This document shows, piece after piece, positions 1 to 64,000 of a stretch of 64,000 nucleotides of DNA (positions are counted from its first letter, which is position 1; the number at the start of each line of letters is the position of its first letter). The notes beneath the pieces are model-generated. The model did no database searches, was not told the DNA's origin, and saw nothing but the letters and a program-made list of their open reading frames with translations. A program made the position numbers and the translations under genes. Source of the DNA: Prasinococcaceae sp. CCMP 1430 (taxonomy: Eukaryota; Plantae; Prasinodermophyta); contig RQSC01000005.1 in the NCBI GenBank assembly GCA_013416795.1, forward strand, positions 388,733 through 452,732. The letters are read 5' to 3'.

Positions 1-381
1 ACAGTCACGTACAACAACATCAAGTTCCAGGTGTGGGATCTCGGTGGGCAGACGAGCATCCGCCCGTACTGGCGCTGCTACTTCCCAAACACGCAGGCGA
101 TCATCTATGTGGTGGACTCGAGCGATGTGGAACGTATCTCCTTCTCTCGCCAAGAATTCCACGCAATCCTGGAGGAGGAGGAGCTCAAGGACGCCGCGAT
201 CTTGGTGTACGCCAACAAGCAGGACCTGCCTGGCGCGCTCGATGCGGCGGCTGTGTCAGAGGGCCTGGGCCTGTCGTCCATCAAGAACAGGCAATGGTCT
301 ATCTTCCGCGCGAGTGCCATCAAGGGCGAGGGCCTTTTCGAGGGGTTGGAATGGCTGAGCAATGTTCTCAAGGCGCGGTGA
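1..381 (+). CDS. ARL1: ADP-ribosylation factor-like protein 1 (Arf family GTPase), 5'-truncated by window edge
   Basis: KFQVWDLGGQTSIRPYWRCYF, YVVDSSD, VYANKQDLPGA and SAIKGEGLFEGLEWL are typical of ARL1; frame open from base 1 to TGA at 381. Confidence 0.9.
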   Translation, partial: TVTYNNIKFQVWDLGGQTSIRPYWRCYFPNTQAIIYVVDSSDVERISFSRQEFHAILEEEELKDAAILVYANKQDLPGALDAAAVSEGLGLSSIKNRQWSIFRASAIKGEGLFEGLEWLSNVLKAR

Positions 382-783
382 GAGGGAGGGCCGCGCATGC
401 TCAGACGTCGCCGGTGGGAGAATGCCTGCCCAGGGCGCAATGCAGCGGTGGCTGCTGCGCGCAATAAGGGGGTGGGGGTGGTAGAGGGTTGTGATCGCGC
501 GTCCCGCCCGCCTCCCGCGCTGTGCAGATGTTACCAGTGATGCAAAGAGCACGATTCTCGCAGTCATGGCATGCCGCCCCAGCCCGTCAGACGGGGCGCT
601 CGTTCTGTCGAGCGCGCACCCGCTTGGCTCGAGTCGAGGTCGGCGTTGAGCATGTCAGATCGGCCATATTACAGGGATTGAGCGGACGCGGGCCATCGCA
701 GCGGCTGTCTAACGCCGCGCGGTCGACCCTGCGTTCGCACTCGCGGCTCGCGCACGGTACAAGCAAGCGCCCCTCGCGCGTGC

Positions 784-1410
784 TCACCACGCGCGCGCGC
801 CGCCGGCGCTCGCCCCGCCCGCGTCCTCAGTGTAGCCGAAGGTGGCCATGTCCTTGGTGAGCACGTTGAGCGTGACCTTCGCGGTGCCGGTGGACTTGAC
901 GCGAGTGACTTCTCTGCCGTCGCCGCGCGCGGGGAACTTGATGTCGGTGAATTCGGCGGGCGTTCCGGCAAGCCAGCTCGTGAACTGCTGCAGGGCGCTC
1001 GCGCTGAGCGGCCTGTACAGGTGGATCGTGCGCTCGTAGCGGCCGGCCGCCGCGGGCAGGTGCACGCAGCCGTAGCCCTTGATGACGTCCCTACCAAGCG
1101 AGTCAACCTCGAACACCGACACCACCAGCTGCGGCCATCCGAACGCGTTCGTCGACTTGTAGGTCACGTCGAGGGGGAAGTTCCACACGAGCGCTCCGTC
1201 AGCGGCGCCGCCCTTGCGCGTGATCTGTGTAATGCCGTCCTCCATGCCGTCAACGACCGACCAGTCCTCGCCGTGCACCAGCAGGTACTTGCAGTAAGCA
1301 TTGTTGGCCTCGGGGATGTCCGCGCTCTCCAGCTGTCCGCTCGCCATGACCAAGAAGTACGACGCGTCGCCGCCCGTTGGCGGCTGCGTGCCGCCCGCTG
1401 CCGGCGCCAT
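784..1410 (-). CDS. B9D1: B9 domain-containing protein 1 (ciliary transition zone, MKS module)
   Basis: LVWNFPLDVTYKSTNAFGWPQLVVSV, GRDVIKGYG and REVTRVKSTG match B9D1/MKSR1; ATG at 1410 in frame. Confidence 0.88.
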   Translation of the reverse strand: MAPAAGGTQPPTGGDASYFLVMASGQLESADIPEANNAYCKYLLVHGEDWSVVDGMEDGITQITRKGGAADGALVWNFPLDVTYKSTNAFGWPQLVVSVFEVDSLGRDVIKGYGCVHLPAAAGRYERTIHLYRPLSASALQQFTSWLAGTPAEFTDIKFPARGDGREVTRVKSTGTAKVTLNVLTKDMATFGYTEDAGGASAGGARAW

Positions 1411-1767
1411 CGCGCCACTCTGCGCCACGCACGCGCGCGCGCCGCCTCCTCTCCGCCCCCGCCCCAGATGCTGCGCGCGCGCGGGCGTTCGCGCGNNNNN
1501 NNNNNNNNNNNNNNNNNNNNNNNNNNNNNNNNNNNNNNNNNNNNNNNNNNNNNNNNNNNNNNNNNNNNNNNNNNNNNNNNNNNNNNNNNNNNNNNNNNNN
1601 NNNNNNNNNNNNNNNNNNNNNNNNNNNNNNNNNNNNNNNNNNNNNNNNNNNNNNNNNNNNNNNNNNNNNNNNNNNNNNNGAAAAAAAAAAAAAAAGAGGG
1701 GATGGGCGCTATGCTTTGCCGGAGGCACCTGCCCTGAGCGCTCCGAACCCCTCGCCGACGGCGCCAG

Positions 1768-4110
1768 GACGACAAGGCGGTCACGCGCTGGGGGGGCGAC
1801 CTGTCACCGGCGGGCCGCGTGCTGGTGCCAGAGGCGCTGGATGCGCACGTCACGTCGTTGCACTGGCTGCCGGGCGCGGCGCGCGGCGGCAGGGGCGGCG
1901 GTGCAGGCGGGGCGGGTGGCAATGACGCGTTCGCGCTCGGGTCGACCGATGGGAGGGTGAGGATAGTCTCGCGCGCAGGGCGCGTCGAGAAGACCGTCGA
2001 TGCGCACACGGGCGCGTGCGTGTGCGCGCGGTGGGCTCACGACGGCACGGCGGTCGCGACCGCCGGCGAGGACGGATTGGTCAAGGTGTGGTCGCGCTCG
2101 GGCATGCTCCGCTCGACGCTCGCAACGTTCGAGTCGCCCACGTACGCACTCGCGTGGGGGCCCAACTCGGACCACATCCTCATGACATGCGGCAAGGACC
2201 TGGTGATCAAGTCTATCCAGCCCAGCGCGCGGCAGACGCAGTGGCGTGCGCACGATGGCGTGGTGCTGGCCGTCGACTGGAGCGCAACCAACGGCCTCAT
2301 CGTGTCGGGCGCAGAGGGCGATGGCAAGTACAAAGTGTGGGACGCGTTCGGCAGGCTGATCTTCCAGAGCGCGCCGCAGGAGTACCCGTGCACGAGCGTG
2401 CGCTGGGCGCCTGACGGCGAGCTTTTCTGCGCAGGCACGTTCCGCTCGGTGCGCATTTGCAGCAAGGGGGGGTGGACCCACACCAAGGCCAAGCTGCCGC
2501 GCATGGGCTCGGTGCTATCCGCGGACTGGACGCAGGACGGCACCATGCTCGCGCTTGGCGGCGGCAGCGGCGCCGTGGCGTTCGGCGCTGTGGTGGGTTG
2601 GAAGGCCGAGTGGCGGGGATACACGGCGATCGTCGAGACGGCCACGCGCGTTGTCGTGGAGGATGCCAGTGCTGGTGGCACGCGAGACGAGCTGGATCTG
2701 GGTGACCGTGTGGTCAAGATGGCGCTCGGCCACGGTCACCTGGTGATCGCCACGACCTCGCAGTGCTGCATCTACCGCCTGACAAACCTCAACACGCCGC
2801 AGATGCTCGACCTGCAGGACACAGGTGCGTATGGGCGCCCTTAGCGCGCGCGAGGGGCTGTGCGCGCGCTCATGGCCATGCGGTGCGCCGTGTTTGCGAT
2901 CGCAGTCGCGCTGTTGCCGTTCCCACGCGCGCTGACGCCAGACCTTGCCGCGTGCGCGTTGATAGTCACGCTGCTGGCGACATGCGACGAGGGCTTCGCG
3001 ATGGTAGACCACGCGCATGGCATTCGCCTGTGCAGCTACGATGGCCGTCAGCTATGCAATCCGAAGTTCCAGGGGCTCAACCTTGGGCGTCTCAGCCAGT
3101 TCGCCATGTCGCTCTCGCCCGACCTCCTCGCCGTTATCGACTCGACAGATGGAAAGATGATCCGCCTATTCGATTCCAACACTGGCCGCGCGCTCGACAG
3201 CGTCGTCCAGCACACCATGGAGGTGACCGAGGTTGTGCTCTCGCAGCGCGGTTCGCTACCCACGCGTATGGTGGTCTTCCTCGATCGGAACCGTGACCTT
3301 TGGATTTGCAACGCGACCGAGCCCAAGCGCGTGCACAAGCTCGGCGGCATGGTTGATTCGGTGCAGTGGAGCGACGAGGTGGACATCCTGGGCGCAGTGG
3401 CGGACGGCAAGCTGGTGGTATGGTACTACCCTGCGGTCGTATTCGTCGACCGCGACTTGCTAAAGACGACAACGCATACGCGCGACGGCGCCGACCTCGG
3501 GCGTGCGCCGCAGCTGGCGTCGCTCAGCGGTTCGACATGCCGCGTGGCGTGCGGTGATGGCGCTTCACTATTGCTGGCGCTCAGCCCACACCCGCCCGCG
3601 CTGCACGAGCTCGTGCTGCGCCAGGAGTGGTCCAAGGCCACGCGACTGTGCCGTCAGGTCAAGGACCCGCAGCTGTGGGCGGCCCTCGCGGGCATGGCAA
3701 TGGCAGCAAAGCAGCTCACCGTGGCCGAAGCTGCCTACGCTGCGCTCGACGCCGTCGACAAGCTGCAGTACGTGTCGTCCATTAAGGACCTGCCCGGCGA
3801 GGAGGCGCGCACCGCCGAGCTGGCACTTTTCCGCCGCAGGCCGGACGAGGCCGAGGCCATCCTGCTGCAGGCTGGACTCACTTTCAGGGCCATCCATATG
3901 AACATCCGGCTGTTCCAGTGGGATCGTGCGCTGGAGCTAGCCGTGTCCAACAGGACGCACGTGGACACCGTGATGTGGTACCGTGCGGCCCACCTACGCG
4001 AGACACAACGGGAAGAGGTCTCAGAGAGGTTCCTGGAGCTAGCAGGGCAGGTGGACGTGGACGAGGCTGCCGTGCGTGCCAAGCTCGAGGCGGAGGGCAT
4101 TTCCACGTAG
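1768..4110 (+). CDS. IFT80: Intraflagellar transport protein 80 (WD40); first exon probably in the gap 1496-1679; intron 2825-2965
   Basis: TAGEDGLVKVWSRSGMLRSTL, WRAHDGVVLAVDWS, KYKVWDAFGR, LVVWYYP and LFQWDRALELAV...THVDTV. The GT at 2825 and AG at 2965 join DT-V-TLLATC in frame. Confidence 0.9.
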
Positions 4111-4258
4111 GGACAATCCCATGCGCGTTTGCGGCGATGGCGGGCGCGAGCACAATTGTAACCACTCCTCGCAATTGCATGCAGACGCACACAACCGACC
4201 CCTGGAGTTGTGTGAACGAGGTACTACCGTACTGGCGCTTTTTTTTAGGCAGGTGTGG

Positions 4259-5690
4259 TCAGTTGGACGAGATCGCGCCCAGCGCGTGTATGTGGAATCC
4301 TCGAACCTCGCCCTCGTCATCGGCATCGATGACGTGGTCGGCGCCGAAGGGCTCCATCCCCTCAGCGCGACGGTCCTCGCGGCGCACAAGCGCCTCCACC
4401 ACGCAGCTTGGTAGCGCGGCGTCGGTCGGACGGGAGTAGGCCTGTGGCATCGACGAGAGCGCGCGCGACCTGGGTAGGTGAATGACGCCCGGTAGGCGCG
4501 GCGAACCTTCCAGAAGCACCGTCGAGACCATGCCGGCGGCGTTCGCGAGCGGCGGGCTGGGCGAATCGAAGGCAGTCTGTTTGGGACGAAGGCTTCAGGG
4601 TCAGCACGCGCGTGTGACCGAGGTCAGTGATGCGGAAACAAGACGTTGAGCACGCCCGTACCTGCACGAACAGGCTTTTTAGCCTCGGTCCACCGCACTT
4701 CATCTCGCCGGGGTCGGCCGTTGCGAAACTCACGTGCGAGAAGACGAGATGCACCGCGGCCGCCGAGTACGGCGGCGACTCGTCCTGACGATGCCATACA
4801 CATGGGGTGAAGACCTCCACGAAAAGGCTCTTCTGTCCTGCGCGTGCGACGTCCACGCCCGGCTGCTGTGCGCCTCTCACGGCCGCGCTTGCTTGGGGGA
4901 GCGTGCCCTCCGTCAACGTAGACAGCAGCGCGCTCGCTGAGAGTAGCTCCTCCCTGCTATCTGCGAGCTTCTCGCCGAGCCCCTGCGAGCTGCAACAGCC
5001 TGTGCCAGCAGCGGCGGTGCTGAGGAAATCGCTATCGCTTTCACTGTCGCTCTCGTCGCTGTCGTGCGCGCCGAGCGCGAATCCGCGCTGTGTATTCTTG
5101 CGCGATGCCACGTATACCGCACCACAGGGCGATCCCAGGCGCAGGTGGCGCAGCGTCGGCAAGTCGGCAAGCGCAGCGAGCAGCTGTGCGTTGGTGCGCG
5201 CGGTCGGTGTGAACACGCGCGGCAACGGCTGGCCACCGCTCAGCGCGCGCACCAAGCTCCCACGCGCTAGGCGCAACCACTCGCCGCATCGCGGCAGCGA
5301 CAAACTGACCAGCGGGACGCGCGCGGCAGCGGCTGCGCGTGCCACCTCGTGTGCGCTCGCGTCCGCGCCCGTGAGGCTGAGCACTCGCAAGCCGCGTGCT
5401 TGGTGCAGCCGCGGCGCAAGTGCGGCGAGCTCGCGTCTTGTCACGCGCTCGCGCCCGCGAGGTTTGCGCCACTCGTCGACCTCAGCATCCAATATCGGGG
5501 TCGGCCCCACACTATCGCCCCGCGCCTCCGCGTCGTCGGACGTGTCTCGTTCGGCAGGAGCAGAGACGACGCCATGGAGCCATGAATCGTATGCCAGCAC
5601 TGCTGCGCTAGATACAAGCGCCGCCGCGGCTGCGCCACCGTCGCTCGACACGGTGGCAGTGAGAGCCGCGCCAGCCGCGCCGCTGCGGCC
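4259..5690 (-). CDS. Hypothetical protein with weak LRR-like segments; probably spliced
   Basis: 429-aa ORF with LRVLSL, LVSLSLPRC and LADLPTLRHLRLG segments and an acidic Ser/Asp tract, plus a second ORF at 4259-4531. No clear start. Confidence 0.4.
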
Positions 5691-5824
5691 GCGCCAAAGT
5701 GCTGCGGGGAGCCGCGCAGGTTGTAGCCACCTCCGGGGTCAGCTCAGCGCGCGTGCCTGCCCTTGCGCGTGCCCACCCGCCCGTGCGCCCGCTCAGCACG
5801 CACCTCCGCTGCTGCTGCCGCCCC

Positions 5825-7445
5825 ATGCCGCGGCGAGCCGGCCGGCGCCTCAACGGCACGTGCGGGGCCAAGTACTTCGAGCGGCTGCTCACGCGCTTCT
5901 CGGTGCCCGAGGAGCTCTTCGGCCCCGTGTCGCTGCGCGGCCTCGAGNCGCGTGGGCGGCCGCCGCGGCCGCGCGGCGCTGCCGCGAACCGCTGGATGGC
6001 GTGGCGGCGGCAGCGGCGCTGGCAATGGCGGCGGAGCACAGGGGAGATGCGGTGGAGGCGTACCAGCCCACCGTCACCGCGCTCACGTGCGTGGCGCGTG
6101 CGGGCGCGAGCGAATTGCGCACCTGGGCGCAAGCGCATGCATGCTGCAAGAGCGTGTGTGCACGCGCGCCGCGATGCACGCGAGGGGCAACGCGCGAGCA
6201 CGGGCGCACACGACCTCCGTGCGCATGCTATTCGGGCGGGAGCGCGGCAGGCGCCCGCCGGCCTCTGGCGCATGTGCGCGAACACGTTCGCTGACCCGCG
6301 CTGTGCCGACGCCGCGACTGGCTCTGCTCTCACCACGTTCCACGCGATCGCCACGCTCGACCCGCGTGCCCCCGCGTTCCGCAGGGTGCTCCAGTCGGAG
6401 TACCGCGAGTCGGACGATGCCGAGTGGCTGATGCCCGTGCTGCGCGCGCTTATGCTTCGCGCGCGGCACGCGGCGGCCGCCGCAGACCGCGTGCTTGCCG
6501 ATCGCGGTGGCAAAGCGGACAGGTCGGCCGACGTCGGTCAGGTGCTCATGCGCGTGTTCAGTGAAGGGCTCAAGCGCAAGCGGCGTGCCACACTGGCGAC
6601 CATGAACGAGCTCTTCAAGCTGTACTTCGCGCTGAACAAACACCACCTGTGCAAGCCGCTCATTCGCGCGCGCGATTCGCCGCACTTTCTCCCCTTCGCG
6701 AGCTTCCCCGTCGCACAGCGTGTGACGTACCTCTACTTCGTCGGGCGGCTCGCCGTAGCGAGCGAGCGGTACGCCGAGGCGGACGAGCACCTGGGCGAGG
6801 CCTACGCGCGCTGCCACCGCCGTGCGCTCTCAAATCTGCGCGCCATCCTCGAGTACTGGGTACCTGTGCGCCTGTTGCTTGGGCAGGTGCCGAGCGAGGA
6901 GGCACTGCGGCGGTACGGCCTCGTGCACTACGTGGGCATCGCGGCAGCGGTTAGGACGGGGGACGTCGCGAGGTGCGCTCGGGTGCGCGTGTCACGCGCG
7001 ATGGCATGCGAGGGGTGCTGCCGGCGCCCTCCTACTTACAGCGCGCAAGCTGACGCGGCTGCTGCGCGGGTCGCTCTTTCTCGTGCGCCTCATGCGCCGC
7101 AGGCTGGAGGAGGCGCTCGTGTGCCACCAGGCGCACTTCATCAAGGCGGGCACGTACATCATCGTGGAGCGGCTCAAGCTCTGCGCGTATCGCACCTTGT
7201 TTAAGAAGGTGCACCTGCTCGCCAAGGAGGATAACCCAGGCAAGGAGCACCAGATCAAGGTCGCCACCATGCTGGCGGCGCTCACGAGCCTCGGAGTGGA
7301 GACGGACTTGGACGAGGTGGAGTGCGTGCTGGCCAACCTCGTCTTCCGGAAGGCTGTGAGGGGGTACATCTCGCACTCACAGCGCGTGGTAGTGCTGAGC
7401 AAACAGAAGGCCTTCCCGTCGCTCAGCGAGATCTCTTGGGCGTAA
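5825..7445 (+). CDS. PCID2: PCI domain-containing protein 2 (THP1/EER5-like, TREX-2); intron 6973-7102; 5' structure uncertain (N at 5948)
   Basis: WLMPVL, MNELFKLYF..NKHHLCKPLIRA, VTYLYFVGR and EVECVLANLVFRKAVRGYISHSQRVVVLSKQKAFP. Confidence 0.85.
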
Positions 7446-7749
7446 GCACTACAATCTCTGGCGGTGCCTGCGTGCACGGAGGCGCGCGCGCTGCGCCCGC
7501 GAGCTGCGCGCGCGGCCGCTCGACAGGAGACATCTGACCGCACAAAAACATTCGTTGTTACCGACGCCGCCAGCACCAGGAGGCAGCGCGCTTCATTTGG
7601 TCGTTCTCGGTGTTGCCCGAATGCAGCGCTCCCGCGCGCAGCATCGGCGCGGCGGCCCCTAAACATACATCGCGTCGGCGCGGAGGCCCGCCCCCGCGAC
7701 TGGCGCGTGTGCGCTCGCCACATCCGAGACCGGGGCGCGCCTCCAGCGC

Positions 7750-8964
7750 TCAGATCAGGCCCTTGGCTTTCAAGAACGCCTTCGGGAGCATCGCAAACTT
7801 CTTTGCGCGCGGCACGTACGCGCGCTGCGAGAAGTTGTCGTAGTCGTTTTCCTCGATGGCGTCCAGGATGCCGCGGTAGATGATGAGCGCCGTCCACACC
7901 GGGAAACGGCTCTCGGGCGAGAGCGACGTGACGCTGTCCTCGGCCTCCTGGAAATACTTGCGCGCGCGCGCGATTTGGAACTTCATGAACTCGCGCCAGC
8001 GGTCGTCGACCTTGCCGGCGAACACGTCGTCCTCAGTGAGACCGAAGCGCGCGAGGTCGTCGAGCGGCACGTAGATGCGGCCGCGGCGCGAGTCCTCGCC
8101 GACGTCGCGCAGGATGTTGGTGAGCTGGTTGGCGATGCCCAGCGCCAGCGCGCCGGCGTACGTCTCCTCGTCGGTCTGTGTCTTGTCCTCGGCGAGGCCC
8201 ATCACTGGCGTCGACATCAGGCCCACCGTGCCCGCCACGCGGTAGCAGTACAGGTAGAGCTCGTCGAAGGTCTGGTAGCGCCACTTGTAGAGGTCCATGC
8301 GCATGCCCTCCACCATGTCGTAGAAGGGCTGGATGCCCAGCGGAAATTGCCGCACGGTATCCGACAGCGTGGCGTCGAGGATGTCGTACGGCTTCCCCGC
8401 AAAGATCTGCTCGAGGCGCACCTCCCAGCGGTCGAGCACCGTCGGGTTGACGCGCGGCGCGTTGGGCCCGTCGACGAGCTCGTCCGTGCGCCGGCACCAC
8501 AGGTAGATGGCCCAGATGGCCTTCTGCTGCGCGGGCGTCATCAGCTGCGTGCCAAGGTAGAACGTCTTGGCGTACGCCCCGGTGACCTCGCCGCACTTGG
8601 TGTAGGCCTGCTCCAGGCCGTCCTCGCTCACCTGCAGCGGCCCCGCGGCCTCGTCGACGCCCTGCAACATCGCGCACCGCACGCACTCCTTCTCGATGTC
8701 GGCGGCGGTCATGCCCTCGTACATGGTCTGCGTGTTGTTCGATTCGCGCGCGCGCTCGCGCACCGACGGGTCGAACGGCGCCGCCGACACCTTGGGCCCG
8801 TTCTTGGCGACCTTGGGCGCCGCCCCCGACTCCCCCGACGACGACGACTTCGTCTTGGTCGTCTGCGCCGCCACGCACACCGCGCGCCGCCGCGAGTGGC
8901 GCGCGACGACTGAGACCCCCCTGCTGCTCACGGCCGCCGTGCGGCGCGACATCGCCGCTGCCAT
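7750..8964 (-). CDS. PSY: Phytoene synthase, plastid-targeted
   Basis: [33 protein letters not shown] and [22 protein letters not shown]; Ala/Arg/Ser-rich transit peptide after ATG 8964. Confidence 0.97.
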
Positions 8965-10849
8965 GCCTGCGGCCCTTCGCCCTGCGCTCACGCGCGCCTG
9001 CGCGGCGCGGCCGCCTGCCGGGCGCTCCGAGCCCCTCCCGCCTCGNNNNNNNNNNNNNNNNNNNNNNNNNNNNNNNNNNNNNNNNNNNNNNNNNNNNNNN
9101 NNNNNNNNNNNNNNNNNNNNNNNNNNNNNNNNNNNNNNNNNNNNNNNNNNNNNNNNNNNNNNNNNNNNNNNNNNNNNNNNNNNNNNNNNNNNNNNNNNNN
9201 NNNNNNNNNNNNNNNNNNNNNNNNNNNNNNNNNNNNNNNNNNNNNNNNNNNNNNNNNNNNNNNNNNNNNNNNNNNNNNNNNNNNNNNNNNNNNNNNNNNN
9301 NNNNNNNNNNNNNNNNNNNNNNNNNNNNNNNNNNNNNNNNNNNNNNNNNNNNNNNNNNNNNNNNNNNNNNNNNGGCCGCGCGCGCGCGCGGGGCGGCGCC
9401 CCGCGCGCGGCCGCTTTCGAACCGCTCTCCCGCGATTTCGCGCGCGCCGTCTGACCTCTCATGGAGTGCTTCGAAGGAAAACGACGGAAAGGCGTCAAAT
9501 CGTCGGTGGGAATGGATGCTACCCACGGGCGAGTCATTTGAGGACGTGCGATGCGGTCTGTCGGGGCCCGCCGACGTGCGTTTTGGTGGGGCCGCGCGGC
9601 GGCGACTTTCGCGCGGCGCGAAAATCGCGCGGGCGCGCCGCGAAAAAGCGCGCGGCAGATCGCGCGGGGCCACCCGATCCTGTTTTTTCCCCTGTGGGCT
9701 TTCGGCTCGCCAACGTTGAGTTTTTTTTTTGGAGGGGGGGGAAGGTGGGCGCGCCGCAGAATCTGGTCCTGCGTCGCGGAGAATACCAAGTCAAATAGAA
9801 TCAATGCTCGAACACCGAAGGTGCATTTGGGTGGTGGGCTACCGCGAAAAGCCCCTCCCTCAAACGAGGCGCTGCGCTTAAAAAAAAAAAAAACACGGCC
9901 GCGGGCGGTGCGGGCGGAGCGGCCCTCGCGCGCGCGCCGCGCACGCGCTCCGCGCTCCGCACGCGGCCCCGCACGACAAACCCCCGAGCCAGACAGGGCC
10001 AGCCACAGACAGACGCACGGACGAGCCAGCCGACGGCCAGCCAGCGGCGCCCGCTCTAGGTCGGTCGGTCGCCTCCCTTCGATCGTCCGCCCGGTCACGC
10101 GACGCCCCACGGCCAGCCAGCAGCGCAGGAGTCGATGACGTGGGCGAATCTCCCGGCATCTCCGACCAGTCGGTCAGCGCGCGCACCGCCGCGATGTGAG
10201 GAGGCCGGCCCCGGGGCCGGCCTCGCCGTCGGTCGGTGGTCGGTCGGGGCCTCCCGCGGAGAGAGTGGCAGGGTGCGGCACCCGGCGTCAGCTCGGTCGG
10301 TCGGCGGTGTGCACCTCGCCGCACGTGCTGCGGGACAGCCTGGCCTGCCGCATGCGTGCGCGGTCTGACTGGCCGACGTCGCCCATCAATCAACCACAAC
10401 CCACCCACCAACCAACGCCTGCTGCACCTCGCACCGAATGTGGCGGCGCCCGTGGGATCTTCTGCACTTCGATCGGGATGTATGACCTCCGTTACGCTGG
10501 CTTTGTCGTGCGCGGGTCTGTTTTGTGTGCGGACGGAAGGGCGGAAAAAAAAAAACTCGGAAGTCGATCGATCGAAAGCGATGCTCCGATCGATCGGTGC
10601 TCCGATCGATTCGGCGGACGGCGGGATCTTTTCGTGCGGTGACTGCGGTTGGCAAGCTTGCTTCATTTTCCCCCATACATTCTCAGACGCCCATCGCGTT
10701 TGCGGAGGAGCGCTGCAACGTTCCGTCGTTTCGCCCCTTTCGCACGCATCGCAAGGCGGGTTTTCGCGCCATTCTAATTTCCCACTCGCTGCCATTTTTT
10801 TTTTAGTTTTTTTTGCCGCCGCCGCTTCTGCATCCCGCGGGGGTGGTTG

Positions 10850-10965
10850 TGTTGTGTGTGGGGCAGGGGGTGTGTCCGTGTGTGTGCCGGTGTGTGTGCC
10901 CGTATGTGTTTTTGTGTGTGTTTTTGTGTGTGTTTTTGTGTGTGTGTGCGTGCGTGCGTGTGTTT
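10850..10965. repeat. GT-rich microsatellite with repeated TGTGTTTTTGTG units
   Basis: Read directly, in the intergenic region between PSY and the mitochondrial carrier gene. Confidence 0.8.
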
Positions 10966-11143
10966 TCGTGAGGAGTTCGACCTGGCGTTGGGCGGCCAGC
11001 GCAAGGGTGAAAAAACGGCCGTTGGGGGCACCAAGACGCGAGGCTAAATTGAAATCCGTGTTTTTTTGTTGGGGGTTCGAATGTGATAGCAAATGTGCGG
11101 AATGAGGCGGTTTGGGCGTGGGGCGGAAGCGCGTTCAAACGGN

Positions 11144-12156
11144 CGCGCGGCGCTCGCGCGCGCGCTGGCGCTGGGGCGGGGGTGAGCGCGGCGGCGGCGG
11201 CGGTGTCCACCAAGCGGCAGAAGCACTGGGAGGGCCTGCTGGCATCCTCACTCGCGCCCATGCTCGCGGTGTGCGTCACGAACCCGGCCGAGGTCACCAA
11301 GGTTCGCCTGCAGATGTACGGCGAGCTGCAGCGGCAAGGCAAGATGTCGGGGCCGAAGCCGACGTACCTGGGCACGCTGGCGCGCACGCTGCGGACGCAG
11401 GGGATCGAGGGGCTGCAGGCCGGGCTGTCCATCGCCATCGTGCGCGAGGGCACCAAGAACATCTTTCGCATCGGCTGCTACGACCCCATCCTCGCGCAGA
11501 TCCACCCGGACGAGGACCCGAAGAGCGCCCCCGTGTGGAAACGCCTGGTCGCGGGCGCCACGAGCGGCACGGTGGCGGCCGTGTCTTGCAACCCGGTGGA
11601 CATCGTCAAGACGCGCATGCAGGGCAAGGGCGCGGGGGCGCGCGCCCTCGCTGGGAGGGGCAACTACTCCAGCGTTTTCGAGGCCATTCGGATGCTGCCT
11701 CGCGACGAGGGCGTTCGGGGCGCGTACGCAGGCGCTGAGGCGAGCGCCATGCGCTCGTCGATCAACACGGCCGTCAACCTTACCACGTACACCACGGTGA
11801 AGGAGTTCCTGGTGAGCTCCAAGCTGCTCGGCGCGTGGGAGGAGACCAGCTCCGTCGTGCATCTCAGCAGCGCGCTCGCGTCGGCGACTGCCGGATGCGC
11901 GGTCACGCACCCGCTCGACGTGATGCGCACTCGTCTGTACATGCAACCCAAGGATGCGCAGGGCAACGGAAAGCTCTACAAGGGGCTGATCGACTGCGCC
12001 CAGCAGGTGGCGCGCAAGGAGGGGCTGCGGGGCTTCTACAAGGGCTTCCAGGCGCACTTCATGCGCATCGGTCCGCACCTCGTGCTCACATTCTACATGC
12101 TCGAGCAGTTCAAGGGCGGCCTGCGGCAATGGGAGCCCTTCCGCGAGTGGGTGTGA
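11144..12156 (+). CDS. Mitochondrial carrier family protein (OAC1/SLC25A34-35-like); start uncertain (N at 11143)
   Basis: Three carrier repeats: NPAEVTKVRLQMYGEL, NPVDIVKTRMQ and HPLDVMRTRLYMQ; C-terminal GFYKGFQAHFMRIGPHLVLTF. Confidence 0.85.
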
Positions 12157-12445
12157 TCGCGGCGCTAAACTAATATTCGGCGGGGTCGACGCCGCGAGAA
12201 CTGCGCGCCCCTCCCGCGTGCTGCGTTCCCCGCGGCGTTGCGAGGGAGGCCGCGCCCCTGCGCCCCCGGGCGCGCGCGCAGCCCTGCCGCGCGGCGGCAG
12301 GCGGAGGCGAGGTATTTTTTGTCCAAATAATTTTGTTTCCAATTGTTTCCAAAAATCCCGGCGAAAAAGGACGTGGAGGCAGCGTGAGCGCGAGGGTGCC
12401 GACAGTGCCACTCGCGCCCGGCGGCGCGTCGCCCGCCCGCCGGCG

Positions 12446-13331
12446 ATGCGCGAGCCGCCCGCCGGCCTCGTGCAGGCGCTGAATGACTCGCAGGCGACGC
12501 TGGAGGCCACCCTCGCGGCGGGCGAAGGCTGGAAGGTGCGCCTGAAGGAGCGCGCGGGGGCGCTCGTTGTGACGAGCCGCGCCGGCCCCAAGTCTGGCCC
12601 GGTCATCGTGCGCGGAGCCCTGCGCGTCTCGCTGCCGGCCGTGGGCGCGGACGGCGAGGCGGACAGCGAGTTGGCGCGGCGGGTGTTCGAGGAGTACGTG
12701 CTCTACGAGCGCCGCGTGGTGTGGGACGCTGGCATCGCCTCGCAGACGCAGATACGTGCATATGCCGACGGGCAGCACTCTGTGAACGCGTACGAAGTGC
12801 ACGGCGCCGCAGGCGGACTCGTGCAGGCCCGATACTTTGGTACGTTGCTCGACGGGTCCGCGCGCCGCGCGTCGTCTGTGCAAGGGGCGCGGGTGCGTGC
12901 ATGTGAGGTGAGCAGTGCGTGCCAGCCTGTGCTCGCGCTGACGCTCTCGCGCGGGCTGATGGTGCACAGTGGAGGCGCGCCGCACGCTCTGCGCCGAGGG
13001 ACAGTCCCCTCCATACACGAACGTGTGCGTCGATTGGACGCTCGACGACGCTGAGGCCATGGCGACCCTGCCCAAGGGAGGCAAGAAGCACATCCGTGGG
13101 CGCAACCTCCCTGGCAGTGGCTTGGTGATGCGGCGCGCAGACGGCCGGACTGACGGCCGCGCGACGTTCGAGATCTCAATGGTTGGTTGCAGCGATCTCG
13201 GCGGCTGGCTTCCTGCCTCCGTGACGGATCGCGCGACGTACGGCGCGTACCGCGACATTCTGCTCGGTGGCGTCGAGGCACTCAAGGGCGTCGGCGTCGA
13301 CGTGCGCCTGGAGCCAGCCCCGGGCGCGTGA
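12446..13331 (+). CDS. START/lipid-binding domain protein (spliced; intron boundaries near 12840-13004 not resolved)
   Basis: RRVVWD, GGLVQARYF, HIRGRNLPGSG and SDLGGWLPASVTDRA resemble START-domain motifs, split over two frames. Confidence 0.65.
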
Positions 13332-13432
13332 GCGCGCACCCCTCGCGCGTTCGGCGGCCGCGGGGGGCGCTACAATTTTGCGTACAGTAATTAATTTTTC
13401 CAAAAATGAATGCCGTCCTTCTCGACCCTCTG

Positions 13433-15519
13433 CTACGGCGGCGGCGGCGCCCTGCCCGTGTCGTAGAGTTTGCGAAGCCTGGGGTCCTCCAGCACGCGGT
13501 AGGCCGCCTCGAGCTTGTGGAATTTGAGCACTGACGCGGGGTCGTCGCCGGCAGTGTCTGGGTGGCACTCGAGCGCCTGCTTCCGAAACGCAGCCTTAAT
13601 CTCTGAGGCCGTCGCGCCGGGGGGCACGCCGAGACGCTTGTAGTAGCCATGAACGTCGCGCACGTTGGCGCCCTCCGCACCGGCGCGCCCCCCCATCGAG
13701 CCCCAGCGAGGCGCGCGCCCGCCACCGCCACGCGAGCGGGAGCCGTGGTCCTGGCGCGCGCGCATGCGCTCGCGGGCCTGCGCGTGCGCGGAGCGTCAGC
13801 CTGCGCGTGCGCACGGCGACCGGCGAGCAGCCACGCGGCAACGAGCTGAGCGGCATGGCATCACGTCAGACACGCACGCGAAGCGCACGGACCTTGTCCT
13901 CCGCTGCTCTCCTGGCCTCTTCGTGCCTCTGCCGCTGCTGCGCCCTGACGGACGCTCGTCGCTCCACCTGCTCCTTGAGTAGGCTCTCGGCCCACATCCG
14001 CTTTGTGTCGCCATTCGCGGACCGGCGCTCGTCCTGCTCGAACATCTCCCACTCGACGGCCTCGCGTGCGCGTAGGAGCTGCGCTGCCGCCTGCGACGAT
14101 GCGTGCGCCGAGCCCTCCACCGACGAATCGCGCCACGACCGCGTTTCGCGGAACCAGCGCTTGTGCCGCGCGGTCTTGTTCTTGAAACCCGACACTGCGC
14201 TCGCGCGCGCTCGACGGGTCAGCCTTTGGTGGTCATCTATGGTGGCGCCCGAGCAGGGGCGGACGGGTTCGCACACGCTCGCGAACGCGGTGCGCCCGCC
14301 CGCATGCGTCGCAGCTGTTGCAGCGCGCGCGAGCGCGTGCTCACCCTGCGGGTCCACGGACTTCGCCCCGCTTGCCGCATCGTGGTGGTCCTGCGGCTGA
14401 TGCATTTGCGTGAACAGGCTGCTTCCCAGTCCCGTGAGCACCACGCTCGTGGTGGCGGCCTCGATGCCGAAGTGAGCCAGCGCGTAGGCCGCGAGCTCGG
14501 GCGACGCCAGCATCAGCGCGCCTTGCACACTGCCGAGCGCCGCCGCGAGCGCACCCGCGGCCGACAGCCCCGAGCGATACGGGCACAGGTGGCGCTGCGC
14601 GGCGACGCCCGCAACCGCGCCACCGACGGCCGCGCGGTACCAGCTTGGTACGGTCACGACTGACTCGCCGTGGCTGAACTTCGTGCTCCAGCGGTAGCGT
14701 GCGCTGTACAGCGGCAGGAGGAGCGCCGACGCGCGACGCTCACGCACGCTCAGCGTCACCGTCACGTTGCGGACGTGCTCTGTGGCGTACTCTTTCTTGA
14801 GACGCGCAGCGCTCGCCGCCACCTCTGTCTCGAAGATGTGCCGCAACGCGAATCCCCACGCCATGCCGCGGCCCATCTCGAAGTCGTCGATGTCGGCTGC
14901 CGACGCAGTCGCGCATCCGGCCGCCGGGCCCTCGGCGATTCCGCCGCTCCCGGCGGAGGCGTCCGCATCGTCAGCGTCCGCGCCGCCGCCTGCCTGGCGC
15001 GCGCGGGCGGGGTGCGCGTTGAGCGCCTTAGCGAGCAGCTCGCGCGGCCGGCCCGTGCCACCGAGGCGCGCGGCTGCGGCAAGATCGCGCCGCTCCCGGT
15101 AGCCTGCGTAGACCTGCAGCGCCTCATGGTCGAGGGCCGCATAGCGCACGCCGCCCACGCTGCCGCGACTTGGCACGTCGCTCCAGTGCACGGCCGGGCC
15201 GTCGCTCGCGCCGCCGCCGCCGCTCGTCCCGCCCGCGCTGCCACCGCCGCCCACGGCCCTGCCTACCTCGCCGCTGTAGCTCACGTCGACCGTCGCATCG
15301 AACGCCCAGAAGGGGAGCATGGCCGCGCGCACGGTCGTGCTGTCGCTCGCGAATATTCTGTCCTGGCCATGGTGCAGTGAGATGTCCGGGTGCGATAGAG
15401 TTGTCAGCGTCGAGGCATTAAAAGCTTCGTCGAGGAACACGCCGAAGCTCGATGCCCCTGCTGCCTCAGACAGCCGACGCCGAACGAGCTGCGGACCCGC
15501 CGGCGCAGCTTGTCCACGA
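13433..15519 (-). CDS. Membrane-associated DnaJ protein with C-terminal J-domain; 5' end in gap; spliced
   Basis: J-domain YYKRLGVPPGATASEIKAAFRKQALECHPD...AYRVLEDP...RKLYD at 13433-13660. The upstream 524-aa ORF ends at a GTGCGT donor and carries LPFWAFD and LLLPLY motifs, a hydrophobic stretch and a coiled coil. Confidence 0.7.
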
Positions 15520-15794
15520 NNNNNNNNNNNNNNNNNNNNNNNNNNNNNNNNNNNNNNNNNNNNNNNNNNNNNNNNNNNNNNNNNNNNNNNNNNNNNNNNN
15601 NNNNNNNNNNNNNNNNNNNNNNNNNNNNNNNNNNNNNNNNNNNNNNNNNNNNNNNNNNNNNNNNNNNNNNNNNNNNNNNNNNNNNNNNNNNNNNNNNNNN
15701 NNNNNNNNNNNNNNNNNNNNNNNNNNNNNNNNNNNNNNNNNNNNNNNNNNNNNNNNNNNNNNNNNNNNNNNNNNNNNNNNNNNNNNNNNNNNNN

Positions 15795-17047
15795 AGGGCC
15801 GCGCCGCGGTGGGCGCGGCGCAGGGCGGCGACGAGGGCGTGACCACGCGGCCGCTTGTTGCGCTGGCGGGCGCCGCGGCGTTCAACTGCATTTTGGGCTC
15901 GCTGTACCTGTGGAGCGTATACTTGGCCGGACTGGAGGCGGAGCTCGGTGCGTCTCGCGCGACGCTGTCGGCGTGCTTCTCGCTGGCGACGACGTGTTTC
16001 ACGGTGGCGTCCACCGTGGGGCTCATTGTCTTCGGCCGCGCGCCGCCCGCCGAGCTGGCGCTCGGCGTGCTCGGGGTGGCATCGTTCGGGATGTGGTTCT
16101 CCGGCTTCTCGGGCACGCTGTGGGGCCTCTTCGCGGGCTTCGGCGTGCTCTTCGGAGCATGCAACGGCGTTGGCCACGGCACCAGCCTGCGCATCGGCCA
16201 GTCCAAGCTCTTCGACAAGCGCAAGGGCATGGCCACGGGGGTGCTCTTCGCCGCGCGCGCGGGCGGCACGGTCCTGCTCGCGCCCCTCGCGATGACCATG
16301 GTGGCCAAGTTCGGCGCGCTGGGCGCGCTGCAGCTCAACGGCATCGTGTTCGCGGCGCTGGCGGTGCCGGTGTACCTGGCGCTGAGGGCGTCCAACGTCA
16401 ACTACGCCCTCAAGCCGCCCAAGGACTCCAAGAAGACCTCGATCGGCGCGCTGAGACCGCACGCCGCGACCTGCCTCAAGTTCTCGGCCATCCTCGGCCT
16501 CGGCGCGTTCTCGGGGCTGCTGAGTTACGGCCATGCGGCGCCGGTGTTGGCCGCGCGCGGCGCGGAGGCCAGCGCGCTGGGCGTGGCGGTGAGCGTCTTC
16601 AGCGCGGTGAACGCCGGCGCACGCCTGGTGGGCGGCGGCCTCGTCGACAGCATGTCCGCCCGCCACTGCCTGATGATCGCGTGCGCGCCCGCGGTGGCCG
16701 GCCTCGCCATCGCCACGCTCGCGCCCGCGTCCCTCGTCGCGGCGATGGCGGGGCTGTGTGGCAGCGCGGCCACGTACGGACTGCTGGCCACCTGCCTCGC
16801 CGTGAGCGTCGGCAGGCTGGTCGGGCAAGACCTCTTCGCGACGGCATACGGGCTGATTTTCACCTCCTGGGGCGTGGCCGGCATCCTCGGGCCGGTGCTC
16901 GGCGGCGCGCTCTACGATGCCACGCGGAGCTACACGCTGTCGTTGGGCGCCGCGTGCCTGTGCGCTGCCGCCGCACTCCTGTGCGCCGCGGCGCTCCCTG
17001 CGGACCCCAAGGAGCAGGCCGTTGGGGCCGAGGAGGTTGCGGCGTGA
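15795..17047 (+). CDS. MFS transporter, oxalate/formate antiporter (OFA)-like; 5' end in gap
   Basis: About 12 hydrophobic segments; LGSLYLWSV, GLFAGFGVLFGACNGVGHG, RKGMATG and YGLIFTSWGVAGILGPVLGGALYD. Confidence 0.85.
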
Positions 17048-17215
17048 GCGGTGGTCCCGCCGTCGACCCGACGGGCCCTTTCGTGCGCGCGCGCGCTGCC
17101 CAACGAGCGGCGAGCGGGTCCGCTCGCCGCTGCCCCGCACTATTTTTTTGCGCAGTCTTCTAATCGTCCATACCTCTGTACACTCCTCGGGGCGTCGCGG
17201 CCAGCGCGCTCGTCA

Positions 17216-17556
17216 TCATACTCGCCCCGCGCGGCGCGCCCGGAGCGCGTTCGCGACGCGCGGACCCACTGCTAGGCCAGCGGCGGCCGCAGCAGGCGCG
17301 ACGGCCGCGTTGAGGATCAGGTGCGCAGCGTAGGCGCCGAGCTGCCGCCCCTGCAGCAGCGCGACGGCCTCGAGCGAGAACGTGGACGCCGTCGAGAAGC
17401 CGCCGCACGCGCCCGTTCCCAGGAGCAAGTACGGCGCCGTGCCTCTTCCCGCCCCGGGCCACGCCGCCAGAGTGCCCAGCGCCGCGGACGCGGCGATGTT
17501 GATCCCGGTGGTGGCCCAGCCGGGCGCCGCCGCCGCGGCCGCCCCGCGCCCCCGCG
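17216..17556 (-). CDS. Fluc/CrcB-family fluoride channel, C-terminal portion (cut by N at 17557)
   Basis: TTGINIAASAALG and LLLGTGACGGFSTASTFSLEAV match the CrcB T-x-x-V/I-N and G-x-x-GG-F-T/S-T-x-STF motifs. Confidence 0.7.
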
Positions 17557-17760
17557 NGGTCACGCCGAGGCGGGGAGGGGGGGTATACGCGCGACGCCTT
17601 TTGGTCAGCGACGCGCACGCGCCTCGTTTCGCGAGAGCGCTTTGCGCGTGAGGGCATTGGAGAGGGGCACAGAGTGGGCGCGCGCGGTGTCGAGCAAGCA
17701 TGCCAAGGCGGGGAGCGCCGCGGCATCGGGGTGCGACCCCGTCGCGGCGCCATGACGCAC

Positions 17761-18005
17761 ATGCCGCCGAAGATGTTCACGAGGAGCGCCTTGACGCGCG
17801 AGTCTGCCGTGATGATCTTGAAGGCCTCGGTGACCTGATGCTCGGACGCCGCGCCGCCCACGTCGAGGAAGTTGGCCGGCGTGCCGCCGTGCAGCTTGAT
17901 GATGTCCATGGTGGCCATCGCCAGGCCCGCGCCGTTCACCATGCACCCGATCTCGCCGTCCAGCCCGATGTAGTTGAGGTCGACCTTGGCGGCGGCCACC
18001 TCGCG
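17761..18005 (-). pseudogene. Isolated internal exon of succinyl-CoA ligase beta subunit (fragment, possibly misassembled)
   Basis: [51 protein letters not shown]...[11 protein letters not shown], followed by a GTGCGT donor; no upstream or downstream exons in the window. Confidence 0.85.
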
Positions 18006-19529
18006 GCGGCGTGCGAGCTGATCGGGCTCGACCCGGACGAGGGGACGCGGCCGGAGTTCGCCGAGGCGTTCGCCGGCAACATCGTGCTCGCGGGCTCCGA
18101 GCCGTACGCCAACTGCTACGGCGGCCACCAGTTCGGCACGTGGGCGGGGCAGCTCGGCGACGGCCGCGCGATCAGCCTCGGCTCGGTGCGCGGGCCGGTT
18201 GGGGCGGCGGCGGCGGGGGCGGACTCCGGCGGCGCGGGCGGGCTTGTGGAGCTTCAGCTCAAGGGCGCGGGCCTGACGCCGTACAGCCGCCGCGCGGACG
18301 GCCGGGCGGTGCTGCGCTCCTCGCTGCGCGAGTTCGTGGGCTCCGAGGCGATGCACGCGCTGGGCGTGCCCACCACGCGCGCGCTCAGCCTGGTGGCCAC
18401 TGGCGACGGCGTGCTCCGCGACATGTTCTACAACGGCAACGCGCGGCTCGAGCCCGGCGCCGTCGTCTGCCGCATGGCGCCGTCGTTCGTGCGCTTCGGC
18501 TCGTTCGAGCTGCCCGCGGCGCGCAAGGACGAGGCGCTGATGCGCGCCATCGCCGACCACGTCATCGCGCAGCACTTCCCGCACTTGGCGGCGGTGGAGG
18601 AGGGCCGCGAGCGCTACGGCGCGTGGCTCGACGAGGTGACGGCCTCCTCGGCGCGCCTCGCCGCGCGCTGGCAGTCGGTGGGCTTCACCCACGGCGTGCT
18701 CAACACCGACAACATGTCCGTGCACGGCGTCACCATCGACTTCGGGCCGTACGCCTTCATGGAGGCGTTCGACCCCAACTTCACGCCCAACTCGTCCGAC
18801 TCGACGCGCAGGTACTCCTTCGGCGCCCAGCCCAACATCGTCGCGGAGAACTGCGTGCGCCTCGCCATGGCGCTCGAGCCGCTGCTGGGCGCCGACAAGG
18901 CCGCCAACACGGAGCGCGCGGCCGACGTCTTCGAGAGGACCTTCTACGAGAGCTGGCACGACGAGCTGCGCAAGAAGCTCGGGCTGGGCCGATTCGTGGA
19001 GGGGCGCGACGACCAGCTCGCGGTCGGCCTGTTCACGCTCATGGCGCGCGCGCGGGCGGACTACACCAACACGTGGAGGCTGCTGGCGCGCGTGGGCGAG
19101 GGCATGAGCGCCGCCGAGGCGTTCGACCAGATCAGGCCCGCGCTGGGGGCGCACGGGCTCGACTTCGTTAGCCTGGAGGGGGACGACATCAACGAGGCCA
19201 ACGAGGACCCGGCGGAGCAGGTCGAGGCCGCGGGCGTCGCGTGGATGGCGCGGTACCTCGACAGGATTGCGGAGGACGATGCGCTGAGCGGCGAGGAGAG
19301 GGCGGCGCTCATGCGCGCCTCCAGCCCCAAGTACGTGCCGCGCAACCACCTCATGCAGCGGGCCATCGAGGCGGCGGAGGCGGGGGACGTCGGGCCGCTG
19401 GATCGTCTGATGGAGGTGATGACGCGGCCGTACGACGAGCAGCCGGACGCCGAGGCGGAGGGCTACTGCTCGCCCGCAGCGCGCGAGGACCTGCGCGCGG
19501 GCGTGACGGTGCTCTCCTGATCGAGCTAG
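18006..19529 (+). CDS. SELENOO: Selenoprotein O (AMPylase pseudokinase), N-terminally truncated; UGA 19518-19520 probably Sec; stop TAG 19527-19529
   Basis: [54 protein letters not shown] and TIDFGPY; the C-terminus reads VTVLS-TGA-SS-TAG. Confidence 0.92.
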
Positions 19530-19703
19530 GCCCGTCGTCGTCGTCGTTGATTCGTTTCCGTGGAGGCTTGGCACGGCATGGGCCACGAGACGCGACGGGC
19601 CGACGCGAGTGAGTGAGGCTACACTCGTGTCGGCGGCGTCAAGGCCGCATGGAACGATCCACGCGACGCGACGGACCGCTTCGCACGCGCAGGGGCAGCA
19701 CGG

Positions 19704-19777
19704 AGGGTGGGCAAGCATGACGGACCGCCCCGTAATGGCACTTTGCCAGGGGGCGCCGCTCCCGACGACGTCGTCCT
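19704..19777 (+). promoter_or_regulatory. Candidate type II SECIS element in the SelO 3' UTR
   Basis: ATGA at 19717, AA at 19734-35 and GA at 19764-65. Helix II GGA/TCC plus CGCCCC/GGGGCG, apical mini-stem TGGC/GCCA, and helix I AGGGTGG/TCGTCCT, all paired by eye. Confidence 0.7.
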
Positions 19778-19952
19778 GACGACGACGCGCCCACGCACGC
19801 ACTCCTCGCCCCTTGTTGTCGCGCGGCGCACGTGTACACACAGTAAGAAAGCAAAGTAAGGCACGCGCGCCCCGGCTCGCTTGCCGTAGGCGCGCGTGTG
19901 ATTGCTTTTTTTTTTTGCGCGGGGGGGGGGGCTCAGAGGAATGCGACGCCTC

Positions 19953-20040
19953 TGTGTGTGTCTGTGTGTGCGTGCGTGCGTGCGCATGTGCGTGTGCGCG
20001 CGCGTGTGCGTGTGTGTGTGTGTGCGCGCGCGCGCGCGTG
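19953..20040. repeat. Compound (GT)n/(GC)n microsatellite between SelO and mL46 3' ends
   Basis: Read directly. Confidence 0.8.
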
Positions 20041-20087
20041 GCGGAGAGGTACAAAGAATGGGTTGGCGTCAAAAAAATGAGGGCGCT

Positions 20088-20850
20088 CTACTCGCCGCCG
20101 TCGTCGTCCGACCAGTACGGCAGGGGCATGAGCGCCTCGAGCATGTCGCGCGCGTCGCCCTCCGGCAGCCTCTCGAGCGCCTGTTCGCGCGAGAGCCAGG
20201 CGTAGTCGTGCGCGCCGTGCGTCTCCTCGACGTCGCCGGAGATGATCTGCGCCTTGCAGAAGAGGCGCAGGGTGTCGCCACCGTCCTCGAGCACGTGGCC
20301 CGCGGGCCCGTTGCCCACGTGGAAGACCTCGAAGCCCGCACGGCCGCCGGGCAGCGGCTGGTCGCCGCGGGCCTCCCGCACGGGCAGCGGGTCCGCGAAG
20401 CGCCGCCCACCCACCGCCGCCGACGCGCGCTCCGCGGCAGCGCGCACCGTGTCGCCCGGGCCCTCTGCGAGGTCCGCGCTCGGCAGCCGCCAAGCCCCCC
20501 CCTGCGCGTCCTGCAGCAGCAAGAACAGGCGCTCGGACTGGTGCTTGAGCAGGGAGCGCGGGTCCGACGCGGCCTCCTCGATCGCCTTGGCCGCGGCGCG
20601 CTCCGCCGCGAGCACGTGCGCGTGCTCCAGGCCGTCCTCCCTGTCCGCCTTGATGACCACCTCGCGCGCGGGCTCCTCGATGGACGAGAGCATCGGGTTG
20701 CGCTGGGCGTTCCTGTAGTCGAAGGAGAAGGAGAGGTACGAGGCGCGCCATTTGGGATCGGCGGGGATCACCAACGGAAGGCGCTCGATGAGGAGCGACA
20801 GGGTGATGAGGGAGTAGGGGTGGGGGGAGGAGGAGGACGGGTCTCGCGTT

Positions 20851-20893
<43 letters not shown>

Positions 20894-21074
20894 GCTGCCC
20901 GTCGGGCGGCGCGGCGGCGGAGGTGTACGCCTTTGCGACGGGGCGCTGGCGCGGGTGCTGCTGCTGCTGCTGCGGGCGGTGCGCGGCGTGGGGATGCCGC
21001 CCAGCCGCGCGCGCCGCCAGCCGCCCGGCCGAAGCCAAGCGCACCAGCGCGGCCTCGCCAAGCCTTTGGAGCAT
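20088..21074 (-). CDS. MRPL46: Mitochondrial ribosomal protein mL46 (MRPL46/L17-like)
   Basis: LIERLPLVIP, DPRSLLKHQSERLFLLL, WRLP, LFCKAQIISG and DYAWLSREQ; Arg/Ala-rich presequence. Confidence 0.8.
20856..20891 (-). repeat. (CAG)n tract encoding poly-Gln in the mL46 N-terminal region
   Basis: (CTG)n run on the + strand, translating to about 12 Gln. Confidence 0.9.
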
Positions 21075-21396
21075 CGTGTCGAGTGTCCGCCGTCGGACCC
21101 CCCCCCCCTCTGCTCCGCCCGCCCCCCCGGGGCGCGCCGAGCGGCTCGGGACGGGGACGCGCGCTGGCCGCCCGCCCGCCGCGCGCCCTATCGCTCACCC
21201 GCAGCGCCGCGGCGGCGCCCTGCGGCGGGACGGCCGGCGGATAGCGCATCGCATGCGAAAGCAAAGGCGAAAATCTCCCTCGATTCGCAGGGTCTGCGCG
21301 CACATTCAAATCGAATCATGCGATCGGTGCGTCCGGTGGCTTGACCCTAATTATGAAATTGTTCATATACTAACATGTTTTGTCAACCGTAACCAC

Positions 21397-21478
21397 GATG
21401 GTGTGACCGAGTGGTTAAGGTGCTCGGCTGCTAACTGAGTGGGCTCTGCCCGCGCGAGTTCGAATCTCGTCACCATCG
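21397..21478 (+). tRNA. tRNA-Ser (GCT)
   Basis: Acceptor stem GATGGTG/CACCATC, D-loop GAGTGGTTAAGG, anticodon arm CTCGG-CT-GCT-AA-CTGAG, long variable arm GGGC-TCT-GCCC and T-loop GTTCGAATC. Confidence 0.95.
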
Positions 21479-21786
21479 ACAGCACAATTTTGGCTTCATT
21501 TTTGCTCAACAACACAATTAAATTACGGACCCGAAATGACACGAATCCGTGTTTGATTTGCGCACGCACGTCGGCGGCTGCGCTTGCCGCCCCCCACAAC
21601 GCGCGCTCGCGCGCCGCGCGCGCGCGCATGGCGTAGCCGCATCGCGCGCGCGGGGTGAGGCAAGTCCGCGTTCTCCCCTCCCCCTCCCCCCTTCCCACCT
21701 CTGCATCACGAACAAAAAATCACAAGCACACACAACCTTTCAATCCGCACGCCGCCCTCCCCCCCTCCCCTCCTCCCCTCCTTCCC

Positions 21787-22986
21787 ATGCCCGCCTCTAC
21801 CGCCGCTCCCCCCTCCAACCCCGCCACCACCACCACCACCGCAGCCACCACCACCATCGAACCCCCTTCTTCCCCCCAACCTCCGCCCCTCCCACACGCC
21901 CATTCCACCCCCAAGCGCCGCACGAAGCTGGCGCTGTGCGCCGACGTCTGCGCGTTCTGCCCGTCCCCTTCCGCGCGTCGCGTGCTCGCCGCCGGCGCGT
22001 ACGAGCTCGACGAGGCCGCGGGGGTGCGCGAGGGCCTCATCTACCTCTTCGACACGAGCGACGACGGCCTCGAAGAGATCTGCGCGCCCCTTCCCTGCGC
22101 GGGCGTCTTCGAGCTGCTGTGGGGGCCCGGCGACGGCGACGGCGAGGGCGCCGCCTCGCGCCTGCTGCTGCACGCGGGCGCCGACGGCTCGGTGAACGTC
22201 TTCCAACTGCTGGAGCCCCTCAGAGAGGGCCTCCAAAGCCTAGCCTCGGCGCCGCCCGACCCACGGCGTGGGTTCTGCCTGTCGGCGGCGTGGTTGCACG
22301 ACGGCGAGGCCTCCTCCTCGTCGCGCGTCGCCTCGTCCTACCGCAGCGGCTGCGTGGCGACGTTCGCCTTCGCGGAGTCGGCGCTCGTGCTCGAGCACGA
22401 AATAGCCGACGCGCACGCGCTCTTCGGCGCGCCCTCGGAGGTGTGGGCCGTCGCGCAGGGCCCGGGCGCCCACCAGACCTGGACGGGCGCCGACGACTCG
22501 CTGCTGAAGCTGTGGGACCTGCGCTCACACGGCGGCTCAGGGAGGCCGGCCCTCGTCGCCAAGGACCACGGCGCGGGCGTGTGCGTCATCCGCCCGAGGC
22601 CGGGCGCCCCCCACCTGCTGGCCACCGGCAGCTACGACGAGCGCGTGCGACTCTACGACGTGCGCGCGCTCGAGCGCGGCCCCCTCAGCGCTACGGCGGC
22701 GGCCGATCCCACCGGCGGCGGCTGTTGGCGCATCTCGTGGGCGCCGGGCGGCCGCGCGCTCGCCGCGGCGTGCATGCAGGGCGGCTGCCGCGTGTACGAG
22801 CTCGGCTCGGACGGCGCGGCGCTCGCGGAGGTGGACTCGTACGACGGCCACGGCTCCATTGCCTACGGCATCGACTGGAGGCGAGACGGCAGCGGCGCGC
22901 TCGCTTCGTGCTCGTTCTACGACAAGGAGCTGCACAGCTGGAGCGCCTCGTGCACACACCTGCTGAAATGCGCGCAGGAGGAGTAG
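21787..22986 (+). CDS. DPH7: Diphthine methyl ester hydrolase DPH7/WDR85 (WD40); start uncertain (low-complexity 5' region)
   Basis: CADVCAFCP, AGAYELDE, WTGADDSLLKLWDLR, LATGSYDERVRLYDVR, GGGCWRISW, AACMQGG, GHGSIAYGIDW and SCSFYDKELHSW. Confidence 0.88.
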   Translation: MPASTAAPPSNPATTTTTAATTTIEPPSSPQPPPLPHAHSTPKRRTKLALCADVCAFCPSPSARRVLAAGAYELDEAAGVREGLIYLFDTSDDGLEEICAPLPCAGVFELLWGPGDGDGEGAASRLLLHAGADGSVNVFQLLEPLREGLQSLASAPPDPRRGFCLSAAWLHDGEASSSSRVASSYRSGCVATFAFAESALVLEHEIADAHALFGAPSEVWAVAQGPGAHQTWTGADDSLLKLWDLRSHGGSGRPALVAKDHGAGVCVIRPRPGAPHLLATGSYDERVRLYDVRALERGPLSATAAADPTGGGCWRISWAPGGRALAAACMQGGCRVYELGSDGAALAEVDSYDGHGSIAYGIDWRRDGSGALASCSFYDKELHSWSASCTHLLKCAQEE

Positions 22987-23363
22987 GCGTGCTCGAGCCA
23001 CGCATGGGATCGGTCGATTGATTAATTTTAATAAAAAGTTCAAACCAACACAGCGTTCAAACGCGAGAAGGAGTCGGGGGCACGGACGCAAAAAAAAAAA
23101 AAAAAAGTGCCCAGCGCGCGCTCGGGGACCTCCGGACTCGCGGGCGCGCGCCACCGCGGCTCGTCCCCATCGGAACGCCTTCGGGCGCGCGCTGAGTCTT
23201 CGGACGAAATCTGTTGCGCGAAATGCGCCGCGCGTGTCCATGCGCTTCGACGTGTCCGCCACGCAAGCCGATGAGCGGCTCGCTCGCCCGCGGGCGGGCG
23301 GGCAGCGCGCCGCGGCGGTTGGAGCCCCTTGCGCTCGAGCCTCTTGGCCGAAAAGGGGGCTCG

Positions 23364-23940
23364 ATGATGAGGCGCGGCGCTCGTCTCCTCGGAGCTGCCT
23401 CGGCGCTCGCGTTCGCGCTCGCCCTCCCCGCCCGCGCTGATCACCTGGGGGGGGACTACGAATATCTCGACTACATAGCCAACCGCCCAAGCGACGACTA
23501 CCAAAACAACATCCCAAGCGACGACTACTACAACAACATCCCAAGCGACGACTACTACAACAACATCCCAAGCGACACCTATTACAACAACTACCCAAGC
23601 GACACCTACTACAACAACTACCCAAGCGACGACTACTACAACAACTACCCAGGCGAGAGCGGGGGGCAGCCGGCGGCGGCCGCGTGCGAGCACGACCTGC
23701 CCCACGGCCTCAAGGAGTCCGTGTTGTACCGCGCCGCCGACGGCACGAAAATGTTCGCGGTGTCCACGCACGAGCGGCAACGGTGCGTGTGTGCGCGCGC
23801 TGCCTACCGCACGCGCATGCACGCCTGCATCCTTGGCGCCTCATTCAGGGCGACCGTATCTTGTAGCAACACGCGGCTGACCCGATCCGCCCCTGTCCCG
23901 ACTGTCTGCGTCGCTCTTGCCGCTGTAGGCGCCGCCCACG

Positions 23941-23973
<33 letters not shown>

Positions 23974-24943
23974 ACACACACACACGCACACACCGCACCC
24001 ACACGCACACACCCACACGCACCCACCACACACACACACCGTCCGCTTCGGGGGAAAAAAAAAAGCGGCCTGCGCGCGTACGGTGCGCTCACGATCGGCG
24101 AGCCCGGGGAGAGCGCCACCGTGGAGGACGTGCGCGCGCTCATGGACAAGGCGGAGGAGGAGCTCGAGGAGCTCGAAGATGCGCTCGGGCAGCGCTTGGG
24201 TGGCTTCGCGGACAAGTCGTTGTGGGACGTTCACGTGCGTGCGCGCGCGCCCTCGCGCGAGCGAGCGCGCGGACGTGTAGACAGACGCGCGCGCATTGCA
24301 GCGGTGGGCGGCAGCTGACCGACGCGACGCGTCCTCACCGCCTCGCGTGCGCCACTCGCAGCTGCCGCCGCGAGGCACGTGCGCGGGCGCCTGCGGCCGG
24401 TACGTGGTGTCCGGCCACTGCAGCTGCGCTGTCGAGTGCGTCGCATACGACGACTGCTGTGACGACTACAGCTCGCACTGCGGCCCCTACAAGGTGCGAG
24501 AGTGCGCATGCTCGGGCGCCCGCATGCTCGCGAGTTGGACCCCCCCCCCCACACTCTCCCTCGCGTCCGCGCCCTTTGCACACACCCACGCACGCCCACA
24601 CACCGTCCGCTGACCTCTCCCCACCGCCCACCCACCCTCCCCCTTTTCCTCCCGTCCACCCTACGGCCGTGGCTCGCCGGGTGGTGACAAGGGCGCATCC
24701 GGTGAGCGCACGCCGCTCAACGAAGCGTGGAGGCGCGCCGACCGCAGCGCGCAGCTCGCCGCGCAGGGGTTCGACCCGACGGAGTACTCGTGCTTCCACC
24801 GCGGTTGCAACGACAACAACAGCACCGTGTGCAGCTGCGACGAGGCGTCGTGCGACGAGGGCACGTGCTGCCCGGACGTGGGCGAGTGGTGCGCGCAAGA
24901 AGCGGAAGAGGGCGGGAAGAACAACGGGCACCCCGGACCGTAG
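23364..24943 (+). CDS. Secreted protein: signal peptide, Tyr/Asp/Asn 9-aa repeats, acidic helical segment and two somatomedin-B-like domains (multi-exon)
   Basis: MMRRGARLLGAASALAFALALPARA signal; PSDDYYNNI repeats; TCAGACG...CSCAVECVAYDDCCDDYSSHC and SCFHRGC...CSCDEASCDEGTCCPDVGEWC. Confidence 0.7.
23487..23651 (+). repeat. 27-nt tandem repeat x6 (coding, PSD[D/T]Y[Y/Q]NN[I/Y])
   Basis: Unit approximately CCAAGCGACGACTACTACAACAACATC, read directly; A/C-rich against a GC-rich background. Confidence 0.95.
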
Positions 24944-25054
24944 CACGAGGATGCGCGCTCCAGCCCTGCCTGCGCCGGAGCCGAGTGGACGCGACGCGCC
25001 CGGGCGTGCAAGGGTATTGTACATCGTCGCCGTTCTTACAGAGTCGCCGCGCGG

Positions 25055-27045
25055 TCACGCGGCCTTGGCCTTCACGGGCCCGACGCCGCCCACAGCGCGC
25101 AGCTTGTCGCGAAGTTCGCGGTAGTGCGAGCGCGCCGCCGCTGCGCCCACGCACGCCAGCGCGCCCGCGCCCACGCCCACGTGCGCGGCGTGCGCGCCCA
25201 CGCCCGCGCCGCTCGCGCCCGCCAAAGCGTGGACGTCCCCCAGGAGGGCACGCCTTGAGGCACCCGTGACCACCACAGCAAGCGCGAGGCTCGCGCACAC
25301 AAGCGGCGAGGGCAGCGCGCACGCGAGCGCGCGAGCGCCAGGCGGGCGCCGGGCGATCACGCACACGGCGTACGCCACGCGCGCGCCCATGCTCGCCATG
25401 TTCGCCATCACGATGCCAGTCGCGGAGAGCGCGCCCGTAGAGCGGTACCACGCGACGCACACGCCCGCCTGCAGCGCCGCTGCCATCGCCAGCGCGAGAT
25501 TGCCCTGCGCGCGTCGTCGTACATAGTCAGCGACAGGGCGCACGTCGGCTGGGCGCCGACAGCGCGTCGCAGTCCCCTGGGCGCCAGCCTCGCGCGCGGC
25601 GAGCATCGCACGACCGCGCGCCCGTGCGCGCCTGTGCGCTCCGCTCGCGCCTCACCTGCATGAGCTGCCGCGTGCCGGCCACGGCGTGCACGAACGCCTC
25701 CGTGATGCCGTTGAGCGCCATCACGAGCACGTACGCGCTGTAGGCGGCCAGCGCGCCCGCGGCGCCCGGCGCGGACGCGCGCGCCTCGCCATAGAGCAAC
25801 CGCAAGGCCGTGTGTGCGTACGCGGGGCCGAAAGCTGCGCAGACGCCGCCGGCGAGCAGCGCCACCTGCACGCGCCACGGCAGGGCGACGGGAGGCGCGA
25901 GCGCGCGCAGGTCGCATCGGGTGAGCGCTCACGTGGCGTGGCGTGCGCGCGCGCGCTCACGCGCGCGCATCCTCGAGCGCGCACGTCACGCGCGCCCACG
26001 GACCTTGAGCAGCGCTGCGAGCGCATCCCCCTGCGAATCGGCAACGGCCCGGCGCTCTGCGCGCGTCCGCACGAGCGCCTGCTCCCCTAACCCCGCAGCC
26101 TCGCCGTCGCCCTTCGCCCCGCCACCCTTGCCGGAGAGCCTCGCCGACCTGCGCTTCGCGGGCGCCGCCTCCGTGCGACCCGCGCGCGCGTGTGAATCCT
26201 GCTCGCGGTCGAGCTCTCGCTCGCGCGCGGCCGCCTTGGCGAACAGCGCAAACGCCGTCTCCTCGAAGGGCAGCAGCAGCACGCGCGCCACGATCGAGCC
26301 GAGATTGTCCGCCAGCGCGAAGGCGCCGAGTGCTGCGTCGTCCGCCGCGGTGTTGGCAAGCACCAGCGCCGCCTGGGGGCGCGAGCGGGCCAGCGGGTGA
26401 GCGACGGGCGATGGCGAGGGGGACACGGCACGAGCACACGTGGGTCGCCCGGCACGCCAACGCTCGCACGCCAGGTACACGCGATCGTGCGCGCGCGCAC
26501 GCCCTCGCGCACCTTGACGCCCTCCGCAAGGAGCAGCTTGGCGACCGCCTGTGCAGTGAAGCCGCCCGCGAGCCTCACGATGTGCGCGCTGGGCGCGCCG
26601 CGCGGCAGCAGCGCTCGCGCCCCGCCGCGCACGCGCGCGGCGGCCCACGCCGCGTAGGCCAGCGACATGGCAATGCCGTANCGGCGGCGGCCGCCGCGGG
26701 CACGCAAAGCCACGCGGCGGATGCGACGCCCGGCGGCACGTCCAGCTCCAGGGCTCGCGCGCGCGAGGGGGAGAGGCCTGCGGCTCCCACCGCGCCCTGG
26801 GTGGCGCGGCGCAGCCCCTCGCGCGACACCACGAAGATCGCCGTGGACACGACGTGCATCGTCACCTGGGCGTGCCCCCACACGGCGAGAGGCACCGAGC
26901 GCGCGAGCGCGACGTTGAGCGCGAACGTCGCGAGGCGCGCCGCGGCGGACAGGCCGACGAGGCGGCCGAGCACGCGCCCCAGGGAGGCTCGCGGCGGCGC
27001 CTGCGGCGCATGGGGCGCAGCCTCCTCTCCCGATGCAGCTCCCAT
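25055..27045 (-). CDS. RFT1: RFT1 lipid-linked oligosaccharide translocation protein (multi-exon; N at 26681)
   Basis: ARLATFALN, SREGLRRA, VAKLLLAEG, FALADNLGSIVARVLLLPFEE, FGPAYA, YVLVMALNGITEAF and GIVMANMASMGARVAY. Confidence 0.88.
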
Positions 27046-30000
27046 CGCACGGCGCGGGCAGAGCGACGGGTGCGNNNNNNNNNNNNNNNNNNNNNNNNNN
27101 NNNNNNNNNNNNNNNNNNNNNNNNNNNNNNNNNNNNNNNNNNNNNNNNNNNNNNNNNNNNNNNNNNNNNNNNNNNNNNNNNNNNNNNNNNNNNNNNNNNN
27201 NNNNNNNNNNNNNNNNNNNNNNNNNNNNNNNNNNNNNNNNNNNNNNNNNNNNNNNNNNNNNNNNNNNNNNNNNNNNNNNNNNNNNNNNNNNNNNNNNNNN
27301 NNNNNNNNNNNNNNNNNNNNNNNNNNNNNNNNNNNNNNNNNNNNNNNNNNNNNNNNNNNNNNNNNNNNNNNNNNNNNNNNNNNNNNNNNNNNNNNNNNNN
27401 NNNNNNNNNNNNNNNNNNNNNNNNNNNNNNNNNNNNNNNNNNNNNNNNNNNNNNNNNNNNNNNNNNNNNNNNNNNNNNNNNNNNNNNNNNNNNNNNNNNN
27501 NNNNNNNNNNNNNNNNNNNNNNNNNNNNNNNNNNNNNNNNNNNNNNNNNNNNNNNNNNNNNNNNNNNNNNNNNNNNNNNNNNNNNNNNNNNNNNNNNNNN
27601 NNNNNNNNNNNNNNNNNNNNNNNNNNNNNNNNNNNNNNNNNNNNNNNNNNNNNNNNNNNNNNNNNNNNNNNNNNNNNNNNNNNNNNNNNNNNNNNNNNNN
27701 NNNNNNNNNNNNNNNNNNNNCGCGCGCGCGCGCTCACTGGCGCGCGCGTTTCGCACGCGCGGCGCGCGCCCGCTTTTCGCGGCGCCCCTCGCCGCCGCCC
27801 CTCGTCGGAGCTCGGATCAAAAATCCGTACAGATCGGGCCATCCCGGCGCCTCCCGCGAAAATCGTTCCGCCCGGCTGCCCAGCCGCGCATCCACCTTTT
27901 GCCGCGACGCGCTGCGGGCCGCGCGGTGGTTCGTTCGGCCGGCGGCGCCGGCCGCGGCCGCGTGCCTACGGCCCTGCGCCGAAAGACCCGGTCTGACCGC
28001 TACGATGACCCGTATCACACGGACCTCGCCGAACTCATATACCGGTTCCACCTTCAAACGTACCCGGGTTCCAACCCTCCGACCTGCATCGGTATCGTCG
28101 ATATCGCGTGATGGTGCGCTCGGTGGGCCCTCCGACGCGTCATCACGCGTTCCGAGGCGCCGCGCGGCTGTTCTCGGAACTCCGCTTTCGATTGCAACTC
28201 GGTCGGTTGTGACGGACTGTGTTACAAGACATTTTCGCGGTGCGCGCGCGCGCATAATTCGCAGCGGATGCGAAACGTTACACGTTTCCGGAATTCCGTT
28301 ACGGTGGTTTGAACCCGCGCGCCAGCATATCCCGCGCCGCGCCGTCGCGGCGAATTACGGATTCGGAATCCGGCCTCGAATCGCCGTGACACAAGGTCAA
28401 AACACTAATGTCTGTCTGCGCCCGCGGCCGCGGCGCTGACGCGACCGCCGCGTCGGAACGGATTCGGATTCGGATTCGGAATTGCGGTCTCGAATCGCCA
28501 CTTGGTTTCATGAAGGGGCACGGCGAAGGGGCATCCCGCGACGCAAATCGCGGGCCGAAGATTGCGTCCGATTTCGCCGCGTTCGGCGCGCCATCGGTCG
28601 ACGGGGTGCGCGCGCATCCCCCATCAGCGCGCACTCACGCGGCGCGCGCGCCCGGCGCGCCAACCGCCGCGCGCAATCATCGCGCGGCGATTCTGCCGGT
28701 CGGGCCGGCCCCAACCACTCATCGCCGGAGGCCACCGGGGCCCCGCGCACTGAGTGCGACGACTGTGCCCCTCCTCGGAACCCACGTTCGCGTCGTGGCG
28801 ATCGATCGAGGATCCGCGCGCGGATTCGAGGGTGGTGACCTCATCCGGCGCGTCGGGTTACGCACGTGCCCGCCACGGGCGCACCTTTGAGTTTTGACCA
28901 TGTTAAAACGTCCCCCCAGGATTTCGCATATCAGCGGCCGCCGCTGGTGGGGTTTCTCGTCGCCGCGGGAACGCCCGTACGGTGGCCCGCGTCGCACGAA
29001 ATATCCTTGCACGACGTGGGCCGAGATACGCCCGCGACGCGTCCGAGCATGTGCGAAACACATCCACACACAGCAGCGCGCACTCACTCGCTGCCGACAC
29101 GCGCCGTTATGAGAACGCCATTTTCCCCGCTTTCGTTTCGCGCGCGCCTCCGTGCGGGGTGCGCGTGGGGGGGGGGGTCCCGCGTCGGCGGGCCGCGCGC
29201 TTCCGGACGGCGCGAGCCCACGTTTTGATGGCGTACCGCGGGCCGCGCGCTCCTTCGCCGGCTTCTTTCGGGCGGGGTTTGCGTTTGTTTCGCGCCCTCG
29301 GCCGGATTCGGCGCCCAGGGATTTGACGCGAATCCGTTTTGACTCCTCGCCGGTGCGTTCCGGCTGCCGGAAAACGTGTGGGAAAAAACCGCGCGCGCGC
29401 GCGCGCGCGCGCGCGCGGCGGGGCGGGGCTGCGTCGGCGCGNNNNNNNNNNNNNNNNNNNNNNNNNNNNNNNNNNNNNNNNNNNNNNNNNNNNNNNNNNN
29501 NNNNNNNNNNNNNNNNNNNNNNNNNNNNNNNNNNNNNNNNNNNNNNNNNNNNNNNNNNNNNNNNNNNNNNNNNNNNNNNNNNNNNNNNNNNNNNNNNNNN
29601 NNNNNNNNNNNNNNNNNNNNNNNNNNNNNNNNNNNNNNNNNNNNNNNNNNNNNNNNNNNNNNNNNNNNGCGCGCCGGCGCGCGGGGAAGCAGCGGCGCCG
29701 CGCCGCCGCAGCGCGACGGAAGCGCCCGTCGAAATCGCCTCGCGCCCGCGAGACAAACAAACGGAAAAGATGGCATTTCGGAAGGGGAATGTGGAGGCCT
29801 CCTCGAGGCGGCGACGCCGCGGCGAGCGATTTCGCAGGGGGCATCAGCGCATCTCCAAGTCAATCGTCATGTAACATCCGCGTGTTGTATTCCGTGAATA
29901 TAAGTTTCCCGTGGGGTCATATGTACTTACATAGTAGTTTTGATCGCGCCCGGGTGGCTGGGCGTGCGGTGGTGGGAGGAAACGCGGAAACGGCGGAAAG

Positions 30001-30482
30001 GAGATTCGCGCGGCGTTTGGGGGCGCGGCGCCGTCGGAGTCCGGGGGAAAACACGGCAACTGAAGCGCGGCGACTGAGTGCGCGGTTGCTGCGTGCGGGG
30101 CCTGAAATGAACGAACGGACATCGGCTGCGAGGGAGGCGCCGCTCGGGGGGGGAGGGGGTGTGATAATCTCGNNNNNNNNNNNNNNNNNNNNNNNNNNNN
30201 NNNNNNNNNNNNNNNNNNNNNNNNNNNNNNNNNNNNNNNNNNNNNNNNNNNNNNNNNNNNNNNNNNNNNNNNNNNNNNNNNNNNNNNNNNNNNNNNNNNN
30301 NNNNNNNNNNNNNNNNNNNNNNNNNNNNNNNNNNNNNNNNNNNNNNNNNNNNNNNNNNNNNNNNNNNNNNNNNNNNNNNNNNNNNNNNNNNNNNNNNNNN
30401 NNNNNNNNNNNNNNNNNNNNNNNNNNNNNNNNNNNNNNNNNNNNNNNNNNNNNNNNNNNNNNNNNNNNNNNNNNNNNNNNNN

Positions 30483-31831
30483 CGCCCGCCGCAACGCCGG
30501 TGGCGGCAGCGGTGCGAAAGGCAGCACCCGCTGCGGGGGCTCGGGCGGCCGCGGCCGCGGCTGCTGCGGTGCCGAGAAAGACCGCGGCGCCCGCCGACGG
30601 GGACAAGCCGAAGCCAAGCTCGCACGCCACCAGCGGCGGCGCCAACGCGGCGCGGGCCGCACCGGTGGTGAACGGCCGCAAGCGGAAGGCCTCCGCCGGC
30701 CCCATCGGCGACAGGGGACCGACGTGCCACAAGTGCAGCGCGCCGGCGCGCCTGATCGATGAAAGTTCGAGCAAACGCGAGGGCCTGCCCACCGGCCGGC
30801 GCTGCCCGACCTGTGCAACCGTGTACCACCTGCACGACTGCGGCAAGCGGTACCTGCGCTGTGGCTTGTTGGACATGCTGGAGCAGTGCCCGATCTGCGC
30901 CAAGACGTGCAACTGCGCCGGCGGACCCGTCATGTGCTACGTGACGGCAAGCCGCCTGAGGATGCAGAAGCGGCGCCAGGCGGCCAAGTCCAGGGAGGGC
31001 GCCGCAGCGGCGGTGCTCCAAGCCGCGACGAAGGAGGCCTCGGATGCCGTGGGCGTGGCCGCGGCGACATCAGGTGCCCAGGTGCCGGGGATGCCCGTCG
31101 CCTCCGCCGCAGGCTGGAACCCCATGATGGCCCTGCCCATGTCGAACGGCCTGATGGCCGCGAAAACGGGCGGGCTCGCGCAGGGCAACGCGCCGCCCAT
31201 GGACCTGCAAACTGCGGCGCTCTGCATGGCCGCGAAGGGCCTACCAGTCAACGCAGGCATGTTCGCGAACGCGAACGCTTTGCTCCCGGGCGGCCAGGCG
31301 AACCTGCTGATGTCGCAAGTGCCGGCGAATCCGAACCTCCAAACGCACGCACTCCTAGCGGCTCTTGCGACCGCGCAGCAGCAGCAGAATGCCCAGGTGC
31401 AGCTGCTCAATCAGCTTCAAGAGAAGCTCCAGAAGCAGCGCCAACAACAAGCACAACAGGTGGCTTCGCTCCGGCAGAGTGCACAGCAGGCACAGGTCCA
31501 GGCGGCGGCCGCAGCCGCAGCCGCAGCCGCAGCCGCTGACCAATCGGCACCGCCCTCGGCCGAGGTGGTTTTGGCGGCCGCGGCAGCTGCTGGCCTCGGC
31601 AGTGGCCTCATGGGCGGCAGCATGGGTTACGGCATGGGCGGCAACATGGGAATCGCGAACCTCCTCGGGCGGGCCGGGGGCGCCAACCTGGCGGCCAACC
31701 TGGCGCCAGCGACAAGCCGGCAGGCGCCAGCGCTGATGCAGGCGCTCGTGCGCCCGGCCCCGCGGCGCACCAGCCCCCCGCCGAGCAAGTTGGAGCAGAC
31801 AAGCGCGCCCGCGCGCGCCCCTGTACAATAA
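30483..31831 (+). CDS. zf-4CXXC_R1 (CDCA7/JMJD1-like) zinc-finger protein with Gln/Ala-rich C-terminus; 5' end in gap
   Basis: TCHKC...CPTC...HDCGKRY...CPICAKTCNC...C Cys spacing resembles zf-4CXXC_R1; low-complexity Q/A tail. Confidence 0.6.
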
Positions 31832-31990
31832 CAGCGCATGTGCGCACATTTGACATGACATGGTGAGCAGAGGATCGCAGTCTTTTTGTAAATATGGCCC
31901 TGACAAAGGGCTACATTCGAACCCCAGCCCACCGCCCGCGCGCACCGGTCGCTGCGCGCACGTGACTACGAGGGCGCTGCTGGTGTCGGC

Positions 31991-33349
31991 TCAGCACTCC
32001 TCGAGCGCCCATAGCCTGAGGACGCCGTCATCGCCCACCGACGCGAGCGCCACATCGCTGCCAGCGCTGCCCGCGCCGGCTGCTGGCCGCCACGCGACAC
32101 AGTTGACGTCTGCCGCGTGCGCGCGCTCAGTGCGGTGCACGACCTCGAGGAACGCCGGCCGCTCTCGTTGCCCTCGCGCCTGATGCACCTGACCATCGTG
32201 GCTTGGCCGGTCTTGCGGGCGCTGGCGCTTGCTGCCCTTGCTGCGCCCGAAAGCGGTCCCCAGCCACCCGGCGATGCCCACGCGGCCGCCCGCGGTTCCC
32301 ACCTCGCCGCTTCCTTCGCTCCCGTCCGCACCAGCCGCCGTCGGACCTTCGCCCATGGCCTCACCGGACATTGCATCGGCAGCATCGTCGCAGACCCCGC
32401 GACTGCACCCCCCGCCACACCTCAGCAGACAAATGGCGTCGTCACCGCCGCCGGTGGCGACGAGGCCACTCGCCTCGATGTCATCGGCGCGCTGCCAGTC
32501 GACCGTGTATACTGGCCCTTGGTGCACGTCGGGCGCGGCCGTCGCGAGCGTCCAGCCGGAGTGCGCGCCGTCGCTGCTGCCAGCCCGCCACCACAGTGCG
32601 ACGTGCCGATCGGCGCCGCAAGTGACCAGACGCGCACCAGCCGTGTCGAAGGCGAGGCCCCACACGGTGGACGAATGCCCCCCAGGCAGCTCGCCCGCGC
32701 CGCCGCCATCGGGGGAAGCCACCACCGAAGCGCCTGGCGTGCCGTCGGACGCCTCCGCGACGCCGAGCGTCTGCGTGCAGTGCCAGTCGTCTTCATTCAT
32801 CTCATCGGCCCACACGCGCACGGTATTGTCGTAAGACGCCGACAGGAGCACGGGCTCGGTGGGGTGCCACGCGACGCACTTGACGTCGGCAGCGTGGCCA
32901 CTGAGCACAGCGGCGCAGTCGAACTCGTTGTCCTCCTCGGCCGCCCACACCCAAACGGTTCGGTCGCGTCCGCATGTCGCAAGCAGCTCGCCTCCGGCGC
33001 CCCAGGCGACTGCCTTGACCTCGCTTTCATGGCCCTCCAGCACTGCCCGCTGCACCCACTCGCCGCCCGCGCCCTGCTCCTCGTACACCACCACCGTGCC
33101 GTCGAACGCGGCTGCCGCGAACCGCCGCCCGCACGGCGAGAGCGCCACGCGCCGCACGGTGCGTGCAGCGACCGCATCGACCTCGCCAACGCACTCCCAA
33201 ACCCCGCCGACGAGAGCCCACACGCGCACGCATCGGTCCGCGCCGCACGTGAGCACGCGGCGCCCAGCCGCGTCCCACGCGCAGCACCACGCCGCCGAGC
33301 CGTCCGCCGACGCCGGCAGCGCCGCCACCTCGCGCAGCCGAGGGGCCAT
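31991..33349 (-). CDS. CIA1: Cytosolic Fe-S assembly WD40 protein CIA1/CIAO1
   Basis: RTVRRVALSPCG, LEGHESEVKAVAW, LATCGRDRTVWVW, GHAADVKCVAWHP, SASYDNTVRVW, GHSSTVW and AHAADVNCVAW. Confidence 0.93.
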   Translation of the reverse strand: MAPRLREVAALPASADGSAAWCCAWDAAGRRVLTCGADRCVRVWALVGGVWECVGEVDAVAARTVRRVALSPCGRRFAAAAFDGTVVVYEEQGAGGEWVQRAVLEGHESEVKAVAWGAGGELLATCGRDRTVWVWAAEEDNEFDCAAVLSGHAADVKCVAWHPTEPVLLSASYDNTVRVWADEMNEDDWHCTQTLGVAEASDGTPGASVVASPDGGGAGELPGGHSSTVWGLAFDTAGARLVTCGADRHVALWWRAGSSDGAHSGWTLATAAPDVHQGPVYTVDWQRADDIEASGLVATGGGDDAICLLRCGGGCSRGVCDDAADAMSGEAMGEGPTAAGADGSEGSGEVGTAGGRVGIAGWLGTAFGRSKGSKRQRPQDRPSHDGQVHQARGQRERPAFLEVVHRTERAHAADVNCVAWRPAAGAGSAGSDVALASVGDDGVLRLWALEEC

Positions 33350-33783
33350 GCCGCCGTGCGGCCGCCCGCCTCCCGCGCCGCTCCGCCAACGTGCGACGGT
33401 GGAGCCTCCGGGACACCAACCCGTCTCGCCCCGACGACGCTACGTCGCCGCCCTTCCCTTCTCTCCCGCCGCCCCCCCTCCCCCACTCTCGCTCGCGGTG
33501 TGCCGCCGCCCCCCACGCTGCGCAGCGCGGCACGGCCGCCGCCGCCTCGCGCGCAGGCATTCGGGCGCCGCCGGGCGCCATTGGCCCCGCCATCGACACT
33601 TCACCCCGTCGTTTACACACACATCACATTCACATGTCATTTCGTCGCACGACGCGCGGATTCCCCCATTGAAATGACGCCATCCGTAATATTATTAGAC
33701 CCTACCCTAACTATAACCTCAACCTTCCGAGACCGGCGCCGGGCCGACGCGCGGCTGCTCCCGGCCATGCGCTGTGACGTAGG

Positions 33784-33791
33784 TAGGGTTT
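33784..33791 (+). promoter_or_regulatory. Telo-box-like motif TAGGGTTT in the CIA1/RAD51 divergent promoter
   Basis: Exact reverse complement of AAACCCTA; the same octamer occurs at 55092 and 59998, each shortly upstream of a gene start. Confidence 0.45.
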
Positions 33792-34233
33792 GCTTCATGG
33801 CGCGGGCGACCCTTCGGGTTTAGCCCGGCGTTTTGCAGTTCATTCGCATGCGCATCGGCGCGCGCGCGCGCGCGTGGGGTTGGTTTGGGGTTTTTTGGCG
33901 GAGGCGGCGCGCGCGCGCGCGCCTCCGCGCGCGGCGCGCCGACGCAGCCTCGGAAATGTTCGCGAGGCCTCAGACGGATGCGTTTTGATGGCGAGGCGCG
34001 CGGAGCCGCGCCGCGCGGAATGGCCGTCCCGCCGGAAAATCTTTGAACGCGGGGCGAAAGGCGCGCGCGCGGATGCGCGGCGACGCCGCGCCACACGCCG
34101 CGCGGCCGTCGCGCAAGAGGGCGGGCGAGGGGCGCAGGGCGAGGCGGGGGCGGCAGGGAGAGAGAGAGGAAGCTGCTGCGGGGGGCGCTGGGTGGGCGCG
34201 TGGCGCTCCAGGCAGGCGGCCAGGCCGGCAGCC

Positions 34234-35392
34234 ATGGCGGCGGCCGTCGCCGAGCAGGTGATGCAGGAGAACGTGGAGATGCAGGACGAGGAGGAGCAGA
34301 TGGACACCGGGCCGGTGCCGCTGCAGGCGCTGGAGGGGCAGATCACGGGCATCACGTCCGGTGACCTCAAGAAGCTCATCGACGCGGGCTTCACGACTAT
34401 GGAGGCAGTGGGCCGCTCGACGAAGAAGTCGCTCATCGAAGTCAAGGGCATCAGGTGCGTCCGCGTGGCGCGCTCTGCGCACTGGCCGGCAGGCGCGCGC
34501 GCACACGCGCTGTATCCCTGCCTGCTGGCAGCCGCTGTGTCTGACCCCGACCACACGCGCACGCGAACGTAGCGAGAACAAAGCGGACAAGCTCATGGAG
34601 TACATCTCCAACCACCTGCAGATGGGGTTCACCAGCGCGGCCGACCACGCGCTGCAGCGTCAGGACATGGTGATGGTGTCGACGGGCGCAAAGGAGCTCG
34701 ACAAGATTCTCGAGGGCGGGCTGGAGACGGGGTCCATCACGGAGATCTACGGCGAGTTCCGCACAGGCAAGACGCAGCTCTGTCATACGCTGTGCGTGAC
34801 GTGCCAGCTGCCAATGGACCAGGGCGGGGGCGAGGGCAAGGCGTTGTATATCGACACGGAGGGCACATTCCGCCCGCAGCGCCTCGTGCAGATCGCCGAG
34901 CGCTTCGGCCTGAACGCGCAGGACGTGCTGGACAACGTGGCGTACGCGCGCGCGTACAATAGCGACCACCAGAGCCAGCTGCTCCTGCAGGCCGCCAGTA
35001 TGATGACCGAGCAGCGCTTCGCGCTGCTGATCGTCGACAGTGCGACTGCGCTCTACCGCACGGACTACAACGGCCGTGGGGAGCTGAGCGCGCGCCAGGT
35101 GCACCTCGGCAGGTTCCTGAGGAGCCTGCAGCGGCTAGCCGACGAATTCGGCATCGCGGTCGTGGTGACCAACCAGGTCGTGGCCAAGGTCGACGGTGGC
35201 CCCATGGCATTCGGGCCACAGATCGCGCCCATCGGCGGCAACATCATTGCGCATGCCAGCACCACGCGCCTCTGGCTCAAGAAGGGCCGCGGCGAGAACC
35301 GCGTGTGCAAGATCGTTTGCTCGCCGAGTTTGCCCGAGGCAGACGCGGAGTTCGCGATCTCGCCCGAGGGCGTGGTCGACAGCAAGGGCTAA
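34234..35392 (+). CDS. RAD51: DNA repair recombinase RAD51; intron 34455-34572
   Basis: [61 protein letters not shown] and [14 protein letters not shown]; the splice restores IKGI-S-ENKADK. Confidence 0.97.
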
Positions 35393-35821
35393 ATCCCTCC
35401 CCCGGCCCCCCTCTCCCGACACCCAACCCCTCCACACACACATACGCTTCTCCACACGTGTGCCCGGCGGCGCCGCCGCAAGCTCAGGGCTGGCACTGCG
35501 TGCGGCTAATTCGCCGCAGGTCGGCTGCCCATGTAACACTATGATCCCCTCCCCATGTTATTGGTGGGAGGCGCCAACGTCCTGTGACACGCGCTGCCCG
35601 CCGCGCCGCTCTACTCGCGGGCGCGCCCTGAGTGAGCAGAGCGCCCGACTCGAGCCTGTGATAGTGATTGAACTGAGGTGTGCCGACTGTGCATGTGTCG
35701 CGAGGCAAACCCCATTATTAGTCTAGACTAGTCGTCTAGAGTAGCGAGCGCGCGACACGCGACCACAAGGAGACGCGCTCGCCCTCGCACCTCACGGCGC
35801 GGCTCCGCGGCCGCGCTCGCG

Positions 35822-36711
35822 CTATCGCCTGCGCAGGGGGGCGTTGACATCATCGATCGCCACTAGCACGACCTGGTCGCCGCGCAGAAAAATTTGGGCC
35901 ATGTGCCGCGTGCGGTGCTGCTGCCGCGACCGCAACTTCCTCCCGCCCGTGCCCTGCTCCTGTGCGCCTATGGCATCGGCAGCGCCGCCGACGGCCGCGA
36001 GGTGACGCGGTGTCGCGAGCACGGTGTAGACCTCGTCAACATCGCGAAGTACCATGTTGAAGTGGCGGTCGAAGGCCACGACGAAGCCCACGGCCACGCC
36101 CCGCACGCCGCGCGCGTGACGCGTCGTCACGCGCACGCGTCGCCGCCCGGCAAAGGCGCTCGCGAGCACGCGCAGCGGGCCCTCCGGCGCCTCCTCCCTG
36201 CCCGCGCCACTGAGCTCTTGACGCAGCGAGCGCTTCACGGCGGCGGCTACCGGCGTGCGCCCGGGAGCGCGCGGGTCAGCCGAGGGCGCGCATCTCGCCA
36301 GCGGCGAGCGCGCCGGCAAAAGGCACTGCGGCAGCACTCACCGGCTGCCCGCTCGACGAGGGTGGTCGCTCGCGCGCGCCTCTGCGCGGCAGCGTCTGCA
36401 GCCATGCGGCTCGCCTTCATCCTCTCCTGCGTGGCAATCGACTCGGCCGTGCGGCGATGGCGCTCGCCGCGATTGGCTTGAGCTTCGGGCATCTCGGCGG
36501 GCAGCAGGCCCACGCATCGGCTCAGGTTGTCGAGCGGCGGGGCAGTGACGTCCGGAGGCTGAAGCCCGGGAGCGCGCAGCGCCGCGAGCGCATCGAACCC
36601 GTCCGACAGGAAGTCTAGCGCACCGGCCCGGCCTTTGTCTTCCGCAGCGCCGCCCGCGCTGCTCGCACCGCCTGCGCTGCCTGCAGCGCTTGCGGCGCCC
36701 GCACCGCCCAT
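35822..36711 (-). CDS. LSM11: LSM11-like Sm protein (U7 snRNP type); intron 36247-36341
   Basis: N-terminal LDFLSDGFDALAAL..P motif; Sm1 GPLRVL...VRVTTRHARGVRGVAVGFVVAFDRHFNMVLRDVDEVY; insert; Sm2 RHMAQIFLRGDQVVLV. The GTGAGT...TAG intron is phase-compatible. Confidence 0.8.
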
Positions 36712-37143
36712 CCCACCGTATATCCCCTTGCAGTGGGTGCGCAAAGAGCGGGAGCGTGGCTTCAACTCCTCCCTCCCCTCCCTCCCGTGACCCCTCCCCC
36801 CTGCCCCCGCGGTCCCTGCCCTCGCACGCCCTCTCCCCCGAGCGCCGCTAAGGCGGCAGCTGCCGCTGCCGCGCGGCGCATGCGCTGTGTGGCACGCCGC
36901 GCGCCAATGGTCAGACGGCCCAATCTGACGGACCGCGCTCGCCGGCGCGCGCACTAGCGCCTGGGGGTGCCCACATGGCCAACGGGGTACGGGCTACCGC
37001 GCAGGGGCAGTCACGTGCGCGCGTGAGCGCCACACGCTCTCTCGCGCTCTCATGCGCACGCACGGCGCTTCGAGTGACGGGGCCACGCGCGCGCTCGTGC
37101 GTGGCCCAGGGCGCGCTATTAATAAGGCAGGGAGCGCCACGCG

Positions 37144-38085
37144 CTAGTCGCCGCTCTCGCCGCTGAGCTCGAGCGCCCGGAGCGCGCGCGCGGCGGCGGC
37201 GGCGGCGCCAGCGGCGGCCTTCGTCTCTGGTGTATCTCCGCCTGGGGGGGGAATGCGCCGGGAGGCTCTGTTAGCAGATGCGCGTATGGACGGGTGTGGT
37301 ACAAACGGACGCGAACAGCGGAGCTTCTCTTCCCCTCCTGGCACGCACAGACGCATCCATTCGGCGGCGCACGTACCTCCTTCCGCTGCCCTTTTCGCGC
37401 TATCCTCCAGGTCTCTGAGCGCACTCATAGCTCCAGCGTCGCGCGCCGCCTGCAGCCCGCCAGGGGTGCGGACTATGTTGGCCCCGCCGCTCGACGCTGC
37501 GCGTTTGGCCTCCTCGGCAGTGCGCGCGGCGATGCGCCGCTCGGACGGACGCGCCGCAGCGAGCGCCTCGAGTGCGCCGGCCGCTGCGGCGGCGTCAGCG
37601 GGATCCTCCGCACGCGCGAAATCCGCGAGCGGCTCGGTCACGCCTGCCTCGATCGCGGCGGTCGCGCGCCCCGCGCTTCCGAGCGTGCATGCACGAAGCG
37701 CAGAGGCGGCCGCACGCTTGGGGCCGCTCGCGTGCCCCTCGCACAGGATGCGCGCGAGGATGCCAAAGGTGTCGCGCGGAGGCGCAGCTCGACGGACGTG
37801 CGCAGCGGCGCACGCCTCCGCGCCCTCCTCGCCCGTGGTCGCCAATGCAGCCAGTGCGAGACACACGTTGCGCTTGACGGTGGCGACGCGCGCCTCTGCG
37901 GCGAGCAGGATGAGCGCCTCAGGCACCTTGGCGTCGGCGAGGTCGCGCACCGTCCCTGGGGGGGCGCCCTCGCCGTCCGCGCGTCGGCTCCGCGCAATGG
38001 CGGCGGCCGCCGTCTGCGGGCTGCGGAAGAAGTGAGGCGCCGGTCTCCCCTGTCCCTCGCGCCCTGCCGCGCGCTCAGCTCGCAC
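37144..38085 (-). CDS. Armadillo-repeat-like hypothetical protein (spliced; start unresolved)
   Basis: Helical repeats such as VKRNVCLALAAL, KRAAASALRAC, AIEAGVTEPLADF and ARDAGAMSAL. Confidence 0.5.
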   Translation of the reverse strand: MRAERAAGREGQGRPAPHFFRSPQTAAAAIARSRRADGEGAPPGTVRDLADAKVPEALILLAAEARVATVKRNVCLALAALATTGEEGAEACAAAHVRRAAPPRDTFGILARILCEGHASGPKRAAASALRACTLGSAGRATAAIEAGVTEPLADFARAEDPADAAAAAGALEALAAARPSERRIAARTAEEAKRAASSGGANIVRTPGGLQAARDAGAMSALRDLEDSAKRAAEGGTCAAEWMRLCVPGGEEKLRCSRPFVPHPSIRASANRASRRIPPPGGDTPETKAAAGAAAAAARALRALELSGESGD

Positions 38086-38521
38086 CCAGGCCCCCTCCCC
38101 CCCCCCTCACCCTCGCGCCCCCTTGGCCCTGTGGCACCGCCCGCATGCTCAGCCGCCGCCGGCCCGGCCCCGCATGCCGGCCGCCAGCCAGGACCCCCCC
38201 GGCGCTGGATCCCGGGCATCGACGAACGAGTCCCCGGTTCCGCCCCACCACATCGACCGTGCGTCCGGCGTCAGACCCGGTCCAATCGACCGTTTGTGGG
38301 TGTGCCGACTTCAGTCATGTTTTGTCTCTGCGGCCTGCGCTCTGCAGTACGTACACGCGCACAGTGCTGTACACTCTGGTTAAGGTTTGGTGTTTGAGGT
38401 ATAGACCCTACCTCCTTGCGCGGAGTTATCCCGCGCGCGCGCGCGCGTGGCGCCCGTCGGCGCGCGCGCGCGCGCCNACTCGACGCGCGCGGCGCGCCTT
38501 GCTCCTCTCGGGCCGCGGGCG

Positions 38522-39397
38522 ATGGCGCGGGCTCTGGCCGCGCAAGGTGGGCCGCGGTGCAGCGGCGCGGGCCGGCGCTGCGCCCGCGCGCCCAGGCGCT
38601 CCCGCGCTCTCGCGCAGCAGGGCGCCTCCGGCGTGCCAGGGAGTGACGGTGAGGACTGGCGCACGTTCCGCGCGCGTCTGGTTGCGAACGAGGCGCACGT
38701 CCTGGGCCGCGGACACGGCACCAAGAGCTCCCCGCAGGACGGCAAGCACGGGGCGGCCGGCGCCGCTGATGCCGGGGCTGAAAAGCCAGAGGGCTTCGAC
38801 GGCGCGCGGTGGGCGCACTCACTGTCGCGGCCCGAGGCAGGCGGCCTCCTACTGGCGCGGGAAGACCTCGACGGCGGGTGGTTTGGACGCTCGGTGGTGC
38901 TGCTGTTCGAGCACCGCGACACCGAGGGTACGATGGGCGTTATCCTCAACAGACCGACGCGCGCGACGCTCGGACAGCTCGTGCAAAACCTCCCCGTCGC
39001 TTCGAAGCTTGCGCGATGCAAGGACCTCCCTGTGAATCTCGGTGGGCCTGTGGACACGTCCAGCCTGCTCGCTGTGTCGTCCAAGAATGTGCAGGGCGCG
39101 CGGCGAATCGTCGACGGCATGTACGTCCTCGGCATAAATGACGCCGCGGACGCGCTCTGCACGGGCGACATCGCCCCCCGTGAGCTCCATTTGTTCATGG
39201 GGTACTCCGGTTGGGCGCCACACCAGCTCAAGAGCGAGATCGACCACGGCGGATGGTGGTGCGGTGCCGCCGATGCGAGCTCGGTGCTCGTCCCGTCGCG
39301 CTGCCAGGAGGGTGCCGTGCCCGCCGTGGGTTCCGCTGAGTTGCTTGAGAACGAAAGCTCCATGTGGGAGGACCTGAAAGCGCGCATTGGGCACTGA
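38522..39397 (+). CDS. DUF179 / YqgE-AlgH family protein, probably plastid-targeted
   Basis: DWRTFRARLVA, RWAHSLSRPEAGGLLLA, FGRSVVLL, GVILNRPT, GGPV and FMGYSGWAPHQLKSEI..GGWW. Confidence 0.88.
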   Translation: MARALAAQGGPRCSGAGRRCARAPRRSRALAQQGASGVPGSDGEDWRTFRARLVANEAHVLGRGHGTKSSPQDGKHGAAGAADAGAEKPEGFDGARWAHSLSRPEAGGLLLAREDLDGGWFGRSVVLLFEHRDTEGTMGVILNRPTRATLGQLVQNLPVASKLARCKDLPVNLGGPVDTSSLLAVSSKNVQGARRIVDGMYVLGINDAADALCTGDIAPRELHLFMGYSGWAPHQLKSEIDHGGWWCGAADASSVLVPSRCQEGAVPAVGSAELLENESSMWEDLKARIGH

Positions 39398-39628
39398 GCT
39401 GCGTGCCGCCTCTGCCGCCCTCCCACCACTGAAAGACGGAGGCCATATGGCAAGCCACCCTACATTTAGCAGAGAGGCCGACTGCCCGTGCAGTCGACCG
39501 ACAGCAACGCACCGACACAGCATGCGCGCAAGAGGTACTGAGACAAAAACGTGCGGGCGCAGCCACGTCCCCCTGTACTGTAATTCTACTGAGAAGAGAT
39601 ACAAGAGAGATTTCGTACAGTAGTGCGG

Positions 39629-41548
39629 TCAAACTACACCCCCGCCATCCATCCCAGCCCCGCTGGCGTCGCCGCCACCGCCGCCGCCGCCGCCGGCACT
39701 CTTCGGTGCTCTGGCTTCGCGCTTGGGCGGCGGCGCCAACACAGGCGCCACGAGCTTTGGAGGGCCCTGCGTCGGCGCGGTCCCCTCGTGCCCCTCGTGC
39801 TGCCGCTCCTGCCGCATCGCAACTCCGCCTTCGTCCGCGTCGCTTGTACTGCCAGCTGCCGCTGCTCCCTTCGGCGCGCCTGAAGCCGCGTCCGCAGTCA
39901 CTCTCCCCTGCGGGCGAATCTTGGGACTGGACACGGTGGGCAGCACCAGCGGAGGCGACATCGCTGCCAGCTCGCCGTCGCCCATCTCGAGCGCCGTCGA
40001 TCCGCCACCGCCAATCCAGCCGTCGTCTTCGGCGTCGGCGCCGCGTGCTGAGGCATCGAGCGTGCGCGGAGGCGTGCACTCCCCACCACCCAACGTCGAC
40101 GGCGTTGGCGTCTGCTGCTCCTGGACGCCCGCGTTGGGCACGAATGTTTTCATGCGGTATCGCCGCGCAGCGCCGCCTCCAACGTCCGCTGAGTAGCACA
40201 CGTAGTCCTGGTAGACGGCGGAGAACGCCGTATTGGTGTCTGAACGGATGTCCGCCATGGAAGCTGCATCGCGCAAGGACGCCAGCAGCGAGCCCTGGAT
40301 GCCTTGCGTGTGCGCGTACTGCGAGCTGGGAAAGGCAAGTGCCATGAAGCCCGCGGCAAAGCTCATCTCGAGGCAGATGATGAAGTTCTGCAGCGCGCGC
40401 CCCTCCTCCGCCTGCATGCTCGCGTGTGTGTTGCAGGAGGGAGCCGCTCGAGTCAGCACCCCGGACGCGGCTGTGCGCAGGCGCCAGCAATCACAGCGGG
40501 GAAGGGCACAGCGCGGAGGTATTTGGCCGTATGCATGACTCACCTGGCGATCTTCTGACCAGTTGCCGCGGGAGAATGCGCCTGTGGCCACCAGCGCGCT
40601 CACGGCGATGCCTTGCCAAAACGTGAAGAAGATGACCGACTTAATCAGCGTGAATTTGAGGAGAGGCCTGCGGCGCGTGCGGTGTCAGCGCCAGCACGTA
40701 ACAGATCCGGCCGAGCGGACCGCTCGCGCGTGAGGAGGGACGGGTGGGGATTCGCGTGCGCGACCGCGCGTGAGTACACACTTGTGGGACACCAGGAGGT
40801 CCTTGGAGGCCACGTAGAACATCACCAGCGCGTACAACGCCGCGGCATACGACGCGTTGTACATAACGACCACGTAAGGGTAAGCGCAGCGTGCGTCTCC
40901 CAGCTTCCCCTCACAGTACGCGCCGTGCGCCTCGGCGCCGACCGTCACACTGGCTAGCACGAGCTTGAGCCACACGAATTGCAGCGTCCCCTGCTTGCAC
41001 AACCGGATGAAGCGCGCGTCGACCTCGACGTCGGACAGGCAGGTGCCGTATACCCAAGACCTCTTAATAGCCGTGCCCTGCAACTGCGTGAGCACCGCGC
41101 CGGGGCCACCGATGTACGCTACGAGCAGATTGAAGAAGTTGTACACAACCCATGCCTTCAAGCGCGCGCGCGACCATACGTTGGCGAGGCACGGGGGTGG
41201 GGGTCAGTCAACGATGGGTGAGCGAGCTGGCGAGCGCGCGGCGCAGACGCTAGGCGTCTTCTGGCGCACCTCGAAAATGTCTCTGAATGCGTCGAAGTAC
41301 ACGCTACTGTGCGGTGCAACAAGGCTCAAGAAGGAGCAGGTGGCGTACACGGGGACCATGAAGATGATGCGCACAATGAAGCGCTGGTACACAGGTTCGG
41401 TGTAGTTCCGCAGGTGTGCGAGGATGAGGTACAAACTAAACGCGACGGCGCCCGCAGCCGACACGCCCGCCAGGCCGACAAACAGGGGTGTATCGCTGAT
41501 GCCACGGGGCGCGGACTCCGGCCCCGTCGTGGGTGTAGAGTCCGCCAT
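39629..41548 (-). CDS. TMEM184 / OST-alpha (LAZ1-like) membrane protein, multi-exon
   Basis: HLRNYTEPVYQRFIVRIIFMVPVYA, AWVVYNFFNLL, KQGTLQFVWLK, YALVMFY, KFTLIKSVIFFTFWQG and QNFIICLEM. Confidence 0.9.
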
Positions 41549-42260
41549 GACGCTGTCGCTGACGCGCTGCCGTAGCAGCACAGAGCAGCGCAGCACAGCG
41601 AAGTGCGCGTGCGCCGAGCGCGTGCGCCGAGCGCGTGCGCCCAGCCGCACGCAGGCGCCCCTGCGCAGCCCGCGCCGCACACACTCTGCCCCCTGCTCCG
41701 GCCACGCGCGCGCTGCGAGCGCGCGCGCGGCGACGGGGAACCGCCATCAATATGTTTCTAATCGGATCACAAGTACCCACGGGAGCCCTCCCGAGTCCAT
41801 CGGAAAGTAAGTTCAAATCAGGGCCCGCGACTGCGACGGCAGCGCCGAGTGCCCAGGATATTCCGGGCGGCAGCACCGCGCAGTGGTTTTAAGGTTAGAA
41901 AGACACAACCCTAACATGAATTTCGGAATTCTCATATTCTACTGAACATTTTATTAAACCCTCTGCTCCGGGAAGACATTAGGGTATACTTACAACCTCA
42001 ACTCCATGACCGCCTCAATTCGACGTTTACTTCTATTTGGTGCGACTACATTTGTAGACCCTCATGGCGCGGCCGCGCGCGTTCGAAACTTACTGTAGTA
42101 CGTGTCGCACCGTCTCGTGCGTGGATAAGGTGGTATGGTGGTATGGTGGCCGGGGTGGGGCGCGCGCGCGTGTGCGCGCGGCAGAGCCGTGCGGCGTGCA
42201 GGGCCGGCGGACGGCGCGGGGAGAGGGTGGGTGGTCGCTCGTTCGTCTCAGGTGGCGACG

Positions 42261-43388
42261 ATGGCAACGGCGACCGGAAGCGCGCGCGCGCGCGCCGCGG
42301 CGGGCGCGCGCCGCGCACCACCGCCATCGGCTTGCTCGCCGCCAGCACGTGGGGCGCGCGCGACGCGCGCGCCGCGCCCCCGCCGCGCGGTGACGTGTGC
42401 GCGTACGACTGTGAGGTTGGCGACGTAGAGTGCGAGGAGAGGCGCGCAGCCTGCAGGCGCAAGGTGCGGCCAGGCGACGCGAGACGTGGCGCATGCGCAA
42501 CGCCTGCACGTGAGCGCCCTTGCTTGCCCGTGCCGGACTGGCGGTGATGCTCTCTCCTCCCAAAACGTTTGAGCGTGTGCAAGTATGCACGCAATGCTGA
42601 CGCTTGATGATCTGCGACCCTGTGTGCAGGCGCTAGACGGCTCTGGCGCGGGCTCCTTCGAAGAGCGCAGCAGTACCGACCCGAAAAAGACTGGCGAGGT
42701 CGACCTCAGGGGCAAGTCTGCCTCCCAGACGGACGCGTACGTGGCCGACACGCAGGAGCTGATCGATCTCATCACAGCCACACTCAAGCTGGATCCGTTC
42801 GACGAACGCCGGCCCAAGGTACGCGCGTGCGTGCCCCGCCCGCCCTGCTTCCTCCTGTTGCCCCACTCGCAACACCTCGCTTGCGGCGCGCGCACGTCGC
42901 TCGCAAGCCTGCGCTGACATACGCCTGCGCTGGCTTCCCGCACCCACTTTTGCAGGACATCGAGACGATTCGAACGCTGGCCAACATTTGGACGGGGCGA
43001 TATGCGCCTGGCGGGTCGTATTCGCTGGCATCCGCTGGGAAGATGTATCAGGTGATCGACACGCTCACTGGCTGGTGGAACTTCAACGGCCTGAGGCCCG
43101 TGTCGGCGTCCATCGTCAAAGACGTCAACACCGTGAGTAGCGGCCGCCGCGCGCGCGCCGACACCCCGCGCGTTTTCTTATACGCCCCCCCCACACACCA
43201 CACCAACATAGACAGACACACGCACGCTCCGTGGCGAAGAGCGCGAGCGCTGCCGCACCTGCGCTGACGCCGCACCCTGCCCCTGGCCATCACGCGCCAC
43301 GGGTCTCCCCCATTGCGCCCGCATGCGCGCGCCCACCCACGCGCAGCAACTCGCGGACGCCGTCAAGCTGCTCAACCAGCGGAAGTGA
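42261..43388 (+). CDS. Psb27-family thylakoid lumen protein (divergent), multi-exon; 5' exon uncertain
   Basis: YVADTQELIDLITATLKLD, IRTLANIWTGRY, SAGKMYQVIDTLTGWWNFNG.RP and a final exon QLADAVKLLNQRK* follow the Psb27 four-helix pattern; GT-AG introns near 42820-42955 and 43133-43346. Confidence 0.6.
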
Positions 43389-43927
43389 CGTCCCTCCAAC
43401 GCGACGGGCGCGCGCGCAGCGCACGCCGGCGGGCTCGGCGCCTCCAGCGAGGCGGCAGTGTCGCTCGGGCGATCGCGGCGCAGCATATCGCGCGCTTCGG
43501 CGCCTGCAGCCGATGTCCCATCAAAACGCACTGCGATCGAAAATGACTCTCCCGTGTGTAACTTTCCCATCCCGACCGATGCGTTTTCACCTGCGCGCGC
43601 ACCTCTGCGCGCCGCGCGCCCGCCTTTGCGCATTTGCCGCCGCCACCCCGGCGCAAACACGGCCGTCGCCACTCTGCGCTAGGCCGGCGCCTAGAGGGGG
43701 GCGGGGAGGGGAAGGGGCTGCGGTGGCGGCAGCGAGGGTGGGCCGATCGACGGCGTTGCGAGGCTGCGAGTCGAAGGTGGCGTGCGCGCGTGTGTCTTGC
43801 GGGGGCGGGGCCGGGAGGCGGCGCGGCGGCGGCGGCGGCGATGGGCAGCGCACTGCGCATTTGACGCATCTGCCCACCCCCCTCTGCGCTCGCCGCCGGC
43901 GAGCTCCCGACGCCAGGCCCGGCCGCG

Positions 43928-46900
43928 ATGTCTGGCTCCGGCACTAGCAGCCTCTCGAGGCATGCGTACAAGGTGTGCGACCTACTCAAATGCTCGCGGC
44001 TGATCCGCGAGAAGACGGAAGGGCGCAAGCAGCTGAAGGAGGCCGTGCAGTCGCACCCGTTCGTCGACATACTGCTTCGCAACACAGACGGCATGGACCC
44101 CCAGCTCTCGAATGAGGAGATCGATCAGAAGGAGTGGCTGTGCTCCTGTCCGGGCGTCGCTGAAATCGCGTGTGAACACATCGACCAGGAGGTGGACGCG
44201 GTGCTTGACAAGATCGAGCGCGAGCGTCGCAGCGTGGCAGGGCACGGCGCCGGCGGGCCAAGGAAGAGGACGGAAGTCGACAGTGCCCTCGCAAAGGTGC
44301 TGCGTGGTCTTGTGGTCGCTGTGCACGCACGCGTCGTCGAGTTGAGAAGGTCGCATGATAGCGAGGGCGGCGTCGGAGCGCCACCAGACGATGCCGCGCC
44401 ACCCTTCACGAGAGTAGCGAAGGCAATCCTCAACCACATCGCAGGCATCCTCGATCGTGACGACACATTCGTGGCGTTCGAGGGCGACTACATTCAGCTG
44501 CTGCTCAACTACCTTTTGCCAACCCCTGCTTACGCCTCGAGGCTCACGCCAAAGATCTTCAAGAGCCTGATGAAGACGTTCACGTCAAAGCTGCAACTGT
44601 TCGCGACCGGTCGGGGGCGCGTCACCGAGTCGCAGGCGCACGACTGCGCGCGCGCGCTGCAGGCACTCCTGCGGTACTACCAGCGAGATCTGTCATCCGG
44701 CGAGAAGCCTGCGTGCGTCGAGGTCGCCGAGGCGCTCGCCACGGTGTTCGAAAATATGCACGACGAGGGCCGGACGGCAATGGCGACTGTTGGGGCCCTG
44801 AACGAGCTCATCGCGCGCGATGGCGTCAACATGAGCAGCAAGTTGCTCACGCTGCACGAGTCCAGCATTGCCTCATTTGTGTCGGCAGGCCTAGCGTCCT
44901 CGACGAAGCTGGCCGGGCTGAAGGAGGCGCTCGTCCTCCACTCTCGCATGATGCTGGCTCTGGGTGCTGGTTCGAATTTGCGCTCGATGGCCATCCTGTT
45001 CTCGCTCTTGGAGAAGGAGCTCAGCGCGCCCATGAAGGTGCTCGGGTCCGACCAGCGCCACGCACACGGACTTCCTCTGCCGCGCCGGCACGTTGGTGCG
45101 TTGCTACTGGCAGCCGACGTTTGTCTCATACTTGTGCGCGCGCCTGCTGAAGCGCAAAGCGCCGCCGAGCCAACGCAAGATGATCGCGAGCACGATGCGG
45201 TGGGTACGCTTGGGACGCTCAGGAGCACTCGCGGTCACAGTCGCAGCGTGCGCATGCGTCGAGCACCACCTGCTGAGCGACTTGCGGATGCATTGATGAG
45301 TGGACGAGGCCTATGGCCCATGCTAGCGGCAGTGATTGCGAGGCGACACGGCCAAAGTCTGCCCCCACGTTGTCGATCCATGTGGCTGGCAGCTGCCGTG
45401 ACAGCCCTGCCGGAGGTCATCACTACGGCCGCGGGCAACTCTGCCTCTGCGGCAGGAGCGAGCAGCGGGGGCAGTGGCGCGCAGGGCGACTGCGAAGATA
45501 GCGCAGTGCACGCTACGTGGCTTACTCGCTTCGTAGCGGCGTTGGCCGTTTCATGGCTTGATGACGAGAGCTCGACGACCTCGATGGTGGACGGGGCCCA
45601 GGTGGGGCTAGCCATCGCAAAGTTTGGCGTGCGCGCCGAGTCATGGCCGGCTGATGCCGCTCTGTTGCCTGCACTTTGGTGTCGAGCTCGCGACTGCCTG
45701 GTTCGGTGGCTGCCCTCGCTTGGCGATTCGGAGCTCGCACACGAGGTGTGCCGCGCCCTAGCAGCGATCGGGCGGCGGGCGCTTGTACCAGGAGAGCTGC
45801 TGCCGGTTGACGCATGGCGGGCGCCTGCGATGGCCGCGTTCAACCTCGAGCCTTCGTCATCCTCCTCTGCCGGCGCGGGCGATCTGAAGCGAGGCACTGC
45901 GAAGCCCGCGGCACCCGCGATCGAATTGATTTCAGCTATCGCCTCCTCCCCCGTCCAGTCCCAGTGGTCAAGTGCCTCATTCGACACCAAGAGGAGCACA
46001 CTGCGCACTTCTCTTGCTGCGTGCCTGTGCTTGGTCATCCGCCATGCTACACCGAGCTCTGCTGGGTCCGACCAGAGTCAGAGTCAGGCAGAGGTAGGTG
46101 GTCGAGTGTCATTCAGCCACACGACTCTCACTCGAGCCGGTGTCACGCGTGCTGTCGACACATTAGCCGCACTGTGCTTCAACGCGAGCAACGCCACGGC
46201 CGACTGCTTTGGGCCACCCGAAGAGGTCAGCGAGTCGCGCAACTCGTTGTTCGACTCGACGGCGCTGACGGAGGATCGCTACCATGACTCGGAGGGCGTC
46301 CTTACGGAAGACATCATCCCCTGGCTCGAAAGACACCATGATAAGCTCGCCGAGGGCACAGTGGTAGCGCCGGAACGGCTGGATGCACTCATGGGTCTAG
46401 ATGTGGCTGGCGTGCAGGCTCAGGCGAGATACATGGTGTCTAGCAGCGTGGGCTCTGCCCTCAGCTGCCGAAATCTATCGAGGGAAGCGGCGTCGCTCAT
46501 CTCCGACGCTCTCAGGCAAAGCGCGGGCGATCTTGAGACGTCAACTGCATTTCCAGCCCGCGATCGCATTGCCACGCCACATTCCGTGGGCAGTGTCGGC
46601 GCGATGGCAGGGATTTTGACCCAGCGGGCCAGGAGCGCACAGCCTGCTGGTGAACGAGCTGGCAGACGAGTCCAAAACGTGCTTGCGCTGTGCTGTGCAG
46701 CGGGGGTTTTGCGAGGCGGGTGCCAGAATGCAGCAGCAGCCGCAGGCACGTCCGCTCCGAGATCGAGCTGGGGCGATGACGGCGACGTTGCGAATGCTGC
46801 AGATCTGGCGGCAAGCGTCGTCACCGCAGCTGTCCGCCACGCAGCCAATCTCACGAAGGATGTTGATGCGCTCAAGGATGCACCCACGCGCTTGGCCTCA

Positions 46901-49900
46901 GTCGCCGCGATTGCCCGCGGCGTTCGGGACGCGCTTCGGGGGGCCGGGAAGGCAGCGATTCCGGGCGGCGGTGACACCAGCACCCGTGGGCTGTCGGCAG
47001 GGGCAGCAGTGGACCTGGCGCAAGCGCTATTGATCGCCTTCGACACATGCATCGAAGTGTGGAGGAGGGCCCGCGAAGACGATGCGGATGACCAGAGCCG
47101 TGGTCGTGCAGTCCGCAATGCCTCTTCCGCTGTATTTGACGATGATCTCGATGGTGGCGACGCATTGGCGCCAACGAGGCCAGGCAACAGCTCAACTTCG
47201 GGCTGTCTGGCCGCAGCGAGCCCTGAAGCGGCCGCAGAAGCCACCAGCTTGATTGTGATGGAAGCACTGGCTGAGCTTCGAGGGCCCGCACCAGAGCACG
47301 TCTCAGATGCAGTAGTGAAGGCGCTCACAGGCGACTCGCAGGATCTGCCTCCACGTCGCGTGCGCGAGCTGGCCACGGGCGTAGCCTCGCGCCTCGGCAT
47401 GATCTGCTCGACTAGCAACGCCCATGATGCCATGTTTGAGGAGATAGACGCTCAGATGACGATGCACTTGAGCCAGGGCTGCGGAGATGTCATGGATTTC
47501 GGCGCGGCTGCGCCAATTGTGCAGTGCTTCACACGAAGTCTTCGGAGCCTCGAAGGAAGCGATGGCGTCACTGAAACCGAGAGTACTGCTCTGCTAGAGC
47601 GTGCAAATGCTGTGCGAGATGCTCTTCGCGGCTTTGACGCCAGCCAGAGGACGTGGAGGGCGCGGTGCGCTTTGGCAGGCTTGGCGGCGCAGCTCACTCG
47701 TCTCGATGCAGGAGAGTTCTTGCCGATGGCGCAGGCCTTGCTCCCCAGCATGTGCAAAGATGACGACTGGAGGGTGCGCGCGTGCGCTGGCGCTGCCATC
47801 GCCACGATATTCGCTGTCGCCCCGTTGAGCACTCATGGGAAACTTGCAAATGCATGCACGCAGTCTCTGTCGTTGGCATCTCCGGCGTGCGTATCCACTG
47901 CGGGCCGCCCGCCCACTGAAGACGCTCGTGCAGGCGTCGCTGTAGAACACGCAGAGACTGCTGCGCTGACGCTGGCGTCGCTGGCTGTCACCAGCCCCGT
48001 GGCCGAGTCGCAATGCGTGATTGCCCTGTGTGTCCACGCTGCTGGTTCTCAGCATACTCGGAGCCTCGTTTTCGCATGCCTCGGCATCGTTGCTGAGGTG
48101 CTTGGGTACTCATCCGTTGTCTCGCTCGCATCCCGGCACAAAGCAGCGCTACTTGGGCGATGGGTTGCGAAGCGATACAGCTTGCCTGACCTCAAGTATC
48201 TGCAGGTGCTCTTCGACGTCATGCCAGACGAGGACGACGAAGGTATGGACGCGGAGGCTGAAGCCGACCACGACCTCGACGAGGTGCTAAGTCGGCTACA
48301 GGGTCCTCTCGTCGCTGCGCTGGTGTGCCACGAGAGACGCACCGAACTGGACTGGCTCGCCTCGCGCCTGGGTGTGCAGCCAAAGATGCTAGTCCGAGGG
48401 AGCTTCGGTCAGGTCATGGCTTGGACGCTCACAATGATGGTGAACTTCCGCGGTGCAGGCCGCGAGTCTCAGGCGGCGAATGTGCTTTCTTTCAAGTGCG
48501 TTTCGGGCCTCAACAAAGAGGAGGCCGCGGAATGGATCGGACAACCAAGGTTGTTGCTGTGGATGGTTGACGAGACCCTCAACCTCGTGAGGGACGAGCC
48601 ATGCGGCGGGCCTGAGGACGCCACGCTGGCCCAGAGTGGAGCCATGGCGGCAACGGTGGCTTCTGGAGCCGCGACAGGGACGGAAGATAGCGGCGGGGCA
48701 TCATCCGTCGCGTGGCCGAATTGCGTCGGCGCGACCGCAACGGCGGCGATGAACACGCTGGCCTCGTTCATGGGTGGGAAGGGGGCCTTGGCAATGCACA
48801 TCGTCCCAGACGGTAGAGTCAAGCAGCACTTGGTCCAGGTTCAGTACATTGAGGACTCTGCGCAGGGCTCCCAACGGCACCGGGCTGACGCGCTGGCTGC
48901 GCTCAATGTTGTGGTGGCTCTTCTTGGTGAGAGGGCGACGGCCCCCTTAGTCGTCCGACACGCGACTGCCATCGCCCTGCGCATGTCCAAGTCGCCCGGC
49001 CTCGCCGAGCGTGCGCTGATGCTCGTGCGGACGCTCATTGCTAAGTCGACCCGATTGGGCGCATGGCAGGGCGAAACCAACTCTCCCGACAAGGAGCTGG
49101 CGTTCGATGTCGTCGCAGATGTCATGCCCTCGCTCGTCGCGACAACATCAACGCTGATCGACGAAGGATACACGCCGGGTGGGCCTCAGACGTCTACAAC
49201 GCAAGCGTCTCTGAAGCTTGTACAGGAGATCTTCATTGACTCAGCACCGGCGAGCGTCAGCTCGGTGGCTGCTGAGATGGAGCCGCTGCCCGATGTGCCC
49301 GAGCTCGCCAATGCCTGTCTCTGGCAGAGAACTGTTGCTGGGGAGACACCCCTTGCGACAGCTGTGAGAGCATTGTCGCGGCGTGCACCCGCGATGTCTT
49401 TGCGGGGGCGAGAGCGGGCGTGCACCATGTTGCAGGCGCGCATGCGAGGCGGCGGCGAAGGAGGGGGTGGTGCTGTGATGGCAGCCGCGCGTGAGCTGGC
49501 GGGTGTGGCTGTGTCTCTGGGGGATGACGGCCTGGTCAATGTGGCTGCGTCCGTGCTGTCACGCGCTGCACTTGAGCCACCCAAGACCGGCGTCGCTGCT
49601 GTCGATCCATGTGCCTTGGTGACACCTGTGCGCCATCCGGGACAGCACGCACCGAAGGGTGCCGAGAGCAGCAAGTGGCCGGTGTGGCGTGTGGCGATGG
49701 GCGCGCACGTGCTCAAGGCCCTTTGCGACCTCAGTATCTGCCCAGTGCACAAAAATGCCGCCATGGCCGAGCGCGCGTTGCGACACGCACTCATGTTCAT
49801 CAAGAGAGACACTGACCCTGCCGTACGTGACCGCTACAACTTGGTATTCAGCCTCCTGAGTGACGCAGCCGCTGGCGGGCAGCGTGAGAGGTTTGTTGCT

Positions 49901-52900
49901 CCACTCACGCATCTTCACGCGGCATATCTGAAGCCACTGTTCAAGCAAGCAAACCCCAGCCCAAAGCGCTTGCAATATGCAAAATTGGATGCGCGCCAGT
50001 TGTGGTCGTCCGATGAATCAGCCGGCGGCTTCGACCGCTGGGTGTGCCAGCTTACCCCCGCGTTGATATCATACGCGGATGGCGAGATGCTGCTGCAGGA
50101 GTGCTTCCAGCTGGCGTCGAATGTCCCCTCGTTTGCTCAGGACCTGCTTCCGCACGCCGCCCTTGCAGCTGCGCTTACGCCCCGGCCTATCGAAGACGGG
50201 CATTTGATTGCCGAGGCTGTGGCCGACGGTATCGTGACACACACTCTCCCCGCTGGCGGACGCGCGGCGGCGGCGATCCTATCGATGCTTGAAACGCTGC
50301 GGCAGGCACACAGACAAGATATGCGCGTAGCGAGATCGCGGCAGAGCCTCGAGGGCACGCCCAGGGCATGGCTGTGCCCTTGCTGGGCGCCTGTCGACAA
50401 TGTGTCCGTGGCATACGCGGCGCTGCGTGCGAACAAACCCGTGACCGCCTTGCTCTGGGCGGAGATGGCGTACGAGGAGCAGCGCAATGGCCCTGTTACA
50501 GCGGCACCTGGAAGAAGGAGCGCGAGGAAGGCGCCACGCCCTTCGGGTGGATGGGATGCACTTAAGGGCTTGGCCAAGGTGGAGCTACCAAAGCCAGATG
50601 GATCGCTTGCGCGACCGGTGCAAGCGCTGCTCGACTGCGCCGCTGCCGTCGGCGAAACTGACTCAGTGATCGCCGCCGCGCGCGGCGCCGGGGCAGATGC
50701 GCGCGTCGCCCGCGCGTGCGCGAGTGGGAACTGGTTAGGTGCCCTACAAGCGTCTGACTCGATGCTGTCGGGCGGAGACCGTGGTGGCATGCCCATTCGA
50801 CGTCGACTGGAGCTTGTGGAGTCGGCGTCTGCCGCGCTGCGCGCGCTCGGCTGTGAACACGTGCGCGCGAACCTCGTGGGCGCGACTGCATCTCATCTCG
50901 GTGGCTCCTGTGCCACGCGATTGGATCCAATGCAGTGCGAGGTGGCCTGGCGCCTCGGCCAGTGGCAGTCTATCCAGGACGACGCCTCGATGGCTGGTGA
51001 TCGAGGAGTGCAAAGAAGGGTGGGGAGCGCAACCACGGACGGATCGTTCGATGGGCTCATGCTCCGCGCTCTCAGTTCCACCTCTGCCGGTGATAGCACA
51101 GGGGCACAGAAGGCGCTGCGCTCGATGCGTTGCGGCGAGGCACGGCAGATGGTATCCATTGGGACCGAGCGTGATTTAGTCTCGAGCGGCATCCTTGGGA
51201 GGCTGCTGATCGTCGATCAAGTCGAGGCGGCAGGGGCGCTCAGGGCAATCCGCGTGAGCTGTGCGGACGGTGGGTCTGACACGCAAGACATGGACTTAGA
51301 CTGGGCCGCCGCCAGCGGGCAGAGCGCTGGTGACGGAGCTGAGAACGCGTGGGTGGAGAGGTGGTGCGCTATCCGTGCGCGCCTCAGCCAAGCGGGCGGC
51401 GGTGGATTCGAGCACACGGAGGTGCTGTTCGCAGCCGAGCGCGCGACTTTGCTGCTGCTGCCTGCCGACGAGCAAGCGTCGCAGATAGCGCGCTGCGACC
51501 TCGAGATGGCGCGCAGGGCACGCAAGGCGGGCTGGCGCGGCGCAGCCGCTGCAGCACTCGAGCGCATGTCTGGCAGCGCAGCACAGCACGTGGCAGGCCG
51601 TGCACAGATTGAGCATGCCAAGCTCCTCCATGCCGATGGTGAGAGTGGAGAGGCAATTGCCTGCCTTCAGCACGTGACCAATGGCACTTTGGAGGGCGGC
51701 GATGCAATGTCGTCCGATGATGGCGCATCTCTCAAAGCGTATGCTATGTACCTTCAGGGCAAGTGGCTCGCGTCTGGAATGTCCGACAGTGCCCGCAACG
51801 TGCTCGAGCACTATCTTCGCCCGGCCGCGGAGGCGATGGCCGCGGAGGCGATGGCCGCGCTTGCGGAAGGTGATGTGAGCGACGACGTGAGAGCCGCCGG
51901 CCACAAGGCGAAGCTGGCTTGCCGCGCCAACTTTCACCTCGCCGCGCTTGCCTCGCGCGCGTATCGGAACGCAGCTGAGCGCGAGACCACGGGCGAAGGG
52001 CGTGCCGTGATCGAGGCTCGGCAGATGAGGCGACGCGCGCTCGACTCTGCGAAGCAGCGGCTGAGTGAGCGTGGTGCGAAGATGGAGCAAGCGACGAAGG
52101 TCATGCTCAACAGGAAGATTCGCAACCTTGAAAACACTGTCAAGCTTGACGCTGAGGAGGAAACCACTGAGATCTCGGTCAAGCGCGACCTTCTACACGC
52201 GGCCGCAGCAGGCTACGCGCGCGCCATGAAGCTCGGTGATGCGTACGATCTGTCTGCTGCGTTCAGTCTGCTCAGAATATGGTTCAACCACTCGGACGAC
52301 AAGCATGTCATGCGAGAGGCATGCGAGGCCGCCCAAACGCTGCCTAGCCACAAGTGGCTCTGCGTCGTGTACCAGGTGGCCGCGAGGCTCGATGAGACGA
52401 CAGCGCACAACGAGGAGTTTCAAAAAGCCATCTGCGCGCTGCTCGTCCGCCTCGCGAGCGATCACCCCCACCACGCGTTGCCACACATCATTGCGCTCAA
52501 GAACGGCGACAGGCTAACTGCGGACAAGAAGTGCGCCAAGGAGGCATCAGGGACGGGCCTGCATGGTGTGGGCAAGCGCGCGGCAGCCGAGGCCGTCTTG
52601 ACCACCGTGAAGGATTCCAAGACATATGCGTCGAAAGTCGCACACGCGACTGATCGGCTCGTTGATGTGTATTTGGACATCGCATTCAAGACCACCCAGA
52701 CGCATCACCACCCCAATGGTCAGCGTGTGAAGACTCACGGCCCTCTGCCGGACAGCGCGCGGGCGGTGCGCGGCCTTGGGGAGGCCGCCATTTGCACTGC
52801 GCTCCCCCCTCCTCGCCCGGATGCCTGCTATGACAGCCACGACGCGCTGGGTTCGTTCCCCCGTTTCAATGGCTTCGTAAACCCGCACCTCCCACCGGAC

Positions 52901-54001
52901 AACCCCGGCGGCATCAATGCGCCCATCCTACTCAAGGTATCGGGCACGGACGGTGTGGCTTACCGCCAGCTCGTGAAGAGCGGCAGCGACGACCTACGCC
53001 AGGACGCCGTGATGGAGCAACTTTTCGAGCTGGTCAACCAGCTGCTCGCGCGGTCGCCGGAGGCCGCGCGCCGCAGGCTTCGCGTTGGCACATACCCCGT
53101 CGTGCCTTTCTCCCCAGCGGCCGGCTGCGTTGGGTTTGTGTCTGGTGCCATCGAGCTCGGCGACTGGCTCTACAAATCTGCTGGTGGCGGCGCGCACGGG
53201 CGCTACCGTCCGCAGGATTGGGGCTTCGCGACATGCAGAAGGGCGATGGTCGACGCGCGCGGCGGTGGAGGCGGTGGCGGCGCGCTCGTGCAGCGGCTTG
53301 TGGATGAGTATGGCCGGGTGTGCGAAAACTTTCGACCGGTGCTCCGCCACTTCTTCACCGAGCACTTCGACACTCCCAGCGAGTGGCTCGAGCGTAGACT
53401 CACGTACACGCGCTCGGCCGCCGCCAGCTCCGTCGTGGGCTACGTGATGGGCCTCGGAGACAGGCACGCCAGCAACATCCTCATTTCGACAAGCACTGCC
53501 GAGGTTACGCACATCGACCTCGGCGTGGCCTTCGAGCAAGGTCGCATGCTGCGCATACCCGAGACGGTGCCCTTCCGGCTCACGCGCGATATGGTGGACG
53601 GGATGGGCGTGCACGGCGTGGAGGGTGCTTTCCGCGCGTGCGCGGGCGTAGCCATGGGGGTCATGCGGGCGTCCAAGGAGGCGCTGCTCACCATCGTCGA
53701 GGTCTTCATTCATGACCCACTCTACACGTGGGCGATCAACGACATTGCGCGCGACCAGCGCCAGCGGGACATGGATGATGAGGGCACCGACGAGACGGGC
53801 ACCGTCGCGGATGTGGCAGAGGAGGGGCCCTCGCGCAATTCGGAGGCGGAACGCGCGCTTGGGCGCGTGCGCAGCAAGCTCGATGGTATTGAAGGGGGTG
53901 AGTTTTACGCGCCCGACGGGCAGGTCGCCAAGCTCATCAACGAGGCGCGTGACCCGCGCAACCTTGCCGTGCTCTTCGCCGGCTGGGCGCCGTTCTTGTG
54001 A
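43928..54001 (+). CDS. ATM: Serine/threonine kinase ATM (PIKK; TAN-like N-terminus, FAT, kinase, FATC), single 3357-aa ORF
   Basis: YRQLVKSGSDDLRQDAVMEQLF, YTRSAAASSVVGYVMGLGDRHASNIL, HIDLGVAFEQG, PETVPFRLTRD, VEVFIHDPLYTW and C-terminal DPRNLAVLFAGWAPFL. Confidence 0.95.
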   Translation: MSGSGTSSLSRHAYKVCDLLKCSRLIREKTEGRKQLKEAVQSHPFVDILLRNTDGMDPQLSNEEIDQKEWLCSCPGVAEIACEHIDQEVDAVLDKIERERRSVAGHGAGGPRKRTEVDSALAKVLRGLVVAVHARVVELRRSHDSEGGVGAPPDDAAPPFTRVAKAILNHIAGILDRDDTFVAFEGDYIQLLLNYLLPTPAYASRLTPKIFKSLMKTFTSKLQLFATGRGRVTESQAHDCARALQALLRYYQRDLSSGEKPACVEVAEALATVFENMHDEGRTAMATVGALNELIARDGVNMSSKLLTLHESSIASFVSAGLASSTKLAGLKEALVLHSRMMLALGAGSNLRSMAILFSLLEKELSAPMKVLGSDQRHAHGLPLPRRHVGALLLAADVCLILVRAPAEAQSAAEPTQDDREHDAVGTLGTLRSTRGHSRSVRMRRAPPAERLADALMSGRGLWPMLAAVIARRHGQSLPPRCRSMWLAAAVTALPEVITTAAGNSASAAGASSGGSGAQGDCEDSAVHATWLTRFVAALAVSWLDDESSTTSMVDGAQVGLAIAKFGVRAESWPADAALLPALWCRARDCLVRWLPSLGDSELAHEVCRALAAIGRRALVPGELLPVDAWRAPAMAAFNLEPSSSSSAGAGDLKRGTAKPAAPAIELISAIASSPVQSQWSSASFDTKRSTLRTSLAACLCLVIRHATPSSAGSDQSQSQAEVGGRVSFSHTTLTRAGVTRAVDTLAALCFNASNATADCFGPPEEVSESRNSLFDSTALTEDRYHDSEGVLTEDIIPWLERHHDKLAEGTVVAPERLDALMGLDVAGVQAQARYMVSSSVGSALSCRNLSREAASLISDALRQSAGDLETSTAFPARDRIATPHSVGSVGAMAGILTQRARSAQPAGERAGRRVQNVLALCCAAGVLRGGCQNAAAAAGTSAPRSSWGDDGDVANAADLAASVVTAAVRHAANLTKDVDALKDAPTRLASVAAIARGVRDALRGAGKAAIPGGGDTSTRGLSAGAAVDLAQALLIAFDTCIEVWRRAREDDADDQSRGRAVRNASSAVFDDDLDGGDALAPTRPGNSSTSGCLAAASPEAAAEATSLIVMEALAELRGPAPEHVSDAVVKALTGDSQDLPPRRVRELATGVASRLGMICSTSNAHDAMFEEIDAQMTMHLSQGCGDVMDFGAAAPIVQCFTRSLRSLEGSDGVTETESTALLERANAVRDALRGFDASQRTWRARCALAGLAAQLTRLDAGEFLPMAQALLPSMCKDDDWRVRACAGAAIATIFAVAPLSTHGKLANACTQSLSLASPACVSTAGRPPTEDARAGVAVEHAETAALTLASLAVTSPVAESQCVIALCVHAAGSQHTRSLVFACLGIVAEVLGYSSVVSLASRHKAALLGRWVAKRYSLPDLKYLQVLFDVMPDEDDEGMDAEAEADHDLDEVLSRLQGPLVAALVCHERRTELDWLASRLGVQPKMLVRGSFGQVMAWTLTMMVNFRGAGRESQAANVLSFKCVSGLNKEEAAEWIGQPRLLLWMVDETLNLVRDEPCGGPEDATLAQSGAMAATVASGAATGTEDSGGASSVAWPNCVGATATAAMNTLASFMGGKGALAMHIVPDGRVKQHLVQVQYIEDSAQGSQRHRADALAALNVVVALLGERATAPLVVRHATAIALRMSKSPGLAERALMLVRTLIAKSTRLGAWQGETNSPDKELAFDVVADVMPSLVATTSTLIDEGYTPGGPQTSTTQASLKLVQEIFIDSAPASVSSVAAEMEPLPDVPELANACLWQRTVAGETPLATAVRALSRRAPAMSLRGRERACTMLQARMRGGGEGGGGAVMAAARELAGVAVSLGDDGLVNVAASVLSRAALEPPKTGVAAVDPCALVTPVRHPGQHAPKGAESSKWPVWRVAMGAHVLKALCDLSICPVHKNAAMAERALRHALMFIKRDTDPAVRDRYNLVFSLLSDAAAGGQRERFVAPLTHLHAAYLKPLFKQANPSPKRLQYAKLDARQLWSSDESAGGFDRWVCQLTPALISYADGEMLLQECFQLASNVPSFAQDLLPHAALAAALTPRPIEDGHLIAEAVADGIVTHTLPAGGRAAAAILSMLETLRQAHRQDMRVARSRQSLEGTPRAWLCPCWAPVDNVSVAYAALRANKPVTALLWAEMAYEEQRNGPVTAAPGRRSARKAPRPSGGWDALKGLAKVELPKPDGSLARPVQALLDCAAAVGETDSVIAAARGAGADARVARACASGNWLGALQASDSMLSGGDRGGMPIRRRLELVESASAALRALGCEHVRANLVGATASHLGGSCATRLDPMQCEVAWRLGQWQSIQDDASMAGDRGVQRRVGSATTDGSFDGLMLRALSSTSAGDSTGAQKALRSMRCGEARQMVSIGTERDLVSSGILGRLLIVDQVEAAGALRAIRVSCADGGSDTQDMDLDWAAASGQSAGDGAENAWVERWCAIRARLSQAGGGGFEHTEVLFAAERATLLLLPADEQASQIARCDLEMARRARKAGWRGAAAAALERMSGSAAQHVAGRAQIEHAKLLHADGESGEAIACLQHVTNGTLEGGDAMSSDDGASLKAYAMYLQGKWLASGMSDSARNVLEHYLRPAAEAMAAEAMAALAEGDVSDDVRAAGHKAKLACRANFHLAALASRAYRNAAERETTGEGRAVIEARQMRRRALDSAKQRLSERGAKMEQATKVMLNRKIRNLENTVKLDAEEETTEISVKRDLLHAAAAGYARAMKLGDAYDLSAAFSLLRIWFNHSDDKHVMREACEAAQTLPSHKWLCVVYQVAARLDETTAHNEEFQKAICALLVRLASDHPHHALPHIIALKNGDRLTADKKCAKEASGTGLHGVGKRAAAEAVLTTVKDSKTYASKVAHATDRLVDVYLDIAFKTTQTHHHPNGQRVKTHGPLPDSARAVRGLGEAAICTALPPPRPDACYDSHDALGSFPRFNGFVNPHLPPDNPGGINAPILLKVSGTDGVAYRQLVKSGSDDLRQDAVMEQLFELVNQLLARSPEAARRRLRVGTYPVVPFSPAAGCVGFVSGAIELGDWLYKSAGGGAHGRYRPQDWGFATCRRAMVDARGGGGGGGALVQRLVDEYGRVCENFRPVLRHFFTEHFDTPSEWLERRLTYTRSAAASSVVGYVMGLGDRHASNILISTSTAEVTHIDLGVAFEQGRMLRIPETVPFRLTRDMVDGMGVHGVEGAFRACAGVAMGVMRASKEALLTIVEVFIHDPLYTWAINDIARDQRQRDMDDEGTDETGTVADVAEEGPSRNSEAERALGRVRSKLDGIEGGEFYAPDGQVAKLINEARDPRNLAVLFAGWAPFL

Positions 54002-54064
54002 GGCTGAGAGAAGATGACGGGGCCGGGTGTTATGTTACATACTGTATCTTGAGTGTACACTGCT

Positions 54065-54950
54065 TCACGCGAAGTAGCATTTGACGACAGGGCGCACCGA
54101 GTGTATCCGTAGCACGGGCGCCTCTTCCTCTCCGGCAAAGAAGGCCCTCGCTTCGCCGACCACCGACGCGTGGCCGGCACCGCCCCTACGCTTGGCTCGG
54201 ATCTGAAGCGGCGCGCCCGCGCGCGCAGCGGCTGCGGAGCGCAATTGCGCGCGATGGCCGCTGTCAGCACGGGGGAAAAGGACCGTCGCACACCCGCACG
54301 CGCGCGCGATTGATCGCACCTGCGAGCTGTGCTCTTGCTGCTTTTTGGGTCTGTGGGTACTGAGAGCACTCGCCTGCCAGCCGCACAGACAGCTACGTGC
54401 GCCCGCGCCCGCGATGTCAGCGCACACGCGCAGGAATTCTGTGTGCAAACAGCATGTGCGCGCGCGCGTACCGCTCCAGTCGCCGGCGCGCGGTAGAGCT
54501 CGAGCCGTGGCACGATGCGACCAGCCGGCCCCGCCCGCGAGTCCTCGACGGCACCCTCGGTGGCTCCGATGTCCTCGAACACGGAGGAGAGCGAGAGCGC
54601 CTGCGCATTGTCGCGCACGCAGGCAGCGCACACGAACTCGCCCCCCCGGCTGGTCCCGGGCGCAGTGGTGGCGCCATGGCCATCAGGCCCGGTGTGTGGC
54701 CTGGTGGCAGCGTTTTGGACCGTACTGCGCGCCGCGATGCCCGCGTATACGCCGCTCTTCTGCCTCACGGCTGCCGGCAGCGGCGCCCGCGCGAGCTGCA
54801 GCGGCGGAGCGACGGCGGTCGCCGGCACGCGTGCCGCACACGCAGCAGCGCGCGCCGCCGCCCCCGCCGCCGCCCGGCGCGCGCGCCGATCCGCCACTCG
54901 CATATGCCGCCGCGCGGCTCGGCACACACCCCATCGCAGGCACGCGCAGT
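54065..54950 (-). CDS. Hypothetical spliced gene
   Basis: Protein-like segments in different frames (SVFEDIGATEGAVED...RLELYRAP and EARAFFAGEEEAPVLRIHSVRPVVKCYFA*) with GTGCG donors; no family recognised. Confidence 0.3.
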
Positions 54951-55351
54951 GGCAACCCCCCCACCCCACCCCACCCACCCCACCCCCTCCATCGCCCCAC
55001 CCCGCCTGCAGGTGGGGGAACCTGACGAAGGAGGAAACGGTCAGGTGGAGGTTAAGGTTACGATCGCGAGGTAAAAGGGTTCTTTGGTTTGTAGGGTTTG
55101 CGGCCGCGTTTCGAACGCGCCCCGGCCCGGGCGCCGGGCGAGGGGGCCCGCCGCGCGGACGACGGCCCGAATTCCCTGAAGCACATGCATTGGTGAGGGA
55201 ATTTCGTGCAATTATGGGTGAAAGGACACGCACTATTTTTCTGATTGCGAGATTTCGTGCGTGCGCGCGGCGGCGGCGTAGTGGCGCGCTGTGCTTTGGA
55301 TGCGCGCCTTGCCACCGCGTGCGCGCTTCTTGGAGCGCGTGTCATCGTCGN

Positions 55352-58274
55352 GGACGGCGGTATCGACGCCCCCGCCGCGCGTGGGGCGCCCGCTGGCGCC
55401 GGCGTGCCGCTCGGCTCGGCGCCGCCGCTGCCGTGGCTGCCCGGCGGCCCCGCGGCTTGCCTGCAGTCCATTGCGTCCGGCGCCACGCTGTGGGTGGGCT
55501 CGGCGGTGTTCGCGGTGTCGTTCGCGACGCTCATTTTCAGCGGGCCGGGCGCGCCCGACGACGCGCTCGCTGAGGGCATCGGCGTGGTACTCTTCAGCAG
55601 CGCGGTGAGCGCGGTGGTCGTGGCGTCGGCCAGCTCCATGCCGGTGGTCGCCGAGGTGCAGGACGGCCCGAGCGCGCTCTTCGGCCTCATCGCCGCGGAC
55701 ATTTTCTCGGGAGGTCTTCCGCAGGAGCTCATGCTGCCAACCCTGGAGGTAGCACTGGCGCTGACGTCCATAGTGTCCGGCGCGGCGTCAGTTGCCGTTG
55801 GCCGGCTCCAACTTGGCACCGCCGTGCGCTTCCTACCGCAGCCGGTCGTCGGCGGCTTCCTGGCGGGCACCGGCTACGTGCTCGCGTGCGGCGGCTGGAA
55901 GGTGCTCACCGGTGAGCCTGTGTCCCTCGCCGGCGTGGAGGACGCGCTCGCCAACCCCACCGACGTGTACGCCACGCTGCTGCCGGGCGTGGCCTTCGGT
56001 GCGCTGTTGACGTACGCCACGAAGCGCTCGCAGGAGTTCTATATCATCCCCGCGTGCATTGCTAGCAGCACCGCCGCGTACTTCGGCGGCATGTTCCTGT
56101 TCGGCCTCGAGCCGCAGGCGGTGATGGACCACGGATGGCTTTTGGGACCGTTCGAGGGCGTGGGCGATGGGCCCTTCCCGTTCAAGCCGCTCGCCCTTGA
56201 CCCGCTGCGCCTGCTGCGCGTCGACTACGACTACGTGCTCGACCAGCTCCCGCGAGTGGCGACCATCGCGTCGCTGTCGGTCCTCGGAGTGCTGCTGAAT
56301 GTCTCAGCGATCGAGGTCGCGCTCGACCGCGACTCGAACGTGCGCTCCGAGCTCCAAGCGGCAGGGTTCGCGTCCATCCTGAGCGGGCTTGGTGGCGGCG
56401 TTGTCAACTTCCACTCGCTGAGCTCGACGTCGCTCGCAAAAAGCATGGGATCACGGAGCAGGCTGGAGGGGCTCACGGTGGGCGCCTGCTACCTCATCGC
56501 GCTCACTGTGGGCATGCCCTGGCTGGCCTTTGCGCCGCGCGCGCTCACCGGGGGGCTGTTGCTGTTCTTGGCCTTCGCCTTCCTGTACGACTGGGTGCTG
56601 ACCGGGTGGCTCCGCATGCCGCGCGACGAGTACGCGGTGGTGGTGACCATCCTGTTTGCCATCGCGGCCTTCGGGTACTTGGCGGGGGTGGCGATCGGCC
56701 TGCTGGCAGCGGCGGCTATCTTCGTGGCGGATTACTCGAAGGTGCCCATCGTGCGCGCCTCCTTCAACCTTTCCGAGGAGGAGGGCGTGCGCTCGAGTGC
56801 CAGCTACTCCTTCGCGCAGCGGCGTGCAATCGGCGCGCGCGGGCGGCAGGCGTACGTGGTGGTGCTGCAGGGCTTCATTTTCTTCGGGACGGCCTTCAAC
56901 CTTCTCTCCGAGCTGCGCGAGGTCGCGCAGAGTGCGGCCAACGCCGCCGCCGAAGGGATGGCCGACGCCGCGACCCCGTCCGCGGTGGATGACACTGGGG
57001 CACCGGCGTCCGAGGGACGCAGGGACGCCGAGGATGGTTCCGCGCGCAGTGCGCCGCAGCCACTGCGGTTCGTGATCCTTGATTTCTCATACGTCGTCGG
57101 AGTCGATGGTTCGGCCGTGAGTGTCTTTAATAAGCTGCGTTCCTTCGCCGAGGCGAGCGGCATTACGCTGGTGCTGTCTGGTATCGACTCGGCACGCGAT
57201 GACCTCCGCGAGCTAAGCGCTGTCACTACGCGCGGAGAGATGGTCTCGCAGGGCCTCGTCGAACGTGCCAAGGGCGCCTCCCTCGACGAGACTGAGGGCG
57301 AGTCTGGCATCGGCGCGGCAGACTTTGCTGTGCGAGTGGATTCGTTCGATGACGCGCTGCGCGAGGTGGAGGCGGCACTGCTGAACCAGGTGCCGGCTGA
57401 GGAATGGGCCGAGGTCGATGCTGCCAACGCGAACACCAGGGGCGGTGGCGCTGACGAGGGCGCCGGCACAGGCGCGGCGGTAGACTCTGCCGACGCGAGC
57501 GTGGGCGCGGGCGCGGGCGCGAGTAGCACCGCGTCCAGGGATGGCTCGGCGTCGGCGGGTGCAGCCATCCAGGGCAAGCTTTTCCAAGGCCGTACTGGGC
57601 GTGTCGAGTCGTTCGAGGATGTGGTGACCCTCGTGTGTCGCGACCGCGGCCGCTCCGGCGAGCTCTTCCCTGAGGACGACTCGATCCTGGTCCCGGGCGC
57701 TGGCCAGCCTCCGCACGAGGCCGAGAGCGCGCACGCGCTGGACGAGGACTTCTTCCGCGCTTGCTGGAAGCCGTTCGTCTTCGAAGAGGGCGACGTCGTG
57801 TGCCGTCGCGGCGACGTGGCCGACCGGCTGTACTATATCGAAAGCGGTGCGTGGACTGCCAGCGCGCCGGGCGGGCTGCTCTATCCCATCGAAAACGACT
57901 TCGTGGGCGCAGTGGGCTTCTACAGGAGCGCGTACTCGGGCACTGTGAGGTTTGCCGACTTGAGCGTGTCGCGTCGTGGAGTGGCGTGGGTTCTGGATGC
58001 CGATGCTGTGGAGGCGCTCGAGCTGCAGGCGCCCGAGCTGGCGGCCGCCTTTCACCGCGTGATGGCGTCACATCTGGCCGACACACTCGTGTCGAGGTCG
58101 CGCCTTGTGGCGCAATACTACCGCCGCAGCATGCCCCGCATCGCCGGCAGCGAGGACTCTGACGGCGACAACGCCGGCAGTGACAGCGACGACGGCGCGC
58201 GTGTTGGCTCGGACACGCCGGCTGTGGATGGGCGCGAGTACGACGGCTATAACACGGCATCGGAGTCTGGCTGA
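55352..58274 (+). CDS. SulP/SLC26 anion transporter with STAS and C-terminal cyclic-nucleotide-binding-like domain; start uncertain (N at 55351)
   Basis: AEVQDGPSAL, RFLPQPVVGGFLAGTG, ELQAAGFASILSGLGGG, LQGFIFFGTA, FVILDFSYVVGVDGSA and VCRRGDVADRLYYIESG. Confidence 0.9.
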
Positions 58275-58465
58275 CCGTTGCCGATGGCGAGTGCCGCGCG
58301 CGCACCCGCCACCCCCCATCTATACCATTAACCGCGATCTGTACACACTCAGCGATGCTCACGCTTCCGTCTGCGCTGCTGTCGCCGCCACTGGAGCGAC
58401 CCTCGCTGGCGCGGGTTGCTGGGTGAGGTGCGGCGCCCACGCACGAATTTTACAAGGTTCCGCGC

Positions 58466-59200
58466 TCACAGGCCCTGAACGACCTTGTCGTACCCCGTGA
58501 GCTTGCACCACGACTCGAGCGCACTGACGGACTTGACGTACGCCGCCTTGGCCTCGCCAATCGAACCCGCCCCCGCCAGCACCGGCGCGCTCGTGACCCA
58601 TGTGTCCGCCGCGGTCTTCTGCGCGGCGCTCACGCTCAGCCGCGAGATGGTGTCGGCGGCCGCCCAGTCGCCCTTGAGCGAGGCCTGCGCGGCAGAAAGG
58701 TCACCAGCCTCCAGCGCGCTGCCCGCCTGCGAGCGCGCGATAGCGGCAGGGACGAGCGGGCGGCGAGCGCCCCTTGTCAACGCCCATTCGCAAGCCCCGC
58801 ATGCGCCGCGCGAGCTGCGCGGAATGTGCGGGCGAGCGCGGCGAGCGCGCCCGCGGCGCGCAGCGCGAGCCCGGCGCGAGGCGCAGGCGCGTGGCCGCGC
58901 GCGAGGGAGAGGAAGTTCCGCGCCTCGTACCTTGTAGAGCGACGTCACCGCCGTCTGCACGGCGTTCTCGTCCATCAGGTCGGCGTTGTCCGTCGCGTTG
59001 TTGACGCCCTCCGAGCGGGCAAAGTTGGCCATGACCTGCCTCTCGCGCTCGATCTTGGCCTTGCGGTTGGCGATGGCCTTCGCGACAAGCTCCTCGTCCT
59101 CGTCGTCCGGCAGCAGCGCGCGCGCGGGGCGGGCGCCGCCCGCGAGCAGCGCGACGCCCGCCGCGAGGCGGAAGCGTCGGAAAAGAAAACAAAGCGGCCG
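58466..59200 (-). CDS. Thylakoid lumenal 16.5 kDa protein (MPH2/TL16.5-like); intron 58727-58930; 5' end uncertain
   Basis: ARA cleavage site then LLPDDEDEELVAKAIANRKAKIERE; LYK|AGSALEAGDLSAA; AKAAYVKSVSALESWCKLTG...QGL*. Confidence 0.75.
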   Translation of the reverse strand, partial: RPLCFLFRRFRLAAGVALLAGGARPARALLPDDEDEELVAKAIANRKAKIERERQVMANFARSEGVNNATDNADLMDENAVQTAVTSLYKVRGAELPLPRARPRACASRRARAARRGRARRARPHIPRSSRGACGACEWALTRGARRPLVPAAIARSQAGSALEAGDLSAAQASLKGDWAAADTISRLSVSAAQKTAADTWVTSAPVLAGAGSIGEAKAAYVKSVSALESWCKLTGYDKVVQGL

Positions 59201-60047
59201 AACCAAAACATCGCGACAGGCGGAGAAAATAAAAAAAAAAAAGGCGGGTCCGATCGANCCCGCGCGCGCGCGCTTTCGCGCACCGCCGCGACGCAGCCGC
59301 CAGGCGCGCCCACGCGCGCGCGATCCGCTCCGGCAGCGGCACATAGCACTCACTCCTCCCTCCCTCCTTTTTTCATCTCTTTTTTCTTTTTTTTTTCATT
59401 CGTCGCGTTTCTTTGTGCGCCTTTTTTCCGGGGGGCGCATTTGCATTTGCATGTCGCGTGGAGCGCGCGCACGCGGGGAAATGGCCCGGATTATCCTTTG
59501 GATTTTTTTAAAAAAAAGTAGGCATGTGTACAGTAGAAGTGCGAACGAAGCCTCGCGTCGTGGTACCGCATGCATTTGAAACGCGGATTTAAAAATAAAA
59601 ATAATAAAAATAAAAATAAAAACGGGTGGCGCGGGAGGTGGCGAGAGGGTTTGCACGTGCGCCGTTTTGACGGCATATGCAAGGCATTTCCAGTCGGGGC
59701 GGCCTCGCGCGCGCGGGTCCCGGTTTGGGTGTGGGCGTCCGGAGCCTCCCGACGGCGACGGTCTCCCCGTCAAAATGGTCGCGTTTTTTTCTTCTCCTTT
59801 TCGGCCGCGGCGTGCCGACGCGCGCGAGCGGCGCTTTTTGAGGTTTCCTGGCCCACCGCCCGGCGGCGGCAGCCCCTAGCGGCGGCGCGTTCCCCGACGG
59901 GTGAGAGATCGTGGCCACAGCTCGCGCTGTGCCGAGCGCGCCCGGCGCCGCGCCGCCGCGCCCCGGGCGGGGGGCGAGCGAGGGGATCCGGGTGGAATAG
60001 GGTTTGGGCGGGGACCCCTGCCTCGCTCCGCTGCGGCGAGGGCGGCG

Positions 60048-61341
60048 ATGGTGCTCCACCCGGCGGTGGTCGTGCGCGACCACCCCAAGGGCAGCAAGTA
60101 CGGGCGCGGGCTGTTCGCGGCCGCGCCGATCGCAAAGGGCGAGGTCGTGTGGCTCGAGGACCACGAGGCCGAGCCGCAGCACGTCGTGGTGGCGCGCGAC
60201 CGGCGATGGATCGAGGCACTGCCGCCGGGCCCAAAGGCGGCGTACAAGCACTTCGTGTATCAGACCGGCGAGGACGAGTTCGAGTCGCTGCCTGAGTTCG
60301 ACGTGCTGCCACAAGAGGCGTGGGTGCGTCGGGAGGCGAGGGGTAGCACGCCCGCGCGGCGTAGAGCGCCGAATGCGGAAGCGGCGCCACTGACCGCGAC
60401 GCCGCTCTGCCTCCCTGGCCGCGCGCAACGATCCCTCCACCGCCATCGCGCGCGCGCAGGCCCAGGCGGAGCCCGCGGATGTGTCCATGTACATGAACCA
60501 CAGCTGCGACCCGACGACGTGGTTCGAGTTCGACCACGAGGCGTACGTGGATGGGCCGGGCGTGATGACCGCGCGCCGCGACATCGCGGCGGGCGAGGAG
60601 CTCACCTTTGACTACGCCACGAGCGAGGGCGCATTCGACCAGCCGTGGGTGTGCTGTTGCGGCTCGACCACTTGCCGCGGCACCGTGCGTGGTTGCGATT
60701 GGAAGCGCGCGGACCTGCAGGAGCGCTACGAGGGCCACTTCATGCCGTACCTCGCCGCGCGCATCTCCACGCTGCGTGAGCAGCGGCGTGCCGAGGCGGA
60801 GTGCGTGGAGCGCTGGGGGGTCACGCTCATGCGTAGCGACGAAAAGCAGCTGGGAAGGTACCTCGTGGTCAAGCGGCGCGTACCCAAGGGCGCCGACGTG
60901 ATGGTTCTGCCGCCGAATCGCATCCTCAGGCACCACGAAGTCGACGACTTTGAGCGCATTCTGACTGTGCGCACGTCGGAGGACCCGGCTGACACCACAG
61001 GCGCACTGTACAGCTACAGCCAGACGCCGGAGGACCTGGACAACTTCATGGCGCACTCGTGTGACCCCACCTGTGAGGCGGTGATCGACCCCGACACGCT
61101 GTGCGTCACGATGCGCGCGCTGCGCGACATACCCGAGGGCGGGCTCGTGTCTTTCGACTACGAGACCACAGAGACGGACATGGTCGTGCAGGGGTGCTCC
61201 TTCACGTGCAACTGCGGCGCTCGCAACTGCAAGGGCCATATCGTCGGCTTCCACGCGCGGCAGCGCATGGAGCAGGCCCGAGCGGGGCCGACGGCGGCCG
61301 CGGCACTCAAGCCGCCCGCGTGCAGCCCGGTGCCGGTCTGA
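60048..61341 (+). CDS. Tandem SET/post-SET domain methyltransferase of bacterial type; intron 60324-60459
   Basis: Domain 1: GRGLFAAAPIAKGE, MNHSCDP, ARRDIAAGEELTFDY and CCCGSTTCRG. Domain 2: GRYLVVKRRVPKG, MAHSCDP, ALRDIPEGGLVSFDY and CNCGARNCKG. Confidence 0.85.
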
Positions 61342-61511
61342 CGCACGCGTGCTCCAGACTGGCTGCCCGGTGCGGCAGCGCAGAAATCGCGTATCCCGGG
61401 TCTGACGCCGCGTGCACTGCCACGTCGCGCAAGCTGCGACAGGGGTTTCTCAAAACCACACAAACATGTATAATGGAGAAATTTGTACAAACACATATAC
61501 TGTACCAAGAC

Positions 61512-62670
61512 CTACGCAGTGGCGCCCTGACATGAGCTTCCCGCGCCTGCGGTGCAGCCATAGCAGTGCGAGTCGACCGTGACCTGCCTCCCCTCAAGCT
61601 GCTCGAGGCTCTCGAGCTCGAAAATGGAGCGCGGCGCACCGCCGCCCGCGCGCATGCCAAGTTGCTGATTGAAGTCGCAGTCATACAACGACCCGTCCCA
61701 CGACACGGAGACGGTGTTGGTGCACATGACATTCTCCGCAGCCGCAAGGTTGAAATTGTTGACGAGCAGCTCCATGTACTCACGCATCTTGCCCTCGCGT
61801 GCGAGCTGGTCGGCGAAGCGCTTGATGGGCATGTTGGTGAGAGCCAGGAGCGAGTCGAAGCTCACGCCGTAGCAGTCACGCAACTCGGCCTTGTACGCTT
61901 CCTGTAGCGACGCCTGCGGGGGCGGGAGGAACGCCCTGCACGTCCATGCGCGAGCGCGTGTCGGCCGTGTCAGCAGGTGGCGGCGCGGGGGCGGCCTCAG
62001 CGGCGCACGCACGGCCGCAGGCGCGCACTCACCCGCCGGGATTGTAGACGAGGTCCAGCAGGCGCTCCCCGCTGCCGTCGCCGTAGCCGCGTTCGTTGAG
62101 CTCCCGGAGCGCGCGAATGGAGCGGTCGAACACGCCGCGTCCGCGCTGCGCGTCCACGTTGGCCTCCGAGTAGCACGGAAGCGACGCGACGATGCGCACT
62201 TTCTGTTCTGCGAGGAAGTCTGCAAGGTCCTCCATGCCGTCCTCGCAAAGCACGGTGAGGTTGCAGCGGTCGATCACCTCGAGTCCCATCGAGCGCGCCT
62301 CTCGCACTAGATAGCGGAAGTTTTGGTTGTACTCGGGCGCGCCGCCGGTGAGGTCGAGCGTGCGCACGCCGGGCGATGCACGCAGCAGCGCGATTATCTT
62401 CTCGGCGCCCTCGCGGCTGAGCGCCTCGGTGCGCAGCGGCGAGCTCTCCACGTGGCAGTGCGCGCACGCCTGGTTGCAATACAGCCCGACGTTGATCTGG
62501 AAGATTTCCACCGTGCGTCGCACGAGCGTGTGTGCGGGGGCGCCCGCCTCCCCGCTAGCGCTCGCCGCCGCCGCTGCGCTCTGCAGCTGTTCGCCGAAGG
62601 GCTTGAGGCCCGAGACGTCGAGAGCGCGCCGCCGCGCGAGCCGCTCGGCGCGCGCCCGCTCGCGCGCCGC
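61512..62670 (-). CDS. arsS: Radical SAM + DUF3641 protein, ArsS (arsenosugar biosynthesis) family; intron 61936-62032; 5' end in gap
   Basis: QINVGLYCNQACAHCHVESSP, LDLTGGAPE, DRCNLTVL, ASLPCY, QRGRGVFDRSI, NMPIKRF, VSWDGSLYDCDFNQ and HCYGCTAGAGSSCQG. Confidence 0.88.
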
Positions 62671-63176
62671 NNNNNNNNNNNNNNNNNNNNNNNNNNNNNN
62701 NNNNNNNNNNNNNNNNNNNNNNNNNNNNNNNNNNNNNNNNNNNNNNNNNNNNNNNNNNNNNNNNNNNNNNNNNNNNNNNNNNNNNNNNNNNNNNNNNNNN
62801 NNNNNNNNNNNNNNNNNNNNNNNNNNNNNNNNNNNNNNNNNNNNNNNNNNNNNNNNNNNNNNNNNNNNNNNNNNNNNNNNNNNNNNNNNNNNNNNNNNNN
62901 NNNNNNNNNNNNNNNNNNNNNNNNNNNNNNNNNNNNNNNNNNNNNNNNNNNNNNNNNNNNNNNNNNNNNNNNNNNNNNNNNNNNNNNNNNNNNNNNNNNN
63001 NNNNNNNNNNNNNNNNNNNNNNNNNNNNNNNNNNNNNNNNNNNNNNNNNNNNNNNNNNNNNNNNNNNNNNNNNNNNNNNNNNNNNNNNNNNNNNNNNNNN
63101 NNNNNNNNNNNNNNNNNNNNNNNNNNNNNNNNNNNNNNNNNNNNNNNNNNNNNNNNNNNNNNNNNNNNNNNNNNNN

Positions 63177-64000
63177 CGGGCGGGGGGCGCGGCGCGTGCG
63201 CGCGTGCCGGGCGCAGGCGCGGCGTGCGACGGAGGAGCGGGTTGGGGAGGCTGGCTTCGACCCGCTGCGGATACTGGAGGGAGACAGCAGCGGCGGCAGC
63301 AGCGGCAACGACGGCGATGCGCGCCTGTCGGCGCTCCCAGTGGTTGCGGCCGCGGCTGCGGCGGCGCTCGTCCCGGAGGTCCTGTCGCCGGCGAGCGCGG
63401 CGGCGGCCTCTGCGAAAGCGGCGGCGAACATCGACCCGTTCTTCACGTTCACCCCCGTGTGCCCGTACTCGGATGGCGTGTTTCGCGGCGGCCAGAAGCT
63501 GGCCCTCTTCGTCGCCGGCAATGACAACATCGAGGACTACCGCCCGCTCATCAATGACGTGCTCATCCGCGTGCGGACGGAGCTCTGCGTGCTTGAGAGC
63601 TTCACCCGCGAAACAGCGGTGCCCTTCGTGCAGGAGAAGGGCGTCGGGTGGGTGCTGCCGCTCCACGAGACCTCGGAGACATACCTCGCGGGCGTCGTTT
63701 TCATGGTAGGCGCGAACTTCATCCTTCTCGGCAGCACGAAGGTCGTGGCCATCCTGGCCATCTACCACGACCTTGTGCTCGGACTGCCGACGCGCACACT
63801 CTCAGGGCTGCTGGGACTCGCGGGCGTCGACGAGGCGGCCAGGGCGGACAAGGAGATAGAGGCACTGCTGGACAAGCAGGGGGAGGAGATGAAGGCGCTC
63901 ATGTCCGACCGCGCGCTGGACCGCGACGAGCGCGAGCGCAGAACCGCAGAGATCACGGCGAGCTACTCCGATCGGATGGAGAGCCTGCGCTCTGGCGCTG
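63177..64000 (+). CDS. Uncharacterised, probably plastid-targeted membrane protein; incomplete at both ends
   Basis: Open frame (63421 phase) with strong GC3 bias: NIDPFFTFTPVCPYSDGVFR, ETAVPFVQEKGVGWVLPLHETSETYLAGVVFMVGANFILLG, then a charged helical tail. It is absent from the ORF track because it has no stop. Confidence 0.65.

What the first reader, a model, noticed from the sequence alone, without database searches (positions are those of the whole stretch)
19491..19777. Hidden selenocysteine in SelO: in-frame UGA plus a SECIS hairpin
The ORF track stops at TGA 19520, but the sequence continues TCG AGC TAG, giving ...VTVLS-U-SS*. SelO homologues end in a Cys/Sec-S-S motif, with Sec in vertebrates and Cys in many bacteria and plants. 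About 190 nt downstream lies a canonical-looking type II SECIS (ATGA...12 nt...AA, mini-stem, GA). Standard annotation would truncate this protein and miss that it is a selenoenzyme (redox-regulated AMPylase).
Basis: partly seen in the sequence, partly recalled or inferred. Interest (0 to 1): 0.75.

Follow-up and report, generated by a model that had tools for sequence, protein, structure and literature searches.

The report
Selenocysteine codon ending algal SelO gene
The apparent stop codon of this green picoalga's SelO gene almost certainly encodes selenocysteine and is served by an insertion hairpin about 200 bases downstream; this is already known for SelO in animals and other marine picoalgae, so the result is mainly a correction of the public gene model.

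Summary
The SelO reading frame (PF02696, E 5.6e-111) reaches TGA at 19518-19520 and continues TCG AGC TAG, giving ...VTVLS-U-S-S-stop. Of the 120 best homologues, 118 end ...LSCSS. Only this gene and its two closest relatives stop exactly at the Cys column.

A 71%-identical orthologue on marine metagenome contigs also has TGA, then Ser-Ser with a different Ser codon (TCG TCG), then TAG. The only significant similarity between the two 3' UTRs is a SECIS core: ATGA, 13 nt, AA, mini-stem, GA. The orthologue's element matches Rfam SECIS_1 end to end (22.3 bits, below the gathering score). The window's element does not match, because a 19-nt hairpin is inserted in its 3' internal loop.

The organism is Prasinoderma coloniale. 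The public model PRCOL_00001378-RA ends at ...VTVLS, so it lacks U-S-S.

Sec-SelO with a type II SECIS is already described in Ostreococcus, and this scan has already reported Sec-SelO on another piece of this genome. I rate it a sound annotation fix of low novelty.

One caveat: the first 54 codons of the public model are absent from this assembly. Left of 18003 lies an antisense fragment of a succinyl-CoA ligase beta exon, which is probably a mis-join.

The parts
18003..19517 (+). SelO coding sequence (505 codons), kinase-like AMPylase domain
   Evidence: Pfam PF02696 E 5.6e-111. Identical to the last 505 residues of the public model PRCOL_00001378-RA. Homologous to the solved E. coli YdiU/SelO structures 6k20 and 6iii, E about 2e-95.
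19518..19520 (+). TGA read as selenocysteine
   Evidence: Aligns with the Cys of the ...LSCSS end in 118 of 120 homologues. The orthologue also has TGA here.
19521..19526 (+). Ser-Ser codons (TCG AGC) after the Sec codon
   Evidence: They match the family's C-terminal S-S. The orthologue has TCG TCG, so Ser is kept through a codon-family switch.
19527..19529 (+). TAG, the true stop codon
   Evidence: Nucleotide similarity to the orthologue ends 3 nt after it.
19707..19712 (+). SECIS helix I, 5' strand (GUGGGC)
   Evidence: Pairs with 19789-19794 in the MFE and in the constrained folds. The orthologue has an unrelated 7-bp helix at the same place, 4 nt before AUGA.
19717..19720 (+). SECIS core AUGA (5' half of the non-Watson-Crick quartet)
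19721..19731 (+). SECIS helix II, 5' strand
   Evidence: Ten pairs with 19750-19762. The upper six have pairing probability of at least 0.87, the lower four 0.14-0.27. Pair 19724-19760 is A-U where the orthologue has G-C.
19734..19735 (+). Conserved unpaired AA, 13 nt after AUGA
   Evidence: The spacing is the same in the window, L004 and L001.
19736..19748 (+). Apical mini-stem (UGGCA CUU UGCCA), the type II feature
   Evidence: Present in every fold; pairing probability 0.999 for the G-C pairs.
19750..19763 (+). SECIS helix II, 3' strand
19764..19765 (+). SECIS core GA (3' half of the quartet)
19769..19787 (+). Extra 7-bp hairpin inserted in the 3' internal loop (absent from the orthologue)
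   Evidence: It is kept in strain contig L004, with one base change and a shifted register. It probably explains why Rfam SECIS_1 misses the window's element.
19789..19794 (+). SECIS helix I, 3' strand (GCCCAC)

Best explanation
This is the SelO gene (protein AMP-transferase with a kinase-like fold) of the marine green picoalga Prasinoderma coloniale. Its UGA at 19518-19520 is decoded as selenocysteine, so the protein ends ...VTVLS-Sec-Ser-Ser and translation stops at UAG 19527-19529. Recoding is directed by a type II SECIS in the 3' UTR (about 19707-19794; core AUGA 19717-19720 and GA 19764-19765). By analogy with other eukaryotes, this element recruits SBP2, eEFSec and Sec-tRNA to the ribosome. 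The sequence pattern and its conservation are shown here. Sec insertion itself, the extent of the 3' UTR and the redox role of the C-terminal Sec are inferred.
For: - The ORF is SelO (PF02696, E 5.6e-111). It is homologous to solved SelO/YdiU structures and keeps the HGV-NTDN and D-F-G-type motifs.
- 118 of the 120 best homologues end ...LSCSS. The window's gene, P0001 (71% identity) and P0002 (99% identity) all end ...LS, at the Cys column.
- All seven contigs of the 71%-identity clade read TGA TCG TCG TAG; the window reads TGA TCG AGC TAG. Ser is therefore kept through a change of codon family after the supposed stop.
- Nucleotide similarity between the orthologues runs through the TAG and ends 3 nt later.
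- The best local similarity between the 3' UTRs is the SECIS core, score 35 against 20.4 +/- 2.6 in shuffles.
- The orthologue's element folds as a textbook SECIS (z -3.2) and matches Rfam SECIS_1 over model positions 1-64 (22.3 bits, E 0.016).
- In the window, the SECIS fold lies within 1 kcal/mol of the MFE for the inner part and within 2.7 kcal/mol for the whole element.
- My pattern scan gives one hit in the whole window, at this site and on the correct strand.
- One helix II pair changes G-C to A-U between the lineages, and helix I differs completely in sequence but pairs in both.
- Organism and gene model: EukProt P. coloniale PRCOL_00001378-RA.
- Literature: Sec-SelO with the Uxx end and a type II SECIS in Ostreococcus (PMC2375036, PMC3281104); P. 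coloniale reported to have many Sec proteins (PMC7455551).
Against: - Rfam SECIS_1 finds nothing in the window, even at E 10.
- The orthologue's score of 22.3 bits is below the gathering score of 35.
- The window's MFE fold is not the SECIS fold, and its z-score is -0.2.
- The lower part of helix II is weak (pairing probability about 0.27). A C.C mismatch (A.G in the orthologue) lies next to the quartet.
- The 19-nt hairpin in the internal loop is atypical.
- Only two lineages (three distinct sequences) exist, so covariation support is thin.
- No transcript data were available to show that 19700-19800 lies within the mRNA.
- No Sec machinery gene or tRNA-Sec lies in this window.
- The first 54 codons of the gene are missing from this assembly.
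Confidence: 0.9

Rival explanations
1. The TGA is an ordinary stop. This lineage lost the C-terminal Cys-Ser-Ser, and the protein ends ...VTVLS, as in the public gene model.
For: The public model and the metagenome gene callers stop there. The window's SECIS has no Rfam score. The catalytic domain lies upstream of these three residues, so it is intact without them.
Against: TGA, Ser-Ser and a stop are all kept in two lineages whose proteins are 71% identical, with a TCG/AGC codon switch. By my own arithmetic, at this base composition the chance of Ser-Ser-stop directly after a stop is about 1e-4. A SECIS core is the only conserved piece of the 3' UTR. By published account and earlier scan notes, this genome uses Sec widely.
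Confidence: 0.05
2. The locus as assembled is a 5'-truncated or rearranged copy, either a pseudogene or an assembly chimera. In that case what is seen here is not an expressed gene, whatever the TGA means.
For: The first 54 codons of the public model occur nowhere in the window. Identity to the model starts abruptly at 18003 with no AG acceptor before it. The sequence to the left is antisense to a lone succinyl-CoA ligase beta exon fragment. Earlier notes report missing 5' exons in this assembly for other genes (s1-377788, s1-386595).
Against: The remaining 505 codons are identical to the public model, which comes from a genome annotation in which most models had transcriptome support (PMC7455551). 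A 99.8%-identical environmental contig covers the 3' part and the SECIS. The breakpoint is better explained as a mis-join in a fragmented, gap-rich assembly with 14 N runs in this window. This would not affect the Sec reading of the real gene.
Confidence: 0.05

Closest known systems
Ostreococcus tauri / O. lucimarinus selenoprotein O (Lobanov et al. 2007, PMC2375036; Dudkiewicz et al. 2012, PMC3281104)
   Same: It is a marine green picoalga. SelO carries Sec two residues before the C-terminus (Uxx end), has a type II SECIS in the 3' UTR, and has gene models that were mis-annotated as ending at the UGA.
   Different: No Mamiellophyceae sequence is among the 120 best hits to the window's protein. 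Its nearest named relatives are the Cys-type SelO of Chlorophyta and streptophyte algae, at 47-52% identity. I could not place the Ostreococcus protein in the same tree. The window's SECIS carries an extra hairpin in the internal loop.
Human SELENOO (mitochondrial AMPylase; PMC12409994)
   Same: Kinase-like SelO domain with a conserved Sec near the C-terminus, and Sec decoding driven by a SECIS.
   Different: The vertebrate form ends CxxUSS. Here the residue three positions before Sec is Thr (...GVTVLS-U-SS), so there is no nearby CxxU partner. The mitochondrial targeting peptide could not be assessed because the 5' end is missing here.
Cys-type SelO/YdiU of bacteria, Chlorophyta and streptophyte algae (solved E. 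coli YdiU structures 6k20 and 6iii; P. syringae SelO 6eac)
   Same: Same domain at about 50% identity, same catalytic motifs, same ...LS-[C/U]-SS end.
   Different: Cys instead of Sec, and no SECIS needed.
Rfam SECIS_1 (RF00031), eukaryotic SECIS
   Same: AUGA/GA quartet, helix II, unpaired AA and an apical mini-stem. The orthologue's element aligns to the whole model.
   Different: The window's element has 3 + 19 + 1 nt in the 3' internal loop (a three-way junction) and gets no score. The orthologue's score is below the curated cut-off.

Membership tests
SelO / YdiU protein adenylyltransferase (PF02696) | Match to the family profile above the curated cut-off | tested here: met
   372 bits against a cut-off of 22.8, E 5.6e-111, profile positions 41-464 of 466.
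SelO / YdiU protein adenylyltransferase (PF02696) | Kinase-like catalytic motifs shared with solved SelO structures | tested here: met
   phmmer hit to E. coli YdiU 6k20, E 1.7e-95. [23 protein letters not shown] and T-D-F/Y-GP align identically.
SelO / YdiU protein adenylyltransferase (PF02696) | C-terminal [Cys/Sec]-x-x end | tested here: met
   TGA-Ser-Ser-stop at the position of C-S-S in 118 of 120 homologues.
SelO / YdiU protein adenylyltransferase (PF02696) | Complete N-terminal region (profile positions 1-40) | tested here: not met
   It is absent from the window. It is present in the public model P0121 and in orthologue P0125. This is most likely a defect of this assembly, not of the gene.
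Eukaryotic selenoprotein gene | In-frame UGA aligned with Cys (or Sec) in homologues, with conserved coding sequence after it | tested here: met
Eukaryotic selenoprotein gene | SECIS element in the 3' UTR on the coding strand | tested here: met
   All sequence and structure features are present and conserved in the orthologue. The formal Rfam score is listed separately below.
Eukaryotic selenoprotein gene | Sec machinery in the genome (tRNA-Sec, SBP2, eEFSec, PSTK, SepSecS, SPS) | not testable with these tools
   Only this window can be read, and its only tRNA is tRNA-Ser(GCU). Indirect support: PMC7455551 reports many Sec proteins in P. coloniale, and earlier scan notes list more than 10 other Sec genes in this genome (unchecked).
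Eukaryotic selenoprotein gene | Selenium actually incorporated | not testable with these tools
   Needs 75Se labelling or mass spectrometry.
Type II SECIS (Rfam SECIS_1, RF00031) | AUGA ... AA ... GA with helix II of about 10-12 bp and an apical mini-stem | tested here: met
   AUGA 19717-19720, AA 19734-19735, mini-stem 19736-19748, GA 19764-19765, 10 helix II pairs. The orthologue has the same architecture.
Type II SECIS (Rfam SECIS_1, RF00031) | Score at or above Rfam's gathering threshold (35 bits) | tested here: not met
   No hit in the window at E up to 10. The orthologue scores 22.3 bits, E 0.016 for a 111-nt search. By my own knowledge, this model is built largely from animal sequences.

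The most novel reading that the evidence does not exclude
The plant-type SelO lineage, which is Cys-type in every other green alga among the 120 best hits, is a selenoprotein in Prasinodermophyta, the earliest-branching green phylum. This would suggest that the SelO of the first green plants carried Sec, and that Chlorophyta and Streptophyta later replaced it with Cys. In addition, the P. coloniale element would be a working SECIS with a third hairpin inserted in the internal loop (a three-way junction). That would widen the structural tolerance assumed by SECIS search tools.
Probability: 0.35. Interest if true: 0.35.

Novelty: new member of a known kind. Interest (0 to 1): 0.2.

Why it matters
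The public P. coloniale model PRCOL_00001378-RA lacks the last three residues, including the Sec. In other SelO proteins the Sec or Cys at this position is highly conserved (PMC12409994) and has been proposed to have a redox role (PMC3281104). Correcting the model adds one entry to the selenoproteome of the only sequenced member of Prasinodermophyta. It also gives a data point on Sec/Cys exchange at the base of the green lineage. Finally, it shows that covariance-model SECIS searches can miss a genuine element that carries an insertion in its internal loop. None of this changes the current understanding of SelO or of Sec decoding.

Tried and rejected
- Rfam scans of 19400-20200 and of 19690-19810 at E up to 10 gave no SECIS hit in the window.
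- The unconstrained fold of 19690-19800 is not the SECIS fold and is no more stable than shuffles.
- My first two SECIS scanners relied on the MFE fold or demanded both A's unpaired. They missed the window's candidate, and the first also missed the orthologue's element. The third scanner was tuned afterwards, so its single-hit result is partly post hoc.
- MAFFT plus RNAalifold on the three elements mis-registered the 3' halves because of the insertion, so its pair counts are not usable.
- All seven contigs of the P0001 clade carry an identical SECIS, so they add no variation.
- I searched for the missing SelO N-terminal exon by tblastn with four homologues, by an HMM of 116 N-termini against all six frames, and by tblastn with the first 60 residues of the public model, which cover its first 54 residues. 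Nothing was found.
- I searched for further succinyl-CoA ligase beta exons by motif and found none.
- The public model is not on record in the contig index.
- Supplementary Table 22 of PMC7455551, the selenoprotein list, was cut when stored and could not be read.
- Liang et al. 2019 (PMC6627142) mentions neither SelO nor Prasinoderma in its main text.
- A look-up of earlier findings by sequence was blank.

Full report
**Observation.** The + strand ORF 17700-19520 ends ...GTG CTC TCC TGA at 19518-19520. The next codons are TCG AGC TAG, so a read-through gives ...VTVLS-U-S-S-stop. The ORF is SelO (PF02696, 372 bits, E 5.6e-111, profile positions 41-464). It is homologous to the solved E. coli YdiU/SelO and P. 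syringae SelO structures, and the catalytic motifs are conserved.

**Is the TGA a Sec codon?** A word-based search of the large protein collection returned 120 best homologues.
- 118 of them end ...LSCSS.
- The two exceptions are the closest relatives, P0001 (71% identity) and P0002 (99% identity). Both end ...LS, exactly one residue before the conserved Cys.
- The DNA behind P0001 (contigs L001-L003 and L013-L016, from Tara and other marine metagenomes) reads TCC TGA TCG TCG TAG.
- The second Ser is therefore AGC in the window and TCG in the orthologue. Serine is kept across a change of codon family in two lineages whose proteins differ at 29% of positions.
- Nucleotide similarity between the two loci runs through the TAG and stops 3 nt later.
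- By my own arithmetic, at this base composition the chance that a stop is followed by Ser-Ser-stop is about 1e-4.

Taken together, this is strong evidence that translation continues past the UGA.

**SECIS anatomy in the window**.
- AUGA lies at 19717-19720.
- The 5-bp mini-stem UGGCA/UGCCA lies at 19736-19748.
- GA lies at 19764-19765.
- Helix II has ten pairs. The upper six have pairing probability of at least 0.87. The lower GGA(C)/(G)UCC part has only 0.14-0.27.
- Helix I (GUGGGC 19707-19712 with GCCCAC 19789-19794) starts 4 nt before AUGA.
- Between GA and the 3' strand of helix I lies a 7-bp hairpin (19769-19787) made of GAC/GTC repeats.

**SECIS stability and database score.** The SECIS fold costs 1.0 kcal/mol more than the MFE for the inner part and 2.7 kcal/mol more for the whole element. 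The free fold is no more stable than shuffles (z -0.2). Rfam SECIS_1 finds nothing in the window.

**SECIS in the orthologue.** In L001 the equivalent element at 2331-2402 folds by itself into a textbook SECIS (z -3.2). It aligns to all 64 positions of Rfam SECIS_1 at 22.3 bits, E 0.016 for the 111 nt searched, which is below the gathering score of 35.

**SECIS conservation between the two lineages.**
- The best local alignment between the two 3' UTRs is exactly the SECIS core: window 19715-19757 against L001 2339-2384. It scores 35 against 20.4 +/- 2.6 in shuffles, with 1 of 300 shuffles reaching it.
- One helix II pair is A-U in the window and G-C in L001.
- The top pair of helix II is G.G in the window, U.G in the strain contig L004 and G-U in L001.
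- Helix I has unrelated sequence in the two lineages but pairs in both.
- A pattern scan of my own gives a single hit in both strands of the window (this site), one in L001 and one in L004. Its thresholds were fixed after I had seen the candidate.

Only three distinct sequences exist, so covariation support is thin. The case rests on conservation and architecture.

**Organism and public model.** The 90%-identity cluster of P0002 also holds EukProt EP00793 Prasinoderma coloniale PRCOL_00001378-RA (P0121, 559 aa). Its last 505 residues are identical to window 18003-19517, and it ends ...VTVLS. This confirms the organism named in earlier notes.

The genome paper gives a GC content of 69.8%, which fits the window. 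It says that P. coloniale has a high number of Sec proteins, similar to Mamiellophyceae (PMC7455551). The table listing them could not be read.

**Sec machinery.** None lies in this window; the only tRNA is tRNA-Ser(GCU). Earlier notes of this scan report many other Sec genes in the same genome, including GPx, TrxR, Prx, SelU, MSP, PDI and Grx. I did not check those notes.

**Earlier reports by this scan.** Two notes report Sec-SelO on another piece of this genome: s1-377792, and s1-393122 with the end ...GVAFLS-U-SS. That end differs from the one here. The scan has therefore found this kind of gene before on other DNA, and the genome probably has two Sec-SelO genes.

**Mechanism.**
- Shown here: the codon pattern, its alignment to Cys, conservation of the downstream codons, and a conserved SECIS-like element on the same strand about 200 nt downstream (117 nt in strain contig L004, 94 nt in the orthologue).
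- Inferred from established knowledge of eukaryotic Sec decoding: the SECIS recruits SBP2 and eEFSec with Sec-tRNA, so UGA is read as Sec and the protein ends U-S-S.
- Inferred from the family: SelO transfers AMP from ATP to Ser, Thr or Tyr of substrates involved in the oxidative stress response, and carries a highly conserved C-terminal Sec or Cys (PMC12409994).
- There is no Cys near the Sec here (...AGVTVLS-U-SS), unlike the C-x3-C or C-x4-C ends of many homologues.

**Comparison with what is known.** Sec-SelO with a Uxx end is described for Ostreococcus (type II SECIS), Porphyra, stramenopiles and animals. Mis-annotation of its UGA as a stop has been noted explicitly (PMC2375036, PMC3281104).

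In a quick maximum-likelihood tree, the window and P0001 form one clade (SH-aLRT 100) on a long branch. That branch sits at the base of the Cys-type SelO of Chlorophyta and Closterium, with weak support (74). The bacterial sequences lie on the other side. The gene thus looks like the Sec form of the plant-type SelO. I could not include the Mamiellophyceae proteins, so I cannot say whether this is new.

**The 5' end.**
- Pfam positions 1-40 are missing.
- The first 54 residues of the public model are genuine SelO N-terminal sequence, similar to orthologue P0125. They occur nowhere in the 64 kb.
- Identity to the model starts abruptly at 18003, with no AG before it.
- The sequence to the left (about 17762-18020, minus strand) encodes half of a succinyl-CoA ligase beta CoA-ligase domain (PF00549, E 3.7e-18, profile positions 1-62 of 128). 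No other exon of that gene lies in the window.
- Further left is a CrcB-like ORF.
- The orthologue's N-terminus is contiguous with the rest of its gene.
- The window has 14 N runs, whereas the published assembly is 22 PacBio chromosomes. Other agents noted missing 5' exons in this assembly for other genes.

I therefore read the junction as a mis-join of this assembly, not a truncated gene, but I could not test that. It does not affect the reading of the 3' end.

**Verdict.** This is a sound annotation correction and a new member of a well-known kind, so interest is low. The only slightly unusual features are the hairpin inserted in the SECIS internal loop, which hides the element from the Rfam model, and the position of this Sec form at the base of an otherwise Cys-type green-algal clade.

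Noticed in passing
window 17762-18020 (- strand), junction at 18002/18003: A lone exon-like fragment of succinyl-CoA ligase beta (PF00549, profile positions 1-62 of 128, E 3.7e-18) lies antisense and directly abuts SelO codon 55. The first 54 codons of the public SelO model are absent from the whole window. This is probably a chimeric join in this assembly at a GCGGCGGCG microhomology.
   Followed up: partly
window 17216-17701 (- strand): CrcB-like (fluoride channel) ORF, PF02537, E 1.4e-13, profile positions 24-103 of 103. A single N at 17557 lies inside it.
   Followed up: partly
window 15452-17047 (+ strand): Major-facilitator transporter ORF (PF07690, E 1.4e-20), interrupted by a 275-nt N run at 15520-15794.
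   Followed up: no
window 17160-20072 (- strand): A 970-codon open frame runs antisense across the whole SelO gene. Apart from the succinyl-CoA ligase piece it has no family match. It is an artefact of roughly 70% GC content, not a gene.
   Followed up: partly
window 19536-19612, 19860-19958 and 18409-18569, against L004: The 99.8%-identical Tara contig L004 lacks 77 nt and 99 nt of the 3' UTR on either side of the SECIS, while the SECIS itself is kept with two base changes. L004 also has 55 nt where the window has 161 nt of conserved coding sequence, which is probably a scaffold defect in L004.
   Followed up: partly
window 19900-20045: A T11 run, a G run and a long (GT)n/(GC)n microsatellite lie directly downstream of the SelO 3' UTR. 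They produce spurious weak miRNA and IRES matches in Rfam.
   Followed up: no
window 21396-21480 (+ strand): tRNA-Ser (anticodon GCU), the only tRNA in the window.
   Followed up: no
L013 333-2183 (P0125) and L001 about 395-600: The orthologue's longest gene call adds about 68 Arg/Ala-rich N-terminal residues before the conserved domain. This looks like an organelle targeting peptide. The public P. coloniale model starts directly at the conserved domain and may be 5'-short.
   Followed up: no
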